Assembly (NCBI RefSeq): GCF_902652985.1
Contig: NC_047019.1
Location: forward strand, 1,426,001 to 1,490,000
Reading direction: 5' to 3'
From: Pecten maximus
Lineage: Eukaryota
Length of the DNA stretch: 64,000 nucleotides
Shown here: in pieces, positions 1-64,000 of the stretch
Layout: every line of letters starts with the position of its first letter
Position numbering within the stretch: the first letter of the stretch is position 1
Notes under the pieces: model-generated
Databases searched by the model: none
The model's input: the letters and a program-made list of their open reading frames with translations, nothing else
Told to the model about the DNA's origin: nothing
Made by a program: the position numbers and the translations under genes

Positions 1-625
1 AAATAATCTTCGTCCGTTGAACTAGCCTAATTACCAAATACAACTCATAGGAAAAACAAAATATAATCTGATTCAGAAAAAGAAACCCAAGTTGTTAATC
101 GGCTGTTTAATGTAAAATACAGAAGATCGTTTGGCCCAGAAAATAAAACCCGAAAACGCTGCTGTACCATGTAGTAAAAATGACGTTCCCTGGAACAACG
201 TCGTGACCTTGTTCACGGCTTTGCACTAATGACGTCATTATTTACCTGTAGTGACGTCATTTATCATGATATGACGTCAAAAATTATTTCAATGTGAAGA
301 TAAGATATTCCCCTATCAATCTGTAATAAATAAATTAAGAAAATAATATGTTCATTTTTTAATGTCCTGCATCGGCCTAAAATCGGCCCACTGGCACTCA
401 ACGTAGTACTATAATCGGCCCAAAATCGGCCCCGTGGCACATAACTCGTTAAACAGCCACCAACAGTTTTGAGTACTTTAAGTATTTTACTCAAATAATG
501 TTTAAACTAAATCCATACTCTAACTAAAACATGTGAGTTCGCGATCGCTTATTATACGAAATGGCAGTTTTACTCAACCTGATGTAGGCCTGTTAATGTA
601 AATTACAAACAAGGTTATACTCAGT

Positions 626-840
626 TTTTGGTTTGTTTTTGTTTAATGTCCTATTAACAGCCAGGGTCATTTAAGGACGTGCCAGGTTTTGGAGGTGGAG
701 GAAAGCCGGTGTACCCAGAGAAAAACCACCGGCCTACAGTCAGTACCTGGCAACTGCCCCACGTAGGTTTCGAACTCGCAACCCAGAGGTGGAGGCTAGT
801 GATAAAGTGTCGGGACACCTTAACCACTCGGCCACCGCCG
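626..840 (-). mobile_element. tRNA-derived SINE
   Basis: Minus strand reads A-box GGTGGCCGAGTGG, B-box GAGTTCGAAAC, a central GGTGGTTTTTCTCTGGGTACACCGGCTTTCCTCCACC core resembling V/Meta-type SINE cores, and an (AAAC)-type tail. Confidence 0.85.
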
Positions 841-954
841 GTATTATATTACGCATGTCTAGAACCCAGACATTTATGACTGACGAATATGATCAATATT
901 TCAAAGTTCTCTCACAAAATCTAGGAAGGTATTATATTAATTATGCACAATTAC

Positions 955-1221
955 AATTATGGAACCTCCTCCCGGTAGCAGCAGTACAGTGCACCACACT
1001 AGAGGGCTTCAAGGCACACATACCACACTCAGTCCTTGAACCCCTCATAAACAAACACTAGGCTAGTTCAAACAAGTTTTTTTTTATCCTTTTAACCATA
1101 CTAAATAATAATAAAAAAAAAAACTCTCTTTCTTTTTAAATCAGAGCCCCTGTGCACCCAACACCAAAACACTCCACGAAATCGTCATTATTGACGGAAA
1201 GGAGTTATCATAAGAAGAAGA
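955..1221 (+). mobile_element. 3' remnant of a CR1/L2-like LINE
   Basis: Encodes LWNLLPVAAVQCTTLEGFKAHI, matching the WN.LP......SL..FK motif at the C-terminus of CR1/L2 ORF2. It is followed by a short UTR and an AAG repeat tail at ~1212-1221. Confidence 0.6.
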
Positions 1222-3694
1222 CTGCATGAGCTGCAGTACACAGGTACAGTAGGCCAGCTAACTGTCAGACCAAACGTAAACAACCCAACTGGGCAGATCT
1301 TTCGATAATTTTGAATCTCCTGTCAGTATATATAACTGTTATTGGGGTTTCTTTTACATATTTTGTAGGATAGCCCATACAACAAAACTTAACACAAGCA
1401 AAACAAACCTCTTGAGGCATTTCTCCTTTTTCAAAAGTTCAATCTGGAAACCGGAAATACAAATCGCACCGGCAAAATCATGCGCATATCAACATCCGGG
1501 TTTGAGGAGCGTTCGCTCCCGCGGAATTTTAATATTCAAAACTCGTGAGCGGAATAATAAGACATAGATACATCTCTACATAAAAAAATCACACAAACTG
1601 ATTGGGAAATGATCAAATATTGGATTAATGTACAAGAGCACATTTGTAAGTTGCATGAGCTTACAGTTGTATTGCGCCCTAGTTCATGTATTAGGCTAGA
1701 TCTAATATGAAACCGTAATAATTTGCGCAACTGTAGATCTACATATATTATTCTTATATAATGTATATTATTATATGATGTATCATGTAGATATATTGTA
1801 TGTTTTTGAGTCCAGAGTAGTAAATCCTGGTCAGGAAAATGAACTTAACTTAATAGCACATTTTCCTTAGATATCTACTACGATCTTAATGTATAATACA
1901 TTTTTTAGGTAACCAGTGTTCGCATGTAGCTTTAATTCCAATGAAACTTTTGTCGTATATTGTAATTTTGTATTTGTTTGGGAAAGGGCGTTGATAAGTT
2001 GCAAAAACTTGTGCCCAATCCCTTTGTACGTTTTGACAATTAAATATGTTTTAATAAAAAAAATCCAATGAAACTGCTAGGTATGCTTTTTTACCCTTTG
2101 GGAGACAAGAAAGTGATGATGAAATATTTACGTTATCGATATTACTTTGGAAGTATACTCTAAATTGCGCTCATACTACATACAGAATAGATGAATTTAC
2201 CTCGCGTTTGCTATATATTGTTTCACGAGGTTTTCAAAGCATGAATTTTTGTGGCGACAATGTTTGTTTTCTGAGAGAATAAATATGTTTTGAAGATTGC
2301 TGACCACAGGACAAGGGCTGAAAGAAATATTTGTGTGTTTGCTGTTATCTATATTTTGATATGAACATATTTGTATTGCCATTCCTTTCATAAAAAGTTT
2401 ATCTTAATTCGATTAATTAACATTAGCATGGAAATGAAAGCTATTTATATTTAGATATCTACGTTATGGGTAGTAACGTAAAATATGATAAAGAGACGAG
2501 AGCACATTTATCCTGTATATACATGTAATTATAAGGAAAATGTTTTAAATATTGCAAATCATGACAAATTATTACTATTGTAGAAAAATACCTTAAAATA
2601 GGAAAATAAACCGTTTTACAAATCAAGGTAGTATAAATATATCTGTTTTTATCCTGGCACTGCATTGTCGGAATAAGCGGTGTTTTAGAATCTTAGCACG
2701 TGCGTCAATTCGACTGACCTACTTCCAAGTGAAACAACATTTAAAATGGTACAGTGCTACTGTTTCACTTAAAATGTTTATTTTGATGGCTGTTGCATGA
2801 TAAATAGAATACATGGTCAGTGTCTTAAAATATATAAGCTCGCCAAGGCTCGCCACTTTTGTCTTTCTTTACCCTCGCCAAAATACAGCTTATATTTAAG
2901 ACGATGACCATGTATTCTCTCTCTATATAAACCTTTACTGTAAACAACCACATTATCACTTTTATATGGATTTCATAATCCAAGGCTCTAGCTTCATATG
3001 CACTAAGAATTATGTTCATTTGTCGGCCCATGTAAATTCTACAATGTCACCCCCCCCCAAAACAAAACAAAACAAAAATTAAACAAAAAACAAAAACAAA
3101 AACAACAAAACAGAGAGAAAAAAATTAAAATAAAAAAAATAGCACCTTCTCAGCTGTTCATATGTAGAATTTAATCTCTATTTTGAGATAAAACAGTTAA
3201 TGCTGGCTGTGATATGAATGAAAATGTTATTACTTTCCTCGGCTCATTGCGAAATACTGAACGAGTGAAATGTAATGTGTAGTTTTTTATACAAATATTT
3301 CATCTCCGTGTCAATTTCATTCTTTCAGGATTAACACAGTGGGTAATTCAGAGCAGAAATAAAGTGGGCTTAATTATGGAGTTTTGTTTTGTTTTGAAAT
3401 GGTGACATATTTACGTTACCGTTTTCACAAAATTAAAACCTCAATCAATGCCGAATATTGGGAGACCCATTACCTCTCAATTATTAAGTTTACAAACAAA
3501 GATGAGTACAATGTACAATTGTATATCAGAATCATAGATATTGAACCCATCATTTTTTTTGTATGAAATTTGAAATACGAGATCAAATCCTATTATATTG
3601 TTGAGTTCTCATCTCATTAGAGGGCACTATCTGTATGCTTATTAGGGGGGGGGGGGTCCTGACCCCTAGGACCACCCCCAGGATCCGCTAGTGT

Positions 3695-4495
3695 GGGTGA
3701 TACGACATTCCGTGTCATAACACATTTGGAAATGTGTAAACTACGTCATAGATGTCGCTTTCCTCTCCCATTGTTGACTAGCCTGAGAGTTAGCGAACAG
3801 TCCGGCGTCGGAATAACTATCGGTGCTTTCCTCTTTACCAGTGTGGTATTAGAAGACATCGCTCCTCGAAGCAATATCATGTTTAATAAATAAATATCTC
3901 TAAACCACCAGTTTCTGTATACGTATTGTTGTATGTGTTACTTTGGATTCCCTCAAACTTAACATCGAAGAAAAGGTTTGGGTTCAAAGAACTTCCAGAA
4001 ACTATAGCCAGGCGCCAGGCAGCTAAACAATATCCAAATAATGGGAAGCTTGTAGACTGGACAGACAGAGTTCTGTCACTCGCCAATAAAACCGACAAGC
4101 ATCGAGTTTACGTATCAACAAGATGGTGTAGCTGACAAGTAGGCCGGACACCATGTGGTGAATTTAAAACTCACAATAATTGAGGAGGTTATCGATACCA
4201 TGGGGTGGTGGTGCCAACATAGCAGAAAGGCCATCATGGAAGACAAGCAAATTTCAGGAATTTATATCCCCCGCTTTTGTGACATATTGTAGGTAAATGT
4301 TTTTGAGGAGTCAACATGGTTTAGCTCGACAGAATGTTGATCCATATATAAATGTGTTGCTTGAAAATCGAAGAAAAAAATTGAGTCTTATGCAGAAGTT
4401 AGATGTTTTATTTAAAACGTATTTCAGGATAAAGTGAACCATTTTTGCAAGATCTGCCATCACCAAACCATATCACGAATTTGGCTGAGCCCTTA
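3695..4495 (+). mobile_element. Possible decayed DNA transposon with THAP-like remnant
   Basis: Broken reading YCC...FGFKELPETIARRQ...WTDRV resembles a THAP zinc finger. The ends are weakly inverted, with TTAA at the right end. Confidence 0.3.
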
Positions 4496-4569
4496 ATAAA
4501 CTTAATCCTGTTCCTAAGTTTGAAGACTTCCGGAAAAAAATATTTATTAGAGGTATTTAACGGCAAATA

Positions 4570-5130
4570 ACAATGTTTTTCATAAATTAAGGGACGATAA
4601 CTCTGATACCAAGTTTGATGATAATCGGATAATATTTGTGAGAGTTATTGCATCGAAACAGCAGAAAGGGACGTTTTTACTTAATCTGGCAATCTAACTT
4701 GGTTGAGTCCTTCAGGCTTTAAACCATGTTGCCAAGTTTGAACAAAATCCTTTATTGTTTGTTGCAGTAATTGCATGGAAAGGAAGCGTGACAGACAGAC
4801 AGACGGACGGTGATACGGACAAGATCGACTTATGGGGTGAAGTGTTTTGTCTGAGAACTTGTGGATGCAAGGCACAAGTTTTAAGTTGATATGGACATCA
4901 CCTTTAATTTCCGTTCATTCCGTCGCTAAAAAAGCACATGCGCAGTGAGATTAATGATGAATTATGGGAAAAAACACAAATTTACATTAAATTTCCTCTC
5001 CTATAGGTGACGAAGATTTTTGCACGGAATGAATCGTTAATTCACCCCACAAGTATATCTGAGTGAGAGTGGACGGACGGACAGACAATCCCAAATTGAT
5101 ATCCCTCAATTCGGTGAAAACGGGGGGTAA
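4570..5130 (+). mobile_element. Fragments of Helentron-associated (HINE-like) interspersed repeats
   Basis: GACA/GACG microsatellites (4790-4810, 5070-5087), ACCAAGTTT motifs and a weak terminal hairpin near 5103-5127, typical of bivalve HINE-like repeats. Confidence 0.45.
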
Positions 5131-5384
5131 AAAGACTATCTGATTCAGTGGCCGTACCTTGAAAATTACACTGATATCCATTCGAAACCAGTGAGATCAA
5201 GGTCGCAACTTCGAAAGTCGGTCTTTTCCAAGTTATATGCAAAGTCATGGGTATATAAAAACGAAGAGGACAGCCACCTTCTGGGCAGGTATAACTTCTC
5301 AACAGAACACTATTAACCATCCTTTGTCTTAGTTCTAACGTGAATAGGATGGTTATACCTTCTCCAGATCCCTAGGGCTTTGTG

Positions 5385-5555
5385 GTGCTACCGTAAACAA
5401 GCTAATGCTGGGTCGCGAAATCAACCAACAAGAAGATTTGATGTTCAGGTCACCATCATCAGGAAAGAGTTCTAATGTGGACGAATATTTCGGGACATTG
5501 GAGGAATCTATTTCTCTTGCACGCGAGACTGCACGCGAGACTGCACGAAACATCG
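5385..5555 (+). mobile_element. Gypsy/Ty3 integrase C-terminal remnant
   Basis: ATVNKLMLGREINQQEDLMF...DEYFGTLEESISLARETAR matches the post-core integrase motif TP..LMLGRE...P.DL.....EY...L...L..A...AR. Confidence 0.55.
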
Positions 5556-5689
5556 TGAGTACAACCCAACATATATTATATATATATATGATACATTAAA
5601 GTTAAACTGAACCATGTTTAAGTAATATTTACCCATAAGAGTAGGATTTGTATGTCTCTGTCATAAGCATAGGAATGATTTTACACTGG

Positions 5690-6620
5690 TTTAACTGTAG
5701 GAAACTTAACGCAAGCACATTAAAGCGACTGTAACTACAGGAAGCTTAACTCAAGCACATTAAAGCGATTGTAACTGTAGGGAGCTTAACTCAAGCACAT
5801 TAAAGCGACTGTAACTGAAGGGAGCTTAACTCAAGAACATTAAAGCGACTGTAACTGTAAGAAGCTTAACTCAAGCACATTAAAGCGACTGTAACTGTAG
5901 GGAGCTTAACTCAAGCACTTTAAAGCGACTGTAACTGTAGGAAGCTTTACTCAAGCACTTTAAAGCGACTGTAACTGTAAGAAGCTTAACTCAAACACAA
6001 CAAGCACATTAAAGCGATTGTAACTGTAGGGAGCTTAACTTAAGCACATTAAAGCGATTGTAACTGTAGGGAGCTTAACCCAAGCACATTAAAGCGACTG
6101 TAACTACAGGAAGCTTAACTCAATCACATTAAAGCGATTGTAACTGTAGGGAGCTTAACTCAAGCACATTAAAGCGACTGTAACTGTAGGGAGCTTAACT
6201 CAAGCACTTTAAAGCGACTGTAACTGTAGGAAGCTTAACTCAAGCACATTAAAGCTATTGTAACTGTAGGGAGCTTAACTCAAGCACATTAAAGCTATTG
6301 TAACTGTAGGAAGCTTAACTCAAGCACATTAAAGCGATTGTAACTGTAGGGAGCTTAACTCAAGCACATTAAAGCGACTGTAACTGTAGGGAGCTTAACT
6401 CAAGCACATTAAAGCTATTGTAACTGTAGGAAGCTTAACTCAAGCACATTAAAGCTATTTTAACTGTAGGGAGCTTAACTCAAGCACAATAAAGCGACTG
6501 TTACTGTAGGGAGCTTAACTCAAGCACATTAAAGCGACTGTTACTGTAGGGAGCTTAACTCAAGCACATTAAAACGACTGTTACTGAAGGGAGCTTAACT
6601 AAACACATTAAAGCGATTAC
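5690..6620. repeat. 40-bp tandem repeat, ~23 copies
   Basis: Unit GTAACTGTAGGGAGCTTAACTCAAGCACATTAAAGCGACT read directly from the sequence. Confidence 0.97.
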
Positions 6621-7151
6621 TATTGTAGAAACGCTGGTTTCCTCTGGTGAACTTTGTTTAATATACAGCAATGCACGAGCCTATACCGTAAAACTGTTCT
6701 ATAAATATATGTTAATGGTTTTAAAACACACTGTTTATCTCAGTTGGTGTAATAAACAATGTGCTACACGGAGAAAGCCAAAGTGAGTAGGTTATAAATG
6801 ATTAGCAAGAAGGTATGAACAAAAATAGGTACTTAGCAAGAAAACACTTTTCTGAGAAATAAAATACACAGATAAATTATCAAACATTTGGACGTTTTCA
6901 GAATGATGCATCAAAAATGTAATGTTTAGTGTTTGTACGCCGCTAAATTGATGCAGAAATAGGACATTATTTTGCGACAACCTGGAAAATTGTTTGAAGA
7001 ACTAATATGTGTGTTTTTCATTAAATTCATCTTTGGAACCCTCGCACACTTCTTTATACGTTGTTTTTCTGTGTATGAATACCTCACCACGTTTATCGCA
7101 GTTTTAACAATTGTTACTCGGTATTTAGTGTGATTCCTATAATGATATAAA

Positions 7152-7184
<33 letters not shown>

Positions 7185-8479
7185 ATCCGATGGACGTATA
7201 TTATTTATTCTATTTTATATTATAATTATGATAGTATGAATGTTATGAATTAGTACACTTACTAGATGAAATATAGTATGGACAACCTTATTAATTAGTG
7301 GATTAAAATTGGTTGCATATTTACTGCTTATATATTTCTATTGCTCATAATCGTGCCCTATATTAATTATTTTTCTTATAATCATTTCTCAATCGTACTT
7401 CTATCAAATTCAAGTAATCACTCTCCAACTATGCAACCTTACGGAATCCACTAAATATATTATCTAACTAATTTTGCCTTTCTTAACTGTCATTATCAAA
7501 TTAAAACTCAGAATGTTGTATCCATGACTGGTCCCCAAAGCTTATGAGTGGATGACCAGCAGCTACCTAGCTGTTATGGACTTTACTGGTCGGTATCCCA
7601 CAGGCGGAGGGAATCCTGTTTTGGTTACAGGATTTTAAATTTTTTTATAAAAATAAACTGGATGAAATATATTAAATAAAATCGACAAATTATACTCGAT
7701 TCAGAGTTGTCCCTACATAACTGATATCTCACTATATTATATATTATATGAATGATGTTAACATGTATATACTCATTGTTACTAAATGGAGAGAACTTAC
7801 ATAGGCTATGCCTGTTGTTCAATCCTTTTTCTTTCAGAAATATCTTCTTTGAGAAATAAAATTTGTTGAAATGAAATTATCGTTATTACAAAGTAATAAA
7901 CTGGTAGTTATTGGATTTTAAGAGTTTTGAAGCTGCTTTGTATAGATAAGTATATTGTAAAGCTGACCTTGTGTACACGTGAGAATACCAGACCGATGAA
8001 CCTTCTCCTCTGAGTGTTTAATTAATAGAACATGTACCTAATTACAGTCACTAATACTAATTACTCTTGATTTCATCGCCCATCAGCGACCTAGGCGGAT
8101 TCTACTTTCTTTTTCTACTGTATTTATACTATATAAAATATATCATGCGTCGATGGTTACGATTGCTATGTTTGTCACACATGTATTTATGGAGAGGAGG
8201 CGTTTATGAATAAGAATCATACATTTAAAGTAAATACAGATGTCATAAAAATATACATCAAATAAATATTGTCAATCATACTGTAGATACATAAAGTAGC
8301 TATTAACAATTATAATGAAAAAAAAAAAAAAAAAGATAAAATAAATAAAATAAATAAACAAATGTTTTAAAATGATTTATTTCACATACATGTATTTATA
8401 TCTGTCTGATGGAATACACTAATTATCTTGATCACACGTAAGACTAATAGTACTAACAGTTTTATCATAATACTTGTCC

Positions 8480-10198
8480 TCAGAAAACATACTCCAGAGA
8501 ATCCGTGATACTATCACGTAAACGTTTGGGCAGTGGCAACCGCGCGGCTTGGTCTATTTTCCGGCCACAACTGACCCACACAGTAAACACACACCACTTA
8601 CGAAGTGACCAGACGTCCGAAACTCGCTTCTCGTACTCGTCCTTGATTCCCGCCAAAATCCGCGCGTGTTTCGATGACGGCTGCTCAAAACTAGCCGCCA
8701 TGTTGTTGAAGATTTCAAACGAATCTCGCAACGCTGCTTGGGCCATCGAGTCCATAACAAATGTACTGTGCTGTACATCTACAACGTGTGAGCTGTCAGA
8801 GTTTGTAGCGTATGCCAAAAGTTGTTCGAAAAACACATTTATAGGGTAATACCCGTATACCATTACATCCGGGTTTGCGCCATGACGTAGAAGAAGTTTT
8901 AGCATTTTCCCGCCAAGTCCAATTTTCGGAGCAATTCTGCAGAAACAATGTAGACTGTTTCCGTAGGTATCACACTGATCTTCAACTCGTCCCACGTAGT
9001 TTAAATCTGCTCCGTGTTTCAGCAAGGCCTCTGTACATTTCCCTAGATGACTTCTGAGAGAAAGCTTTTGTTCAATTTGTACCTGTTCCGAGTACTTCCC
9101 AATGGTGTCGAACAAACAATGCATGGCAGAGGAAAATGCAGCTCTTCCAAACGCTGCAGCTGCATTGAATTTTCTTTTCGTAAGCTCCTTTTCGAATTCT
9201 AGTTCGTCAAAGTTTGGGTCAGCACCAGCATTGAGCATGATCAGAAGACATGCTAGGAGATATGGGGACGAGTTGTCCAAGTCATGACACGACGAGTGGG
9301 ATAATAGGCTATACAGTGGGTATGTCCGATAGGGAAGACACTTCGACAAGTCGTGTGAATGCTTGATGAGGAGAGTCGTGACGGTAAGCAATGATTCATA
9401 CCAAGATTTCTTAAATGAGAGACTGTATGAGAAGAGAACATGATACAGATTCATGCCACCAAACAAAGAACTGATGTCAGGTTTTAGTCCCAATAAAACG
9501 TCCAAACATTCTGGTCGGGCCATTTTCAGGGCAACTCCAACAGCATTTTTAATGTCCTCTTCTGTCGGCTTGTGTGATAGAAGTAAGCGGAGAGCGGGCG
9601 GGGAGTCCAGCTCACAAGCTAGGTTAACATAAGCCTCCTTGGTACTCTTAGCTTTATGCCTTACTTTGCCTCCATAAAAATGGTCTAGGATAGTATACAC
9701 ACAGCCAATATGCCCGTACTCGCCAGCTATGTCCAGAGGAGACAACTTATCTTTACCGCTCATCACGGGTATCCTCATGGCTTTAGGGGAATCCCCACTT
9801 AACCCTGTCGGGCCGTAATATTTGAACTCCATTGGGGTATTGTCTTGGCCTCGTTCTTGAATCAACATAGAAAGAATTGTCTTGTGTCCAAGTCTTGCAC
9901 ACAAGTGAAGATATGGCACTGAAGGAGATTCATGAGGAAGTTTGAAATACCCTTTATGGAAGAACAGTCCTACAGCCTCGATGTTATTGGTTATTATAGC
10001 GTGATGTAGAATATCGAGGTCATCCTGGTCCATATACCATTCAATGGCAGCCTTGGAAAATTTGTCGATTCCGTCTTTCAATAACGACGCTTCATTTGTA
10101 GATTTCAGTAAATCGACAATACTTTTAACGCTTTCAGCCGGTTTATCCATGACAGAAGAAAATGGAGTTACTTGTGGTGTCTTTTGTAAACGAAGCAT
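8480..10198 (-). CDS. Ankyrin repeat and SOCS box protein (ASB-like E3 ligase substrate adaptor), single coding exon
   Basis: 572-aa uninterrupted ORF. Ankyrin motifs: ILHHAIITNN, YLHLCARLGH, SPLDIAGEYGHIGCV, LNAGADPN, LLKHGADLN, LLLRHGANPD. C-terminal SOCS box SLRKWCVFTV...LPLPKRLRDSI. The true start may be the second Met (MDK, 10150). Confidence 0.9.
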   Translation of the reverse strand: MLRLQKTPQVTPFSSVMDKPAESVKSIVDLLKSTNEASLLKDGIDKFSKAAIEWYMDQDDLDILHHAIITNNIEAVGLFFHKGYFKLPHESPSVPYLHLCARLGHKTILSMLIQERGQDNTPMEFKYYGPTGLSGDSPKAMRIPVMSGKDKLSPLDIAGEYGHIGCVYTILDHFYGGKVRHKAKSTKEAYVNLACELDSPPALRLLLSHKPTEEDIKNAVGVALKMARPECLDVLLGLKPDISSLFGGMNLYHVLFSYSLSFKKSWYESLLTVTTLLIKHSHDLSKCLPYRTYPLYSLLSHSSCHDLDNSSPYLLACLLIMLNAGADPNFDELEFEKELTKRKFNAAAAFGRAAFSSAMHCLFDTIGKYSEQVQIEQKLSLRSHLGKCTEALLKHGADLNYVGRVEDQCDTYGNSLHCFCRIAPKIGLGGKMLKLLLRHGANPDVMVYGYYPINVFFEQLLAYATNSDSSHVVDVQHSTFVMDSMAQAALRDSFEIFNNMAASFEQPSSKHARILAGIKDEYEKRVSDVWSLRKWCVFTVWVSCGRKIDQAARLPLPKRLRDSITDSLEYVF

Positions 10199-13100
10199 GT
10201 ATTCATTACGGCAATAAATTGTTTCGCCATTCCTATGTTTGTGACATTGTCAGGTCATAAGCACCATAGTTTTTTGTTGTGACATGTAACACGTATACAT
10301 GTGTAGTAGGAGTTTTAACACATGTACAGTACATGAGCGGGGCCTACACATTTAAATGCCCGATACATACATTATAGGTCTATAGAGTTACAGCGTTGTC
10401 CTTTGGGTCTCTTCTCTTCTCTTCTCTGTTGTGTTGTTTGCTTAAATGATCTTAATCTACTGTGTCCATTTAAAAACATCTACATCGATAAATGTTAGGC
10501 AAGTCGCTGGTATCGGTTTAAATGCACTCACGCATACCTGTTCCGACTACCAGTGATAAGTGTTAATGATTTATAATGACACACGAAAAGTTGCGTGCAT
10601 AGTTTCCTGATCATGGTCATTGAGGTGTTCGTTGTTATTGATTCTATTCAACTATAAACTCGACATTATCAAACATTTGTACGACCTAAATCTGATCAAA
10701 CTAAAGTTTGAAGCAGAAATAGTAGAACAGTCCGGACAATCCTATAATTACGATTTATAAAGTATTTTGAACCTAATTCTGTTTTAAGTTAAAAATATGT
10801 CTGTATACCTGTACATCATTCCAATGTTTATTATCTAGTTGAATAAAAAAAAATAGGCTTTGATTATGACAGAGTCTTAATTCAACATTTTCTGCATTAT
10901 ACTTTGTATAATACCTCATGCAATTTCCAATTTATATGTAGTGTGTAATTGATAAGACTTTTTTGTGTGTTTAGTAACACTTTACCTTATATAACCTAAA
11001 TTTATGTGTGGTGTGTAAGAGGTTTCACCTAATGTAATATCTTATAGGGTATATTACTTCAGAAATTTTTATTTCAGCACCTTTAGAATCTTAAGGTCAA
11101 TACTTTTCTTTCATTTAATGCACCGCATATCTGAACACTGTAATAAACAATGTAATGCCTATTTTTATGGACATGGAATTTCTGTAGTATTGAATTCTCC
11201 CTCTTTTGTTCACCGAATCAGGATCATCATAGTATCATTAAAAAGTCTTAGCCTGTTGTTTTTCAGAAGGAATTTCTTGTAAATGAAAAGTTGACGACAG
11301 ACAGCTGTCTCGGGAAGGACGGAACAATGGCCACCGCACCATGGCATAATATCAGTTGTCCTTAGGGCAGGAGATCTAAACAAGAAGATTATAGCGTTGT
11401 TCATTTTACAATAATATATATATATATATATATATTAACCGTTCACCGATTGGAGAATGTTTTTTTAGGAACAGTACATATATACCATCTTTATAACATC
11501 ACTGCAAAGATACCACAGTAGATATCAACTGCTTATGGAGATTTTCAAATGTTTCATATCGTGTTGAGGTACGGTATGACATGCAAATTTTATAATATAA
11601 CGAACTTCATATATTACTTCTCATTTACTTTTCCTTTGAACATCGTTATAAAACATCACTACCCTTTTCACTGACCACAACATCGTTTCAGTTAACATGT
11701 ATTTTTTATCTTCATATACCAATAACCATTAGACAGCACGCAAAGTGTCTATAATCATTAATTACTATGACATAATCAATAACCCAGTTGAGATTCTGTA
11801 AATTGATGAAGTTGAAATATTATACCAGTTTAAAAGCCAAACATGTCTTTCCTCTGTGAGTTTCCAAGAAAAATGCTATGTTTCGATCTGTCAATCATTT
11901 TGTATTCTACAGAAAATTGTTGAGAATCATGACTTCAATCTTGCCAGTGAACTTCGCTACTTTGATCATTATGAAACGGGTTAATTATTGGAAAATGGGC
12001 CTTTTTAGGAAATTATCTTGCTGTCACATTTTTGGTACAAATTTATATCAATTAAACGTTGTGTGGAAATTACATCACTTTTAAGAATTTTATTTTAAAT
12101 GTCAATTTTCATACCATAATAAGCATACATACGATTCCTGTTTCCGTGTTCAGTCAGACGATGTAACGAGTGTATACTATCCCCACATCAGATGAACCGT
12201 TTCTTCTCCTGCTCAGTGTAAAGTTTGTCATCAATACCAACGCATTGTGGACTGCTCTTAATTCCACAACGATTACAGGGGACCATTGTGGAAGTCCATA
12301 AACACACCAGACATTGTTGGTAGTCTTACATTTCTCAATACTTTTGCCTCATGGAGACTAAGTCGGAAGCCTTCCTATGATTCAATAAACATAATCTACT
12401 CATTACATGGCCATTTTTTTCTGCATTTTAATACGCATGCTAAATTTAACCACAGTATTATATGGTATAGTATTGGCCTCTACCTCCCGTAATGCTTTCT
12501 TCTTCAGGAGATCGACATTGGCAGACTGATCTAAATTAAACTTATTATGCATTACCTACATGTACCTCTGTTTATGTTTCATTATAAATAAATCATTGTA
12601 TTGTTGTCATGTTACTAGTTTCATCAAAAGAGAACTTATTGATAATTTGTTGTGTTGCATATAAATGATAATGACCTCTTGCTATCCTTTCAAGAGGTGC
12701 CATTAGTTGGGGACACTGAGGTCTCAAGTGGTCACCCACACCACATAAAGCGGCTCCTCTTCACCTGAACCTGGGGTATGGCTTAACCACTGTGGTGTAC
12801 AGGTTGGCTAAAGTTGATGGGGTACACTCCTGAAACTGCTTAATATTTCTCTGGAGGCATCCAGCTATGAATAGGACCCGAGGGAAACCTATATTTCAAA
12901 ATAGCAATGAACTGTTAAGTTACCATTGTCAGTATATGGAACACAAAGAGGACATTTATGTATTGAACTGCTTTCATTCGGAAGTTATGGGCTGATGAAT
13001 GCCAACTGGACAAAGGCAAATTTAATTACTTATATTGCTCGGTTACTGCACCCTCATTCCTCACAGGGGAAAAGATACATTGAATATTTCCATAACAATA

Positions 13101-15959
13101 AACATTATTTGGAACAACTTCTGTTGAACAGTTATCACATCTGAAAGCAAATACTCGCATAACTTGCAGATTTACAAAGCAATTGAAACAAAATTCCTTC
13201 ACATAACATTACTAATCTTGCTCTGTGTACAAGTTTATCAACACTTTAATAAAATACCGAAATATGGCGATGGGTGCATTGTTAGCTGCGCCTCAGCTAG
13301 TAAGGCGTGTCTCAGTAATACTCTTTAGTCCGTCATTTGTCCTCAAACCTCAATCCTCAATATATATAAATACCTATTATCTTCAATGGCTTTGAAGGAG
13401 AGAGAGGTTGGCGGCAACAGAGCATTCATCAAGGGCACTGCAACTTTTTGTAAGTCTGCAGTGCTCATATTCGATAATGTCATTAGTAGTAACAGAGTGA
13501 CATCTAGGGGCATCTATGAAATTGATAATGATTTACATCTAGTCATGTCATACATAATTATCAGTATGCAATATTGTGTTTGATGCCACTTACTCAAAAT
13601 AGAAAATAATTGTTTTTAAACGCTTGTTCTTTGACAATGACCAAACAAATAATTTGCGAATATAAATTCTAATGAACAAATTCATAACAAACTAACATAT
13701 CTAGCCATATCGTCTAATACCCCTGTACACTCATATATTTCCCCTTATACATATACAAAATGTACAACAATATTTGTACGAGTAGAGAATATCATAATCC
13801 GATACGTCATCACTTTACGTGTAGATGACGTATCGGATCACATTATAGGTCTTTTTATAATAACAAAATCCAAATAGGTTATATGTCTCCATCAAATATC
13901 GCGATTGGTCAATACTTGTAGGTGTTTTATCAGGTGAAAAAGATGTATGATTTAGTTTGTTTGGGATCTATCGTATCTACCTCTCGGTCTGTGAATAAAG
14001 GTGCCAATATCGTGTGTGTTATTTGTATGATTTGGAGTAGGTGGTAGAAATTACAAGGAGATAAAGTCCCCGAGTTCTGTTGTGTCATATCTCGCGTTCT
14101 ATATCATATGGAATTTTGCATGTTATGTTAAATTACAGTTGGTATCAACTATGGATACTGCCACCATCGATCCATGTTTTTTTGTTTATTTTTAGTATGT
14201 TATCATAGCATTAATAATTGTTTAATTAATTAGTATGACATAAGATTCGTGTTTAACATGTATGTTCTAATTTATCTCTTCTAGTTTACTTTCAAGAGCT
14301 AAGTGTTGGGGAACGCCTATATCATATTAGATGTACTGACATCTTATATATTTTACGTTGTATAGTTTGTTGAGATGTGCATGTAAGTTTTTGTTACGGG
14401 GTCAGCAAGTTTTTTTATGCTAATGAGACGGGTAGTCATTGAGCAATCAGCATTATCCCTTAGAGGGGTAGCAGCATTGCCAGCACCTTATACTATATGT
14501 ATTGATTCAGGCAAATGATCATCGTTTGTTTTTATACTTACTCTTCGACTATTCAAGTTACAACTATCAACATGGATTACTTTACGAAGATTATTACTGA
14601 GCGTTGAGTGACTTTCATCTATTAAACATGAACTTTCCATTTGTGTTAATTCCAAGTGCAGTTTCTAGAATTAAGCTTTTGTTAGGCTACTTTCGTGAAG
14701 TCCGGTTCACGCGACAATATGTCGCTGATCAGTCGACGTTCGAGACACGGTCGGTGGTAAGAAACTTTTGAACTTTACGTATTTAACCCCCACACAACTT
14801 TTACTGTAGAAGGTTTACGCACATTCACTGGGTAACTTGTAACGGAATACTTCGTTGTTCTTGTTACTTGGCTAACAGCGTCTCTACTCTTCAAGACATT
14901 TAGAAAGGTGATTCAACGATCCCGAATTCAGTACCGTTAATATTCGATCCCCCGTGTCGGATTCAAATGTGCACGTTTTACAGTCTCCAAGTTCCAGCCA
15001 TCGAGTCGCGCCGGCTGCGGCTGCCGGTAGTGAAAGCCAAATTACAACGGAACCTAGCATACTCTCTACAACTCCTCAACCGCCTTGTACGGATTTTACT
15101 CTTTAGACGGCTTATAGGTGTCTGGAACAAGCATCATCGTCGCAAGGTGAGAACTTTTGTAAACGAACGAGATTTGGGTATGCAGCAGAATCACTGCCGT
15201 TGGTAGAGACTGTTTCTCCATATTTACGACATGTACGATGTCTGCTCTCCTTATACCATACTTTTCTGGGCAGAGTGATCCTAGTTGTTTAACATCGGAT
15301 AAACCTGATGCTAGGCTGAGTAGGACTTTGAATTTGAGCGAATTCATTTTCGGTGTATATAAACATGTTATGTGTTCTGCTCACCCTCCCAGACGGATTG
15401 AACTTGACCTGTATGAAAGAGACATAGTAGACATGGTCACATGATACGCAGTAGGGTTTTATGATTATCATAAACAATTTTCTTTAAGGGCAGCAGCCCA
15501 ATTGCGCTATAACAACACACCTATCGACTGGTCTGTGCGAGACAATACCCTTTTTTGCAATATTTTTGCTAATAAACGGGCAATTTCTTGTGACAAGTGT
15601 AACAGCACTTTACCTACTACCAGCTTCTGTCCTGCACCTCAAGTTCAGCGTGTCAAGGTCAAGGTTCTTCAAGAGGCGACAGATCGGGTCCATCTATAGT
15701 CAGAGTTCCGCTACTATCGATTCAAAAGGAAGGAAAAAGGAGTTTCACAAAGGTCGGGAAATTGCAATAATTTCAACGATATAGAGGGGTGTATCAAGTC
15801 TGTTTGCTACTTCAGTCATGTATGTTTAGTATGTACAGGAAGGCACCCTAAGTCTGCTTGCCCTTTAGACGGCACCAAGCCTCCAGCATGGAATAAATAG
15901 TATTTACTGGCCCCGCTGAGCCGCACGCCATTACACCCATACACATTCCGGCTTTAAGA

Positions 15960-17340
15960 TTTGAGCTCCGCCAAAATCCAAAGATAGAAAGTTTGTTAAT
16001 GATCTGCTCGATGGTTTAACCTGCGGTTTTGACACAGGATTTCAATCTCTACCTGATAACTCCATCATTTGTAAAAAATTGAAGTCGGCTACAGAAGATC
16101 CAGGTTGTGTTAAAGATTTGGTTAATAAGGAGTTAAAAAATGGTTATCCTTTAGTTCCATCCCTTATCAAGACTATCGCATTAATCCAATTGGCTTAGCA
16201 GAACATCAATACTCAAAGAAGAAACGGCTTATTGTTGATTTATCGGCGCCTCACGAGGATATAACCAATCCAAGTCTGAATAGTCTGATTGATAAAGCTA
16301 CCTGTTTTTTACACTATGTTACCATCGATGATGCCATCCGTCTTATTAAATATTCAGGAAAATATGCTTGGTTAATGAAAACAGATATTACAGATGCTTT
16401 AAGTTCATGCCCACCAAACCAGAAATATGGCCATATCACGGAATACAATCGGAAAATATATATTATTTTCCCCCAAGACTAGTCTTTGGTAGCCGTTCTA
16501 GTCCTAAGCTGTTCGACAACCTCTCCAAAGCTGTTTGCTGGATTGCCAAAACCAATTACCATATCAACAACATTTTACATCTCCTAGATGATTTTTAGTC
16601 ATAGAACCAGCTTGTGTTGATGCTACAGCCACTATGGCAATATTCTCCAACCTCTGCATACCTTTAGGAGCACACAAAACCGTAGGACCATGCATTTCGT
16701 TGGAGTATCTAGGTGTGTATATTGACTCTGGAACCAGTGAAATACGGTTACCTGTGGAGGAAATAGATAGGATTGTACAGTTTGTAGATTCTTTTAAGAG
16801 GAAGAAATCTTGTACAAAACGCGAACTTTTAAGCCTACTAGGACACATGAAGTTTGCCTGTCGCTGTATTAGACAAGGCCACTCGTTTGTTTCTCACTTG
16901 ATTTCGCTGTCGACTGCAGTGAGTAAACTCCACTTTCATGTCAAACTAGCAGAAGCGTGTCGTGCTGACCTTAATATGTGGTCGCTTTTCTTAAGAAATT
17001 GGAACGGTGTATCTTTTTTCGGAGGTATTTATTATAACAAGTGGTTTCAGGATGTCTTTCATCCCAGTCTGAAGAACCAAGACCCTTCTATGGCCCTTTT
17101 TGAACTTCACCCTATAGTTATGGCTTGTGTGTTGTGGGGCCATCAGTGGCATGAGAAGCGCATCGCATTTCACTGTAGAAATTATTTCTAAAAGTTAAAA
17201 GCATTATGGGACTTATTCGCAAGCTAACCTATCATTCTGCTGTACTCAACTTTGTCGTTCATGCTGTGCATATTCCAGGGAAACTCGATAACATTGCCGA
17301 CGCTATTTCTCGGTTCCAGATGCAACGTTTCAGAGAGCTT
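15960..17340 (+). pseudogene. Reverse transcriptase/RNase H pseudo-ORF of the Ngaro/DIRS element
   Basis: Fragments in ORFs 16368-16598 and 16634-17191 plus flanking frames. An internal deletion near 17020 joins WNGVSFF directly to GGIYYNKWF. Confidence 0.85.
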
Positions 17341-17349
17341 GCACACTAG

Positions 17350-18250
17350 CTACTTACAGATCAGGTTAGAATTGTTTTCGGACATTCATTCTCATGCAAG
17401 GCATCCGGTTTCCGTTGAATTCTCTACCAACAGTCTCCGAGGACTTACTGATTCGTTTCGTGACACATTGTCAAAAAGCACAAGGTCTTAAATATGACAC
17501 AATCAAACTTTACCTGGCTGGTGTACGCTTCAATTGCATTCGTTTTAATGTTGGTGATCCACCTGTCAATACTCCAAGACTGACTTATATTTTGCGAACA
17601 ATTAAAAAGTCTTGTGGGTACTCTCTATTTAAATGTTTTCCCATTGCATGTGAGGTGCTTACTAAACTATGTTCCGCCTTGTGCGACACCAAAGGAATTT
17701 TCGAACCTTTCATTGACCTCATGCTCGTTTGTGCTTTTCAAAACAGCATTTTATGGATTTCTGCGATGTGGTGAATTCACGTGCTTAACACTACAGGATA
17801 ATAATTTTATTCGTATGTGTGATGTAACTGTTACCTGATAAGTTTAGTTTTCACCTATGTCTGCGCTGTTCAAAAATGGACCTTTTGGCAGGGGAGTTGT
17901 CATGCAGGTTTTCGAAAATCGCCAGTTGACTCCGGTGTCAACAATGCATGACTATTTGAAAGTGCGCTATGTCCAAGGGGCTACTCCTATTTCCCCTTTG
18001 TTTGTAGACAATGTGTTTGTCACTAAGCCGCTAACACGACTTACGTTTATCACTTATTTAAAGGAGACGCTATCACGTATAGGTGGAGACAACCATAGTT
18101 TCAACGGACATTCCTTTCGTATAGGTGCTGCCACCTCAGCTGCTGAGGCTGGCGTTGAAGATAATGTCATACAAACACTTGGAAGATGATCCTCCGGCTA
18201 CTACATACGGTACATCCGTACTGACCCTTCACTCATCCCTACTGCTCAAA
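17350..18250 (+). pseudogene. Tyrosine recombinase pseudo-ORF of the Ngaro/DIRS element
   Basis: LKYDTIKLYLAGVR, AFYGFLRCGEFT, PLTRLTFITYLK and GHSFRIGAAT..LGR(stop)SS..YIRYIR spread across frameshifted ORFs. Confidence 0.88.
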
Positions 18251-18607
18251 GGAATATGTCCCTTGCCAACCTACGTTCTTGATCACAAGTTGCTTTGCCA
18301 GGATGTTTGTATGACATGGTTTTCATCATCTGTATTATATAACTACTCTTTTAGACTTTTACTTTGTTGCCACGTTGGGTCTCTTTTATTTACCCAACTT
18401 AAGTTTTCATTGTCCAATTACAATTATTTACTTATACATATTGGAGGCTCTCACTTATAGTAATTCATGTAAATTTTTACATATTTCGTTCAATTTTGGC
18501 CTTTAATTCCTGGGAAATTTTACCCCCAATACTTAGTTAATCTTTTAAATCCCTTTATTCACTTAAAACTATGTAGAAGCGTCTATCACTCATCTTTACA
18601 GGGATAC

Positions 18608-18895
18608 TAGAGCCAAGTCGCTTCTCTATGTCTTAGTAGAGTCAAGCTTCTTCTCTAGTGGGACATTTTCGGTATTAATTCTTTTGTGTCAAGTTGCTTC
18701 TCTGCTGCTCAGTAGAGTCAAGTTTTTTCTCTAATTCAGGCATGTATTTAGTTAAGTCTTAGAGTCAAGTCGCTTCGCTGGTGTTCAGTAGAGTCAAGCC
18801 TCTCAATTTTGAGTACTCCATTTTCTATCTTCACCGTGAAATACCTGGAGTCAAGCTGCTTCTCTGGAGTTCGACCGAGTCAAGCCTCTTCTCGG
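18608..18895. repeat. Degenerate short direct repeats (AGAGTCAAG..GCTTCTCT) at the 3' end of the retroelement
   Basis: About 8 imperfect copies, irregularly spaced. Confidence 0.6.
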
Positions 18896-21007
18896 GGTGT
18901 TTCTCAAAATACTTGAGTCTTGTTCATTTAAGTTAGCTGTATTTTAAGTATGTTTATTGAGTAGAGTGAGTAGAGCCCCTGATATGCCAAATGTTGTTTA
19001 TATGTTGACATGTACATTTGTTTCATTTTGCTTACAAGAGTAATAAACAGGTAAACTGTTGATCATGTTTTAGGTGTATATAAACTAAACAGCGATACGA
19101 TTTAAAATAAACACATATATTTGATAATGGGTTGTAATTCCATATTGAAAATCATTCTATTCAATCTCCCAGATGACACTATTTAAGGAATGTATGTGAT
19201 AGCTATGGCGTTAAACCCGCTTCCTCTTGAAGTTTGCATTGGATTTGATTGTATACCCGGTTACATAATTACAAAATTGGTAAAGGGTCTCCCAATGAAT
19301 GTGGTTACTGGCCGCCCTATGTTTCTCAAGCATGTTTCCTACTGTCAAAATGATAACCACGTCATTAAATTAAAACATGAAGAAAACCATAGATTTGGTG
19401 TAGATTGGTTTGCCTTAGACTCCGTTTTAGTAAATGGGGGAGCATCAATTTATCTGATACCATATCAGTGGCACTACTCGTTTCGAGAGAATTCAATCTG
19501 ATCACATGACAAGTTCATCATTGTTCCTCTGGCAATATGGGAAAAATCCGTCTGGTGAAGACAAATGCCATAACAATCAATGGCAATCCTTAATTCAGAG
19601 GTTGTACATTGTTTACCTATGAGAAGAGGATATAACTTGGTTTCCAAAAAAACCCAAACAACAACAACAACAACAACAACAACAAAAAACAACTGGCAAA
19701 TCATAGCATCTCCAAAGAGTGTTTAGCTATTCCCTTAAAACGAGGATCATTCTGTTTTATTTGTATATCGGGGTATTATTTATATAGATGCCGTTAAGAG
19801 CCGCTGGCAACAGTCGTCAATAACATTACAGTCTAATTATAGGTAATTATAACTAAAAAAATATCTAGAAACGAAATTGTGTATGAACAGTTGCAATAAA
19901 ATCATGATGACAAAACGACATCACAATTAAAAATGTTGATTGTCGTCAATTTTCATACTAAACTCCGCTATCTTCTACCTGAGTAAAATGATCAAAAATG
20001 CAATCCATTATACAATATGCAATTCATCATTGAATTTGAGAGCAATTCACATAATAATTCATTTTAAAGTAGTCTGGAGGTGGGATAATTTTACAAGATT
20101 TTGTGACACCGTAAGCAAACACATCGATGAGTTTACCTGTAAATTTATATGTCAAAATAAGTGATTGTGAAAGAGGAGTGTATTGTTTGTATACTTGAGG
20201 GCATTATCCACATCATCCACATCATCCATTCTGAATCCTAGTAAAATGCTGTGAGTACATACAGGGCTTAGATATTATTATTTAATAAACAAGTCTTTGT
20301 GAGTGTAATCATCAACCATTATAGCCGCTTCACTCAGTGATTTGACTTTTCTCTTATCTAAATGAGTTTTGATATTTCAATGGATACAACGCTAGAATTC
20401 TTCTTTTTACAATAATTGCCTTAGTTTGTCAAAATCTTTGTCAATTTCTTTAGGATAACACCATCTATTGAACAATTGTTCTTTCTCTCAAGCAAATTCT
20501 ACATGACTTATTCTTTTATGAATTTCGAAATTTCTTGGGATAAGCCTCCGGCACGAGCTTATAAGCTTGTGTAATAGCTTTCTTTACTACCTGATAGTCT
20601 GCAATGTTTTCCATAGGTGTTCACTCAGGTTTGGTGTGTTTTATATCCCCTGAGTTATCAACTGCTTTTATTAACCTTATATGAAATAAACATATATGTG
20701 GAAAATACATATACATGTATTCCATGATATGTGATCATATCAGGCTTTAAATACAAAACAAAAACAAACAATTAAGATGCGTCACTGCAAGCACAAATTG
20801 AATTTTCTACGATATTGGGACCCCCTCTCCACCCCAACCCCCCAAAAAATAAAGTAAAAAAAAAAAAAAAAAAATTACAAAAGAATAGATATGTACAATA
20901 TTTAATAATGTTAAACAATTGTTACAGTTGTACAATTTAATTTCTCGATTATGGACACCAAACATACGGATTGACGAAAAATCGCTGTCCCGACTATGGA
21001 ATGCTCT

Positions 21008-23974
21008 TCAACAACGTGCTGCAATAGAAGTAACACATTGGATTAAACATTTGTAAACCTCCCTAATTTAATTCCTCTTTCCATCATTCTACATATTTTG
21101 CCGTATAACATATGTAAACTTCATTTATTTGATTCTTTCTATCATTCTACATATTTTACCGTATAACATTCGTAAACCTCCTTAATTTAATTCTTCTTTC
21201 TACCATTCTTCATTTTTCGTCATATAACATTCGTAAACCCGATGAGTTCAATATCGACGAAAGGTTCATATCTATTGTGTAACACTTTATCATATGAATG
21301 TGTTTCGAAACATATACAGGGATTATGATCAAGTTTTAAATATTTCTAAGCAAGAACTTTTCATTTCCGTCAACCTTTTTCTCAAGTTGTTAACTCTTGT
21401 CAACACAAAACAGCTAGTAAACTTGAAGAATATGTAAGCATGTTCAGATGGAATCATTCATTACACTTGTATATGCCGACAGAGACGATAACTTGTTTAT
21501 CAGGTGAGCTTGTATTTTAGTTTTAAGTTAGTCAATTCCTTTGTAAAGTTATTTGTGTAACAGTTCTCTAATGTGTTGTTAATTCTCATGTTACAAACAG
21601 TTACCTATAATTAAGTTAGAAGATGTATACTGATCCTACAATGACTATGATCGCATTTGTCATGAAATAGAAGCGATCAAACATGAAAACTGATTTATGA
21701 TAATTTCATACCATTTGAAGGGATTAATCTATTTCTAAAATATATCGACTTACCTCTGCACCCTACATACGGGTTACCTATGTAGCCTGGTTTACAATAA
21801 CACCTGTTGACCGAGGTCTTACAGTAGGAATTCGCCCTACACTTCCCCAAGCAGGGAACTGTAATAAAATGATTGATTTTTTTACACCTTTTTTTTTCTG
21901 TAGCTCCGCTCAATTTTCCGCGGTTTCAGAATCAACGATACTGTATAAACACGTATTATCAATATTAAACATGATGACAAATTAAAGAATATGGGTATTA
22001 GTCACTTGTTATAAAATCACATACATTTTAAAAGTTATTTCAAAATATTAGATTTACAGTAACACTTGTTGTCTGTGGTCCTACAGTAGGAGTTTGCCTT
22101 ACATTTACCCCAGCAAGGAACTGAGACATTGGATTTTTATACAACCATTTTAAGGTACAATTGCTCATATGTTTTTGTGTTCATTTGGATCTTACCTTTG
22201 TGTTAAATTTGATATATAGAACGTTTCGAGAACTTAACAGCTGCATTTATTTAATATTGATAAATATTCATCTTTAACTAAGACAAGTAATAATTGATAT
22301 GTATCAAAATGGTTATTTTTTTAACTTCATACATATCATTGATGCAAGCGTATATATCTGAGCTGAAAAAAAAATCTCGCTTCATTATTCTTGCACTGCT
22401 GACATGTAATTGCAGTTTCTAAATATTGTGTCCTATCAAAAATATTGCTGGTAATTAATTTCATCTTGGCGCTAAATTGTATTGCCCAATGCGACAAAAT
22501 TAGAGTCCACTTAAAGAAAGACGTTTACAATATTAAAAGTTTGAAAGATTGTACTCACCTCTCCGTACACATGTACATCCTACATACGGGTTCCCTGTGT
22601 AGCCAGATTTACAGTAACACTTGTTGTCCGAGGTCCTACAGTAGGAGTTTGCCCTACATTTACCCCAGCAGGGAACTGAAACATTGGATTTTTATAAAGC
22701 CATAATCGCACGTCTGTTTTCATATTCATTAGAATCTAACCTTTGTATTGAATTTGATGTATAAAACGTCTCAAGATCGAAACGGCTGCATTCATTTAAA
22801 ATTGATAAAATATTTTTTTTTATGTTGTGTTAGGTTATATGAAACAGACTATAGCTGTGTCTATATTTCTGTACATGCGCACTGAGGCAGATATTGTTGC
22901 GGAGGCGGCCATATTTAAAACAATGTTGACTGACAGCAATGGGTTTGTTGTGTCCGTACACTCCTCACGAACACGCCACATAGCACAACACTTTAGATAC
23001 ATGTAATAAAACTAATAATTAATATGTATCGTGCTGAAAAAAAAATTACGCTTCATTATTCTTGCACTACTGACATGTAATTGCAGTTTCTAAATATGGT
23101 GTCCTATCAGAAAAATCATTGCTAAGTCATTTCATCTCGACGCTTATCTGTTTTGCCCAATGCGATAAAATTAGAGTTCACCAAAAGAAAAACGTTTACA
23201 GTATAAAAAGTTTGACAGATTGTACTCACCTCTCCGTACACATCCTACATACGGGTTCCCTGAGTAGCCAGATTTACAGTAACACTTGTTGTCAGAGGTC
23301 CTACAGTAGGAGTTCGCCTTACATTTACCCCAGCAAGGAACTGAAATATTGATTAATTCTTACTGCTTTGTTCTCTAGCTCCGTTTAACTTTCCGTGGTG
23401 TCATCATCAATGTAATGCTAGTTATAGGAATTTAAAGATGATGTTCAATGGTATTTTATAAACACGGTATTCGATATCAAACTGAAGGACAAAGAAACGT
23501 TCATGGTGATTAAAATAAAAACTTTTAGAAAAAAATACAATTACATACATTGAAAAGTATTTGAAAATGTTAAAACCTTCACTGACCTCTCCGTACACAT
23601 CCGACATACGGGTTCCCTGAGTAGCCAGATTTACAGTAACACTTGTTGTCAGAGGTCCTACAGTAGGAGTTCGCCTTACATTTACCCCAGCAGGGAACTG
23701 AAATACAAATTTACAGTAATTGTAAAGGCTTCTCCTTTTAATGTTAACAGGTTCGCCATGGATTTGAATATCTGTGAATGGTTTAAGAATAATGATATTC
23801 TATTTTACTCATGAATTAGAAAGTTGTTTTGATAAAGAAATATCGTTCTCCCTCTTCATAAGTAATACCACAGCTGCTGCTGATTACAGAATACCTTAAA
23901 TTTAGGTAAGATAAATACATTCCCTTTGCTATTTGATCAGTAACCATTAACTGTGGTCAAGTGACCCCTCATTT

Positions 23975-24011
<37 letters not shown>

Positions 24012-27000
24012 TTGCAAAATAGGGACACAAAACAGAAATAACTAATACTATTACAACTAATCACCGAAAGGGAGATATGAGTATCAATCATTAAAATGAA
24101 TATTTAGCATTCAATTAATATTCATCATTAAAATGAATTTTCATTATTGTAAACACAAAATATTAATGGGATTTTTATTTTCAAGAGGAATGATAATAAT
24201 GTACATTCAACTTGTTATTTCATATTTATTTCAAATATATTTTACTTACTTTTACATCCGACATACGGGTTCCCTGAGTAGCCAGATTTACAGTAACACT
24301 TGTTGTCCGAGGTCCTACAGTAGGAGTTCGCCTTACATTTACCCCAGCAGGGAACTGGAGTACAATAACATCGTTTAATCGCAATCTTTTAACCGTTATA
24401 CATAAACTGAAGTGCTTAGTCATTTTATGGATAAGAATGACTTGTTAAATATTCCCCACTAGGCAGTAAAACATTCGTGTTTATCAAAATGAGCATATGA
24501 TATAAAGGACTTCTTATAAGAACCATGGACTTTTATCAACGACTCAATTTTACCAAAACCAGGTGTTATTTGAAGCAAGACTAGAGACAACTAATGATTA
24601 TTGTTTAGAAAATTCAAAAAGTTTCCAGGATCCTGTGTTATAACAGTTTCCAGGATCATGTGGTATAAAAGTTTCCAGGATCCTGTGTTATAACAGTTTC
24701 CAGGACCCTGTGTTATAACAGTTTCCATGATCCTGTGTTATAACAGTTTCCAGGATCCTGTGTTATAACAGTTTCCAGGACCCTGTGTTATAACAGTTTC
24801 CAGGATCCTGTGTTATAACAGTTTCCAGGATCCTGTGTTAATGGGATTTTTATTTTCAAGAGGAATGATAATAATGTACATTCAACTTGTTATTTCATAT
24901 TTATTTCAAATATATTTTACTTACTTTTACATCCTACATACGGGTTCCCTGAGTAGCCAGATTTACAGTAACACTTGTTGTCCGAGGTCCTACAGTAGGA
25001 GTTCGCCTTACATTTACCCCAGCAGGGAACTGAAACATTGGATTTTACGGTAGTCGTAATAACTACTCCTTTTTGAATGTTTACAGGTTCGCTATGGATT
25101 CAGATATCTTTTTTTTTACTCATGAATTAGAAAGTTGTTTTAATAAAGAAACAAATTTCCCCCGTCACAACAAGAACCATAATTATTATATGCTGTTAAT
25201 TACAAAATACTTAGCATTTAGGAGAGAGAAACAAGTTCCCCTTGATATTTGACCTATAACGATTAACTGTGATCTTGACTCCTGATTCAATTCATGCATA
25301 TTTCGTTCATAACGTCGAGAAAATAGAGAATACTGACATAATGAAAATATTCATCGCAAAAATGAAAGAAATGGAACAGGAAGAACTCGTAATATTACAA
25401 TTAACCATCCTTCCTCCGAAAGAGATATGAATACAGATCAATGAAATACTCCTCATTGAACAAATATTCATCATTTAAATGAATTATTATCATTGAATGA
25501 ATATTCATCATTAGAATAAATATTCATGATTAAAACAAATATTCATCATTTAAATGAATATTTATCATTGAATGAATATTCATCATTAAAATAAACATTC
25601 ATCAGTAAAACAAATATTCATCATTAAAATGAATAGTAATCATTGAAATAAGTATTCGTCATTAAAAATACAGGAAATCATTGAGATTTACCACAGAAAT
25701 AATTCCAAAGTAGAAATAATAATAATGTACATTCAAGTTGTTATTTTAAGCTTATTTCACTTACCTTTACATCCGACATACGGGTTCCCTGAGTAGCCAG
25801 ATTTACAGTAACACTTGTTGTCCGAGGTCCTACAGTAGGAGTTCGCCTTACATTTACCCCAGCAGGGAACTGGAGTACAATAACATCGTTTAATCGCAAT
25901 CTTTTAACCGTTATACATAAACTGAAGTGCTTAGTCATTTTATGGATAAGAATGACTTGTTAAATATTCCCCACTAGGCAGTAAAACATTCGTGTTTATC
26001 AAAATGAGCATATGATATAAAGGACTTCTTATAAGAACCATGGACTTTTATCTACGACCCAATTTTACCAAAACCAGGTGTTATTTGAAGCAAGATTAGA
26101 GACAACTAATGATTATTGTTTAGAAAATTCAAAAAGTTTCCAGGATCCTGTGTTATAACAGTTTCCAGGATCATGTGGTATAACAGTTTCCAGGATCCTG
26201 TGTTATAACAGTTTCCAGGATCCTATGTTATAACAGTTTCCAGGATCCTGTGTTATAACAGTTTCCAGAATCCTGTGTTATAACAGTTTCCAGGATCCTG
26301 TGTTATAACAGTTTCCAGGATCCTGTGTTATAACAGTTTCCAGGATCCTGTGTTATAACAGTTTCCAGGATCCTGTGTTATAACAGTTTCCAGGATCCTG
26401 TGTTATAACAGTTTCCAGGATCATGTGTTATAACAGTTTCAAGGATCCTGTGTTATAACAGTTTCCAGGATCCTGTGTTATAACAGTTTCCAGGACCCTG
26501 TGTTATAACAGTTTCCAGGATCCTGTGTTATAACAGTTTTCAGGATCCTGTGTTATAACAGTTTCCAGGATCCTGTGTTATAACAGTTTTACAAAACAAA
26601 GGTGTGCGCCGTTATTTACTTTGTATCTTAAAGAAAATATTGAAAAAGGCCGTATGCTGTCAAATTTATATTGTCAATAGTATGTAGGTAAATTTTACAA
26701 ATTGATTATTACAATCTTAAAGACAAAAATGTTCAATTTTTTAAGCACACTTTTAGCTATGTCAATATTTTACGGAAGTGATACAGACATTTCTGGTTCT
26801 GATATGCCAATACTGTTTTGTAATTATTTGGTTTAGTTTATTGAGTAATTACGGCAGTTAAAGTCGATGTAGATTTGAGCTCAACTATATAGCTGGATAT
26901 TGTGAAATAAATGGTTTTGGTCAAAAAGTTCCGTGGGTAAAATGCCACTGTTCCCGTAAGAGGGTCTTATGCATTGAATAAGGATGGAATGTTCTTCCTA

Positions 27001-30000
27001 CTTTTACATCATATAATATAACAAACTAATCAAAATAAAAATGAAATATAAAATTGACAAAGATCAACTCTACATACCTCTACAGCCCACGTACGGGTTT
27101 CCTGTGAAGCCAGATTTACAATAACACTTGTTGTCTGAAGACCTGCAGTAGGCGTTCGTTTTACATTTACCATCACACGGTACTGAAAAATACATCACAG
27201 CAAACAAACTTTTGTTAGGAATAAGCAGATATAAAGAAATAATGTGTGTACGTTTGTCATCACGAATGCTTAATGTATATAAAAGTAATTACCTATATCA
27301 ATGCAAATGTATATTATCAATTGAATATGATAGTAGCTACCAAACCGAACGCGAACACACGTTATATAATGTGTATGTCAGTAGCTACCTTGACCAACGC
27401 GAACGTCATACAATTTAAATAAAAGTTGTTACATTGTCAACGCGAAGGTACATTATATAATGTATATGGTAGTGGGTACCTATTGAACGCGAACGTAAAT
27501 AATATTATGAATAGTATAGTAGCTTTCTATATCAACGGGAAAGTACAATTTATAATGTATACGGTAAAAGTTACTTATATGAACGCGAACGTGTATTTAG
27601 GGGATAGTACTATCCCAATTCTAACACGTTTACTATCGCATATATTCAGAAACATTGTTGTACATCAATACAAGTACGCTGTTAAGTACTCTGTGACCTT
27701 CGCTAGTGACGTGTCATACTGTGGCTGATTGACCAATCAGAAAGAAGCTTTCAAAGTCGGTCAATTGGCCACGCCCATACTTGCGAGAGTTCGATCTTTA
27801 TGTTGACGAAGCGGTGTATTTGGATTGTTTTAAAAGTCCTGTTACCGAAGATTTAACGACATATTTGGATTTACTCTGCAGTATGCATAACGATATGTGC
27901 GTTTTGACAAAGTCGGTGTTGATGTGTTTCTACAGGATCAACCATTATGTGAAGTTGCGTGCACTTGTTCAATTCCTTTTCGGTTTTTACTTGGCTAGAT
28001 GCCTACACACGGACGAAATGAACGTTTCAATCAATAAATGACGGTAAGAATGATGTTAACGATTTTTGTTAAATGTATTCAGTTAATTCATTCTTTTCGA
28101 TTTATTCACTTTTGATTCCAATATCACGGGTCATCAATCATAAATGGTGCAGAGTGTTGAATTTCGCTACCAGTCGAACTTGACACCATATTGTTTTGAT
28201 TAGAAACGGGGCGTGGCTTAACACGATAGATCATGGTTCTATCGCGGATTAGAAAATGGTCCGTAACCAATCATAACACGCGTTGCAAATGCATCGTGTT
28301 AGAATATATAATGTATATGGCAGTGGTTATGTATGTCAATGCACAAGCAAATAGCATAACAAACTTATCTAAATTAAAATGAAATATAAAATTGACAAAG
28401 ATCAACTACACATACCTCTACAGCCCACGTACGGGTTTCCTGTGAAGCCAGATTTACAATAACACTTGTTGTCTGAAGACCTGCAGTAGGCATTCGATTT
28501 ACATCTACCATCACACGGTACTGAAAATTATATATTACAACAAATAATCTTTTATTTGGAATAAACAAATAAAGAGAAATAATTTGATACGTATGTCATC
28601 ACGAATGCTTAATGTATATAAAAGTAATAAACTATATCAATACAAACGTATATTATCAATTGAATATGTCAGTAGCTTCCTTGACCAACCCGAACCTCAA
28701 ATAATGTAAATAAAAGTTGTTACATATATCAACGCGAACGTAAATTATATAACGAATTGGATAGTAGTTACCTATATTAACGCGAAATTACAAATTATAA
28801 TGTGTATGGTAGTAGTTACCTATATGGACGCGAAGGTGTACATGTATTGTATAATGCATATGACAGTCGTTATGTATGTCAATACACAAGCAAATAACAT
28901 AACAAACTTATCTAAATTAAAATGAAATATAAAATTGACAAATATCAACTATGCATACCTCTACAGCCCACGTACGGGTTTCCTGTGAAGCCAGATTTAC
29001 AATAACACTTGTTGTCTGAAGACCTGCAGTAGGCGTTCGATTTACATTTACCATCACACGGTACTGAAAAATATATCACAGCAAATAACCTTTTGTTAGG
29101 AGTAAGCATATCTAGAGAAATATAGTGTTTATCTCTGTCAGCACGAATGTTTAATGTAGATATCAGTATTACATATATTAACGCGTATATTATATGTGTG
29201 TATTTTGGTTATTATATATATCAACACGGAACGTACATTATATAATGTATATCATAGTAGTTACCTCAAGCAACGCAATGGTACATTATTTAATGTATAT
29301 GACAGTAGTTACCTTTGTCAATACGCAAGCAAACAACATCACAAACAAATCAAAATAAAAATGTAATACTAAATTGACAAGATCAACTATACATACCTCT
29401 ACAGCCCACGTACGGGTTTCCTGTGAAGCCAGATTTACAATAACACTTGTTGTCTGAAGACCTGCAGTAGGCGTTCGTTTTACATTTACCATCACACGGT
29501 ACTGAAAAATATATCACGAAAAATGATTTTTTGTTAGGACTCAACAGACATAGAGAAATAATTTGTTGATCTCTGTCAGTACGAATGTTTAATGTACATA
29601 TCAGTATTACATATATTAACGTGTACATTATATGTGTGTATGTTAGTTATTATAAATATCAACACAAACGTACATTATATAATGTATATAACAGTAGTTA
29701 CCTTTGTCAATATGCAAGCAAATAATATTAATCAAAATCATCCTAAAATATGAAATTGACAAGATCATCTATACATACCTCTACAGCCCACGTACGGGTT
29801 TCCTGTGAAGCCAGATTTACAATAACACTTGTTGTCTGAAGATCTGCAGTAGGCGTTCGTTTTACATTTACCATCACACGGTACTGAAAAATATATCACA
29901 ACATATGACCTTTTGTTAGGAACAAGCATATCTAGAGAAATGAAGTGTTTATCTCTGTCAGTACGAATGTTTAATGTACATATCAGTATTACATATATTA

Positions 30001-33000
30001 ACGCGTATATTATACGTGTGTATGTTAGTTATTATATATATCAACGGGAACGTACATTATATAATGTATATCATAGTAGTTACCTATATCAATTCACAAG
30101 TTAATTACAAAACAAAGTAATCCAAATGAAATATAAAATTGACAAGATCATCTATACATACCTCTACAGCCCACGTACGGGTTTCCTGTGAAGCCAGATT
30201 TACAATAACACTTGTTGTCTGAAGACCTGCAGTAGGCGTTCGTTTTACATTTACCATCACACGGTACTGAAAAATATATCACGAAAAATGATTTTTTTTG
30301 TTAGGACTCAAAAGACATAGAGAAATAATTTGTTGATCTCTGTCAGTACGAATGTTTAATGTACATATCAGTATTACATATATTAACGTGTACATTATAT
30401 GTGTGTTTGTTAGTTATTATATTTATCAACGGGAACGTACATTACATCACCTATATCATAGTAGTTACTTAAAACAACGCAAACGTACATTATATGATGT
30501 ACATGACAGTAGTAACCTTGACCCACGCGAACCTCATATAATGTAAATAAAAGTTGTTACGTATATCAACGCGAACATACATTACATAATGTATATGATA
30601 GTGGGTATCTATTTGAACACGAACGTGAGTCATATAATGAATAGGATAGTAGTTACCTATATCGACGTGGAAGTACAATTTATAATGTGTATGATAAAAG
30701 TTACTTATATGAACGTGAACGTGTATTATATAATGTATATGACAGTAGTTATGTATGTCAATACACAATCAAATAATATAACAAAATAATCCAAATTAAA
30801 ATGAAATATAAAGTTGACAAAGATCAACTATACATACCTCTACAGCCCACGTACGGGTTTCCTGTGAAGCCAGATTTACAATAACACTTGTTGTCTGAAG
30901 ATCTGCAGTAGGCGTTCGATTTACATTTACCATCACACGGTACTGAAAAATAGTATATCAAAGCAATAATCTTTTGTCAGGAATAGATATATCTAGAGAA
31001 ATAATTTGTTAGCCTATGTCAACACGAACGCGTACATCAGCGTGAGGATTTCCCTCCCGTTCCTTAGTGCGGAAAACGCATTTGAAGAGTTCTCTAAAAT
31101 TGTTTTGAAAGACAAATTAATGAAGATTTTTGCTTTGGTAAGAGTTTACTTTATTGTGAATTAAATAACTATTCAGACAAAAGATTGGTGTGAAGAGGTT
31201 TAGCAATGGTATTGTTATCATAATGACTTTGGGGATAATAAAACAAATATTACATTGTTTAGCATGTGACAGTGGATATTGTTATCTGACTCACTATATA
31301 AATGGATATTAACCAAATTTGACTGTTTTCATATAAAACATGCTACCCATAAACTGTTGCCCGGTCACATGATTTACCGTGAATGCTACCCATGAACTGT
31401 TGCCCGATCACGCGCTGCACAATCGAATGCGCCTAATTACAAGCGTACAGATGACAGTGACTACACTGCTTGTCGTCGACAGGTTTTTAAACATCGGTCG
31501 ACTGTAAACATGACTTCTAGGTTTGAATACATAAACGATGACGAGCTTTTAAATCTCATAGAGAACAGAGACTCAGCTAATACCAGGAATATCATCAAGG
31601 GTTCTGTGAGTTATTAAATTTTGAATTTCAGACTTTTTTTTGTTGAACTGTAGTTATTCACTTCAATGGTCAGATAACAAAACAGTTGTCAGTCAACTGT
31701 CAAAACAGTTTCCACTCGGTGTTGGTACTGACCCGGTGAACTTCGGCCTCTGGGAAACAGTTCACCAGGTCAGTACCAACACCTCGTGAAAACAGTTTTG
31801 ACTGTTTACTGATGAGGCATGAAACAACTGTATATTGTCAACCCTCGGAAACCCATTGTCAAATCGGCTTCGACTCGGATGACAATGGTTTCTTGGGATG
31901 ACAATATCCACTGTCACATGCTAAACGATGCAATATTCATATAATGTATATGATAGCAGTTATTTAAATAAGGGCGAGCCTATATGTAATGTATATGATA
32001 ATAGTTACCTTTGTCAATACGCAATCAAATAAGATAACAAACTAATTAAAATAAAAATGAACAAAATGACAAATAGCAACTATACAAACCTCTACAGCCC
32101 ACGTACGGGTTTCCTGTGAAGCCAGATTTACAATAACACTTGTTGTCTGAAGACCTGCAGTAGGCGTTCGATTTACATTTACCATCACACGGTACTGAAA
32201 AATATATTACAACAAATAATTCCTTGTCATGAATAAATATATATAGAGAAATATTGTGTTTACCTACGTCATCGGGATTGTTTAATGTAAATAACTGTAT
32301 TTCATACATCAACGCTTACGTTAGATTATGTATATAATTATATTATGTATCAACGCGAAAGTGTATTTATAATGTTGATGATAATAATTACCTATACCAA
32401 CACAAACGTACATTATATAATGTATATAACAGTAGTTATCTTTGTCAATACACAAGCAAATAACATAACAAACTAATCAAAATAAAAAGGAAATATAAAA
32501 TTTACGAAGTTCAACTATATATACCTCTACAGCCCACGTACGGGTTTCCTGTGAAGCCAGATTTACAATAACACTTGTTGTCTGAAGATCTGCAGTAGGC
32601 GTTCGTTTTACATTTACCATCACACGGTACTGAAAAAATATATCACAACATATGACCTTTTGTTAGGAGCAAGCATATCTAGAGAAATAAAGTGTTTATC
32701 TCTGTCAGTACGAATGTTTAATGTACATATCAGTATTACATATATTAACGCGTATATTATATGTGTGTATGTTAGTTATTATATATATCAACGGGAACGT
32801 ACATTATATAATGTATATCATAGTAGTTACTTAAAGCAACGCAAACGTACATTAAATAAAATATATGGTAATGGTTACCTTTATTAACGCGAACGTACAT
32901 TACATCATGTATATCATAGCAGTTACCTATATCAATTCACAAGTTAATTACAAAACAAAGTAATCAAAATGAAATATAAAATTGAAAAAGGTCAACTATA

Positions 33001-36000
33001 CATACCTCTACAGCCCACGTACGGGTTTCCTGTGAAGCCAGATTTACAATAACACTTGTTGTCTGAAGACCTGCAGTAGGCGTTCGTTTTACATTTACCA
33101 TCACACGGTACTGAAAAATATATCACGAAAACAGATTTTTTGTTAGGAATCAACAGACATAGAGAAATAATGTGTTTATCTACGTCATCATGAATGTTTC
33201 AATGTAAATAGCAGTAGTAACATATATCAATGCGTACATTACATTATGTATATGATAGTAGTTACCTATATCAAAGCGAACGTGTATCATATAATGTATA
33301 TGACAGTCGTCATCTTTTTCAATACAGACGCAAATTACATAAAAAGCTTATCAAAATATAAATGAAGCACAAAATGTACGAAGATCAACTATACATACCT
33401 CTACAGCCCACGTACGGGTTTCCTGTGAAGCCAGATTTACAATAACACTTGTTGTCTGAAGACCTGCAGTAGGCGTTCGTTTTACATTTGCCATCACACG
33501 GTACTGAAAAATAGAACATCAATGCAGTAATCTTTGTCAGGAATAGATATATCTAGAGAAAGAATGTGTTAGTCTATGTCAACACGAACGCGTTCATTGC
33601 ATTATATATATCATAGTTATAAGATATATCATCGCGAATGTACATTACATCATGTATCTGATAAGAGTTACATATAACAACGAGAACGTTCATTATATAC
33701 TATTAAATCTCAAGTAGATTTCCGTGACCTTGATTGGTTAAGAGACAGCTAGACAAAAATGCTGTCTCCCCCTTCTGAAATACATTGATGTGAACGGGCA
33801 AAGCTGACATTGCTATGATACAGTGAAAAAAGTCTCATATGAAGAAAGCTACGTAACAGTTTAACCATCACCGCCTCAAAGCCGGTCACTAGAACATTTT
33901 ATTACTATGGCGATATCAACGGAGCGCTAATTTGACACCGATTGGTTAAACGCCGAAAAAATCTGTCAACATGTCGAAGTTGGCTCCTGTGTTGGAGCAG
34001 GATATGAAACACAGATCCTTGCAACAAAGAATCGAAAACGTCTAAAGATTTGTTGGAAAAAAAAACGTGAAGATTTCCCGCCTGTTCCTTGGGGAGGAAA
34101 ACGCATTTGAAGAGTTTTCAAAAGATGTTTTGAATGACAATTTAAGGCAGGTTTTTGCTAAAGTGAGATTTTACTTTATTGTTAATTAAATGAATATTCA
34201 GACAAAAGATTGGTGTGAAGAGTTTTCATAAAGATATCGTTTCTATAATGACTTTCGGGGAAATAAAACAAATATTACATTCTTTAGGATTTGACAGTGG
34301 ATATTGTCAACCCTCCGAAACCCATTGACAACTCGGCTTCGCCTCGGATGACAATGGTTTCCCAGGGATGACAATATCCACTGTCACATGCTAAACAATA
34401 TAATATTCATATAATGTATATGATAGAAGTTATTTACATAGGCGCGAGCATACATTATATTATGTATATAATAGTTACCTTTCTCATACGCAAGAATATA
34501 ACATAACAAACTAATCCAAATCCAAATGAAATATAAAATTGACAAATATCAACTCTACATACCTCTACAGCCCACGTACGGGTTTCCTGTGAAGCCAGAT
34601 TTACAATAACACTTGTTGTCTGAAGACCTGCAGTAGGCGTTCGATTTACATTTACCATCACACGGTACTGAAAATACATATCACAGCAAATAATTCCTTG
34701 TCATCAATAAACAGGTATAGAGAAATAATGTGTTTACCTACGTCATCCCGATTGTTTAATGTAAATAACTGTATTTCATACCTCAACGCTTACGTTAGAT
34801 TATGTATATGATAATTATATTATGTATCAACGCGAAAGTGTATTTATAATGTTGATGATAATAATTACCTATACCAACACAAACGTACATTATATAATGT
34901 ATATAACAGTAGTTATCTTTAATAAATACATCACAGCAATGATCTTTTGTCAAGAATAGACATATCTAGAGAAATAATGTGTTTACCTCTGTCAGCACGA
35001 CGGCATACATTGCATTAAATATATCATAGTTATTAGATATATCATCGCGAACGTACATAATATTATATATATCATAGTTATAAAATAAATATTCGCGAAC
35101 GTACATAATATTATATATATCATAGTTATAAGATAAATCATCGCGAACGTACATAATATTATATATCACAGTTATTAGATATATCATCGCGAATGACATT
35201 ACATTATGTATATGATAATAGTAACCTTTGTCAATACACAAGCAAATAACATAACAAACTAATCAAAATAAAAAGGAAATATAAAATTGACGAAGATTAA
35301 CTATATATACCTCTACAGCCCACGTACGGGTTTCCTGTGAAGCCAGATTTACAATAACACTTGTTGTCTGAAGACCTGCAGTAGGCGTTCGATTTACATT
35401 TACCATCACACGGTACTGAAAATATATATCATGATTATTTGTCGCGAATAAACGGAAATAGGGAAATAATGTGTTTATCTACGTCATCACGAATGTTTCA
35501 ATGTAAATAGCAGTAGTAACATATATCAATGCCTACATTACATTATATGTATGATAGTAGTTACCTATATCAAAGCGAACGTGTATCATATAATGTATAT
35601 GACAGTCGTCATCTTTTTCAATACAGACGCAAATTACATAAAAAGCTTATCAAAATATAAATGAAGCACAAAATGTACAAAGATCAACTATACATACCTC
35701 TACAGCCCACGTACGGGTTTCCTGTGAAGCCAGATTTACAATAACACTTGTTGTCTGAAGACCTGCAGTAGGCGTTCGTTTTACATTTACCATCACACGG
35801 TACTGAAAAATATATCACGAAAAATGATTTTTTGTTAGGACTCAACAGACATAGAGAAATAATTTGTTGATCTCTGTCAGTACGAATGTTTAATGTACAT
35901 ATCAGTATTACATATATTAACGTGTACATTATATGTGTGTATGTTAGTTATTATAAATATCAACACAAACGTACATTATATAATGTATATAACAGTAGTT

Positions 36001-39000
36001 ACCTTTGTCAATATGCAAGCAAATAATATTAATCAAAATCATCCTAAAATATGAAATTGACAAGATCATCTATACATACCTCTACAGCCCACGTACGGGT
36101 TTCCTGAGAAGCCAGATTTACAATAACACTTGTTGTCTGAAGATCTGCAGTAGGCGTTCGTTTTACATTTACCATCACACGGTACTGAAAAATATATCAC
36201 AGTAAGTAATTTTTTGTAAGGAATCAACAGACGTGGAGAAATAATTTGTTTTCTGTGTCAGCATGAATATTTAATGTAATTAGCAGTTATAACATTTATC
36301 AACGCGTACATTACATTATGTTTATGATAGCTATTATATATATCATCGTGAACGTACATTGTAAACTGTATGTGACAATAGTTACCTATGTCAATACACA
36401 GGCAGATAACATAACAATGTAAATTAAATAAAAATGAAATATAAAATTGACAAGATCATCTATACATACCTCTACAGCCCACGTACGGGTTTCCTGTAAA
36501 GCCAGATTTACAATAACACTTGTTGTCTGAAGATCTGCAGTAGGCGTTCGTTTTACATTTACCATCACACGGTACTGAAAAATATATCACAACATATGAC
36601 CTTTTGTTAGGAGCAAGCATATCTAGAGAAATAAAGTGTTTATCTCTGTCAGTACGAATGTTTAATGTAGATATCAGTATTACATATATTAACGCGTATA
36701 TTATATGTGTGTATGTTAGTTATTATAAAATATCAACACAAACGTACATTATATAATGTATATAACAGTACTTACCTTTGTCAATATGCAAGCAAATATT
36801 ATTAATCAAAATCATCCTAAAATATGAAATTGACAAGATCATCTATACATACCTCTACAGCCCACGTACGGGTTTCCTGTAAAGCCAGATTTACAATAAC
36901 ACTTGTTGTCTGAAGACCTGCAGTAGGCGTTCGTTTTACATTTACCATCACACGGTACTGAAAATATATATCACAGCAATTTTGTTTGTTAGGAATAAAC
37001 AGATATAGAGAAATAATGTGTTTACGTATGTCAGCACGAATGATAAATGGACAAAATAACCTATATCAACACGAAAGTACAATTTTAAATGTTTCTGATG
37101 ATTATTTCCCATATGGAAGCGAACGTACATTATATAATGTATATGATAATAGTTACTTTTATCAACACGAACGTACATTATATCAATAGACATACTGAAA
37201 TAATTTGTTTTCCTATGTCAGTTTCACATTTACCATCACCCGATACTGTAGTATAGAGGAGAAAGGATAATTGTTACACTTAAATCTAGTAAGCTGGTCA
37301 CCACATTGATTTACATAATCATTAATAGATCATTTCACCAGAATACGAATATTACTAGGACGTACTTTTGAAAGCTACGTATAGGTTTCAATGAATAGGA
37401 CAGTACTTTTACATACCTTTACAGCCGACATACGGGTTTCCTGTAAAGCCAGATTTACAGTAACATTTGTTGTCGGAGGCCCTACAGTAGGCATTGGTCC
37501 TACATTTACCGTCACAAGGTGCTGTAATGTTCAGAAAAGAGAATATAGAAAAGCAGTAAATATAAAAGTCTTCGATCGATACGACACGATATCTTTGAAC
37601 ACTAAATGAACGTCTTTCAAGAATAAATAAAATGAAACAACCTTTTCCTGACTAATCATACAGACCTCCATACCTGTGTGCTATCAGACATGTGTCCTAT
37701 TAAACAGCTCCGAGAAACAAACACAAGGTTCGTAAATATCTTAACGAATGATTGTTAGTCCGATATTGATTTGGCAGTTGAATAATAAAAAAAATACGTA
37801 ACATATATATAATTCCAATCCCAAATAAAGAGAATGAAAGTGATCATTTAAATTATCTCTTTAAAAATAGTGAACTTCTACACACTAGTTATTCGTCCTG
37901 TATTTGCCATCGCATGGCTCTTAAATATAAAAAAAATATATAAATTTTATTGCATGTTTCTACCAAAACACACAAGCAATAGAAGTCTTCGAATGAGCTT
38001 TTGATTTTTTTGGAGATGATATCGTACACTCACAAAACATATCTCAATTTTAATTCTGGGAATGTGTAACAAACTTTAAAATCACAAAGCTGTTGAATTA
38101 AAGGTGTAACATACGTTAAAATCACCAAGCTGTGGAACTAAAGGTGAAAGCATGATTAATAATCTCACCTTTGCACCCTGTATATGGATCGCCAATAAAT
38201 CCAGATTTACAGTAACACTTGTGGTCTTTACAGTAAGCATTCGCCTTACATTTACCACAGCAGAGATCTAGGAAAATAAATGGATACAATGTGATTGACA
38301 TGGACAATTTGGAATTGGACCAAAATTTCAGTTGATACACGTGTATGATGATAAGCACTTTCATGGCAGTTATAGTTATACTATTTCAACATTAACATGT
38401 AATTCCTAAGCAATATACCTTCTTATTCTTTCAGCAAACAAGAAATGAGTTTTGTAAAATGATTGTGTACCCCACTTTATTTAATTTCAGTCGATTTAAT
38501 TTAACTTCTTAACATTTATATTTGTTTAAATAGTAGCAAATATAAACACATTGTCTGGATTGATATTGATGAATACCTCAATCAAGTAATACTTCAATCC
38601 AGTGTTTAGATCTACAATTTTAACACTTTTCCGCGAAACACGTGCCTGACCCACAGGAGATGTAATCATCTTTACATAACCATCTTTACTTACACACGTA
38701 TTTCCTATTCGAACAACATTCGGACAATATATTGTTGTTATCTCATTGTTCCATTTCGCTATGGTCTCGCTATCTATAATATTGTCTCATTGTTTATATC
38801 TCGTTTTGGTCTCGTTATCTATAATATTGTCTCATTGTTTATATCTCGTTTTGGTCTCGTTATCTATAATATTGTCTCATTGTTTATATCTCGTTTTGGT
38901 CTCGCTATCTATAATATTGTCTCATTGTTTAATCTCGTTTTGGTCTCGTTATCTATAACATTGTCTCATTGTTTATATCTCGTTTTGGTCTCGTTATCTA

Positions 39001-39770
39001 TAATATTGTCTCATTGTTTAATCTTGTTTTGGTCTCGTTATTTATAACATTGTCTCATTGTTTATATCTCGTTTTGGTCTCGTTATCTATAACATTGTCT
39101 CATTGTTTATATCTCGTTTTGGTCTCGTTATCTATAACATTGTCTCATTGTTTATATCTCGTTTTGGTCTCGTTATCTATAATATTGTCTCGTTCTTTTA
39201 TCTCGTTTTGGTCTAGCTATCTATAATATTGTCTCATTGTTTAATCTCGTTTTAGTCTCGTTATCTATAATATTGTCTCATTGTTTAATCTCGTTTTAGT
39301 CTCGTTATCTATAATATTGTCTCATTGTTTAATCTCGTTTTAGTCTCGTTATCTATAATATTGTCTCATTGTTTAATCTCGTTTTGGTCTCGTTATCTAT
39401 AATATTGTCTCATTGTTTTATCTCGTTTTGGTCTCGTTATCTAATATTGTGGTATATACTTATGTCTCATTGTTTATATCCTGTTTACGTGTCGTTGTCC
39501 AGAGGTAATGTTTGATATTATTGTGTAATGGATTGATAAGATACATAGCTTTTTGACAAAATTGATGAAACCCAGTACATATTTTTTCAAAGCAATAAGA
39601 ATAATGATAAATATGTCATATAGTTATGATAAGTTAAAAGTGTAGTCTGTTACCTTGGACACAGCCAGGTGAGCCGTTCGGATCGCCAGTGTATCCCGGA
39701 TTACACCTACATCTGTTTATCTCCATATCACACCACGAGTTGTCCGGACATTTCTTGTAACAGCTCTCCC
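21008..39770 (-). CDS. Multi-exon tandem EGF-like repeat protein (27 modules, >=~958 aa; Cys/Lys/Tyr/Gly-rich; candidate byssal/adhesive matrix protein). 5' end unresolved
   Basis: AG/GT-bounded phase-1/1 exons, 5' to 3': 39654-39770, 38169-38267, 37417-37521, 36853-36957, 36470-36574, 36080-36184, 35698-35802, 35311-35415, 34563-34667, 33399-33503, 33006-33110, 32525-32629, 32090-32194, 30838-30942, 30162-30266, 29779-29883, 29397-29501, 28959-29063, 28416-28520, 27078-27182, 25765-25869, 24925-25029, 24250-24354, 23587-23697, 23230-23340, 22559-22675, 21754-21858. Putative terminal exon 21008-21018 (ARC-stop) with ATTAAA signals at 20936 and 20901. Module pattern C-x3-C-x5-C-x6-C-x-C-x11-C, e.g. 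VPCDGKCKTNAYCRSSDNKCYCKSGFTGNPYVGCR. Confidence 0.88.
21055..21240. repeat. ~60-bp tandem repeat, 3 copies
   Basis: TAAACCTCC.TAATTTAATTC..CTTTC...CATTCTACATATTTT.CCGTATAACAT repeated. Confidence 0.8.
22050..22120 (-). pseudogene. Truncated EGF exon (pseudo-exon)
   Basis: Intact acceptor and VPCWGKCKANSYCRTTDNKCYCKS, then unrelated sequence with an in-frame stop (NILK*). The last Cys and the donor are missing. Confidence 0.8.
22559..25869 (-). repeat. Array of 6 'PCWG' EGF exons (VPCWGKCKANSYCRTSDNKCYCKSGYSGNPYVGC)
   Basis: 105-117-bp exons with conserved splice sites; three end in a VRR linker. Confidence 0.93.
24618..24840. repeat. 25-bp minisatellite (~9 copies)
   Basis: Unit AACAGTTTCCAGGATCCTGTGTTAT. 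Confidence 0.95.
26135..26590. repeat. 25-bp minisatellite (~18 copies), same family as 24618-24840
   Basis: Unit AACAGTTTCCAGGATCCTGTGTTAT; the flanking exon and intron are duplicated too. Confidence 0.95.
27598..28305 (-). mobile_element. Non-autonomous Helentron-type (HINE/DINE-like) insertion
   Basis: Subterminal inverted repeats ATTCTAACACG (27618-27628) and CGTGTTAGAAT (28295-28305), a short hairpin at 28275-28301, a perfect 16-bp palindrome GGGATAGTACTATCCC (27601-27616) and no obvious TSD. The empty site GTGTATT/ATATAATGTATATG is visible in a sister intron at 30721. Confidence 0.75.
31039..31938 (+). mobile_element. 5'-truncated Crypton-like non-autonomous element (copy 1) carrying a nested insertion
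   Basis: Homologous to ~34066-34408, with the same downstream intron flank. Its terminal hairpin is split by the 31283-31838 insertion. Confidence 0.65.
31283..31838 (+). mobile_element. Nested Crypton-like non-autonomous element
   Basis: Flanked by direct repeat ATATTGT (31276-31282 and 31832-31838). Mini-ORF 31510-31605 MTSRFEYINDDELLNLIENRDSANTRNIIKGS resembles the N-terminus of Crypton/DUF3504 recombinases. ~120-bp hairpin at 31689-31812. Confidence 0.65.
33700..34408 (+). mobile_element. Crypton-like non-autonomous element (copy 2)
   Basis: Frameshifted remnant from ATG 33971 (MSKLAPVLEQD..NKESKTSKDLLEK..RLFLGEENAFEEFSKDVLNDNLRQVFAKVR) resembles the Crypton recombinase N-terminus. ~135-bp terminal hairpin at 34271-34407 with a GGCTTCGCC apex. 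Confidence 0.65.
38760..39450. repeat. 44-45-bp tandem repeat, ~15 copies (intronic)
   Basis: Unit GGTCTCGTTATCTATAATATTGTCTCATTGTTTATATCTCGTTTT. Confidence 0.96.
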
Positions 39771-40589
39771 CTTCAGGAAAATTAAAATGTATGGTGGAAA
39801 TTTGATGTTATGACACAAAAAAAAGTTTTACACTTTTCTCCACGTTCGACTATGACTTTTTAAATATTTACAAAATACGTACATGCTACAGGGTTTTGTG
39901 TTCAAAGAAACATATGAAATACGTACAAGCTACTGTTTTGTTTTTTGTTGTTGTTTTTATTTTTGTGCGCGCGCGCGCGTGTGTGTGTGTGTGTTCCAAG
40001 AAATCATTTGAAAAATAAGTACATGCTTCAGTGTTTGTATTACAAAGAAAACCTTTGTGAAATACGTACATGCTAGAGTTTTTTGTGTTCCAAGGAAAAG
40101 AGAAAAAGCGACGAACACAGATAAATACAGCATCCTGACCCGTTCCAACTCCTGACGAATAGTAAGGGGCTATCCTAGGCGTTTGGCGCAACTTTTCTCC
40201 AAATGACAAAGGACTGGTCAAAACTTCAAAGAAGGATTTTTTAAAAGAAGGTAGATGATGTCACCTTCATCAATCCCTCCAGGACTTCCCCTTTGTACTG
40301 TAAGGGGTTTCGTGTTTGAGATCATATTTATAGTAAACGGATACCACGCACTCAAATTACACATATATATAACCACCTGTCTCCCAAGGAGCTACTCTGC
40401 ACGGTAGATCAACAACAAATAAAACATTCATAAATAAGGCATTTGAAAGAATGAAAAGCGTGTACCTGTTCTTCTGTGAAGGTGGTTGAAAGGCGGAAAC
40501 AAATTATCGATGCATAGAAAGTAAAGCAAGCGTTATAATTGAGGATAAGAACTGCGTATGGTAGAACACCTGTTGTGATGTATATTTAA

Positions 40590-40630
40590 TCCTCTGATCA
40601 TACGACATGGTGTACAACATGCTTTATAAT
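40590..40630 (-). promoter_or_regulatory. Candidate TATA box/TSS of the EGF-repeat gene
   Basis: TATAAAG on the minus strand at 40622-40628 with an Inr-like ATCAG ~25-30 nt downstream. Several small AG/GT-bounded segments follow (e.g. 40265-40297). Confidence 0.3.
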
Positions 40631-41382
40631 GTACTTAGGAATCAAAAGTAGGGTAAGTCAAAAAGCATATGTTATAAAAAACACAGAAAATGTTGGTGGA
40701 ATACTCGCGCTTTGACCGAAAAGTGTCAAATATGACAAACGTTTATAGAGAACATCTACATAAATTTTATGGACGGACCAAAAACTGATGCAGGTTATAC
40801 GTAATAGTATTCCTCAAACCCCTTTATGGCAGAGTTATAAGCATATGCGCTTCTTTTCATTTCCGATTTCTACTAATAATTACAACACCTGTAGTATGAC
40901 AGAGTGTTATTCTATATCGCTGTGTTATTGGGTTTTACTATATTTGTTAGCTTGGACCTAGACAATGTTATTTTCCTGTAAGATTCCTTTATAGCTCACG
41001 AGGTATCAAACATAAACGGAGGACGTACCGGGATACTTAACATAGAAAACAACAGGTAAATTATCAACTAGGAACCAGGAACATTCATTAACAGAATCTT
41101 GATGTATTATTTTCTAGTGAGTTTCCTAAGCAGCTACTTTAATCAGCGATAGAACGTTGTAAGTACCTTAGAGCCTAATCCGGTAAGAATGGGTCATCAA
41201 CATAGTAACAACTTCAAATAAATATACAATGGTGATAAAATCCATGTACATACGCCACATGTTGTGGAAAGCTGGTGGGAGTGAAGTTTTACATCTTTGG
41301 TAAAATAATCCATGAGATAGACAATAAAACAGTAACGGAAATTGAGTGTCTAGTTTAAAGAGATAAACTTCATGTTTAGATT

Positions 41383-41530
41383 AAGTTTACATTGGGTCTA
41401 ATGGAATTAACATTGAGTTTACTGGAATTTACATTGAGTTTACTGGAATATACATTGAGTTTACTGGAATTTACATTAAGTTTCCTAAAATTTACATTGA
41501 GTTTCCTGGAATTTACATTGAGTTTACTGG
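41383..41530. repeat. 21-bp tandem repeat, ~7 copies
   Basis: Unit TTTACATTGAGTTTACTGGAA. Confidence 0.9.
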
Positions 41531-42229
41531 ACATTATAGGGAGTGTACCGAAATTTACAGCGAGTTTGCTGGCATTTTACTTTGGGTTTACTGAAATAGA
41601 AATTGAGTTTACGAGAATTTTGTGTGGTTTACTTTATTCCAAAATCTCACGTTTACTTGGAGTTTAAGAGGTCAACAAAACATCATTAAATGGCGGAGTT
41701 TACCAATATCGAAAACGGCTACAAAACTAGACTTAAACTTTAAGTTTAGGGGAATCTAATTTGGAATAAAACCCTATTAAACGACTGGTTTGATAAAGTT
41801 TAGTTCAGGTTTCGTTCCTAATTAAACTCACTATTCCATGCAGTGCCATAACTTTCACCTTGTTTTTGTAGAAAAGATCAGTTCCCAGTGTTGTATGACA
41901 ACTAGTAGTACATTTTAATGCTACCCTAATGTCGTCTCCAAGGAGACCGATATTATATGTTATACTAATTTGTGTAGTCCGAGTGTCCTCCGGCCCAGAC
42001 GCCAGACTTGGATTTCTTGAGAGATAGATTTCTGGTGTAGGGTTAGGATATCAGTGGAAACTCAAACCAACTTATGTCATGTGTAGATGGTTGCTATGAC
42101 ATCAATGTATTTTTTTTTTAGATTAACACATTTGATAGTAATAAGGGGTGTCCCGCTAGCCTGTTACGGCCCGTATTAAAGTATTATTATTCTACACAGA
42201 ATTTTTTGTGGTTACAGCTGTTCATATAT

Positions 42230-43792
42230 AGTGACACCCAGTTCATCAAATTGTTGAATTTGAACGAAGTTTACTTCGATAAAGAGGAAGTCGATAAAGA
42301 ACATTCTTTGCTAGATAATTTCAAGGATATTTTTGCTACATGTGATCTAGATTTAGGTCATTGCACAGATAATTGGACAATGCCACCATTAACTTAACTA
42401 CAAGGGAGACAAGGGAAACTGATTCAAATGAATCATCCTGAGAGAGTTTGAGTGACTGTGGAGTCTTGTGTTTTCTTCACTACAGCTCCGACTGCCACAT
42501 CTAGCACCGCAGTAATTGTTGACGTCACCGAATCCACTGATGACGATCAGGATGAGATGCGGGAGCTGGAGATGATAGAAATATTGGTAAAGACCGAGCA
42601 TCGTCGGAGAAGTATTTTGTTTTTCATATGATGATCCGGACCACCATGTGATCATGGTGCAGAGGCATCCGTACCTGGTGCAAATATTGAGGACCAGGAA
42701 AACAGTTCCTGTATCGAGGAGAACAACCAGGATAAAGGAAAAGCCTCGGTGGCAGACTTCTGGTCAGTTTGTGATTGGGTAGGCTTCTGGTCAGTTTGTG
42801 ATGGGGCAGACTTCTGGCCAGTTTGTGATGGGGCAGACTTCTGGTCAGTTTGTGATGGGGCAGACTTCTGGTCAGTTTGTGATGGGGACAGACTTCTGGT
42901 CAGTTTGTGATGGGGCAGACTTCTGGTCAGTTTGTGATGGGGCAGACTTCTGGTCCAGTTTGTGATGGGGGCAGACTTCTGGTACAGTTTGTGATGGGGC
43001 AGACTTCTGGTCAGTTTGTGATGGGGCAGACTTCTGGTCAGTTTGTGATGGGCAGACTTCTGGCCAGTTTGTGATGGGGCAGACTTCTGGTCAGTTTGTG
43101 ATGGGGCAGACTTCTGACCAGTTTGTGATGGGGCAGACTTCTGGTCAGTTTGTGATGGGGCAGACTTCTGGTCAGTTTGTGATGGGGCAGACTTCTGGTC
43201 AGTTTGTGATGGGGCAGACTTCTGACCAGTTTGTGATGGGGCAGACTTCTGACCAGTTTGTGATGGGGCAGACTTCTGGTCAGTTTGTGATGGGGCAGAC
43301 TTCTGGTCAGTTTGTGATGGGGCAGACTTCTGGTCAGTTTGTGATGGGGCAGACTTCTGGTCAGTTTGTGATGGGGCAGACTTCTGACCAGTTTGTGATT
43401 GGGCAGACTTCTGGTCAGTTTGTGATGGGACAGACTTCTGGTCAGTTTGTGATGGGGCAGACTTCTGGCCAGATTGTGATGGGGCAGACTTCTGGCCAGT
43501 TTGTGATGGGACAGACTTCTGGTCAGTTTGTGATGGGGCAGACTTCTGGTCAGTTTGTGATGGGGCAGACTTCTGGCCAGATTGTGATTGGGTAGACTTC
43601 TGGTCAGTTTATGATGGGGCAGACTTCTGGTCAGTTTGTGATTCAGTTAGGGACAGCCCAAGAAAATTAACCAGATTGGCATGGACAAGCTCAGTACATA
43701 ACACAGTTATTTCACAACGGTGCATTTAGCAATATGCCAAAATGTGCGAAGACAGCTGTGCTAGCTGTGGTCTTAGGGGTGGGGGAGTGTGT
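42230..43792 (+). mobile_element. Heavily deleted Gypsy LTR-retrotransposon remnant
   Basis: LLDNFKDIFATCDLDLGH (protease-RT linker motif) at ~42307-42362, an acidic low-complexity tail, and a PPT-like AGGGGTGGGGGAG followed by TG at ~43775-43790. Confidence 0.45.
42750..43642. repeat. 27-bp tandem repeat, ~33 copies
   Basis: Unit GGGCAGACTTCTGGTCAGTTTGTGATG; it produces the MGQTSGQFV ORF. Confidence 0.97.
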
Positions 43793-44005
43793 GGGTAGTT
43801 TGACATAGAGCGCATCGGAAGATCAACTTTTACAATGTCTAATTTTATTCTATGCACCAAAAGACAACTAAAATCCTATTCTTAAAAAGTGGTCCTCCGA
43901 TGCGCTAGTATAGAAAAATTGAAAAAACGTAGTTGATAAAACATTTTAATTTTAGCATTAACTAGACTGACTCTTAATGATAACATAAACTTCACATTTC
44001 TGTCA

Positions 44006-44070
44006 GTCCGCATAGCTCATATGGTAGAACGATCGATTATCAACCCGAAGGTTTGGAGTTCGAATCACTA
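44006..44070 (+). other. Degenerate tRNA-derived sequence (SINE head/pseudo-tRNA)
   Basis: A-box-like TAGCTCATATGGTAGA and B-box GAGTTCGAATC; no complete acceptor stem. Confidence 0.5.
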
Positions 44071-44749
44071 AGATGTATCTTATTAATATTTTGTTATGTT
44101 TCTAAAAATGATACCTTTTAATTTTTCTTGGTCATATTTTCAACATTAAATGCATATTTAATATGAGGTATTTAGTATAAAGATGGAAATGTTGAGATAG
44201 AAAATTTTCACTTGGATAAAAAAAAAGAGTGAAATCATAACCTATTTACTCCGTATCATTCAAAGTAAAATCTAAATGAACTGCAGCGTCGACAACAGGC
44301 ATACATGGTATAAAATTCCTATTTAACATGTCAATTTAACTTTATTCCATATGCATGATATGGTATTGATTGACTACATAATCCGTTTACAACACCCAGC
44401 GCGCCAATAGACCGTGGCGATCTAGTTTGGTACTGTGGGTATCACTGGGGTCACGTGATATTTTACCTGTATTTTTAGCCTAAACTATCACTGTACGTGG
44501 CCTAGGTCAGGATAGGTATCTCAGAAACGATTTCTGATTGGAAAATCATACGAGTTACTTCCCTTGCATCATCTTATTTTATGCTAGCATTTTTAATTTC
44601 ACACCAAGATATCATGCTAGAAGTTTTCGTTAGTTACATTATATTTCACACCAAGATATCATACTAGAAGTTTTCGTTAGTCACATTCATACTCTTGCTC
44701 CGCTTTGTGCCTATTCTACATTCATCACCACTGAGACGGGGTGTATTGC

Positions 44750-44852
44750 ACGTCACTGGAATTCCATGAACGGAAGTTCTTTTAGTTTCATTTTCTGATT
44801 CATGTATGTAGTGACATGTTGAGTGACAACAGAGAAACGTTTTGCTGCTAAG
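44750..44852 (+). promoter_or_regulatory. Putative promoter/first non-coding exon of the RdRP gene with ISRE, ETS and kB-like motifs
   Basis: TGGAATTCCA (44757-44766), CGGAAGT (44771-44777), AGTTTCATTTTC (44784-44795), then a strong donor AAG/GTAAGG at 44852. A matching acceptor lies at 47874. Confidence 0.5.
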
Positions 44853-45738
44853 GTAAGGATTTCTTTATCCAGTTATGATATGATTGATGTATTTGATAGA
44901 TAAAATACAGTGTATACACTTTGTATATGTCATCCTTTGTTTATCGCCATCGGCACCATTTTAAGAACTGATTGGAACTGGCTTGTCATCAAACAGAGGA
45001 AACATTTGCCCATATAATAATTATTCATTTTATTTCAAACTTTCCGATATTGAGGCGTTACAAACCGTGAAGTGAAGTGTTCTTTTCCGATATAAAGATG
45101 TAACTGTCTGTTAATCCTACCGGAAACAAGCTCATGATCAATGAACTGTTAAGTAAAGGCGAACTTATTCATTCACAACCATTCATCGACTATACACCAA
45201 CATCGTCAGCTGAGTTATGGCCCTTTGTATTTTTTTTTACTATTTGACATTGTCAACACGATCACTTAAATTTATAAATATAAATGGATTTAATTGAAAC
45301 GTGGTATACAACCTTATATCAATAAGATCTCGGAGGAGTTCAACATTCGGGTCGCTTTAGCAATAACTGACGGAGATATGACCCTTTGTATTCCTATTTA
45401 CTATTAGACATTGTGAACACGAAGCCTTAAGTAGATGTTGCCGGATTTTCATGAAACTTTGTCTGCAGCATTTTGTCAATTAGATTTTGATAGGGTTGGC
45501 AAATGGTACTGATTTTAACATACGCAGTTTTGGCCCTTTTTCAGTTTTATTACCAGTGTGAGCTTGACTAAGAATAAGATCTAGCACGAGTTTCCTCATC
45601 GGAACCGATTTGATCATAATAGCTAGGGCCTTTGACAGCTTATGTCTAGAATAATGATATTGAGCTAGTAGCATGCTGGGATGAATGACTACAAAGTTTA
45701 TTCAAATAAATTCGCGTTTTCATTTCCTAATGTGTGCG

Positions 45739-47120
45739 CATTAAGTTCCCTGTGTGATGGCCATGTTGTAAACAAACTAAGAATGGTGGATCATTAAGTT
45801 CCCTGTGTGATGGACATGTTGTAAACAAACTAAGAATGGTCGATCATTAAGTTCCCTGTGTGATGGACATGTTGTAAACAAACTAAGAATGGTGGATCAT
45901 TAAGTTCCTGTGTGATGGACATGTTGTAAGCTAACTAAGAATAATCGGTCATTGAGTTACCTGTGTGATGGACATGTTGTAAACAAACTAAGAATGGTCA
46001 GTCATTCAGTTCCCTGTGTGATGGACATGTTGTAAACAAACTAAGAATGGTGGATCATTAAGTTCCTGTGTGATGGACATGTTGTAAACTAACTAAGAAT
46101 GGTCGATCATTAAGTTCCTGTGTGATGGACATGTTTAAGCTAACTAAGAATGGTCAGTCATTAAGTTCCCTGTGTGATGGACATGTTGTAAGCTAACTCA
46201 GAATGGTCAGTCATTAAGTTCCCTGTGTGATGTCCGTGTTGTAAGTAAATGACCGTCATTAACATGACCACAAAACATTACATAGTTGCTATGGCCGTAT
46301 GAATACAAATTAAAGATCTTCAAATCTTATGAGGTGTATTACAACAGTAGTCACGCTCAGTAGGCAGACCTACTCATTCACCACAACTAAGAACTTCACT
46401 ATATGTACCACTGTACGTATGGTAATGTGTGTATTTAACTACGTTGAGGTCATCTTGTTCACCTGTGTTATGATTATATTAAACAAACTAAAATCTATTA
46501 AGTTCCCTGTTTACTGTGTCACAATAAAAATGGACTTTAAATGTCTGTTGTATTTTATCTGCTCATTTCGTGTGTGATGGACATGTTGTAAACAAACTAA
46601 GAATGGTGGATCATTAAGTTCCCTGTGTGATGGACATGTTGTAAACAAACTAAGAATGGTCGATCATTAAGTTCCCTGTGTGATGGACATGTTGTAAACA
46701 AACTAAGAATGGTGGATCATTAAGTTCCTGTGTGATGGACATGTTGTAAACAAACTAAGAATGGTCGATCATTAAGTTCCCTGTGTGATGGACATGTTGT
46801 AAACAAACTAAGAATGGTGGATCATTAAGTTCCTGTGTGATGGACATGTTGTAAACAAACTAAGAATAATCGGTCATTGAGTTACCTGTGTGATGGACAT
46901 GTTGTAAACAAACTAAAAATGGTCAGTCATTAAGTTCCCTGTGTGATGGACATGTTGTAAACAAACTAAGAATGGTCGATCATTAAGTTGCCTGTGTGAT
47001 GGACATGTTGTAAACAAACTAAAAATGGTCAGTCATTAAGTTCCCTGTGTGATGGACATGTTGTAAACAAACTCAGAATGGTCGATCATTAAGTTCCCTG
47101 TGTGATATCCGTGTTGTAAG
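45739..47120. repeat. 53-bp tandem repeat in two blocks (45739-46245 and 46570-47120)
   Basis: Unit CATTAAGTTCCCTGTGTGATGGACATGTTGTAAACAAACTAAGAATGGTGGAT. Confidence 0.96.
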
Positions 47121-47973
47121 ATCAGAATGACCGGTCATTAACCAGGTGACACACCAAAACATTAGCATAGAATTGCATTGGCCGTAATGAATACAAAATT
47201 TAAAAGATCTTTAAAATCTTTATGTAGGTGTATTACAAGCAGGTAGTCAACGCTTCAGTAGGCAGACCTACTCATTCACCACCAATAAAACTTCGACTAT
47301 ATGTACACACCAGTAACGGTATGTGTATGTGTGTATTTAACTACGCTTGAGGTAGTCTTTGTTCACGTCACAAGTTTATGATTATATAAAGTCCAAACTC
47401 TATATCTAAGATTTACATAATGTTTACTGTGAATCACATTATAAAAATGAGACTTTTAAATGTCAAGTTGTTTTATTTTATCTGCTCATTTAGGTGTGAG
47501 GTGAAAATTTAATTGTTTTGGGAGGTGGGAGGCTGCGGGCATTAAAATACGAAGATTATTCGGGTCAGATCCAATGGAAGCGAGAGTGGAATTAGTGACT
47601 TTTTGCTGCACTTCTGCACAATCGCCTATGCTTCGCAGTTTGATTGTTTTTTTTAAATGTTCCTTTGTCAACAGATTTGCATGTATTGTTTATCAGACAA
47701 GAGCACAAAACGCTGCTGAAAATCGAATACAACAACTGAAGCTTTATCAAAAATTATATATTGGAATACCGAAAACAGACACTTCCCCTTAAACAATGAC
47801 CCATTGCCAATCGTCGTCAGATTTCTGTCGTTATTGATTTGTTATCGATAATATGTTTTATTTCCCTTTGACAGATGCTATTGTGATAAAATGGGAGTTA
47901 CTGTTAGACCCTATGACCAAGAATACTGTTATTTACTGTTGACACCAGTGGAGATAAATTAGTGGGGCCAATT

Positions 47974-50900
47974 ATGGAAATCGGGATAAAAGAAAATGAC
48001 CATACCGACGACCCATCTGAGGAATATCCTCAGCGTCACAAACAAAAGACTGCCGCACAATACGAACAGAAACCCGAGGACGATGTACAAACACCGCCTT
48101 TACAAACAAAACAGACAGATGATCCAGGCACACAAAATCCACAATCTCCCAGAAAGGAACATCGACAAAACCCAAAGGCAGAGAATTCTAAAAGTGGTGG
48201 GAATAAGAAGAAGGGAAACGCACCAAAGAAGAAACCTGAACAAAAGCATACATACCATGGACTGTGTGATGTTATCTTCCACTACCTCTCCAGCACAGAG
48301 ACTGCAAGGAGGTTCCTCCACGGCAAACTCCCGTCCAACGTCACGGTCCTGAAACAGAATGAGGAGGAGGAAGGTGGGAATCAGTAAATCATGTCTGTTT
48401 ATTTTTTCGTGAAACGAATAAAAAAAATCTTTATCTTAACACTTTATCAAACATACAAGTCTGATTAATCAGAAAGATATGTAGTTACGCCTTAATATAA
48501 CAATATGTCATCGGTATGCTTCTATAAAAAAATCAATAACACGACTTCTTAACTATAGTACAGGTCGTACTAAGCGGAATGCACTGTATTAATGAGGTAT
48601 TTTTATCTTTTAGTTTTAGGTCAATGAAACATTATGGTGGCTTTTAATTGCTACATTTTCTCTTTGTATTTAATATCTTTTTTTCTCACTTTCTAGGGGA
48701 GAAATCTTTTGCTGATTGTAACCGAAGCCTACGGTCCACGCTGGACCTCCCTGTGGGCACCATTGTACAGGATATTGAAACATTGCTATTCCGAGCCTGG
48801 TTTTGTTACCAAGAAGAAGCCGAGATGTTGGCATGGATGGAGGTTCTGCCGGCAGAACGTCGGGCCTACAGCCTATCTAACAAGCTAGCTTCTATTAACA
48901 TGCTCGCAGGCACAGTGTCCGGGGGTGCTATGGTATCGCCAACTGTATTTGTCAACCATTGGTCGATCCCGCAAAATGTGCAAGTCACATTTGAACACGA
49001 TGAAGAAGTTTTGTCTATCACCAGAGTGCAGTTAACCACTAACCCTTCTGAAGAAGTCAAGGAGGTGATGGAAATACCATATAATACATTAACTGATACC
49101 GTGATAGCCCATTACAGCAACAATGCATGGTGCCTTTACATTGGATTGAAAAACCCACCAAAACTGCTGGAAAAATCTCAGACTCAGAGACGAAAATCTA
49201 CCTTTATCGAGGAGAAAAGGTTGGTTCGCCTGTCATCCGTCACAATTGAAGATATAGGCGATACGTCTGTATTATGTATAGAAGTTCCTGACGTTAAAAC
49301 ATCCGGGTCCTGTGCGAAGAAGGAATCAGGTGAACAAGATGGAATGTGGGCGGTTATAGCCAGACTAAAGCGGCACGGTTTCTCCATTTCCTATGCCAGC
49401 GTTTCAAATATAGCCTCAGAGGACCGCCAAGTAAGCGAAATTAAGTTCAACACATTTGATCTTGATTATGCATGGGAATGTCTTCTCTCTTGCGGATTTA
49501 AAGTCAGAGATGCTATAACTCAGCAGGCGATGGTGATGCTTGAGGAACAAAAATCTGCTCTGACTCCAGAAATTTTCCATGAAATGACAATTTCAGCTGA
49601 CATTAGTCAGTTTTTCGAATTCGAAAGAATTCTAGCGAAAAGCCTACAAAATGTCTACCGTCCGAATGTCATAGACGAAAGGGAGGAGCTACCGTCTCAT
49701 TTTTCTTTGACACGGCGTATCGTTGTTACTCCAACACGGATGATTCCACTTCGGAAAGAGCCAATTGTCCAAAATAGGATTATTCGCCAATATAATGACG
49801 ACTTCTTCATCCGTGTGATATTCAGAGATGAAGATTTTACACGATTGAGTGCTGCACGTTCGGAAGGATTGAAGAATATCACGGGACGGATACGAAAATT
49901 CATGGACGCTGGATTCAAAATTGGTGAAAGGAGATATGAGTTCTTAGCCTGTTCAAACAGCCAGCTACGTGAACACGGAGTGTGGTTCTTTTGTCCAAAC
50001 AACGGCGAGACTGCAGAAAGCATCAGAATCGCGGCTGGTGACCTCACAAAAGAGACTTGCATTGCCAAGTATGTGTCGCGCATGGGTTTGTGTTTCTCTG
50101 CGTCTAGAGCTACAGTTGAAGTCGACGTAGACCATGGTTCTGTGAAATTCACTGAGGACATAAAATCAGGACCTTTTTGCTTCACAGACGGCATAGGGAA
50201 GATATCAGTTCCCTTGGCGAAAAAGGTAAAACCAACACGAGAGACAATAGCCCGATATCAATCTTAGATTAGAGACAATAGCCCGATATCAATCTTAGAT
50301 TAGAGACAATAGCCCGATATCAATTTTAAATTAGAGACTATATCCGGATATCAATCTTGAATAAGAGACTATATCCGGATATCGATCTTGAATTAAAGAC
50401 AATAGCCGGATATCTACCTAAGTGTAACGCCAAATATCTTCATATCTTATATTTTATTCTACCTCCCCACAAACAATATCAAAATATTGGTTGATATTGA
50501 TATTCTACTTTATAGTATTCACTAAGATGGCCTTATAACCCTCTTTATGCATCTCCTGTCAGCGTACTTTAAAACACTTGCATTATGTTAAAAATAACTG
50601 ATATATTTTAACTGCAGTTATAAATCTCGATACCGACCGCGTTTGTAGCAAATAATACAGAAATAAAAAAAAATCAATAAAAAAAAAAAAAAAAAAATCT
50701 TTGTTTCCTAATTTTTAACAGTCTTAAAAAAATCTGAGAGATGATGATCACTTTGTGAAATTGTTCGTACTCCAGGACAATAAAACAACAATACAGTAAT
50801 GAGCATGTATCTCTGTTTTTAGGTTGCGGATTCATTACGGATGGATCCAGTTCCCTCCGCATTTCAGATCCGTTACGGTGGCTGTAAAGGTGTCGTCTCC

Positions 50901-53900
50901 AAGGATCCCACTCTTGGAAATTCAGAGCAAATCCACATCCGAGAAAGCATGCGCAAATTTGATTCTCCATCGAAAAATCTTGAAATATTACAGACAACTC
51001 ATCCAGGTAATTACAAAATGATTACTTAAAACGTTAAAATGACTTGTTAATTACCCTCGCAAAACAAAATAACAACAAACAAAAAAAAACAAAAAAAAAG
51101 AACACCTTTCTCTTGAACAGATAACATAGATAACATATCCATCAGAAACATTATCTATTTATGATGTGTTTGATTAAATCACCAGGTCAGCTATACCTAA
51201 ACAGACAAGTGATCACTCTAATGTCTGGCCTTGGAGTCCCAGATACAGTATTCCTATCACTGCAGGAGAAAATGCTCTTCAACATGGCTGACATGCTTAT
51301 TCGTAGCAGCAGAGCCCTGCGTGCACTAGCAGATGTAAGTTTGTGTTAAGCGTGTTCGGTTTTGTTTTATACAATTTATAATGACATAAAAACTAAAACA
51401 GCAATTTGGTTATTGTCATTGAATTATGCCATCATATATCTGTTTAACATGAGAACGGCTGATATTTCACTTGTATAGGAAAAATCAACTGATATAACAT
51501 ATAGATTTAGTATGTACTATATCAACCCCAAAAAATAACCAGTGAAAAGAGGGGTGCCCATTTAGGCCTTTCTACAGCAAATCAGTGATAGTGATAATAT
51601 TTTGAAAGAAGATCATTTCAAGATTTGAAGAATTAAGTTGAAAAAACAGTAGATAATGATAAAGTAGGTCAAGTTGACATTTTTTATGTGAAATACTTTA
51701 AGAAATTACTAAAATCTTCCATTAACAAACCCAATATATTGACAACGATTACGGTATCATGATGTCCTGGAGATAATCCATATTTGTCGAGTAACTGATC
51801 CGCAGAAAGCAATGTGACCTTGACCTACTTTATAATTTATTTACTGTTTTTATCAACTGAAATATTAAAAGATGCTAGTTATTTAACAGCTTACTGCAAT
51901 ATTTAGTTTGTAAGAACTTCAACAACATCAAAATGTTCATTTTACACCCTCCCACTTTGACCCCAATTTTTCTATGCGCCAACACAAAATCGGATGTTTT
52001 GAACATTATGCAAGATGCAGCTCATATCAAAGTATTTTCCTGCAAAATGTTAATTTTATCACTGAATTACCACAGAAAGGTCCAAATTGGCAGCCCTCCT
52101 TAGGTATCATTTCCTCATTATGCAGAATTTACTATAGTCAATGGTTCTCTTCAAAGATAAACGGAACATTCTACTTTCATTATTATATAAACCAGGATTA
52201 TAATTGACATTCAGAGTATAACAGTTTGTACTGGTGCTCAGTAGTGTCACTAACATAATATTTCATGTAATTAAATATCAGTTATATAAGTTTGTTCATC
52301 ACTAATTACAGGTCAATATAGGAATAAGATATAAGGACTTGATGAAGGCTGGGATATCTTTTACTGACGAAGCGTTCTTCAGATCAGTGCTGATGACAAT
52401 ATACAAACGCAAACTTGGTGAGTTGATCCGAAAAACCAGAATTGAAGTAGATTATGACCAGGGCAGAATCATGATGGGAGTTGTCGACGAGACAGGGATA
52501 CTGATGTATGGACAAGTCTTTATCTCATACACGAAGCATGACGGAATGAATTTCAAAGGTACTCAGATTCTTGAGACAGAAGTCGTCGTCGCTAAAAATC
52601 CCTGCTTTCATCCAGGTGATTTGCGTAAATTCCAGGCAGTTGATGTACCAGAACTCCATCATCTCGAAGACTGTATTGTTTTCCCTCAAAAAGGACAAAG
52701 ACCACACCCAAATGAGATGTCTGGCTCAGATTTAGATGGAGACATGTACTTTGTGTGTTGGGATAAGTCTATGCATCCTCCGGGAGAAAACAAAGAAGCC
52801 ATGGACTATGGAAATGCTATCCAGCAAAACATATACAGAACAGTGCAAGTGTCGGATGTGACAAACTTTATATCAGAATACATCAGAAACGATCAGCTAG
52901 GCGTTATCGCCAATGCACACGTTGTGCATGCAGACTTAAAAAATATATTTTGTCCAGAATGTATCACACTATCGAAGAAACATTCGGATGCCGTAGATTT
53001 TCCAAAGACCGGGGTTGTACCAGAAATGACTGCTGACTTGAGATGTGAAAAGTATCCAGATTTTATGATGAAATCTGACAAACCTCGATATACATCGAAT
53101 GGTGTATTGGGGAAATTGTACCGCCAATGTAGATCATTGGAGCAAGCCCACAACCGTACGTATGATTTGGACCTTCTCCAAAGCGCCACTGTTGTTGATA
53201 CGACCTTGCGGTATCCTGGATACGAAACATACTTAGACTCTGCACGTCTATCCTACGACATGTACAATGAAAAGATCTTACAATTGATGTCTCTATACGG
53301 AATAGAAACTGAAGCAGAAATTGTCACCGGTATCATACAGAAACTCAAGAAGAAGCGTGGTTACCTCCAGAATGAAAAATACGAAGTAGGGAAAATAATC
53401 CAGGGCAAGATGAGCGTTATCAGGCAAAAGGTGCGTAATGACTTCTTCGAGGAGTTCGGCGGGGAAGAGGAAGGAAAATCCCTTTCTTCAGGGAACAGGA
53501 ACAAATTCCTTGCAAAAACGTCGGCATGGTACGTTGTTGCCTATGACGTAAGGTTTCAGAGCGTCACGACAGGGAAGCGGTTTGTGAGTTTCCCGTGGAT
53601 AATGAGTGAGTTTCTGTCTGATATAAAGGCAACTGCAGGTCACTCTACTAGCGGAGAAACCATTAACATACCAACTGATCAAGAACGATTAATGCTGGTC
53701 CGAATAGGTTCTTCAGTAATTCGGCATTACGATATGAGATACGAAGAGCGAATGTACACATTTCAGCTTCTGAATGAATGTGTTGACTTGATTTCTCGTA
53801 ACCTCCATCGGCATTATGACACAACGATACGTTTGTCACTAACAGGAATGCAGTCTTTGTGTCTGATGGATATGTACTCTCGCGAAATTTGCATCTGTCT

Positions 53901-55953
53901 GCAATCGGAAAAGCGATTGAGCCCCCCTGATTTCAATAGACTGGTTGATAGTGTTATGCATGGTTGTTGGCCTGTAGCTCAAGGATCATTCTTGTTTCCA
54001 CTATATGAGGAAACAGTGACTGTCACTTTCACCCAAGATACCGTCAACGTGCAGAGAACGAATTTCATCAGGCAACAACTGCAGACACGTCCATGCTATA
54101 CACTCATCATGACATTTCTTCTCGACTGGGCGAGGAAGTATGGACTTATTGGAAGATCGAGAATGTCATCGTTTAACGAAGTTGTCTTTGCAATACTGGT
54201 TCTCCACCTCCTGTCAGATGGTGACAATAACTCCACAAAATCAATACGTGACGACGTTAGGCAAACAGATGGATCTCCTTGCTTTCCGGGAAAGATTACA
54301 TCGAACGACCAGGCTGACACAGCTAGGCTGCTGCTGGCCGTCTTAAGGACGTTCAACTCTTTACTGAAAAGAGATCAGAAAGGTGACATCCGAATACAAA
54401 CGGTAGATCCGACAGATAGGAACGGCAAACGTTTGCTAGTGCCCAAAAAACTGGAATGGAGGACATGCAAACATCTGATAGAGGAAATTCTCTTCGCTTA
54501 CCAAGAAATTGCAAAATCCCGATCGGTCAATGTCTTCTTTGAACACAAGATCATTGAAGAGAGTCACCTAATGATGAATCTGCCGTTGGAAATATGGGGA
54601 TCTGTGATGCACGCAGAAACTTACACTGCCAGGAGGCTGTCAGAAGAAACTGGTGCCGAAATCAGCATACGAAGGAAGTCATTTAGGGATACCCCAGGGC
54701 TTATACTTGAAGCGTGGGGAACAAGCGAGGCACTGTTCAATGTTCAACAATCCCTTCAAGATCTCAACGATAAATCCTCTAAGTTCATTACCACCTCAGC
54801 CCGTGACAAAGCCTTCATTGATGGCGCGTTCAAGCACTTATTTTACGGGGCAACAAGTTCTGAGCAGCAACTCACATTCACACGGTATTACGGCAAACGT
54901 CAACCGCATCACAAGGAACTCCCGTTATACGTTGCGTCCGTTGACTCACCCAACCAGGATACCAGTGTATGTCAAGACATGTTTAAAGAAGTATTCCGGA
55001 GACAGTTAGAGGTTATCCGACAGGATTTCGAGAACACCTACCACGGAGATCTTAGAATGGCACTAACATTTGGAATATACTACTTAATCTATGTAGATAA
55101 CCCACAGTTCACGATTTCAGAACTTGAAATGGAAATGGAAAGCCATGCCAACCGCGCGGAAAAAAAGTTAGAACTGAACTTGCCAGGACGTGGGAGATGG
55201 CGAAATCGCAAAAGGCACGGTCGTTTTACAAAACCTAAACCAAGACATATACGTGGATCGTTCATGCCTGTTGAATGTGACAAAAGCAATGTCGGTGCTT
55301 TCCTTGAAAACTCTTGTTTTAAAGAACGTCATGAAGAAGTGAAATATCACGCAACCTTTTCGATCGGCAATCAAGATTATGGGAAACGACACGAAGGTCT
55401 CGTAATCCTTGACAAAGATCTCGTATTCATTGAAATGCGGCTGTCAGACTTGAAGTGGATGGCTGTTGACGTCTGTCGTGGGTATGGGGGCAAGTCCAAT
55501 ACGAATAAACGCTTGGATGTCCGATGTAAACTTCAGTCAAGACGTGTCATGGATTTGGAGGGAGTGCAGGAAATGGCAGATACGAAAGTCCTCTTGGATC
55601 GTAACACACCTGTATTGGTGAAACCAAGCATTAATGCCCTGTATGTTTCTACGGAGTTTAGGGACAGAGTATCGTTCGTGAGAGAGAAGCATGTGAAATC
55701 GTACCGTTACGACGGCCCAGTGAATGAGTACAGCATATGGCGGGACATGAGTATTGAAATAGCACGTGTAGTTGAGTATTCAATACCAGATGCAAGTGGC
55801 AGATTTCAGGACATAGTGGAAAAACAGGAAGCCACTGTGTTACCTAAACTTCCTCAACTGGAAACAGCAGATGCTGAATGGGAGCAGTACGCACAAGACA
55901 TCTGGGAACTTATAGAATATTTAGGGAAACAGTTTGATTCAGACATGATGTAG
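47974..55953 (+). CDS. Cellular RNA-dependent RNA polymerase (RNAi-type, RDR/Rdp1/EGO-1 family), ~1967 aa, with a long C-terminal multidomain extension
   Basis: Phase-compatible coding exons 47974-48373, 48697-50225, 50823-51006, 51186-51334 and 52312-55953 (5904 nt). Family motifs: VTPTR, NRIIRQY..FIRVIFRDE, YEFLACSNSQLREHG.WFF, KYVSRMGLCFS, FTDGIGKIS, PSAFQIRYGGCKG, YLNRQVI, MMGVVDETG.L.YGQVFI, KNPCFHPGD, FPQKG.RPHPNEMSGSDLDGD.YFVCWD (catalytic, 52729-52743), HSDAVDFPKTG, YPDFM, FPW. Start codon less certain. Confidence 0.95.
50241..50412. repeat. 31-bp tandem repeat, ~5 copies (RdRP intron)
   Basis: Unit GAGACAATAGCCCGATATCAATCTTAGATTA. Confidence 0.9.
51547..52100. mobile_element. MITE-like element with imperfect ~44-bp inverted ends, containing an inner inverted-repeat pair (51637-51860)
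   Basis: AGAGGGGTGCCCATTTAGGCCTTTCTACAGCAAATCAGTGATA versus TATCACTGAATTACCACAGAAAGGTCCAAATTGGCAGCCCTCCT. Inner pair TAAAGTAGGTCAAG / CTTGACCTACTTTA. Confidence 0.55.
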
Positions 55954-56122
55954 AAGAGAACTTATAGAATATTTAGGGAAACAGTTTGATTCAGACATGA
56001 TGTAGAAGAGAACTCATAGAATATTTAGGGGAACAGTTTGATCCAGACATGATGTAGAAGAGAACTTATAGAAAATTTAGGGGAACAGTTCGATTCAAAC
56101 ATGATGTAGAAGAGAACTTATA
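55906..56122. repeat. 52-bp tandem repeat (4 copies) containing the RdRP stop codon
   Basis: Unit GAACTTATAGAATATTTAGGGAAACAGTTTGATTCAGACATGATGTAGAAGA. Confidence 0.95.
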
Positions 56123-56914
56123 AAATACAAGAAAGTACAGGGTTAAGATGTATCCCAGCATCGTGCCCCACTACCACTATGTTTATGCATATCCTGACTA
56201 GGTTGTCGACTTAGACTTGTGTGATTGTGTGTGGTAGTTAGTTAGGTCCATTTTTTCATCTCAGTTTCAAAAACAGGCTAAGTAATGTTACAGTACTTAC
56301 CATCCTTTATATTTCCATAAGAATACATGCCGTCATGGTTTTCATTTTCAAAGTCATCTATTCTAATGGCTTCCCTTTTGGCACATTGACTTTACATAAG
56401 TGTAGGAACATGACGTCTAGTGTGATAATACTTGTGTACAGTGTACATGTAGACAATCACTATGTATTCCATATTTCGTATTTTACAGTATTACTATTAC
56501 TTATAACGTATACAACTTAAGTATTGCGATTAGTTTTTCCATACACCAAAATATCCAATAGGTTTATCAACATAATATCTAAATTTAATTTCTGTATTTT
56601 CACATTTTGGTTTTGCGTCTAAATCATTTTTCACAAGTTGTGGAAACATTTTGGTATTTAAAATAGCAATAAATTTACTAAAATTATGTCAACAAACACA
56701 TATCTACGTATCAAACCAAGTAGATATTCATTTACGTAAACTGATATTGATCACAACAAGTACACGTCGATTTACTTGAACTGATATATCTCACCCTGTG
56801 AGTCTCCTGTATATCTTAATGTCCCCATCAGAGTAGATAACGCCCTCTCACACTGTGACCCTCCTGTATATCTTAATGTCCCCGTCAGAGAAGGTGATCC
56901 AACTGCTTTAGTCG

Positions 56915-57558
56915 TCCATACATGTTCGACCTGATGACAGGTATGTCTGCTCTGGATCTCCATACATGTTCGACCTGATGACAGGTATGGCTGCTTTGGT
57001 CCTCCATACATGTTCCGCCTGATGACAGATATGTCTGCTTTGGATCTCCATACATGTTAGACCTGATGACAGATATGTCTGCTTTGGATCTCCATACATG
57101 TTCGACCTGATGACAGGTATGTCTGCTTTGGTCCTCCATACATGTTCGACCTGATGACAGGTATGGCTGCTTTGGTCCTCCATACATGTTCCGCCTGATG
57201 ACAGATATGTCTGCTTTGAATCTCCATACATGTTAGACCTGATGACATATATGTCTGCTTTGGATCTCCATACATGTTCGCCATGATGACAGGTATGGCA
57301 GCTTTGGATCTCCATACATGTTCGACCTGATGACAGGTAGGGCTGCTTTGGATCTCCATACATGTTCGACCTGATGACAGGTATGGCTGCTTTGGTCCTC
57401 CATACATGTTCCGCCTGATGACAGATATGTCTGCTTTGGATCTCCATACATGTTAGACCTGATGACAGATATGTCTGCTTTGGATCTCCATACATGTTCG
57501 ACCTGATGACAGGTATGTCTGTTCTGGTCCTCCATACATGTTCGACCTGATGACAGGT
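56915..57558. repeat. 44-bp tandem repeat, ~14 copies
   Basis: Unit CCATACATGTTCGACCTGATGACAGGTATGTCTGCTTTGGATCT; it explains the overlapping repetitive minus-strand ORFs. Confidence 0.96.
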
Positions 57559-58587
57559 AATCAATACGTACACAAAGCATGGCCATTTGTATTGTTGTCC
57601 AGGATTATATACCTCTACACAATAGTGAAATACTTTATGTGATAAAAGTAACCGTGACCCAGACGAAAGTCCTTTACTCATTTTCGAAGAAAGGCCAATA
57701 AGTATAGTTATGACAGGTTCAAAATGCAGTCAAAGCTGCATATAGCGGTCAAGACAAATGTGTTTTTTCTGCAAAGGTTTGATAACTGTGAAACATTTTG
57801 CATAGAAACAGGTGACCTACGTAGATAGTTTTTATGTAGAGTTTGTGAGTTTGCTGTATAGAGGTGATATTTTTATAAAAGGTTTTTTTATGCCTGTGAT
57901 CTTTATAGATTAAATACATTTGGCATCTATACATTTTCTATGATCTTGCTGTTTTTGTTATATACAGGCGAGCGGGGTACAATATAAATTGAAGATTTTG
58001 GTGTTTACTTATACGTGTAGATTTATGACTATAATTGAACATAGTTGTTCAATATGTATTATTGCATTTAGTTTGTGATACATGCATTTTTATATTGTTT
58101 TTCAAATGTATATTTTTGTATATCTTATATTGACCAAATTTATTTGGTATAGAATCATAGAAATGTATTTTTTATAGTTTTTTTTTTTATTATTTTTAAG
58201 ACATTTTAAATGCATAAATACAAAGGAACCACACAATATTTATGGTTTACAATTATCATAATATCATCTTCACCATCATCATGACCAAGATACTTCATCA
58301 TCATCATACTCATCCTCATCATCATTAGTATCATCATTATCATCATCAATTAAACTAGGACGAGAAGTACATATAAAACCATAAATACTCTTATATATGT
58401 GTAAACATTCAGATCAACATACATACACCCTCACACACACATACATATTCAGTTTCCTGGTAGCCTGATCAATCCTGTCGAGGGCTCAGCTTCTGTGTTG
58501 GTCATTGTCATGTAACTTAACATTTGGGATGATAATCAGAAAAATCATGAATTATTTACTGAATATACAGCTTAATGTATGCTAAGA

Positions 58588-59211
58588 TTGGTTTGGTTTG
58601 GTTTATTTTGTTTAACGTCCTATTAACATCTAAGGCCATTTAAGGACGACCTCCCGTGCGTGCGACATGCATGCGTGTGGCGAGTGCGTATGTATGTTTT
58701 GGGAGGCTGCTGTATGTTCGTGTTAAGTCTCCTTGTGATAGGCCGGAACTTTTGCCGATTTAAAGTGCTATCTCACTGAATCATACTGCCGAAGACAACC
58801 AGCAGCACACCCCACCCGGTCACATTATACTGACAACGGGCCAACCAGTCGTCCCACTCCAGATATGCTGAGCGCCAAGCAGGAGTAGCAACTACCATTT
58901 TTAAAGACTCTGGTATGTCTCGGCTAGGGGACAGAACCCAAAACCTTCCTCACAGCGGCGAACGCTCAACTAAAGGCCAAAAGTGAGGCATTGTCAAGGG
59001 AGACATTAGGAAGAAGAAAGTTATCAAGAAAGAAGAGAAAAGATAAGATCCCAAGTTTAGTCGCCTCTTACGATCATGCAATGGGGGCAGCAGGTACAAT
59101 TCTTACGCCCTACCTGGGGCAGCGGGTACAATTCTTACGCCCTACCTGGGGCAGCGGGTACAATTCTTACGCCCTACCTGGGGCAACAGGTACAATTCTT
59201 ACGCCCTACCT
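58588..59211 (-). mobile_element. SINE sharing its 3' tail with the 626-840 element, ending in four 32-bp tandem copies (59083-59211)
   Basis: Tail TTTGTTTAACGTCCTATTAACA..AGG.CATTTAAGGACG shared with 638-679. Mollusc SINE-like core CCCGGTCACATTATACTGACAACGGGCCAACCAGTC. Confidence 0.75.
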
Positions 59212-59531
59212 GTGTGAAGAAGAAACTGATCGTTCCGGACGTTATTTACTGAGGATCATTGATAGCTGTAACGAAGTAATTCATGTCTGAGATTAAAATA
59301 ACAGGGAGCTACTATATCTTAACAAAAATTATTATGATAGATAAAAATAGTAGTTTTAGAAAAGTATCCAATTGTAAGAAATGTTCACAGAATTATTTTA
59401 TCATTCTTAAAAGTGTTTATAATTATGGGTGTACCTCTCGTTCCCTATAATGGAATTGGCTGCTGATATAATGGTTTGTGTGTAAAAGAGGAGTGTCTTG
59501 GTCACATAACTAGCTCGGGATCGACATGATT

Positions 59532-59597
59532 TCGCTTTAGCTTAAAGGTTAGATGACTGCTCGGAGACCGAGAGTTCGCTAGTTCGAGTCCCAGCGA
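59532..59597 (+). other. tRNA-like relic
   Basis: TCGCT/AGCGA ends, D-arm-like TAGCTTAAAGGTTAGA, CTCGG-AGA-CCGAG stem and GTTCGAGTC. The anticodon loop is too short for a functional tRNA. Confidence 0.4.
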
Positions 59598-60199
59598 TGA
59601 GGGTGTTTTATGATTCGTGTACATTATGTATATACAATATACCACTGGACAATTTATTCATCATAAATGATTATCTAGCAAACGGACCACGATTTTACTA
59701 ATAATACGTATCAGATAATTAAGTTGTTGGTATGACAGAACTACCATACTATGCTAGTGTAATTATGCTTGAAAGCTCTGAATCGAATTCATTCAAAATA
59801 CGATATCTGATTTATAAACAATATAAACACTCTTTCAGTTGACATTCCTTCTTTCGCAGCAGAGTACATGTAGTTTAAAACGACAAATATCGGTCAAACT
59901 TTGCACTTATCCGTGGCCAGCGGAAATAATGGTATTTAGTCTGTGTGTATACACAGTGTATATAAGTACGTATATTAGCACATTCCTCTTTTATTTCTCC
60001 TTCCGATTTTGACAGCTCACCGAATTAACATACATTTGTTTTATGAATTCATTTTCGTTGCTTAAGGGCAGAATTATTAACCAGACCTCAAACATCAACA
60101 TGAATTTTGTAGGTTTGGGGTAAATCTGTAAAAAAAAGTATACGTAATATATTGTAACATTTTATTTACAATTCCAATATCAACATTCTGAATGATTAT

Positions 60200-60243
60200 A
60201 GTTTCACTTTCGTTTTACGCTCATACTTGGAAAGCTTTTCCAT
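60200..60243. promoter_or_regulatory. ISRE/IRF-type motif with adjacent kB-like palindrome
   Basis: AGTTTCACTTTCGTTTT (60200-60216; reverse AAAACGAAAGTGAAACT) and TGGAAAGCTTTTCCA (60228-60242). Confidence 0.4.
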
Positions 60244-60841
60244 GACCTACTTTTTGTTTACAGAAAATATCGACGTCCCGCATTCCTCGTACAGAGGATG
60301 TTCCACGAACTCTGATAGAAGAGTTTCGGTTTTGTATATAGGTCATGGCCCAGATCCAACACTGTGTTGTAGTTACAATGACCAATCGTACAGTCAGCTG
60401 ATATATCAGCCGTGATACACACGGGTTGATATTTGTTAGCTTTATGACAATTTAGGTAATTTATGTAGTTTCTATAGAATACTTGAGAAATGGTTAAATT
60501 ATACAAGTCACTTTAAATAGTCCCTCGATGAAAACATTAGGCTTTCAATATTGGGGAAATGTTCAAAATCATTTCATTGTTTCTTTATCTATCTATTTTT
60601 TAGGACACTGCTTATGTGCACCAGCCCGAAAATATTCTGCTGTTTGTATTCTACAAGAAATGAATGAAAATCACACAAAAACCTAAATCATACGATTTCT
60701 TTTATTTCACAAATCGTGATCATATCCTTCCCCTAGCAAACATCAATTTGATCTAAAAAATATTTGTTTTACGTTTAAAAAATAATTGATTTCACTATTT
60801 ATTCACAGTAATTTTCGATTTGAGGGAATTTAACCCAGATC

Positions 60842-61000
60842 TATATGACGTCGAATATAACATATTTATATGACGTCACGTAGCAGGTTTATATGACGTC
60901 ACATAGCAGATTTATATGACGTCGATTATAACAGATTTACATGACGTCACGTAGCAGATTTATATGATGTCACGTAGTAGATTTATATGACGTCATGTAG
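60842..61000. repeat. 23-bp tandem repeat, ~7 copies, containing TGACGTCA
   Basis: Unit TTTATATGACGTCACGTAGCAGA. Confidence 0.88.
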
Positions 61001-61552
61001 TATGAGACGCGTACTCTTCCGGAACATCCGGTCTTTGTCATCCTTACACTATTCAGGGGTCTTCATACAAACATATCTTTGTTCGTATTTTCCCCTCATT
61101 TTATCAATTCAGAATTACTTTTTCGTTAATATGTGTCAAACCAGTCCTGTGTTTATTTGAATAAAGTTGGTTGATCATTAACTGTTGTTTCCTATTTACT
61201 GTATTAACCTGACAAAGACAGGACACTGTTGAATATCAACGAGTGGGAGAGGTCAGCAGTCAGCTACAAATACTACCAGTCAGTACGAAATCTAAAGTAT
61301 ACCTCGATATTTTTTCTTACTTGTCTATCAGGATCGATGGGTGATACTTGTCTGTGTATTAGGATCAATTGGTGATAGTTTTTTATTTATTAGGATCGAT
61401 TGGTGTTAAATACTATTTGGCGTAAATGAATACAACATATCTTAACTAAACCTGTGTATTTATTGTTCGGGACTTGGAACACTTTTAACAGGAAAGTTTT
61501 GACATTTGCACACTTGATGTTGATGACTTTACAGACTAGAGACTTTTACATT

Positions 61553-62497
61553 CCAAGATTACAGTAGGGTTAACAGAAATGCAGATATCATTTATACTCC
61601 TCTACACCAGTCTGTGTTATATTACCAGATTACAGTAGGGTTAACAGAAATACAGATATCATTTATACTCCTCTACACCAGTCTGTGTTATATTACCAGA
61701 TTACAGTAGGGTTAACAGAAACACAGATATCATTTATACTCCTCTACACCAGTCTCTGTTATATTACCAGATTACAGTAGGGTTAACAGAAATACAGATA
61801 TCATTTATACTCCTCTACAACAGTCTGTGTTATATTACCAGATTACAGTAGGGTTAACAGAAATACAGATATCATTTATACTCCTCTACACCAGTCTGTG
61901 TTATATTACCAGATTACAGTAGGGTTAACAGAAATACAGATATCATTTATACTCCTACACCAGTCTGTGTTATATTACCAGATTACAGTAGGGTTAACAG
62001 AAATACAGATATCATTTATACTACCTCTACACCAGTCTGTGTTATATTACCAGATTACAGTAGGGTTAACAGAAATACAGATATCATTTATACTCCTCTA
62101 CACCAGTCTGTGTTATATTACCAGATTACAGTAGGGTTAACAGAAATACAGATATCATTTATACTCCTCTACACCAGTCTGTGTTATATTACCAGATTAC
62201 AGTAGGGTTAACAGAAATACAGATATCATTTATACTCCTCTACACCAGTCTGTGTTATATTAACATATATACAAATATCATTGATACTCCTCTACACCAG
62301 TCTGTGTTATATTACCAGATTACAGTAGGGTTAACAGAAATACAGATATCATTTATACTCCTCTACACCAGTCCGTGTTATATTACCAGATTACAGTAGG
62401 GTTAACAGAAATACAGATATCATTTATACTCCTCTACACCAGTCTGTGTTATATTACCAGATTACAGTAGTGTTAACAGAAATACAGATATCATTTG
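61553..62497. repeat. 71-bp tandem repeat, ~13 copies
   Basis: Unit CCAGATTACAGTAGGGTTAACAGAAATACAGATATCATTTATACTCCTCTACACCAGTCTGTGTTATATTA. Confidence 0.97.
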
Positions 62498-63290
62498 TGT
62501 ACTGTCCCAGAATTAACTTCTGTAATATTCCCCATATGGTAAAGCGATATATTTTTGAATGTTGCGTTATTAAAGGACCTAATCCAGAGAGAACACTATA
62601 AAAGGAATGCGTATTTCAATGAGCAATGATATGTTCGCTGTATTATATCACGGTATTATTAGTCTGTTTATTGTCAAGGACGGCAAACACGATCAATAGC
62701 GATACCTGTCCTACCTGCACTATGTTTTTTTTTATTGATATTTTGGATTTTTGCCAGCTGTTGGTCCTTCATAAGCAGTTGTGTTTAAGACGTCATTTGG
62801 TGATTACTAAAGCTATACTTACATATTTATTCTGGAATATTCATGTGAGTACCGGGAAGTATTTTGTGCTTTTCTGTCTATCTAGAAAACACGAAGCTGT
62901 GGGAGAAGTGCTATGTATACTGATTGCTACAGTGTAACAGCTGTCTTTATACATGAAAGGACGGGTAAATATAATGAAAAACAGATATATGTTGAAAAAT
63001 TTAATTTGTAGAATCAGACATAGGTCAGAATCGAATACATGTTTGTTTGATACTTATACAAACAATTTGCATTTATTTTGAAATCGTATCCACATGGAAT
63101 ATTACTATTACTTCATAAACACTATCTATTAAGGTTCTTGATGTTTTTCGACAGAATTATGAAGATGGTGAAATTCTACACCAGGCTACCAACAACCAAA
63201 GATATATCCTATACACAAAGTTCGGAGGCATATATATTTAACAACAGTCCTTGTACCAGAAAATAGACGTCAGAGGCAGACAACAACTAA

Positions 63291-63900
63291 CTGACGTCAT
63301 CAGTACCACCCCAACATCACTCCACAAGATTAACCCAGGACAGAAAACAGACGGCTCACTGATGTCATCAGTACCATATCAACAACACTCCACAAGATTT
63401 ACCTAGGACAGAAAACAGACGGCTCACTGACGTCATCAGTACCCTCTCAACATCACTCCACAGGATTTACTCAGGAGAGTAAACAGACGGCTCACTGAAG
63501 TCACCAGTACCCTCTCAACATCACTCCACAGGATTTACTCAGGAGAATAAACAGACGGCTCAATGACGTCAACAGTACCATCTCAACAACAATCCGTAGG
63601 ATTTACCTAGGACAGGAAACAGACGATTAACTGACGTCATCAGTATCACCCCAACAACACTCCGTAAGATTAACCCAGGACAGGAAACAGACGGCTCATT
63701 GACGTCATCAGTACCCTCTCAACATCACTCCACAGGATTTACTCAGGAGAGGAAACAGACGGCTCACTGATGTCATCAGTATCACCCCAACAACACTCCG
63801 TAAGATTTACCCAGGACAAGAAAACAGAAGGGTCACTGATGTCATCAGTACCACCCTAACAACAATCCGTTGGATTTACCCAGGACAGGAAATAGGCGGC
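63291..63900. repeat. 68-bp tandem repeat, 9 copies
   Basis: Unit CTGACGTCATCAGTACC..C.CAACA.CACTCCA.A.GATTTAC.CAGGACAGAAAACAGACGGCTCA. Confidence 0.93.
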
Positions 63901-64000
63901 TAACATGTCTTGTCAAGTCTTGTTTCACTACGTACCAAAAGACTTTACAAAGAAATTTATAACGTTTGCCTTAACAACAGAGTTGGCAAAGAGTTATTCT

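What the first reader, a model, noticed from the sequence alone, without database searches (positions are those of the whole stretch)
53746..54525. RNAi RdRP fused to an apparently inactive TUTase/non-canonical poly(A) polymerase-like domain
Seen: after the RdRP-terminal FPW motif (~53600) the same exon continues for ~780 aa. The segment LSLTGMQSLCLMDMYSREICICL ... VTVTF..DTVNVQRTNFIRQQL..RP.YTLIMTFLLDWARKYGLI....SSFNEVVFAILVLHLL ... ARLLLAVLRTF ... IQTVDPTDRN lines up by eye with the Trf4/Cid1/GLD-2 pattern (hFGS..tG...SDhD; NT.hh..y...P..r.L..hK.WA....i...hssy.h.hhhh.FL; LL..FF.yy; h.heDP...N). The GS and DxD catalytic residues are replaced. Established: RdRPs work with separate nucleotidyltransferases (S. 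pombe Rdp1-Cid12, Tetrahymena Rdr1-Rdn1/2, C. elegans RDE-3/MUT-2 pUG tailing). Inference: this is a Rosetta-stone fusion in which a pseudo-nucleotidyltransferase may recognise RNA 3' ends to select templates, i.e. a single-chain RdRP complex in a mollusc. I do not know whether this architecture has been described.
Basis: partly seen in the sequence, partly recalled or inferred. Interest (0 to 1): 0.88.

Follow-up and report, generated by a model that had tools for sequence, protein, structure and literature searches.

The report
Scallop RdRP fused to dead tailing enzyme
The king scallop's RNA-copying enzyme of the RNA-interference type continues, in one exon and one transcript, into a domain with the fold of an RNA-tailing enzyme whose catalytic residues are lost. 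Relatives in liverworts, amoebae and oomycetes carry the same fusion with the tailing site intact, so two RNAi activities known as separate proteins are here one chain.

Summary
The window is Pecten maximus LOC117326802, a 1967-aa protein from 5 exons. Its last exon (52312-55953) runs without a stop from the RdRP catalytic half, past the FPW motif (53590-53598), through 784 more residues. RNA contigs show the upstream GT..AG splices and cover this exon unspliced.

The flagged stretch (53746-54525) lies inside a two-lobed Pol-beta terminal nucleotidyltransferase fold (window 53692-54549). The AlphaFold model has pLDDT 87. VIA-align gives Z 20.4 to GLD-2, 20.2 to CutA and 19.5 to Cid1.

Pfam sees nothing in Pecten itself. 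A profile of the extension finds RdRP fusions whose aligned region passes Pfam thresholds for MTPAP-like_central or NTP_transf_2. Named examples are Marchantia, Riccia, Pelomyxa and Pythium, several with an N-terminal Dicer/RIG-I-like helicase. Many of them keep GS, DxD and the third Asp.

Pecten has G76-M77, E89-x-C91 and T136, plus D169 at a conserved Lys position, so it is very probably inactive. The palm is also the fastest-evolving domain and is deleted in paralogues.

A KH-like domain, a middle domain and a Cet1-like triphosphate-tunnel domain follow the NTase. I found no paper describing this fusion. The proposed 3'-end-binding role remains inference. The scan's other notes on this window (KH, CYTH) agree with what I found.

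The parts
47974..55953 (+). Whole RdRP gene (Pecten maximus LOC117326802). Exons are 47974-48375, 48696-50228, 50823-51008, 51182-51343 and 52312-55953.
   Evidence: tblastn of P0001 against the window gives five 96-100% identical blocks. RNA contigs carry GT..AG joints at 50223>50821, 51002>51182 and 51334>52312.
52339..53646 (+). RdRP catalytic C-terminal half plus head domain. The DLDGD active-site motif is at 52729-52743 and the terminal FPW at 53590-53598.
   Evidence: Pfam PF05183 scores E 2.9e-89 on ORF residues 1-264. The RDR2 alignment ends at P0001 residue 1199.
53692..54039 (+). Long N-terminal helix and palm (catalytic lobe) of the degenerate NTase. G76-M77 (53845-53850) replaces GS, E89-I-C91 (53884-53892) replaces DxD, and T136 (54025-54027) replaces the third Asp.
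   Evidence: The AF2 model mc85def586f0e has pLDDT 87. Fold matches are Z 19-20 to GLD-2, CutA, Cid1, URT1 and TUT7. Motif columns were read against intact relatives.
54040..54549 (+). Helical central (PAP-associated / OAS1 substrate-binding type) lobe of the NTase. It holds RTNFIRQQL and LLDWARKYGLI, with D169 (54124-54126) at the position where the liverwort relatives have Lys.
   Evidence: The same model and fold matches cover model residues 1-286.
54547..54798 (+). KH-like domain with beta-alpha-alpha-beta-beta-alpha topology and no GXXG loop. It is conserved across the whole family.
   Evidence: AF2 secondary structure is E292-296, H299-306, H309-320, E323-331, E334-342, H345-369. Relatives give weak PF24642 DUF7636 hits. 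Identity among pectinids is 81%.
54802..55224 (+). Conserved middle domain of unknown fold (extension residues 395-535).
   Evidence: The profile search hits this region in many relatives. AF2 confidence is low here.
55237..55944 (+). C-terminal beta-rich domain with a triphosphate-tunnel (Cet1/Pct1/RESC-like) fold.
   Evidence: VIA-align gives Z 9.9 to Cet1 (1d8h, 181 residues aligned), 8.9 to Pct1 and 9.7-10.2 to RESC-A chains. Alternating charged residues are conserved in 62 sequences.

Best explanation
Window 53692-54549, which contains the flagged 53746-54525, encodes both lobes of a Pol-beta-superfamily terminal ribonucleotidyltransferase of the Cid1/GLD-2/TUTase kind. It is fused directly after the head domain of a cellular RNAi-type RdRP and is made as one protein. 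It descends from an older eukaryotic fusion, (Dicer-like helicase)-RdRP-NTase-KH-middle-tunnel domain, in which the NTase was catalytically competent. In the bivalve lineage the NTase lost its metal-binding triad and is a pseudoenzyme. In P. maximus only a Glu remains at the first carboxylate position, and the GS serine and a conserved Lys in the central lobe (taken by analogy to bind the NTP triphosphate) are also gone. What is shown: the fold, the homology, the fusion, its transcription and the residue losses. What is inferred: the dead NTase is kept as a structural or RNA-binding part. Most likely it holds an RNA 3' end or a partner next to the polymerase, and it connects the polymerase to the well-conserved KH-like and triphosphate-tunnel-like domains, which would handle the RNA and its 5'-triphosphate end.
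For: Fold:
- The domain model has pLDDT 87.3 and pTM 0.80.
- VIA-align gives Z 20.4 to GLD-2 (266 aligned, 3.8 A), 20.2 to CutA, 19.5 to Cid1, 19.4 to URT1, TUT7 and TbTUT4, and 18.1 to Trf4.
- Foldseek finds 107 hits at E<=1e-3.
- The independent full-length model gives Z 12-12.8 to the same families.
- All listed ESM feature hits are PAP/MTPAP/NTP_transf_2 clusters.

Homology:
- The profile of the extension hits 142 cluster representatives.
- In relatives the aligned region passes Pfam gathering thresholds for PF22600 or PF01909: P0022 30.7 bits, P0033 30.4, P0088 45.7, P0092 50.2, P0100 51.8, P0122 42.3 and P0096 46.6.
- All of these that reach far enough upstream carry RdRP PF05183.
- Named members are Marchantia paleacea, Riccia sorocarpa, Pelomyxa schiedti, Pythium oligandrum, Caulerpa lentillifera, Ostrea edulis and Saccostrea cucullata.

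Residues:
- Intact relatives read FGS..SD[VI]D..[FC]DI[ST].
- Pecten reads TGM..EIC..VTF.

Transcription:
- Spliced RNA contigs exist, and one contig spans 52636-54192, from the RdRP into the palm. The next spans 54159-55935.

Decay of the palm:
- Pectinid identity is 41-43% in the palm, against 82% in the RdRP core, 81% in the KH-like domain and 75% in the tunnel domain.
- The palm is deleted in P0009, P0010 and the second copy in this genome.
- All 12 codon differences in a conspecific RNA contig over the palm are nonsynonymous, including C91Y.
Against: - Pfam and a PDB sequence search find nothing in the Pecten extension itself. The sequence link is therefore transitive, and the catalytic-residue mapping rests on alignment, not on a residue-level structural superposition.
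- A first MAFFT run placed the DxD one residue off. The register used here comes from the larger alignment and from pectinid orthologues that keep D-I-D or E-x-D.
- Some orthologues keep both strand-2 carboxylates (Mizuhopecten P0004 has DID), so residual activity in some species cannot be excluded.
- RNA support comes from assembled contigs, not single molecules.
- No experiment bears on RNA binding.
Confidence: 0.8

Rival explanations
1. The domain is still an active nucleotidyltransferase that uses an unusual set of ligands (Glu89 plus others) and tails RdRP templates or products.
For: Glu89 sits at the first carboxylate position, and several pectinid orthologues keep D-x-D or E-x-D. The overall fold, including the central lobe, is well preserved.
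Against: The third Asp is lost in every bivalve sequence, replaced by T, R or K. P. maximus also has Cys at the second Asp position, Met for the GS serine and Asp169 at a conserved Lys position. The palm evolves fastest and is deleted in paralogues. A conspecific allele changes Cys91 to Tyr.
Confidence: 0.07
2. The dead NTase is a protein-protein interaction or dimerisation module, like the DZF domains of NF45/NF90 or the Lin28-interacting N-terminal module of TUT4/7. It would recruit a partner or pair two RdRP chains rather than read RNA 3' ends.
For: NF90/NF45 (4at7_B, Z 18.7) and the TUT4 Lin28-interacting module (6iw6_B, Z 18.2) score nearly as high as the active enzymes. Rapid, nonsynonymous-rich change of the palm surface would fit an interface under conflict.
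Against: Nothing distinguishes this from RNA binding with the present data. No partner is known and no complex prediction was run.
Confidence: 0.3
3. The palm is a decaying relic with no function of its own. Only the central lobe, the KH-like domain and the tunnel domain matter, and the palm persists as a spacer.
For: The paralogues P0009 and P0010 and the second P. maximus copy lack the palm but keep everything from extension residue ~145 onward. The palm has the lowest conservation and 12 of 12 differences in it are nonsynonymous.
Against: The palm still folds with high predicted confidence (pLDDT >90 over most of it). It has stayed an open frame in scallops and oysters.
Confidence: 0.2
4. 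The fusion is an annotation or read-through artefact of two neighbouring genes.
For: None beyond the general risk of gene models. Some database entries are fragments (P0003, P0006).
Against: There is one uninterrupted ORF. An RNA contig bridges the junction. The same order of domains occurs in many species across several eukaryotic supergroups. Sequences that looked standalone begin with the RdRP-head FPWI motif and are truncated fusions.
Confidence: 0.02

Closest known systems
S. pombe RDRC (Rdp1 RdRP + Hrr1 helicase + Cid12 non-canonical poly(A) polymerase) - from my own knowledge
   Same: It combines an RdRP with a Cid1-family NTase and a helicase in RNAi. The relatives found here unite helicase, RdRP and NTase.
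   Different: In RDRC they are three separate polypeptides, while here they form one chain. Pecten lacks the helicase and its NTase is dead. The fused helicase of the relatives is Dicer/RIG-I-like. I did not compare it with Hrr1.
Tetrahymena RDRC (Rdr1 with the NTases Rdn1/Rdn2), and C. elegans RdRP modules (RRF-1/EGO-1 with DRH-3; RDE-3/MUT-2 pUG tailing) - from my own knowledge
   Same: They show functional coupling of an RdRP with a 3' tailing enzyme and a Dicer-related helicase.
   Different: The coupling there is non-covalent. In C. elegans the tailing enzyme marks templates in trans. Neither system is known to me to contain a triphosphate-tunnel domain.
Pseudo-nucleotidyltransferases: NF45/NF90 DZF domains, the N-terminal Lin28-interacting module of TUT4/TUT7, Utp22, MiD49/51
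   Same: They have the NTase fold with lost catalytic residues, reused for binding. VIA-align gives Z 18.7 (4at7_B), 18.2 (6iw6_B), 15.7 (4m5d_A) and 12.1 (4woy_A).
   Different: None is attached to an RdRP. Descent of the Pecten domain from any of them is not indicated: its nearest sequence relatives are the RdRP-fused NTases.
Dictyostelium RrpA-C and oomycete RDRs with an N-terminal Dicer-like helicase - from my own knowledge
   Same: They are helicase-RdRP fusions. Pelomyxa (Amoebozoa) and Pythium (oomycete) members of the present family have exactly this N-terminus.
   Different: The Dictyostelium papers that matched my search never use the word nucleotidyltransferase. I did not test the Dictyostelium proteins themselves.
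Active Cid1/GLD-2/CutA/URT1/TUT7 terminal nucleotidyltransferases
   Same: They share the two-lobed fold, Z 19-20 over about 260 residues. The NT..Y-like and W-A-[KR] helices are recognisable.
   Different: Pecten lacks the GS serine, two of the three carboxylates and a conserved Lys, and has no Pfam hit.

Membership tests
Pol-beta superfamily terminal ribonucleotidyltransferases (Cid1/GLD-2/Trf4/TUTase; Pfam PF22600/PF01909 + PAP-associated lobe) | Two-lobed fold: an alpha/beta palm with a mixed sheet, plus a helical central domain | tested here: met
   The AF2 model has pLDDT 87. VIA-align gives Z 20.4, 20.2 and 19.5 to GLD-2, CutA and Cid1 over model residues 1-286. All listed Foldseek top hits are in this superfamily.
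Pol-beta superfamily terminal ribonucleotidyltransferases | Sequence match to the family HMM above the curated threshold | tested here: not met
   Pfam finds no family in window:53620-55950 even at E<=1. Homology is transitive: the extension profile hits P0022 (E 2e-56) and P0033 (E 5e-38), and both pass PF22600 thresholds.
Pol-beta superfamily terminal ribonucleotidyltransferases | hG[GS] motif before strand 2 | tested here: not met
   Pecten has T-G76-M77. Relatives read FGS or YGS.
Pol-beta superfamily terminal ribonucleotidyltransferases | Catalytic carboxylate triad [DE]x[DE] ... [DE] | tested here: not met
   Pecten has E89-I-C91 and T136, where Marchantia, Riccia, Pelomyxa, P0100 and P0122 have D-x-D and D.
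Pol-beta superfamily terminal ribonucleotidyltransferases | Basic residue in the K-x-W-A-[KR] helix of the central lobe, assumed by analogy to contact the NTP triphosphate | tested here: not met
   Pecten has D169-W-A-R172, against K-W-A-R in the liverworts and R-W-A-R in P0100. The assignment of function to this Lys comes from my own knowledge of Cid1.
Pol-beta superfamily terminal ribonucleotidyltransferases | Untemplated nucleotide addition to RNA 3' ends | not testable with these tools
   This needs an in vitro tailing assay.
Cellular (RNAi-type) RdRP, Pfam PF05183 | RdRP domain with the DbDGD active-site loop | tested here: met
   PF05183 scores E 2.9e-89 on the last exon and 2.8e-44 on exon 2. 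DLDGD is at 52729-52743. RDR2 matches at E 7.5e-129.
RDRC-like assemblies (RdRP + NTase + helicase) | Presence of all three activities | tested here: not met
   Pecten has the RdRP and a dead NTase but no helicase domain. The relatives P0092, P0142, P0096 and P0125 have helicase, RdRP and NTase.
Triphosphate tunnel metalloenzymes (Cet1/CYTH) | Eight-stranded tunnel fold; ExExK and paired Glu/basic residues lining the tunnel | tested here: inconclusive
   Fold matches are Z 9.9 to Cet1, 8.9 to Pct1 and 9.7-10.2 to RESC-A chains, from a model of mean pLDDT 53 (70-85 over much of this domain). Conserved D633-R635-K637, R688-K690, E719 and E737 are present, but no ExExK was found. This domain was not modelled on its own.
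KH type I domain | beta-alpha-alpha-beta-beta-alpha topology with a GXXG loop | tested here: inconclusive
   The topology is present in the AF2 model but there is no GXXG. Relatives give only sub-threshold PF24642 hits.

The most novel reading that the evidence does not exclude
An undescribed, ancient single-chain RNAi amplification enzyme: (Dicer-like helicase)-RdRP-terminal nucleotidyltransferase-KH-triphosphate tunnel. It is present across Amoebozoa, stramenopiles, green plants and algae, and bivalves. This would mean that template unwinding, complementary-strand synthesis, 3' tailing and 5'-triphosphate handling were physically joined early in eukaryotes and only later split into the separate subunits known from yeast, ciliates and nematodes. 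In bivalves the dead, fast-evolving palm would have become a 3'-end clamp or a surface in conflict with viral antagonists.
Probability: 0.3. Interest if true: 0.8.

Novelty: new variant of a known kind. Interest (0 to 1): 0.62.

Why it matters
RdRPs and non-canonical poly(A)/poly(U) polymerases are known to cooperate in RNAi, but as separate proteins whose physical logic is still debated. A natural covalent fusion, found from liverworts and amoebae to oysters and scallops, is independent evolutionary evidence that the two activities act on the same RNA molecule. It also supplies ready-made constructs for structural work.

The series from intact to dead NTases within one family is a natural experiment on what the NTase contributes besides catalysis. 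The accompanying triphosphate-tunnel-like domain suggests that handling of the 5'-triphosphate of RdRP products is built in as well.

Bivalve RdRPs themselves are essentially unstudied. The 2024 survey of lophotrochozoan RNAi pathways does not analyse them.

Tried and rejected
- Direct Pfam scan and PDB sequence search of the 777-aa extension found nothing useful.
- The first profile job failed because full-length rows pushed the profile above 1200 positions. I rebuilt it from extension-only rows cut out by DNA reference.
- The first AF2 run, with 7 sequences, gave pLDDT 53. It was usable only as a lead. The second run, restricted to the domain with 26 sequences, gave pLDDT 87.
- The first L-INS-i alignment put the pectinid DxD one residue out of register. 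I rejected that register in favour of the one in A4, which agrees with orthologues that keep D-I-D or E-x-D.
- Hits of about 800 aa without an RdRP looked like standalone NTase-tunnel proteins. They begin with the RdRP-head FPWI motif and are truncated fusions.
- A word-index search with P0022, meant to name the intermediate clade, returned only P0022 itself. The taxa of most metagenomic and Logan members remain unknown.
- Nine literature searches and three papers searched for these terms found no description of an RdRP-NTase fusion.
- The review most likely to mention one (Burroughs, Ando and Aravind 2014, PMC4066877) is not held, so prior description cannot be excluded.
- I considered a cGAS/OAS/CD-NTase-like sensor reading. 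Those folds score lower (Z 12-17) than the TUTase/GLD-2 group (Z 18-20).
- No complex prediction was run, because no binding claim rests on one.


Full report
**Identity of the locus.** The window matches Pecten maximus protein LOC117326802 (P0001, 1967 aa) at 100% identity. tblastn places it in five blocks: 47974-48375, 48696-50228, 50823-51008, 51182-51343 and 52312-55950. The last exon lies in an uninterrupted ORF, 52339-55953, of 1204 aa. Pfam finds the cellular RdRP family PF05183 in exon 2 (E 2.8e-44) and in the first 264 residues of that ORF (E 2.9e-89), and nothing in the last 777 residues. The DLDGD active-site loop is at 52729-52743 and the FPW motif at 53590-53598. Arabidopsis RDR2 aligns up to P0001 residue 1199, and the extension numbering used below starts at residue 1191 (window 53620). 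A complete standard RdRP therefore ends there and 770-odd residues are extra.

**Transcription.** Contigs of run X1 carry three GT..AG joints that match the predicted introns, so they derive from spliced RNA. One X1 contig covers 52636-54192, from the RdRP part into the flagged domain. The next covers 54159-55935, up to the stop codon, and neither has a joint. Runs X5 and X6, which are on record as RNA-seq, cover parts of the same exon. These are assembled contigs and cannot prove a single molecule, but nothing suggests termination or splicing before the extension.

**Fold of the flagged segment.** All listed ESM-Atlas feature neighbours of the extension are poly(A)-polymerase/MTPAP/NTP_transf_2 clusters, at score 0.86, which is a lead only. 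A first AF2 model of all 777 residues was poor (pLDDT 53). Even so, every chain Foldseek listed for it was a nucleotidyltransferase (NTase)-fold protein, including TUT1, class I CCA-adding enzyme, PAP, TbTUT4, NF45/NF90, mtPAP and GLD-2. VIA-align against 48,161 representative chains gave Z 12-12.8 for residues 31-309 to GLD-2, TUT1, TUT7, TUT4, CutA, URT1, Tailor, Trf4 and Cid1.

I then modelled window 53692-54804 alone with a 26-sequence alignment and obtained pLDDT 87.3 and pTM 0.80. Foldseek gave 107 hits at E<=1e-3, and all those listed are in the same superfamily. VIA-align gave:
- Z 20.4 to GLD-2 (266 residues aligned, 3.8 A)
- Z 20.2 to CutA
- Z 19.5 to Cid1
- Z 19.4 to URT1, TUT7 and TbTUT4
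- Z 18.7 to NF90/NF45
- Z 18.1 to Trf4

The matches cover model residues 1-286, which means both the palm and the helical central lobe. The tool's stated background for unmatched models is a best Z of 7-8. The fold is established as far as prediction can establish it.

**Homology and distribution.** The extension is 42-67% identical in RdRP paralogues and orthologues of Mizuhopecten, Argopecten and Ylistrum and in unnamed sequences. A profile built only from extension sequences (A3) found 142 cluster representatives at E<=1e-3 among 1.84 billion proteins. Wherever a hit reaches far enough upstream, an RdRP precedes the module. The apparent exceptions of about 800 aa start with the RdRP-head FPWI motif and are truncated fusions.

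In many relatives the region aligned to the Pecten segment passes Pfam's own thresholds for MTPAP-like_central or NTP_transf_2:
- P0022: 30.7 and 24.4 bits
- P0033: 30.4 bits
- P0088: 45.7 bits
- P0092: 50.2 bits
- P0100: 51.8 bits
- P0122: 42.3 bits
- P0096: 46.6 bits
- P0125: 31.8 bits

The NTase of P0100 also hits the CutA structure by sequence (E 0.0035). Named members are Marchantia paleacea, Riccia sorocarpa, Pelomyxa schiedti, Pythium oligandrum, Caulerpa lentillifera, Ostrea edulis and Saccostrea cucullata. Several members (Riccia, Pelomyxa, P0096, P0102, P0125) also carry an N-terminal helicase. In Riccia its best matches are Dicer and RIG-I helicases (E 2e-51 to the ancestral Dicer helicase). 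The RdRP-NTase fusion is therefore neither a scallop peculiarity nor a gene-model accident.

**Catalytic residues.** In the 26-sequence alignment the liverworts read FGS..SDVDICV..FDIT. P0100, P0122, P0125, P0096 and Pelomyxa read [FY]GS..SD[IV]D..DI[ST], which is a complete NTase signature. P. maximus reads T-G76-M77, E89-I-C91 and T136 at the corresponding positions (53845-53850, 53884-53892 and 54025-54027).

Other scallops keep D-I-D (Mizuhopecten P0004) or E-x-D on strand 2. All bivalves, however, have lost the third Asp (T, R or K) and the GS serine. An intermediate metagenomic clade keeps FGS but has S/T-x-D and no third Asp. A further clade has SD-x-N. Degeneration has thus happened more than once in this family.

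In the central lobe, the liverwort K-W-A-R becomes D169-W-A-R172 in Pecten. By analogy with Cid1, from my own knowledge, that Lys contacts the NTP triphosphate. My first alignment had the pectinid DxD one residue out of register. The register used here is the one supported by the orthologues that still have DID or ExD.

**Signs of relaxed or altered constraint.** Between P. maximus and other scallops, identity per domain is:
- RdRP core: 82-86%
- KH-like domain: 80-86%
- C-terminal domain: 74-76%
- NTase central lobe: 58-62%
- NTase palm: 41-43%

The paralogues P0009 and P0010, and a second P. maximus copy 16 kb downstream of this gene (G000:C5:1497295-1499043, outside the window), lack the palm altogether. 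They keep everything from about extension residue 145 onward. In an RNA contig of run X6 (same species label), all 12 codon differences inside the palm are nonsynonymous, one of them C91Y. From 54868 to 55941 the count is 12 synonymous to 11 nonsynonymous. This is a single low-depth contig and could be a divergent allele, but it points the same way.

**The rest of the extension.** Model residues 286-369 (window 54547-54798) have beta-alpha-alpha-beta-beta-alpha topology without a GXXG loop. This segment is the best conserved part of the module, and relatives give only sub-threshold DUF7636 hits. The C-terminal 230 residues (55237-55944) matched yeast Cet1 RNA triphosphatase (Z 9.9, 181 aligned), S. 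pombe Pct1 (Z 8.9) and trypanosome RESC-A chains (Z 9.7-10.2) in the full-length model. Alternating charged residues are conserved across 62 sequences, but I saw no ExExK motif. These results agree with two other notes of the scan on this window, s1-788623 (KH) and s1-788563 (CYTH). I did not model these domains separately.

**Interpretation.**
- Shown: a cellular RdRP is covalently joined to a terminal-nucleotidyltransferase homologue, the join is transcribed, and the scallop NTase lacks most residues needed for catalysis.
- Inferred with good support: the fusion is old, its NTase was originally active, and bivalves inherited a version that became a pseudoenzyme.
- Inferred without test: the dead domain still binds something. 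The deletion of the palm in paralogues and its fast change favour weak or altered constraint on the palm. The conserved central lobe, KH-like domain and tunnel-like domain look functional.

**Comparison with known systems and novelty.** What follows rests on my own knowledge. S. pombe RDRC (Rdp1-Hrr1-Cid12), Tetrahymena Rdr1-Rdn1/2 and the C. elegans RdRP modules with DRH-3 and RDE-3 combine the same activities as separate proteins. Helicase-RdRP fusions are known in Dictyostelium. I found no paper that describes an RdRP-NTase fusion. The Dictyostelium RdRP papers that matched my search never use the word nucleotidyltransferase. The 2024 lophotrochozoan RNAi survey does not analyse RdRPs. The 2014 comparative review by Burroughs et al. 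could not be read. Precomputed Pfam labels in the protein database already show PF22600 next to PF05183 for P0022, so the co-occurrence is visible to anyone who looks. I rate it a new variant of a known kind.

Noticed in passing
window 55237-55944: The C-terminal domain of the RdRP extension matches the triphosphate-tunnel fold (Cet1 Z 9.9, Pct1 Z 8.9, RESC-A chains Z 9.7-10.2). It has conserved alternating D/R/K/E residues in 62 relatives, but I saw no ExExK. RdRP products start with 5'-triphosphate, so this domain could bind or trim that end.
   Followed up: partly
window 54547-54798: A KH-like beta-alpha-alpha-beta-beta-alpha domain without GXXG is the most conserved part of the extension. 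Identity among scallops is 81%, and it is recognisable in liverwort and Pelomyxa relatives.
   Followed up: partly
G000:C5:1497295-1499043 (L005), 16 kb downstream of this gene, outside the window: This is a second RdRP-extension copy in the same genome, 43% identical. It starts at extension residue 147, so it lacks the NTase palm, and it has one in-frame TGA. It resembles the Mizuhopecten paralogues P0009 and P0010.
   Followed up: partly
window 53773-54072 versus 54868-55941: In a conspecific RNA contig (run X6) all 12 codon differences in the NTase palm change the amino acid, including C91Y. The downstream domains show 12 synonymous to 11 nonsynonymous differences. This could mean relaxed or diversifying selection, or a divergent allele or paralogue.
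   Followed up: partly
relatives P0092 (Riccia), P0142 (Pelomyxa), P0096, P0102, P0125, P0143 (Pythium): These are giant proteins of 1850-2680 aa. Pfam shows a Dicer/RIG-I-like helicase and an RdRP in all those scanned, plus an NTase in P0092, P0142, P0096 and P0125 but none in P0102. P0143 was not scanned. They are single-chain counterparts of helicase-RdRP-NTase complexes.
   Followed up: partly
relatives P0044, P0048, P0055, P0057, P0060, P0063, P0068, P0085: These proteins of 330-390 aa, some on megabase contigs, contain only the middle and tunnel-like domains, with weak DUF7903 hits. They may be genuine standalone versions of the C-terminal half of the module.
   Followed up: no
window 56885-57681, minus strand: Overlapping ORFs encode a repeated peptide unit, the sign of a tandem repeat just downstream of the RdRP gene.
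   Followed up: no
window 47974-48375 and 48648-49400: Exon 1 encodes a low-complexity, basic N-terminus. Exon 2 gives a sub-threshold hit to the metazoan RdRP-associated PH-like domain PF25359 (26.1 bits against a cut-off of 27).
   Followed up: no

Follow-up and report, generated by a model that had tools for sequence, protein, structure and literature searches.

A predicted RESC1/2-like triphosphate-tunnel domain, probably inactive, at the C terminus of a scallop RdRP

The role of RdRP in non-nematode animals is an open question (PMC6396948). In the scallop Pecten maximus, one third of the RdRP has been without annotation: what is the last domain of this protein, and what might it do for a polymerase? 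The window, that is, the whole stretch of DNA analysed, comprises 64,000 nt (GCF_902652985.1, NC_047019.1, positions 1,426,001-1,490,000 of the forward strand), and all coordinates refer to it. An initial annotation had suggested that the protein ends in a CYTH/triphosphate-tunnel fold acting as a 5'-ppp-binding or relic triphosphatase module. On the basis of a predicted structure we now assign the last domain to a RESC-type tunnel.

The gene and its upstream domains

The scallop cellular RdRP (P0003, 1967 aa) is encoded by a spliced gene, and PF05183 matches the full protein with an E of 1.6e-176 over profile positions 1-582, giving a full RdRP domain with DxDGD. Its parts are as follows.

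about 47974-48373, 48697-50225, 50823-51006 and 51186-51334, + strand: coding exons 1-4 (acidic/basic leader, PH-like domain, RdRP N-half), placed by tblastn of P0003
52312..55953, + strand: exon 5, the final coding exon (RdRP C-half, head, NTase-like, KH-like and tunnel domains)
52729-52743, + strand: RdRP catalytic DLDGD, sharing exon and frame with the tunnel domain
53674..54543, + strand: TUTase/non-canonical poly(A) polymerase-like (NTase-like) domain, from a predicted model with pLDDT 90
54544..54783, + strand: KH-like domain with a degenerate GxxG loop, directly 5' of the tunnel domain
54817..55935, + strand: predicted RESC1/2-like triphosphate-tunnel pseudo-enzyme domain, the C-terminal domain of the RdRP (P0003 ~1590-1962)

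Four GT..AG joints were present in spliced RNA contigs from runs X1, X2 and X3, joint 51334/52312 being found in run X1. A stop-free + strand frame (52306-55953, stop codon at 55951-55953) spans both DLDGD and the tunnel-domain motifs; the fusion of RdRP and tunnel is therefore independent of the gene model, and the domain is, as initially annotated, the C-terminal part of the RdRP. An assembly artefact was ruled out by the identical architecture in other bivalves and by the spliced RNA contigs, and a viral origin of the gene by its introns and cellular-type PF05183.

A fold search with the NTase-like model returned CutA (Z 20.5), GLD-2 (20.1) and TUT7 (19.6). The catalytic GS and DxD motifs are missing from the scallop domain, GS plus acid-x-Asp is retained in 2 of 27 homologue rows, and the domain is predicted to be dead. 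The 3'-end function previously ascribed to this protein is weak, given the absence of a catalytic motif in scallop. The fold-search rows for this upstream model cover residues 6-296, the KH-like part lying outside them. Our weakly supported KH call draws instead on profile matches to the KH domains of IGF2BP, Nova and hnRNP K (best E 0.0073), with a DUF7636 match (E 0.0065) and the predicted secondary structure also considered.

The fold of the C-terminal domain

The tunnel domain takes up the last ~370 residues of P0003, and its model (pLDDT 91.1, pTM 0.89) indicates that it almost certainly adopts a triphosphate-tunnel barrel with the CYTH strand order. In a Foldseek search the top six rows were RESC1/2 (E 1.6e-12 to 3.0e-10). 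Structural matches to 8cdp_B (Z 23.1, 275 aligned, 3.0 A) and 8fn6_1 (Z 21.6, 281 aligned, 3.2 A) placed Cet1 (Z 15.8, 225 aligned, 3.6 A) behind RESC1/2, and the model thereby supports the trypanosome proteins RESC1/RESC2 as the closest solved structures. The best 24 rows of the fold search were all of tunnel fold (RESC1/2, Cet1, Pct1, viral capping enzymes, CYTH enzymes, Med18/20 and VTC, where we take the Mediator chains to be Med18/20), and the first non-tunnel row scored Z 4.6 as against 21.6 for the RESC match (48,161 chains searched). A BFVD search matched capping enzymes (best E 1e-5). Sequence searches were far less telling: Pfam gave no family over the domain, phmmer against PDB sequences no match at E 10, ESM Atlas (P0003 1640-1967) no usable match and a metagenome scan no relative in 30 pattern matches, while the family profile reached RESC1 at only E 0.48 and 0.27.

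Structure prediction and fold search therefore bear out the tunnel fold first proposed from sequence motifs. The likeness to Cet1/CYTH motifs holds for fold and order; the third basic residue of the R.K.R.SY pattern is a Val, and the nearest relatives are RESC1/2, not Cet1. All six peptides on which that proposal drew occur once each, in the order given and in one + strand frame; in the predicted model the five motif peptides fall on strands and the end is helical, in agreement with a beta-rich segment followed by a final helix. Of the range first proposed (55040..55935), the end was right and the start was not: the domain begins at ~54817, about 220 bases earlier, since an upstream strand, hairpin and long helix belong to it (RESC matches start at model 1-7). 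We divide it as follows.

54829..54942, + strand: N-terminal strand and beta-hairpin with a conserved Y-x-G...H loop (predicted strands, model 12-16, 25-31 and 44-49)
55048..55089, + strand: motif-A-equivalent strand (DLRMALTFG, 55048-55074), with Arg and Ala at two Cet1-type metal-glutamate positions
55114..55254, + strand: variable insert, a helix and a basic RG-rich loop (basic tract 55189-55254)
55450..55542, + strand: two tunnel strands with K1802, W1803 and D1807, and D1823, R1825, K1827 and S1830 (LDVRCKLQSR, 55513-55542)
55669..55710, + strand: motif-B-equivalent strand, R1878 and K1880 retained, V1882 at the third basic position (VREKHVKSYRY, 55678-55710)
55750..55842, + strand: last long hairpin with E1909, K1925 and E1927, including a motif-C-equivalent strand with one acidic residue (IEIARV, 55753-55770; QEATVL, 55825-55842)
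to 55935, + strand: final helix

By position in the predicted model, the N-terminal hairpin corresponds to the domain-swap hairpin of RESC. Alignments with RESC begin at model 1-7 and reach 385, whereas those with Cet1/Pct1 begin at 54-61. Between two tunnel strands the model has helices at 254-267 and strands at 274-284, which may or may not correspond to helix D and the two short strands 12-13 that interrupt the barrel of RESC1/2. The insert loop falls below pLDDT 50 at model 128-136, and the insert ranges from 14 to 304 residues in homologues, often RG-rich, being short in the paralog and in the stand-alone clade.

A lost metal site and a conserved charged set

That the metal glutamates are largely absent, as first noted for the scallop, holds across the family: at the three metal positions, 41 of 49 covering rows have no acid, seven have one, one has two and none has three. 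An acid is found at the R1669 position in 9/59 rows and at the A1671 position in 0/59, in a motif A register (R1669/A1671 against Cet1 E305/E307) that is presumably fixed by the FG anchor. In motif C, where Cet1-type enzymes carry E496 within an EhEhE run, only E1927 is acidic, T1929 and L1931 coming next; acid-x-acid occurs on this strand in 1/48 rows and on both motif strands in 0/48. In motif B (basic residues K456 and R458 in Cet1), with the register taken from the R.K.R.SY pattern of the initial annotation, K/R is present at the R1878 position in 61/65 rows, at K1880 in 56/64 and at the third position in 1/63. Since the metal-binding glutamates are missing family-wide, the domain is not a Cet1-type enzyme and very probably performs no Cet1-type hydrolysis; an active Cet1-type enzyme was rejected, the E305/E307/E496 triad and the third motif-B basic residue being absent.

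Other residues are strongly conserved, although the figures are inflated because the homologues were gathered with the scallop protein itself as query. Among 59 distant rows, K/R is found at 1825 (96%), 1878 (91%), 1802 (83%), 1880 and 1925 (82% each), and D/E at 1823, 1909 and 1927 (87-95%); conservation in distant rows is 96% for W1803, 94% for R1825 and 87% for D1823, and in the hairpin loop 85% for Y1613, 80% for G1615 and 85% for H1621. The most conserved polar residues sit on barrel strands and face opposite the hydrophobic ones, and from this strand alternation we infer that the conserved residues line the tunnel.

Relatives of the domain were found in bivalves and an annelid and, as a polymerase-less stand-alone protein of 403 aa (P0029), in amphioxus. 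A second scallop gene is a tandem paralog, 37% identical in the tunnel domain. Searching the scallop genome with the tunnel domain, amphioxus P0029 and PF05183 returned only these two tandem genes, which hold all of the at least eight PF05183 exon matches; as such counts are lower bounds, a stand-alone scallop copy may yet exist. In a quick tree of 54 rows the polymerase-less proteins of ~350 aa cluster together (7 rows, SH-aLRT 99), while the deep forks are unresolved. A PF25477 profile search gave no candidate in the scallop genome, nor in the control genomes. The literature consulted contained no description of this RdRP tunnel domain.

Given this strongly conserved Arg/Lys/Glu/Trp set, the domain is not a decaying relic, and the relic triphosphatase first suggested is unlikely; a functionless remnant is very improbable even with the catalytic residues gone and several homologues ending early (P0016, P0039 and P0071, among others, which may be fragments), since the domain is retained in both scallop paralogs, bivalves, an annelid and amphioxus, is closer to oyster copies than the adjoining NTase-like domain (43-44% versus 22-23% identity) and has 11 of 22 variant sites synonymous, with none altering a conserved tunnel residue.

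Possible functions and comparison with known systems

We tentatively favor the possibility that the domain is an inactive RESC1/2-type tunnel that likely binds the 5'-ppp of uncapped RNAs and steers the polymerase to copy those over capped mRNA. In such a scheme an uncapped RNA, of viral origin or made by RNA polymerase III, would be gripped at its 5'-triphosphate by the tunnel and along its body by the RG-rich loop and KH domain. Copying begins at the 3' end, which the dead TUTase-like domain would hold or position, and the tunnel-bound RNA would be copied in preference to capped mRNA.

Binding of 5'-ppp RNA is, by analogy, somewhat probable: RESC2, whose tunnel is inactive, selects 5'-ppp RNA; its phosphate residues are K311, R359, R402 and R424, and a double mutant including K311 lost binding (PMC10201420). 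Against this, (i) RESC1, though alike in fold and in basic tunnel residues, is inert to 5'-ppp (PMC10201420); (ii) RESC2 K311 and R359 are apparently unmatched, appearing as H1767 and Q1829 in scallop (K/R in 20/65 and 4/66 rows) in a non-significant alignment to RESC1 266-355 (E 0.48); and (iii) the third motif-B basic residue is lost. RESC2 R402 and R424 fall, by spacing only, on the strands of R1878/K1880/V1882 and of E1903.

A bound RNA would probably be template rather than product, as polymerase-less relatives exist. Primary Pol III transcripts begin with a triphosphate. The small RNAs that depend on RdRP1 in tick derive for the most part from Pol III genes and repeats and carry a 5'-monophosphate (PMC10062562). 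This link is only a lead, and would require that the tick RdRP carries the domain. A point against our preferred reading is that no RdRP-derived small RNAs were found in amphioxus (PMC6396948). If template reading is true, it could account for the so far unexplained bias of tick RdRP1 towards Pol III and would make the protein a candidate antiviral sensor in farmed bivalves. A wider proposal is that RESC1/2, rather than having arisen in trypanosomes, belong to an old eukaryotic family of dead 5'-ppp-reading tunnels, joined in bivalves and annelids to an RdRP that would sense uncapped RNA, viral or Pol III, and make dsRNA. We consider this rather unlikely; were it true, there would be a RIG-I-independent route of pattern recognition and amplification, and it would explain the retention of these animal RdRPs in the absence of nematode-style secondary siRNAs.

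It is also conceivable, if unlikely, that the barrel no longer binds triphosphate and is a scaffold like RESC1 or Med18/Med20, either dimerising through a swapped hairpin (as a homodimer or as a heterodimer with the tandem paralog) or docking partners. Consistent with this idea, inert RESC1 is equally close (Z 21.6), a RESC-type dimer hairpin is present in the predicted model, Med18/20 have the same fold, two RESC2 phosphate positions are unmatched and there are two diverged tandem copies. However, the top conserved polar residues sit on the barrel strands, and neither paralog resembles an emptied partner, since both keep R1825, K1827, R1878, K1880, E1909, K1925 and E1927.

Less likely again is a product clamp, a version of the 5'-ppp-binding module of the initial annotation, in which the tunnel would hold and shield the 5'-ppp of RNA that the polymerase itself had made without a primer and pass it on to Dicer or Argonaute. 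The fold evidence is equal to that for template reading, direct RdRP products carry 5'-ppp (PMC6396948), Tetrahymena Dcr2 appears to need Rdr1-made 5'-ppp (PMC2647294) and RESC2 is a proposed protector of gRNA ends (PMC10201420), but stand-alone copies make no RNA that they could clamp, and the tick and amphioxus observations above would not fit if those RdRPs carry the domain. An active enzyme of an unusual kind, or a tunnel that binds some other phosphate ligand (NTP, polyphosphate, or a cyclic/3'-phosphate RNA end), is improbable. CYTH proteins act on many triphosphates, and a rebuilt site might use the conserved D1823, E1909 and E1927 to bind a metal or to supply a base; against this, the canonical triad occurs in no row, a single loss is enough to inactivate Cet1 or the mimivirus enzyme (PMC10201420), and the weak alignment (E 0.48) pairs D1823 with an Asp of RESC1, which is inactive.

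There is precedent for an RdRP working with a nucleotidyltransferase. S. pombe RDRC (Rdp1-Cid12) and Tetrahymena Rdr1 pair an RdRP with a Cid12-like nucleotidyltransferase as separate partners, whereas the scallop protein is one chain whose NTase-like domain, unlike theirs, is without the catalytic motif; the excerpt cited mentions no tunnel domain (PMC2647294). Nematode EGO-1/RRF-1/RRF-3-type RdRPs (PF05183, PF25359, PF24934 DUF7752, PF24642 DUF7636) have the PH-like domain and RdRP core in common with scallop, and of their families DUF7636 matches the scallop KH-like part weakly and DUF7752 the NTase-like region of one homologue. DUF7903 (PF25475) weakly matched 2/40 family members (best E 0.00098, under the 26.5-bit cut-off), both in the RdRP-less clade, and not the scallop domain itself.

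Cet1, Pct1, T. cruzi Cet1 and the mimivirus/vaccinia capping enzymes share tunnel fold and motif order with scallop (Z 10-16), and Cet1-type enzymes also the first two motif-B basic residues; the scallop domain differs in the missing triad and third motif-B basic residue and in its extra N-terminal hairpin.

The closest comparison is Trypanosoma brucei RESC1/RESC2 (8cdp, 8fn4, 8fn6), presumably the proteins also named GAP2/GAP1, which match the domain over its full length, hairpin included (Z 20.9-23.1, 238-281 aligned, 2.8-3.2 A), at 11-13% identity. The metal glutamates are lost in both. In the weak HMM match (E 0.48), in which scallop 55450-55542 aligns to RESC1 322-345, the two share a Trp on one strand and, on the strand after it, a similar D-V-R-x-x-L-x-S-R run; PF25477 (RESC1_2) gave no significant match (best E 0.15, in 1/40 family members). 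RESC1/2 form a free mitochondrial heterodimer, whereas the scallop domain follows RdRP, NTase-like and KH-like domains in one chain and, unlike RESC1/2, carries a basic RG-rich insert. In RESC the N-terminal hairpin makes an obligate domain-swapped dimer (PMC10201420). The structure paper found no characterised sequence homologues of RESC1/2 and describes RNA tunnel triphosphatases as usually absent from animals (PMC10201420); the predicted scallop domain would place relatives of RESC1/2, and a tunnel-triphosphatase-like fold, in animals.

A predicted tunnel fold at the C terminus of the RdRP

The initial annotation proposed, from five motif peptides and a basic tract between 55040 and 55935, a Cet1/CYTH-like tunnel fold for the C-terminal domain of P0003, the 1967-aa scallop cellular RdRP, and each of these peptides is found once and in the order quoted. 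Sequence searches with this tunnel domain (residues ~1590-1962; 54817-55935, +) returned no Pfam family and no PDB sequence match. The AlphaFold2 model of residues 1583-1967, run on a 63-sequence alignment, has a pLDDT of 91.1 and a pTM of 0.89 (pLDDT 89.9-91.1 across the five models). In Foldseek, RESC1/RESC2 fill the top six rows (E 1.6e-12 to 3.0e-10), followed by Pct1 (E 3e-6) and Cet1 (E 8.3e-5), with 17 matches at E <=0.001. VIA-align against 48,161 chains gave Z 21.6 for 8fn6_1 (281 aligned, 3.2 A), 20.9 for 8fn4_2 (239 aligned, 2.9 A), 15.8 for Cet1 (225 aligned, 3.6 A) and 14.4 for Pct1 (216 aligned, 3.5 A); tunnel-fold proteins hold ranks 1-24 and rank 25 is down at Z 4.6. A further structural comparison matched 8cdp_B (Z 23.1, 275 aligned, 3.0 A), and in a viral structure library capping-enzyme triphosphatases were matched (best E 1e-5). 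Here 8fn4_1 and 8fn6_1 are RESC1 by name, and chain 2 or B is taken as RESC2 from residue ranges in the accessible text of PMC10201420.

The proposed fold is therefore borne out by the predicted structure and the fold search, with RESC1/2 closest. The domain is outside the Cet1 enzyme family; judging from the model, animal RdRPs would carry a RESC1/2-like tunnel pseudo-enzyme, a feature that is real and sharper than first read. RESC matches start at model residues 1-7 and Cet1/Pct1 matches at 54-61, so that one element is RESC-specific by alignment start:

54829-54942, +, front strand and hairpin, outside the range initially annotated

According to the accessible text of PMC10201420, RESC subunits swap the corresponding hairpin, which covers part of the bottom of the barrel, where the bound nucleoside points.

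Gene structure, upstream domains and tandem paralog

A stop-free frame of 1215 codons (52306-55953, +) contains the tunnel domain. P0003, an uncharacterised Pecten maximus database entry with 100% identity across the region searched, maps onto five exons at 47974-55953. Contigs of public sequencing runs carry a GT..AG joint for each of the four introns: X1 shows all four, X2 also introns 1 and 3, and X3 also intron 2, which leaves intron 4 to X1 alone (four runs were compared; X1, X2 and X3 are RNA by guess, and the gene is not covered end to end by any one contig). The PF05183 match extends over residues 477-1027 (E 1.6e-176). Since the catalytic motif and the tunnel domain both lie in exon 5, the RdRP-tunnel fusion is direct:

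52729-52743, +, RdRP catalytic DLDGD, exon 5
53674-54543, +, TUTase/PAP-fold domain within the RdRP, catalytically degenerate in bivalves

A separate model of residues 1205-1590 (pLDDT 90) matches TUTases and non-canonical poly(A) polymerases over its first ~295 residues (CutA Z 20.5, 267 aligned, 3.5 A; GLD-2 Z 20.1; TUT7 Z 19.6). GS and DxD motifs are absent from this NTase-like domain in scallop. G-S/G is kept in 10 of 27 rows and acid-x-Asp as well in 2 of the 27 (13 of 40 rows do not cover the stretch); homologues P0042 and P0028 have GS and acid-x-Asp. The 80 residues that follow resemble a KH domain whose GxxG loop is degenerate (best E 0.0073). The protein reads as PH-like, RdRP, head, dead TUTase-like, KH-like and dead tunnel.

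A second gene lies just past the window end on the same contig (G000:C5; L003 is the adjoining stretch):

G000:C5 about 1492074-1499043 (L003 2074-9043), tandem RdRP paralog, exon layout as in the first gene, DLDGD intact

Its last frame likewise ends in a tunnel domain, 37% identical, with a shorter basic insert and Trp where the first gene has R1669. Its NTase-like domain appears by inspection to be shortened by about 85 residues (198 of 290 positions aligned in Mizuhopecten counterparts).

A tandem repeat at 55906-56127 (52-bp unit, 4.3 copies, 94% matches) begins within the last codons of the first gene and takes in the stop codon, so that the 3' untranslated region contains copies of the gene end. 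Minisatellites lie at the start of intron 2 (50240-50414, 31-bp unit) and downstream of the RdRP gene (56903-57559, 44-bp unit). A 589-codon frame at 8480-10249 (-) holds ankyrin repeats with a weak LRRK2-type ankyrin match.

Homologues and conserved tunnel residues

A phmmer search of 1.84 billion representatives, with the last 467 residues of P0003 as query, found 73 matches at E <=0.001. After realignment of 77 collected proteins to residues 1583-1967, seven with a match of <=100 residues were dropped, which left 70 plus the query. Among these 71 rows, many of them fragments, the RdRP part is also matched in 24, the middle domain in 28 and the KH-like part in 42. Cluster look-ups for 30 proteins gave an organism for 8. 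Sources include the bivalves Ostrea, Mizuhopecten, Tegillarca (2), Saccostrea and Magallana (via a cluster member), the annelid Paralvinella (via a 1788-aa cluster member having RdRP and tunnel domain) and amphioxus, whose annotated 403-aa protein P0029 has the tunnel domain without RdRP. Proteins of 325-471 aa with no RdRP or KH match form a separate clade in a quick tree; they could be genes in their own right or exon-level calls:

RdRP-free relatives, 325-471 aa: P0029, P0045, P0051, P0059, P0061, P0064, P0068, P0080

Their motif A strand bears an additional Arg, and two of them match DUF7903 weakly.

With the FG of motif A as presumed register anchor, the scallop motif A metal positions are R1669 and A1671, and motif C retains E1927 only. 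Across the 49 rows that cover all three metal positions, acids there number none in 41, one in 7, two in 1 and three in 0, in agreement with the initial annotation that metal-binding glutamates are largely absent. A count that does not depend on register finds acid-x-acid in 2 of 48 rows on the strand of motif A and in 1 on that of motif C, with no row having it on both. In Cet1, metal is bound by E305, E307 and E496 and phosphate by R393, K409, K456 and R458, and single glutamate losses inactivate (accessible text of PMC10201420).

Other positions are strongly retained in 59 rows that share less than 40% identity with the query (weighted percentages): K/R at 1825 (96%), 1878 (91%), 1802 (83%), 1880 and 1925 (82% each), D/E at 1823 (87%), 1909 (92%) and 1927 (95%), and W1803 (96%). 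On the 1823-1829 and 1878-1882 strands conserved polar positions alternate with hydrophobic ones, a sequence pattern which suggests that the conserved residues face the tunnel.

Identity to two oyster proteins is 58-59% in the RdRP core and KH-like part, 43-44% in the tunnel, 39-40% in the head and 22-23% in the NTase-like domain; for two other scallops the values are 83%, 79-80%, 73-75%, 75-76% and 53-56% for core, KH-like, tunnel, head and NTase-like. Of 45 variant sites, 40 are listed, and 22 of those 40 lie in the tunnel domain. In this small sample, classed singly, 11 of the 22 are synonymous, including 7 of 7 between 55040 and 55630, and none alters a conserved tunnel residue. In the model the basic tract occupies a loop, preceded by the motif A strand and then a helix (pLDDT <50 at model residues 128-136); at 14-304 residues in homologues, and often RG-rich, this insert is likely a flexible RNA-binding arm.

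Possible roles of the tunnel domain

We tentatively favor a role in template selection, although our confidence falls short of even. In this reading the 5'-ppp end of an uncapped RNA would be gripped by the tunnel, its body would be held by the KH domain and RG loop, and its 3' end would be presented by the TUTase-like domain. A RESC1-like scaffold is a less probable but still serious candidate; RESC1 does not bind triphosphate (accessible text of PMC10201420). It is rather unlikely that the tunnel holds the polymerase's product, as tunnel relatives without polymerase exist. Moreover, in the accessible text of PMC10062562, tick RdRP1-dependent small RNAs are monophosphorylated and derive for the most part from repeats and Pol III genes, a link to Pol III that the authors leave unexplained, and RdRP-type small RNAs were not seen in amphioxus (accessible text of PMC6396948); both observations would bear on the scallop enzyme if those RdRPs share the tunnel domain. 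For these reasons we prefer template selection to product holding. A rebuilt enzyme or a tunnel for another ligand seems improbable, and a relic very improbable.

The openly accessible literature searched gives no description of an RdRP-tunnel/CYTH fusion, no title on cellular RdRPs among the RdRP-CYTH papers listed, no paper joining RESC1 with an RNA-dependent RNA polymerase and, for RdRP with triphosphate tunnel, capping papers only. The accessible portions of PMC13650160 (RRF-3 domains), PMC12373286, PMC12876857 and bioRxiv 10.64898/2026.07.10.737666 make no mention of a tunnel domain.

By analogy, we infer that the tunnel domain may work like RESC2, and the scallop RdRP and its tandem paralog could form a RESC1/RESC2-like pair. 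In a weak HMM alignment to RESC1 266-355 (E 0.48), RESC1 S295 (RESC2 K311) falls on H1767 and RESC1 R343 (RESC2 R359) on Q1829, so that the scallop tunnel would have His and Gln where RESC2 has Lys and Arg; K/R occurs at the H1767 position in 20 of 65 rows, at Q1829 in 4 of 66 and at V1882 in 1 of 63. With its conserved basic set and these RESC2 positions apparently unmatched, the tunnel is basic and conserved, yet no copy of the RESC2 site.
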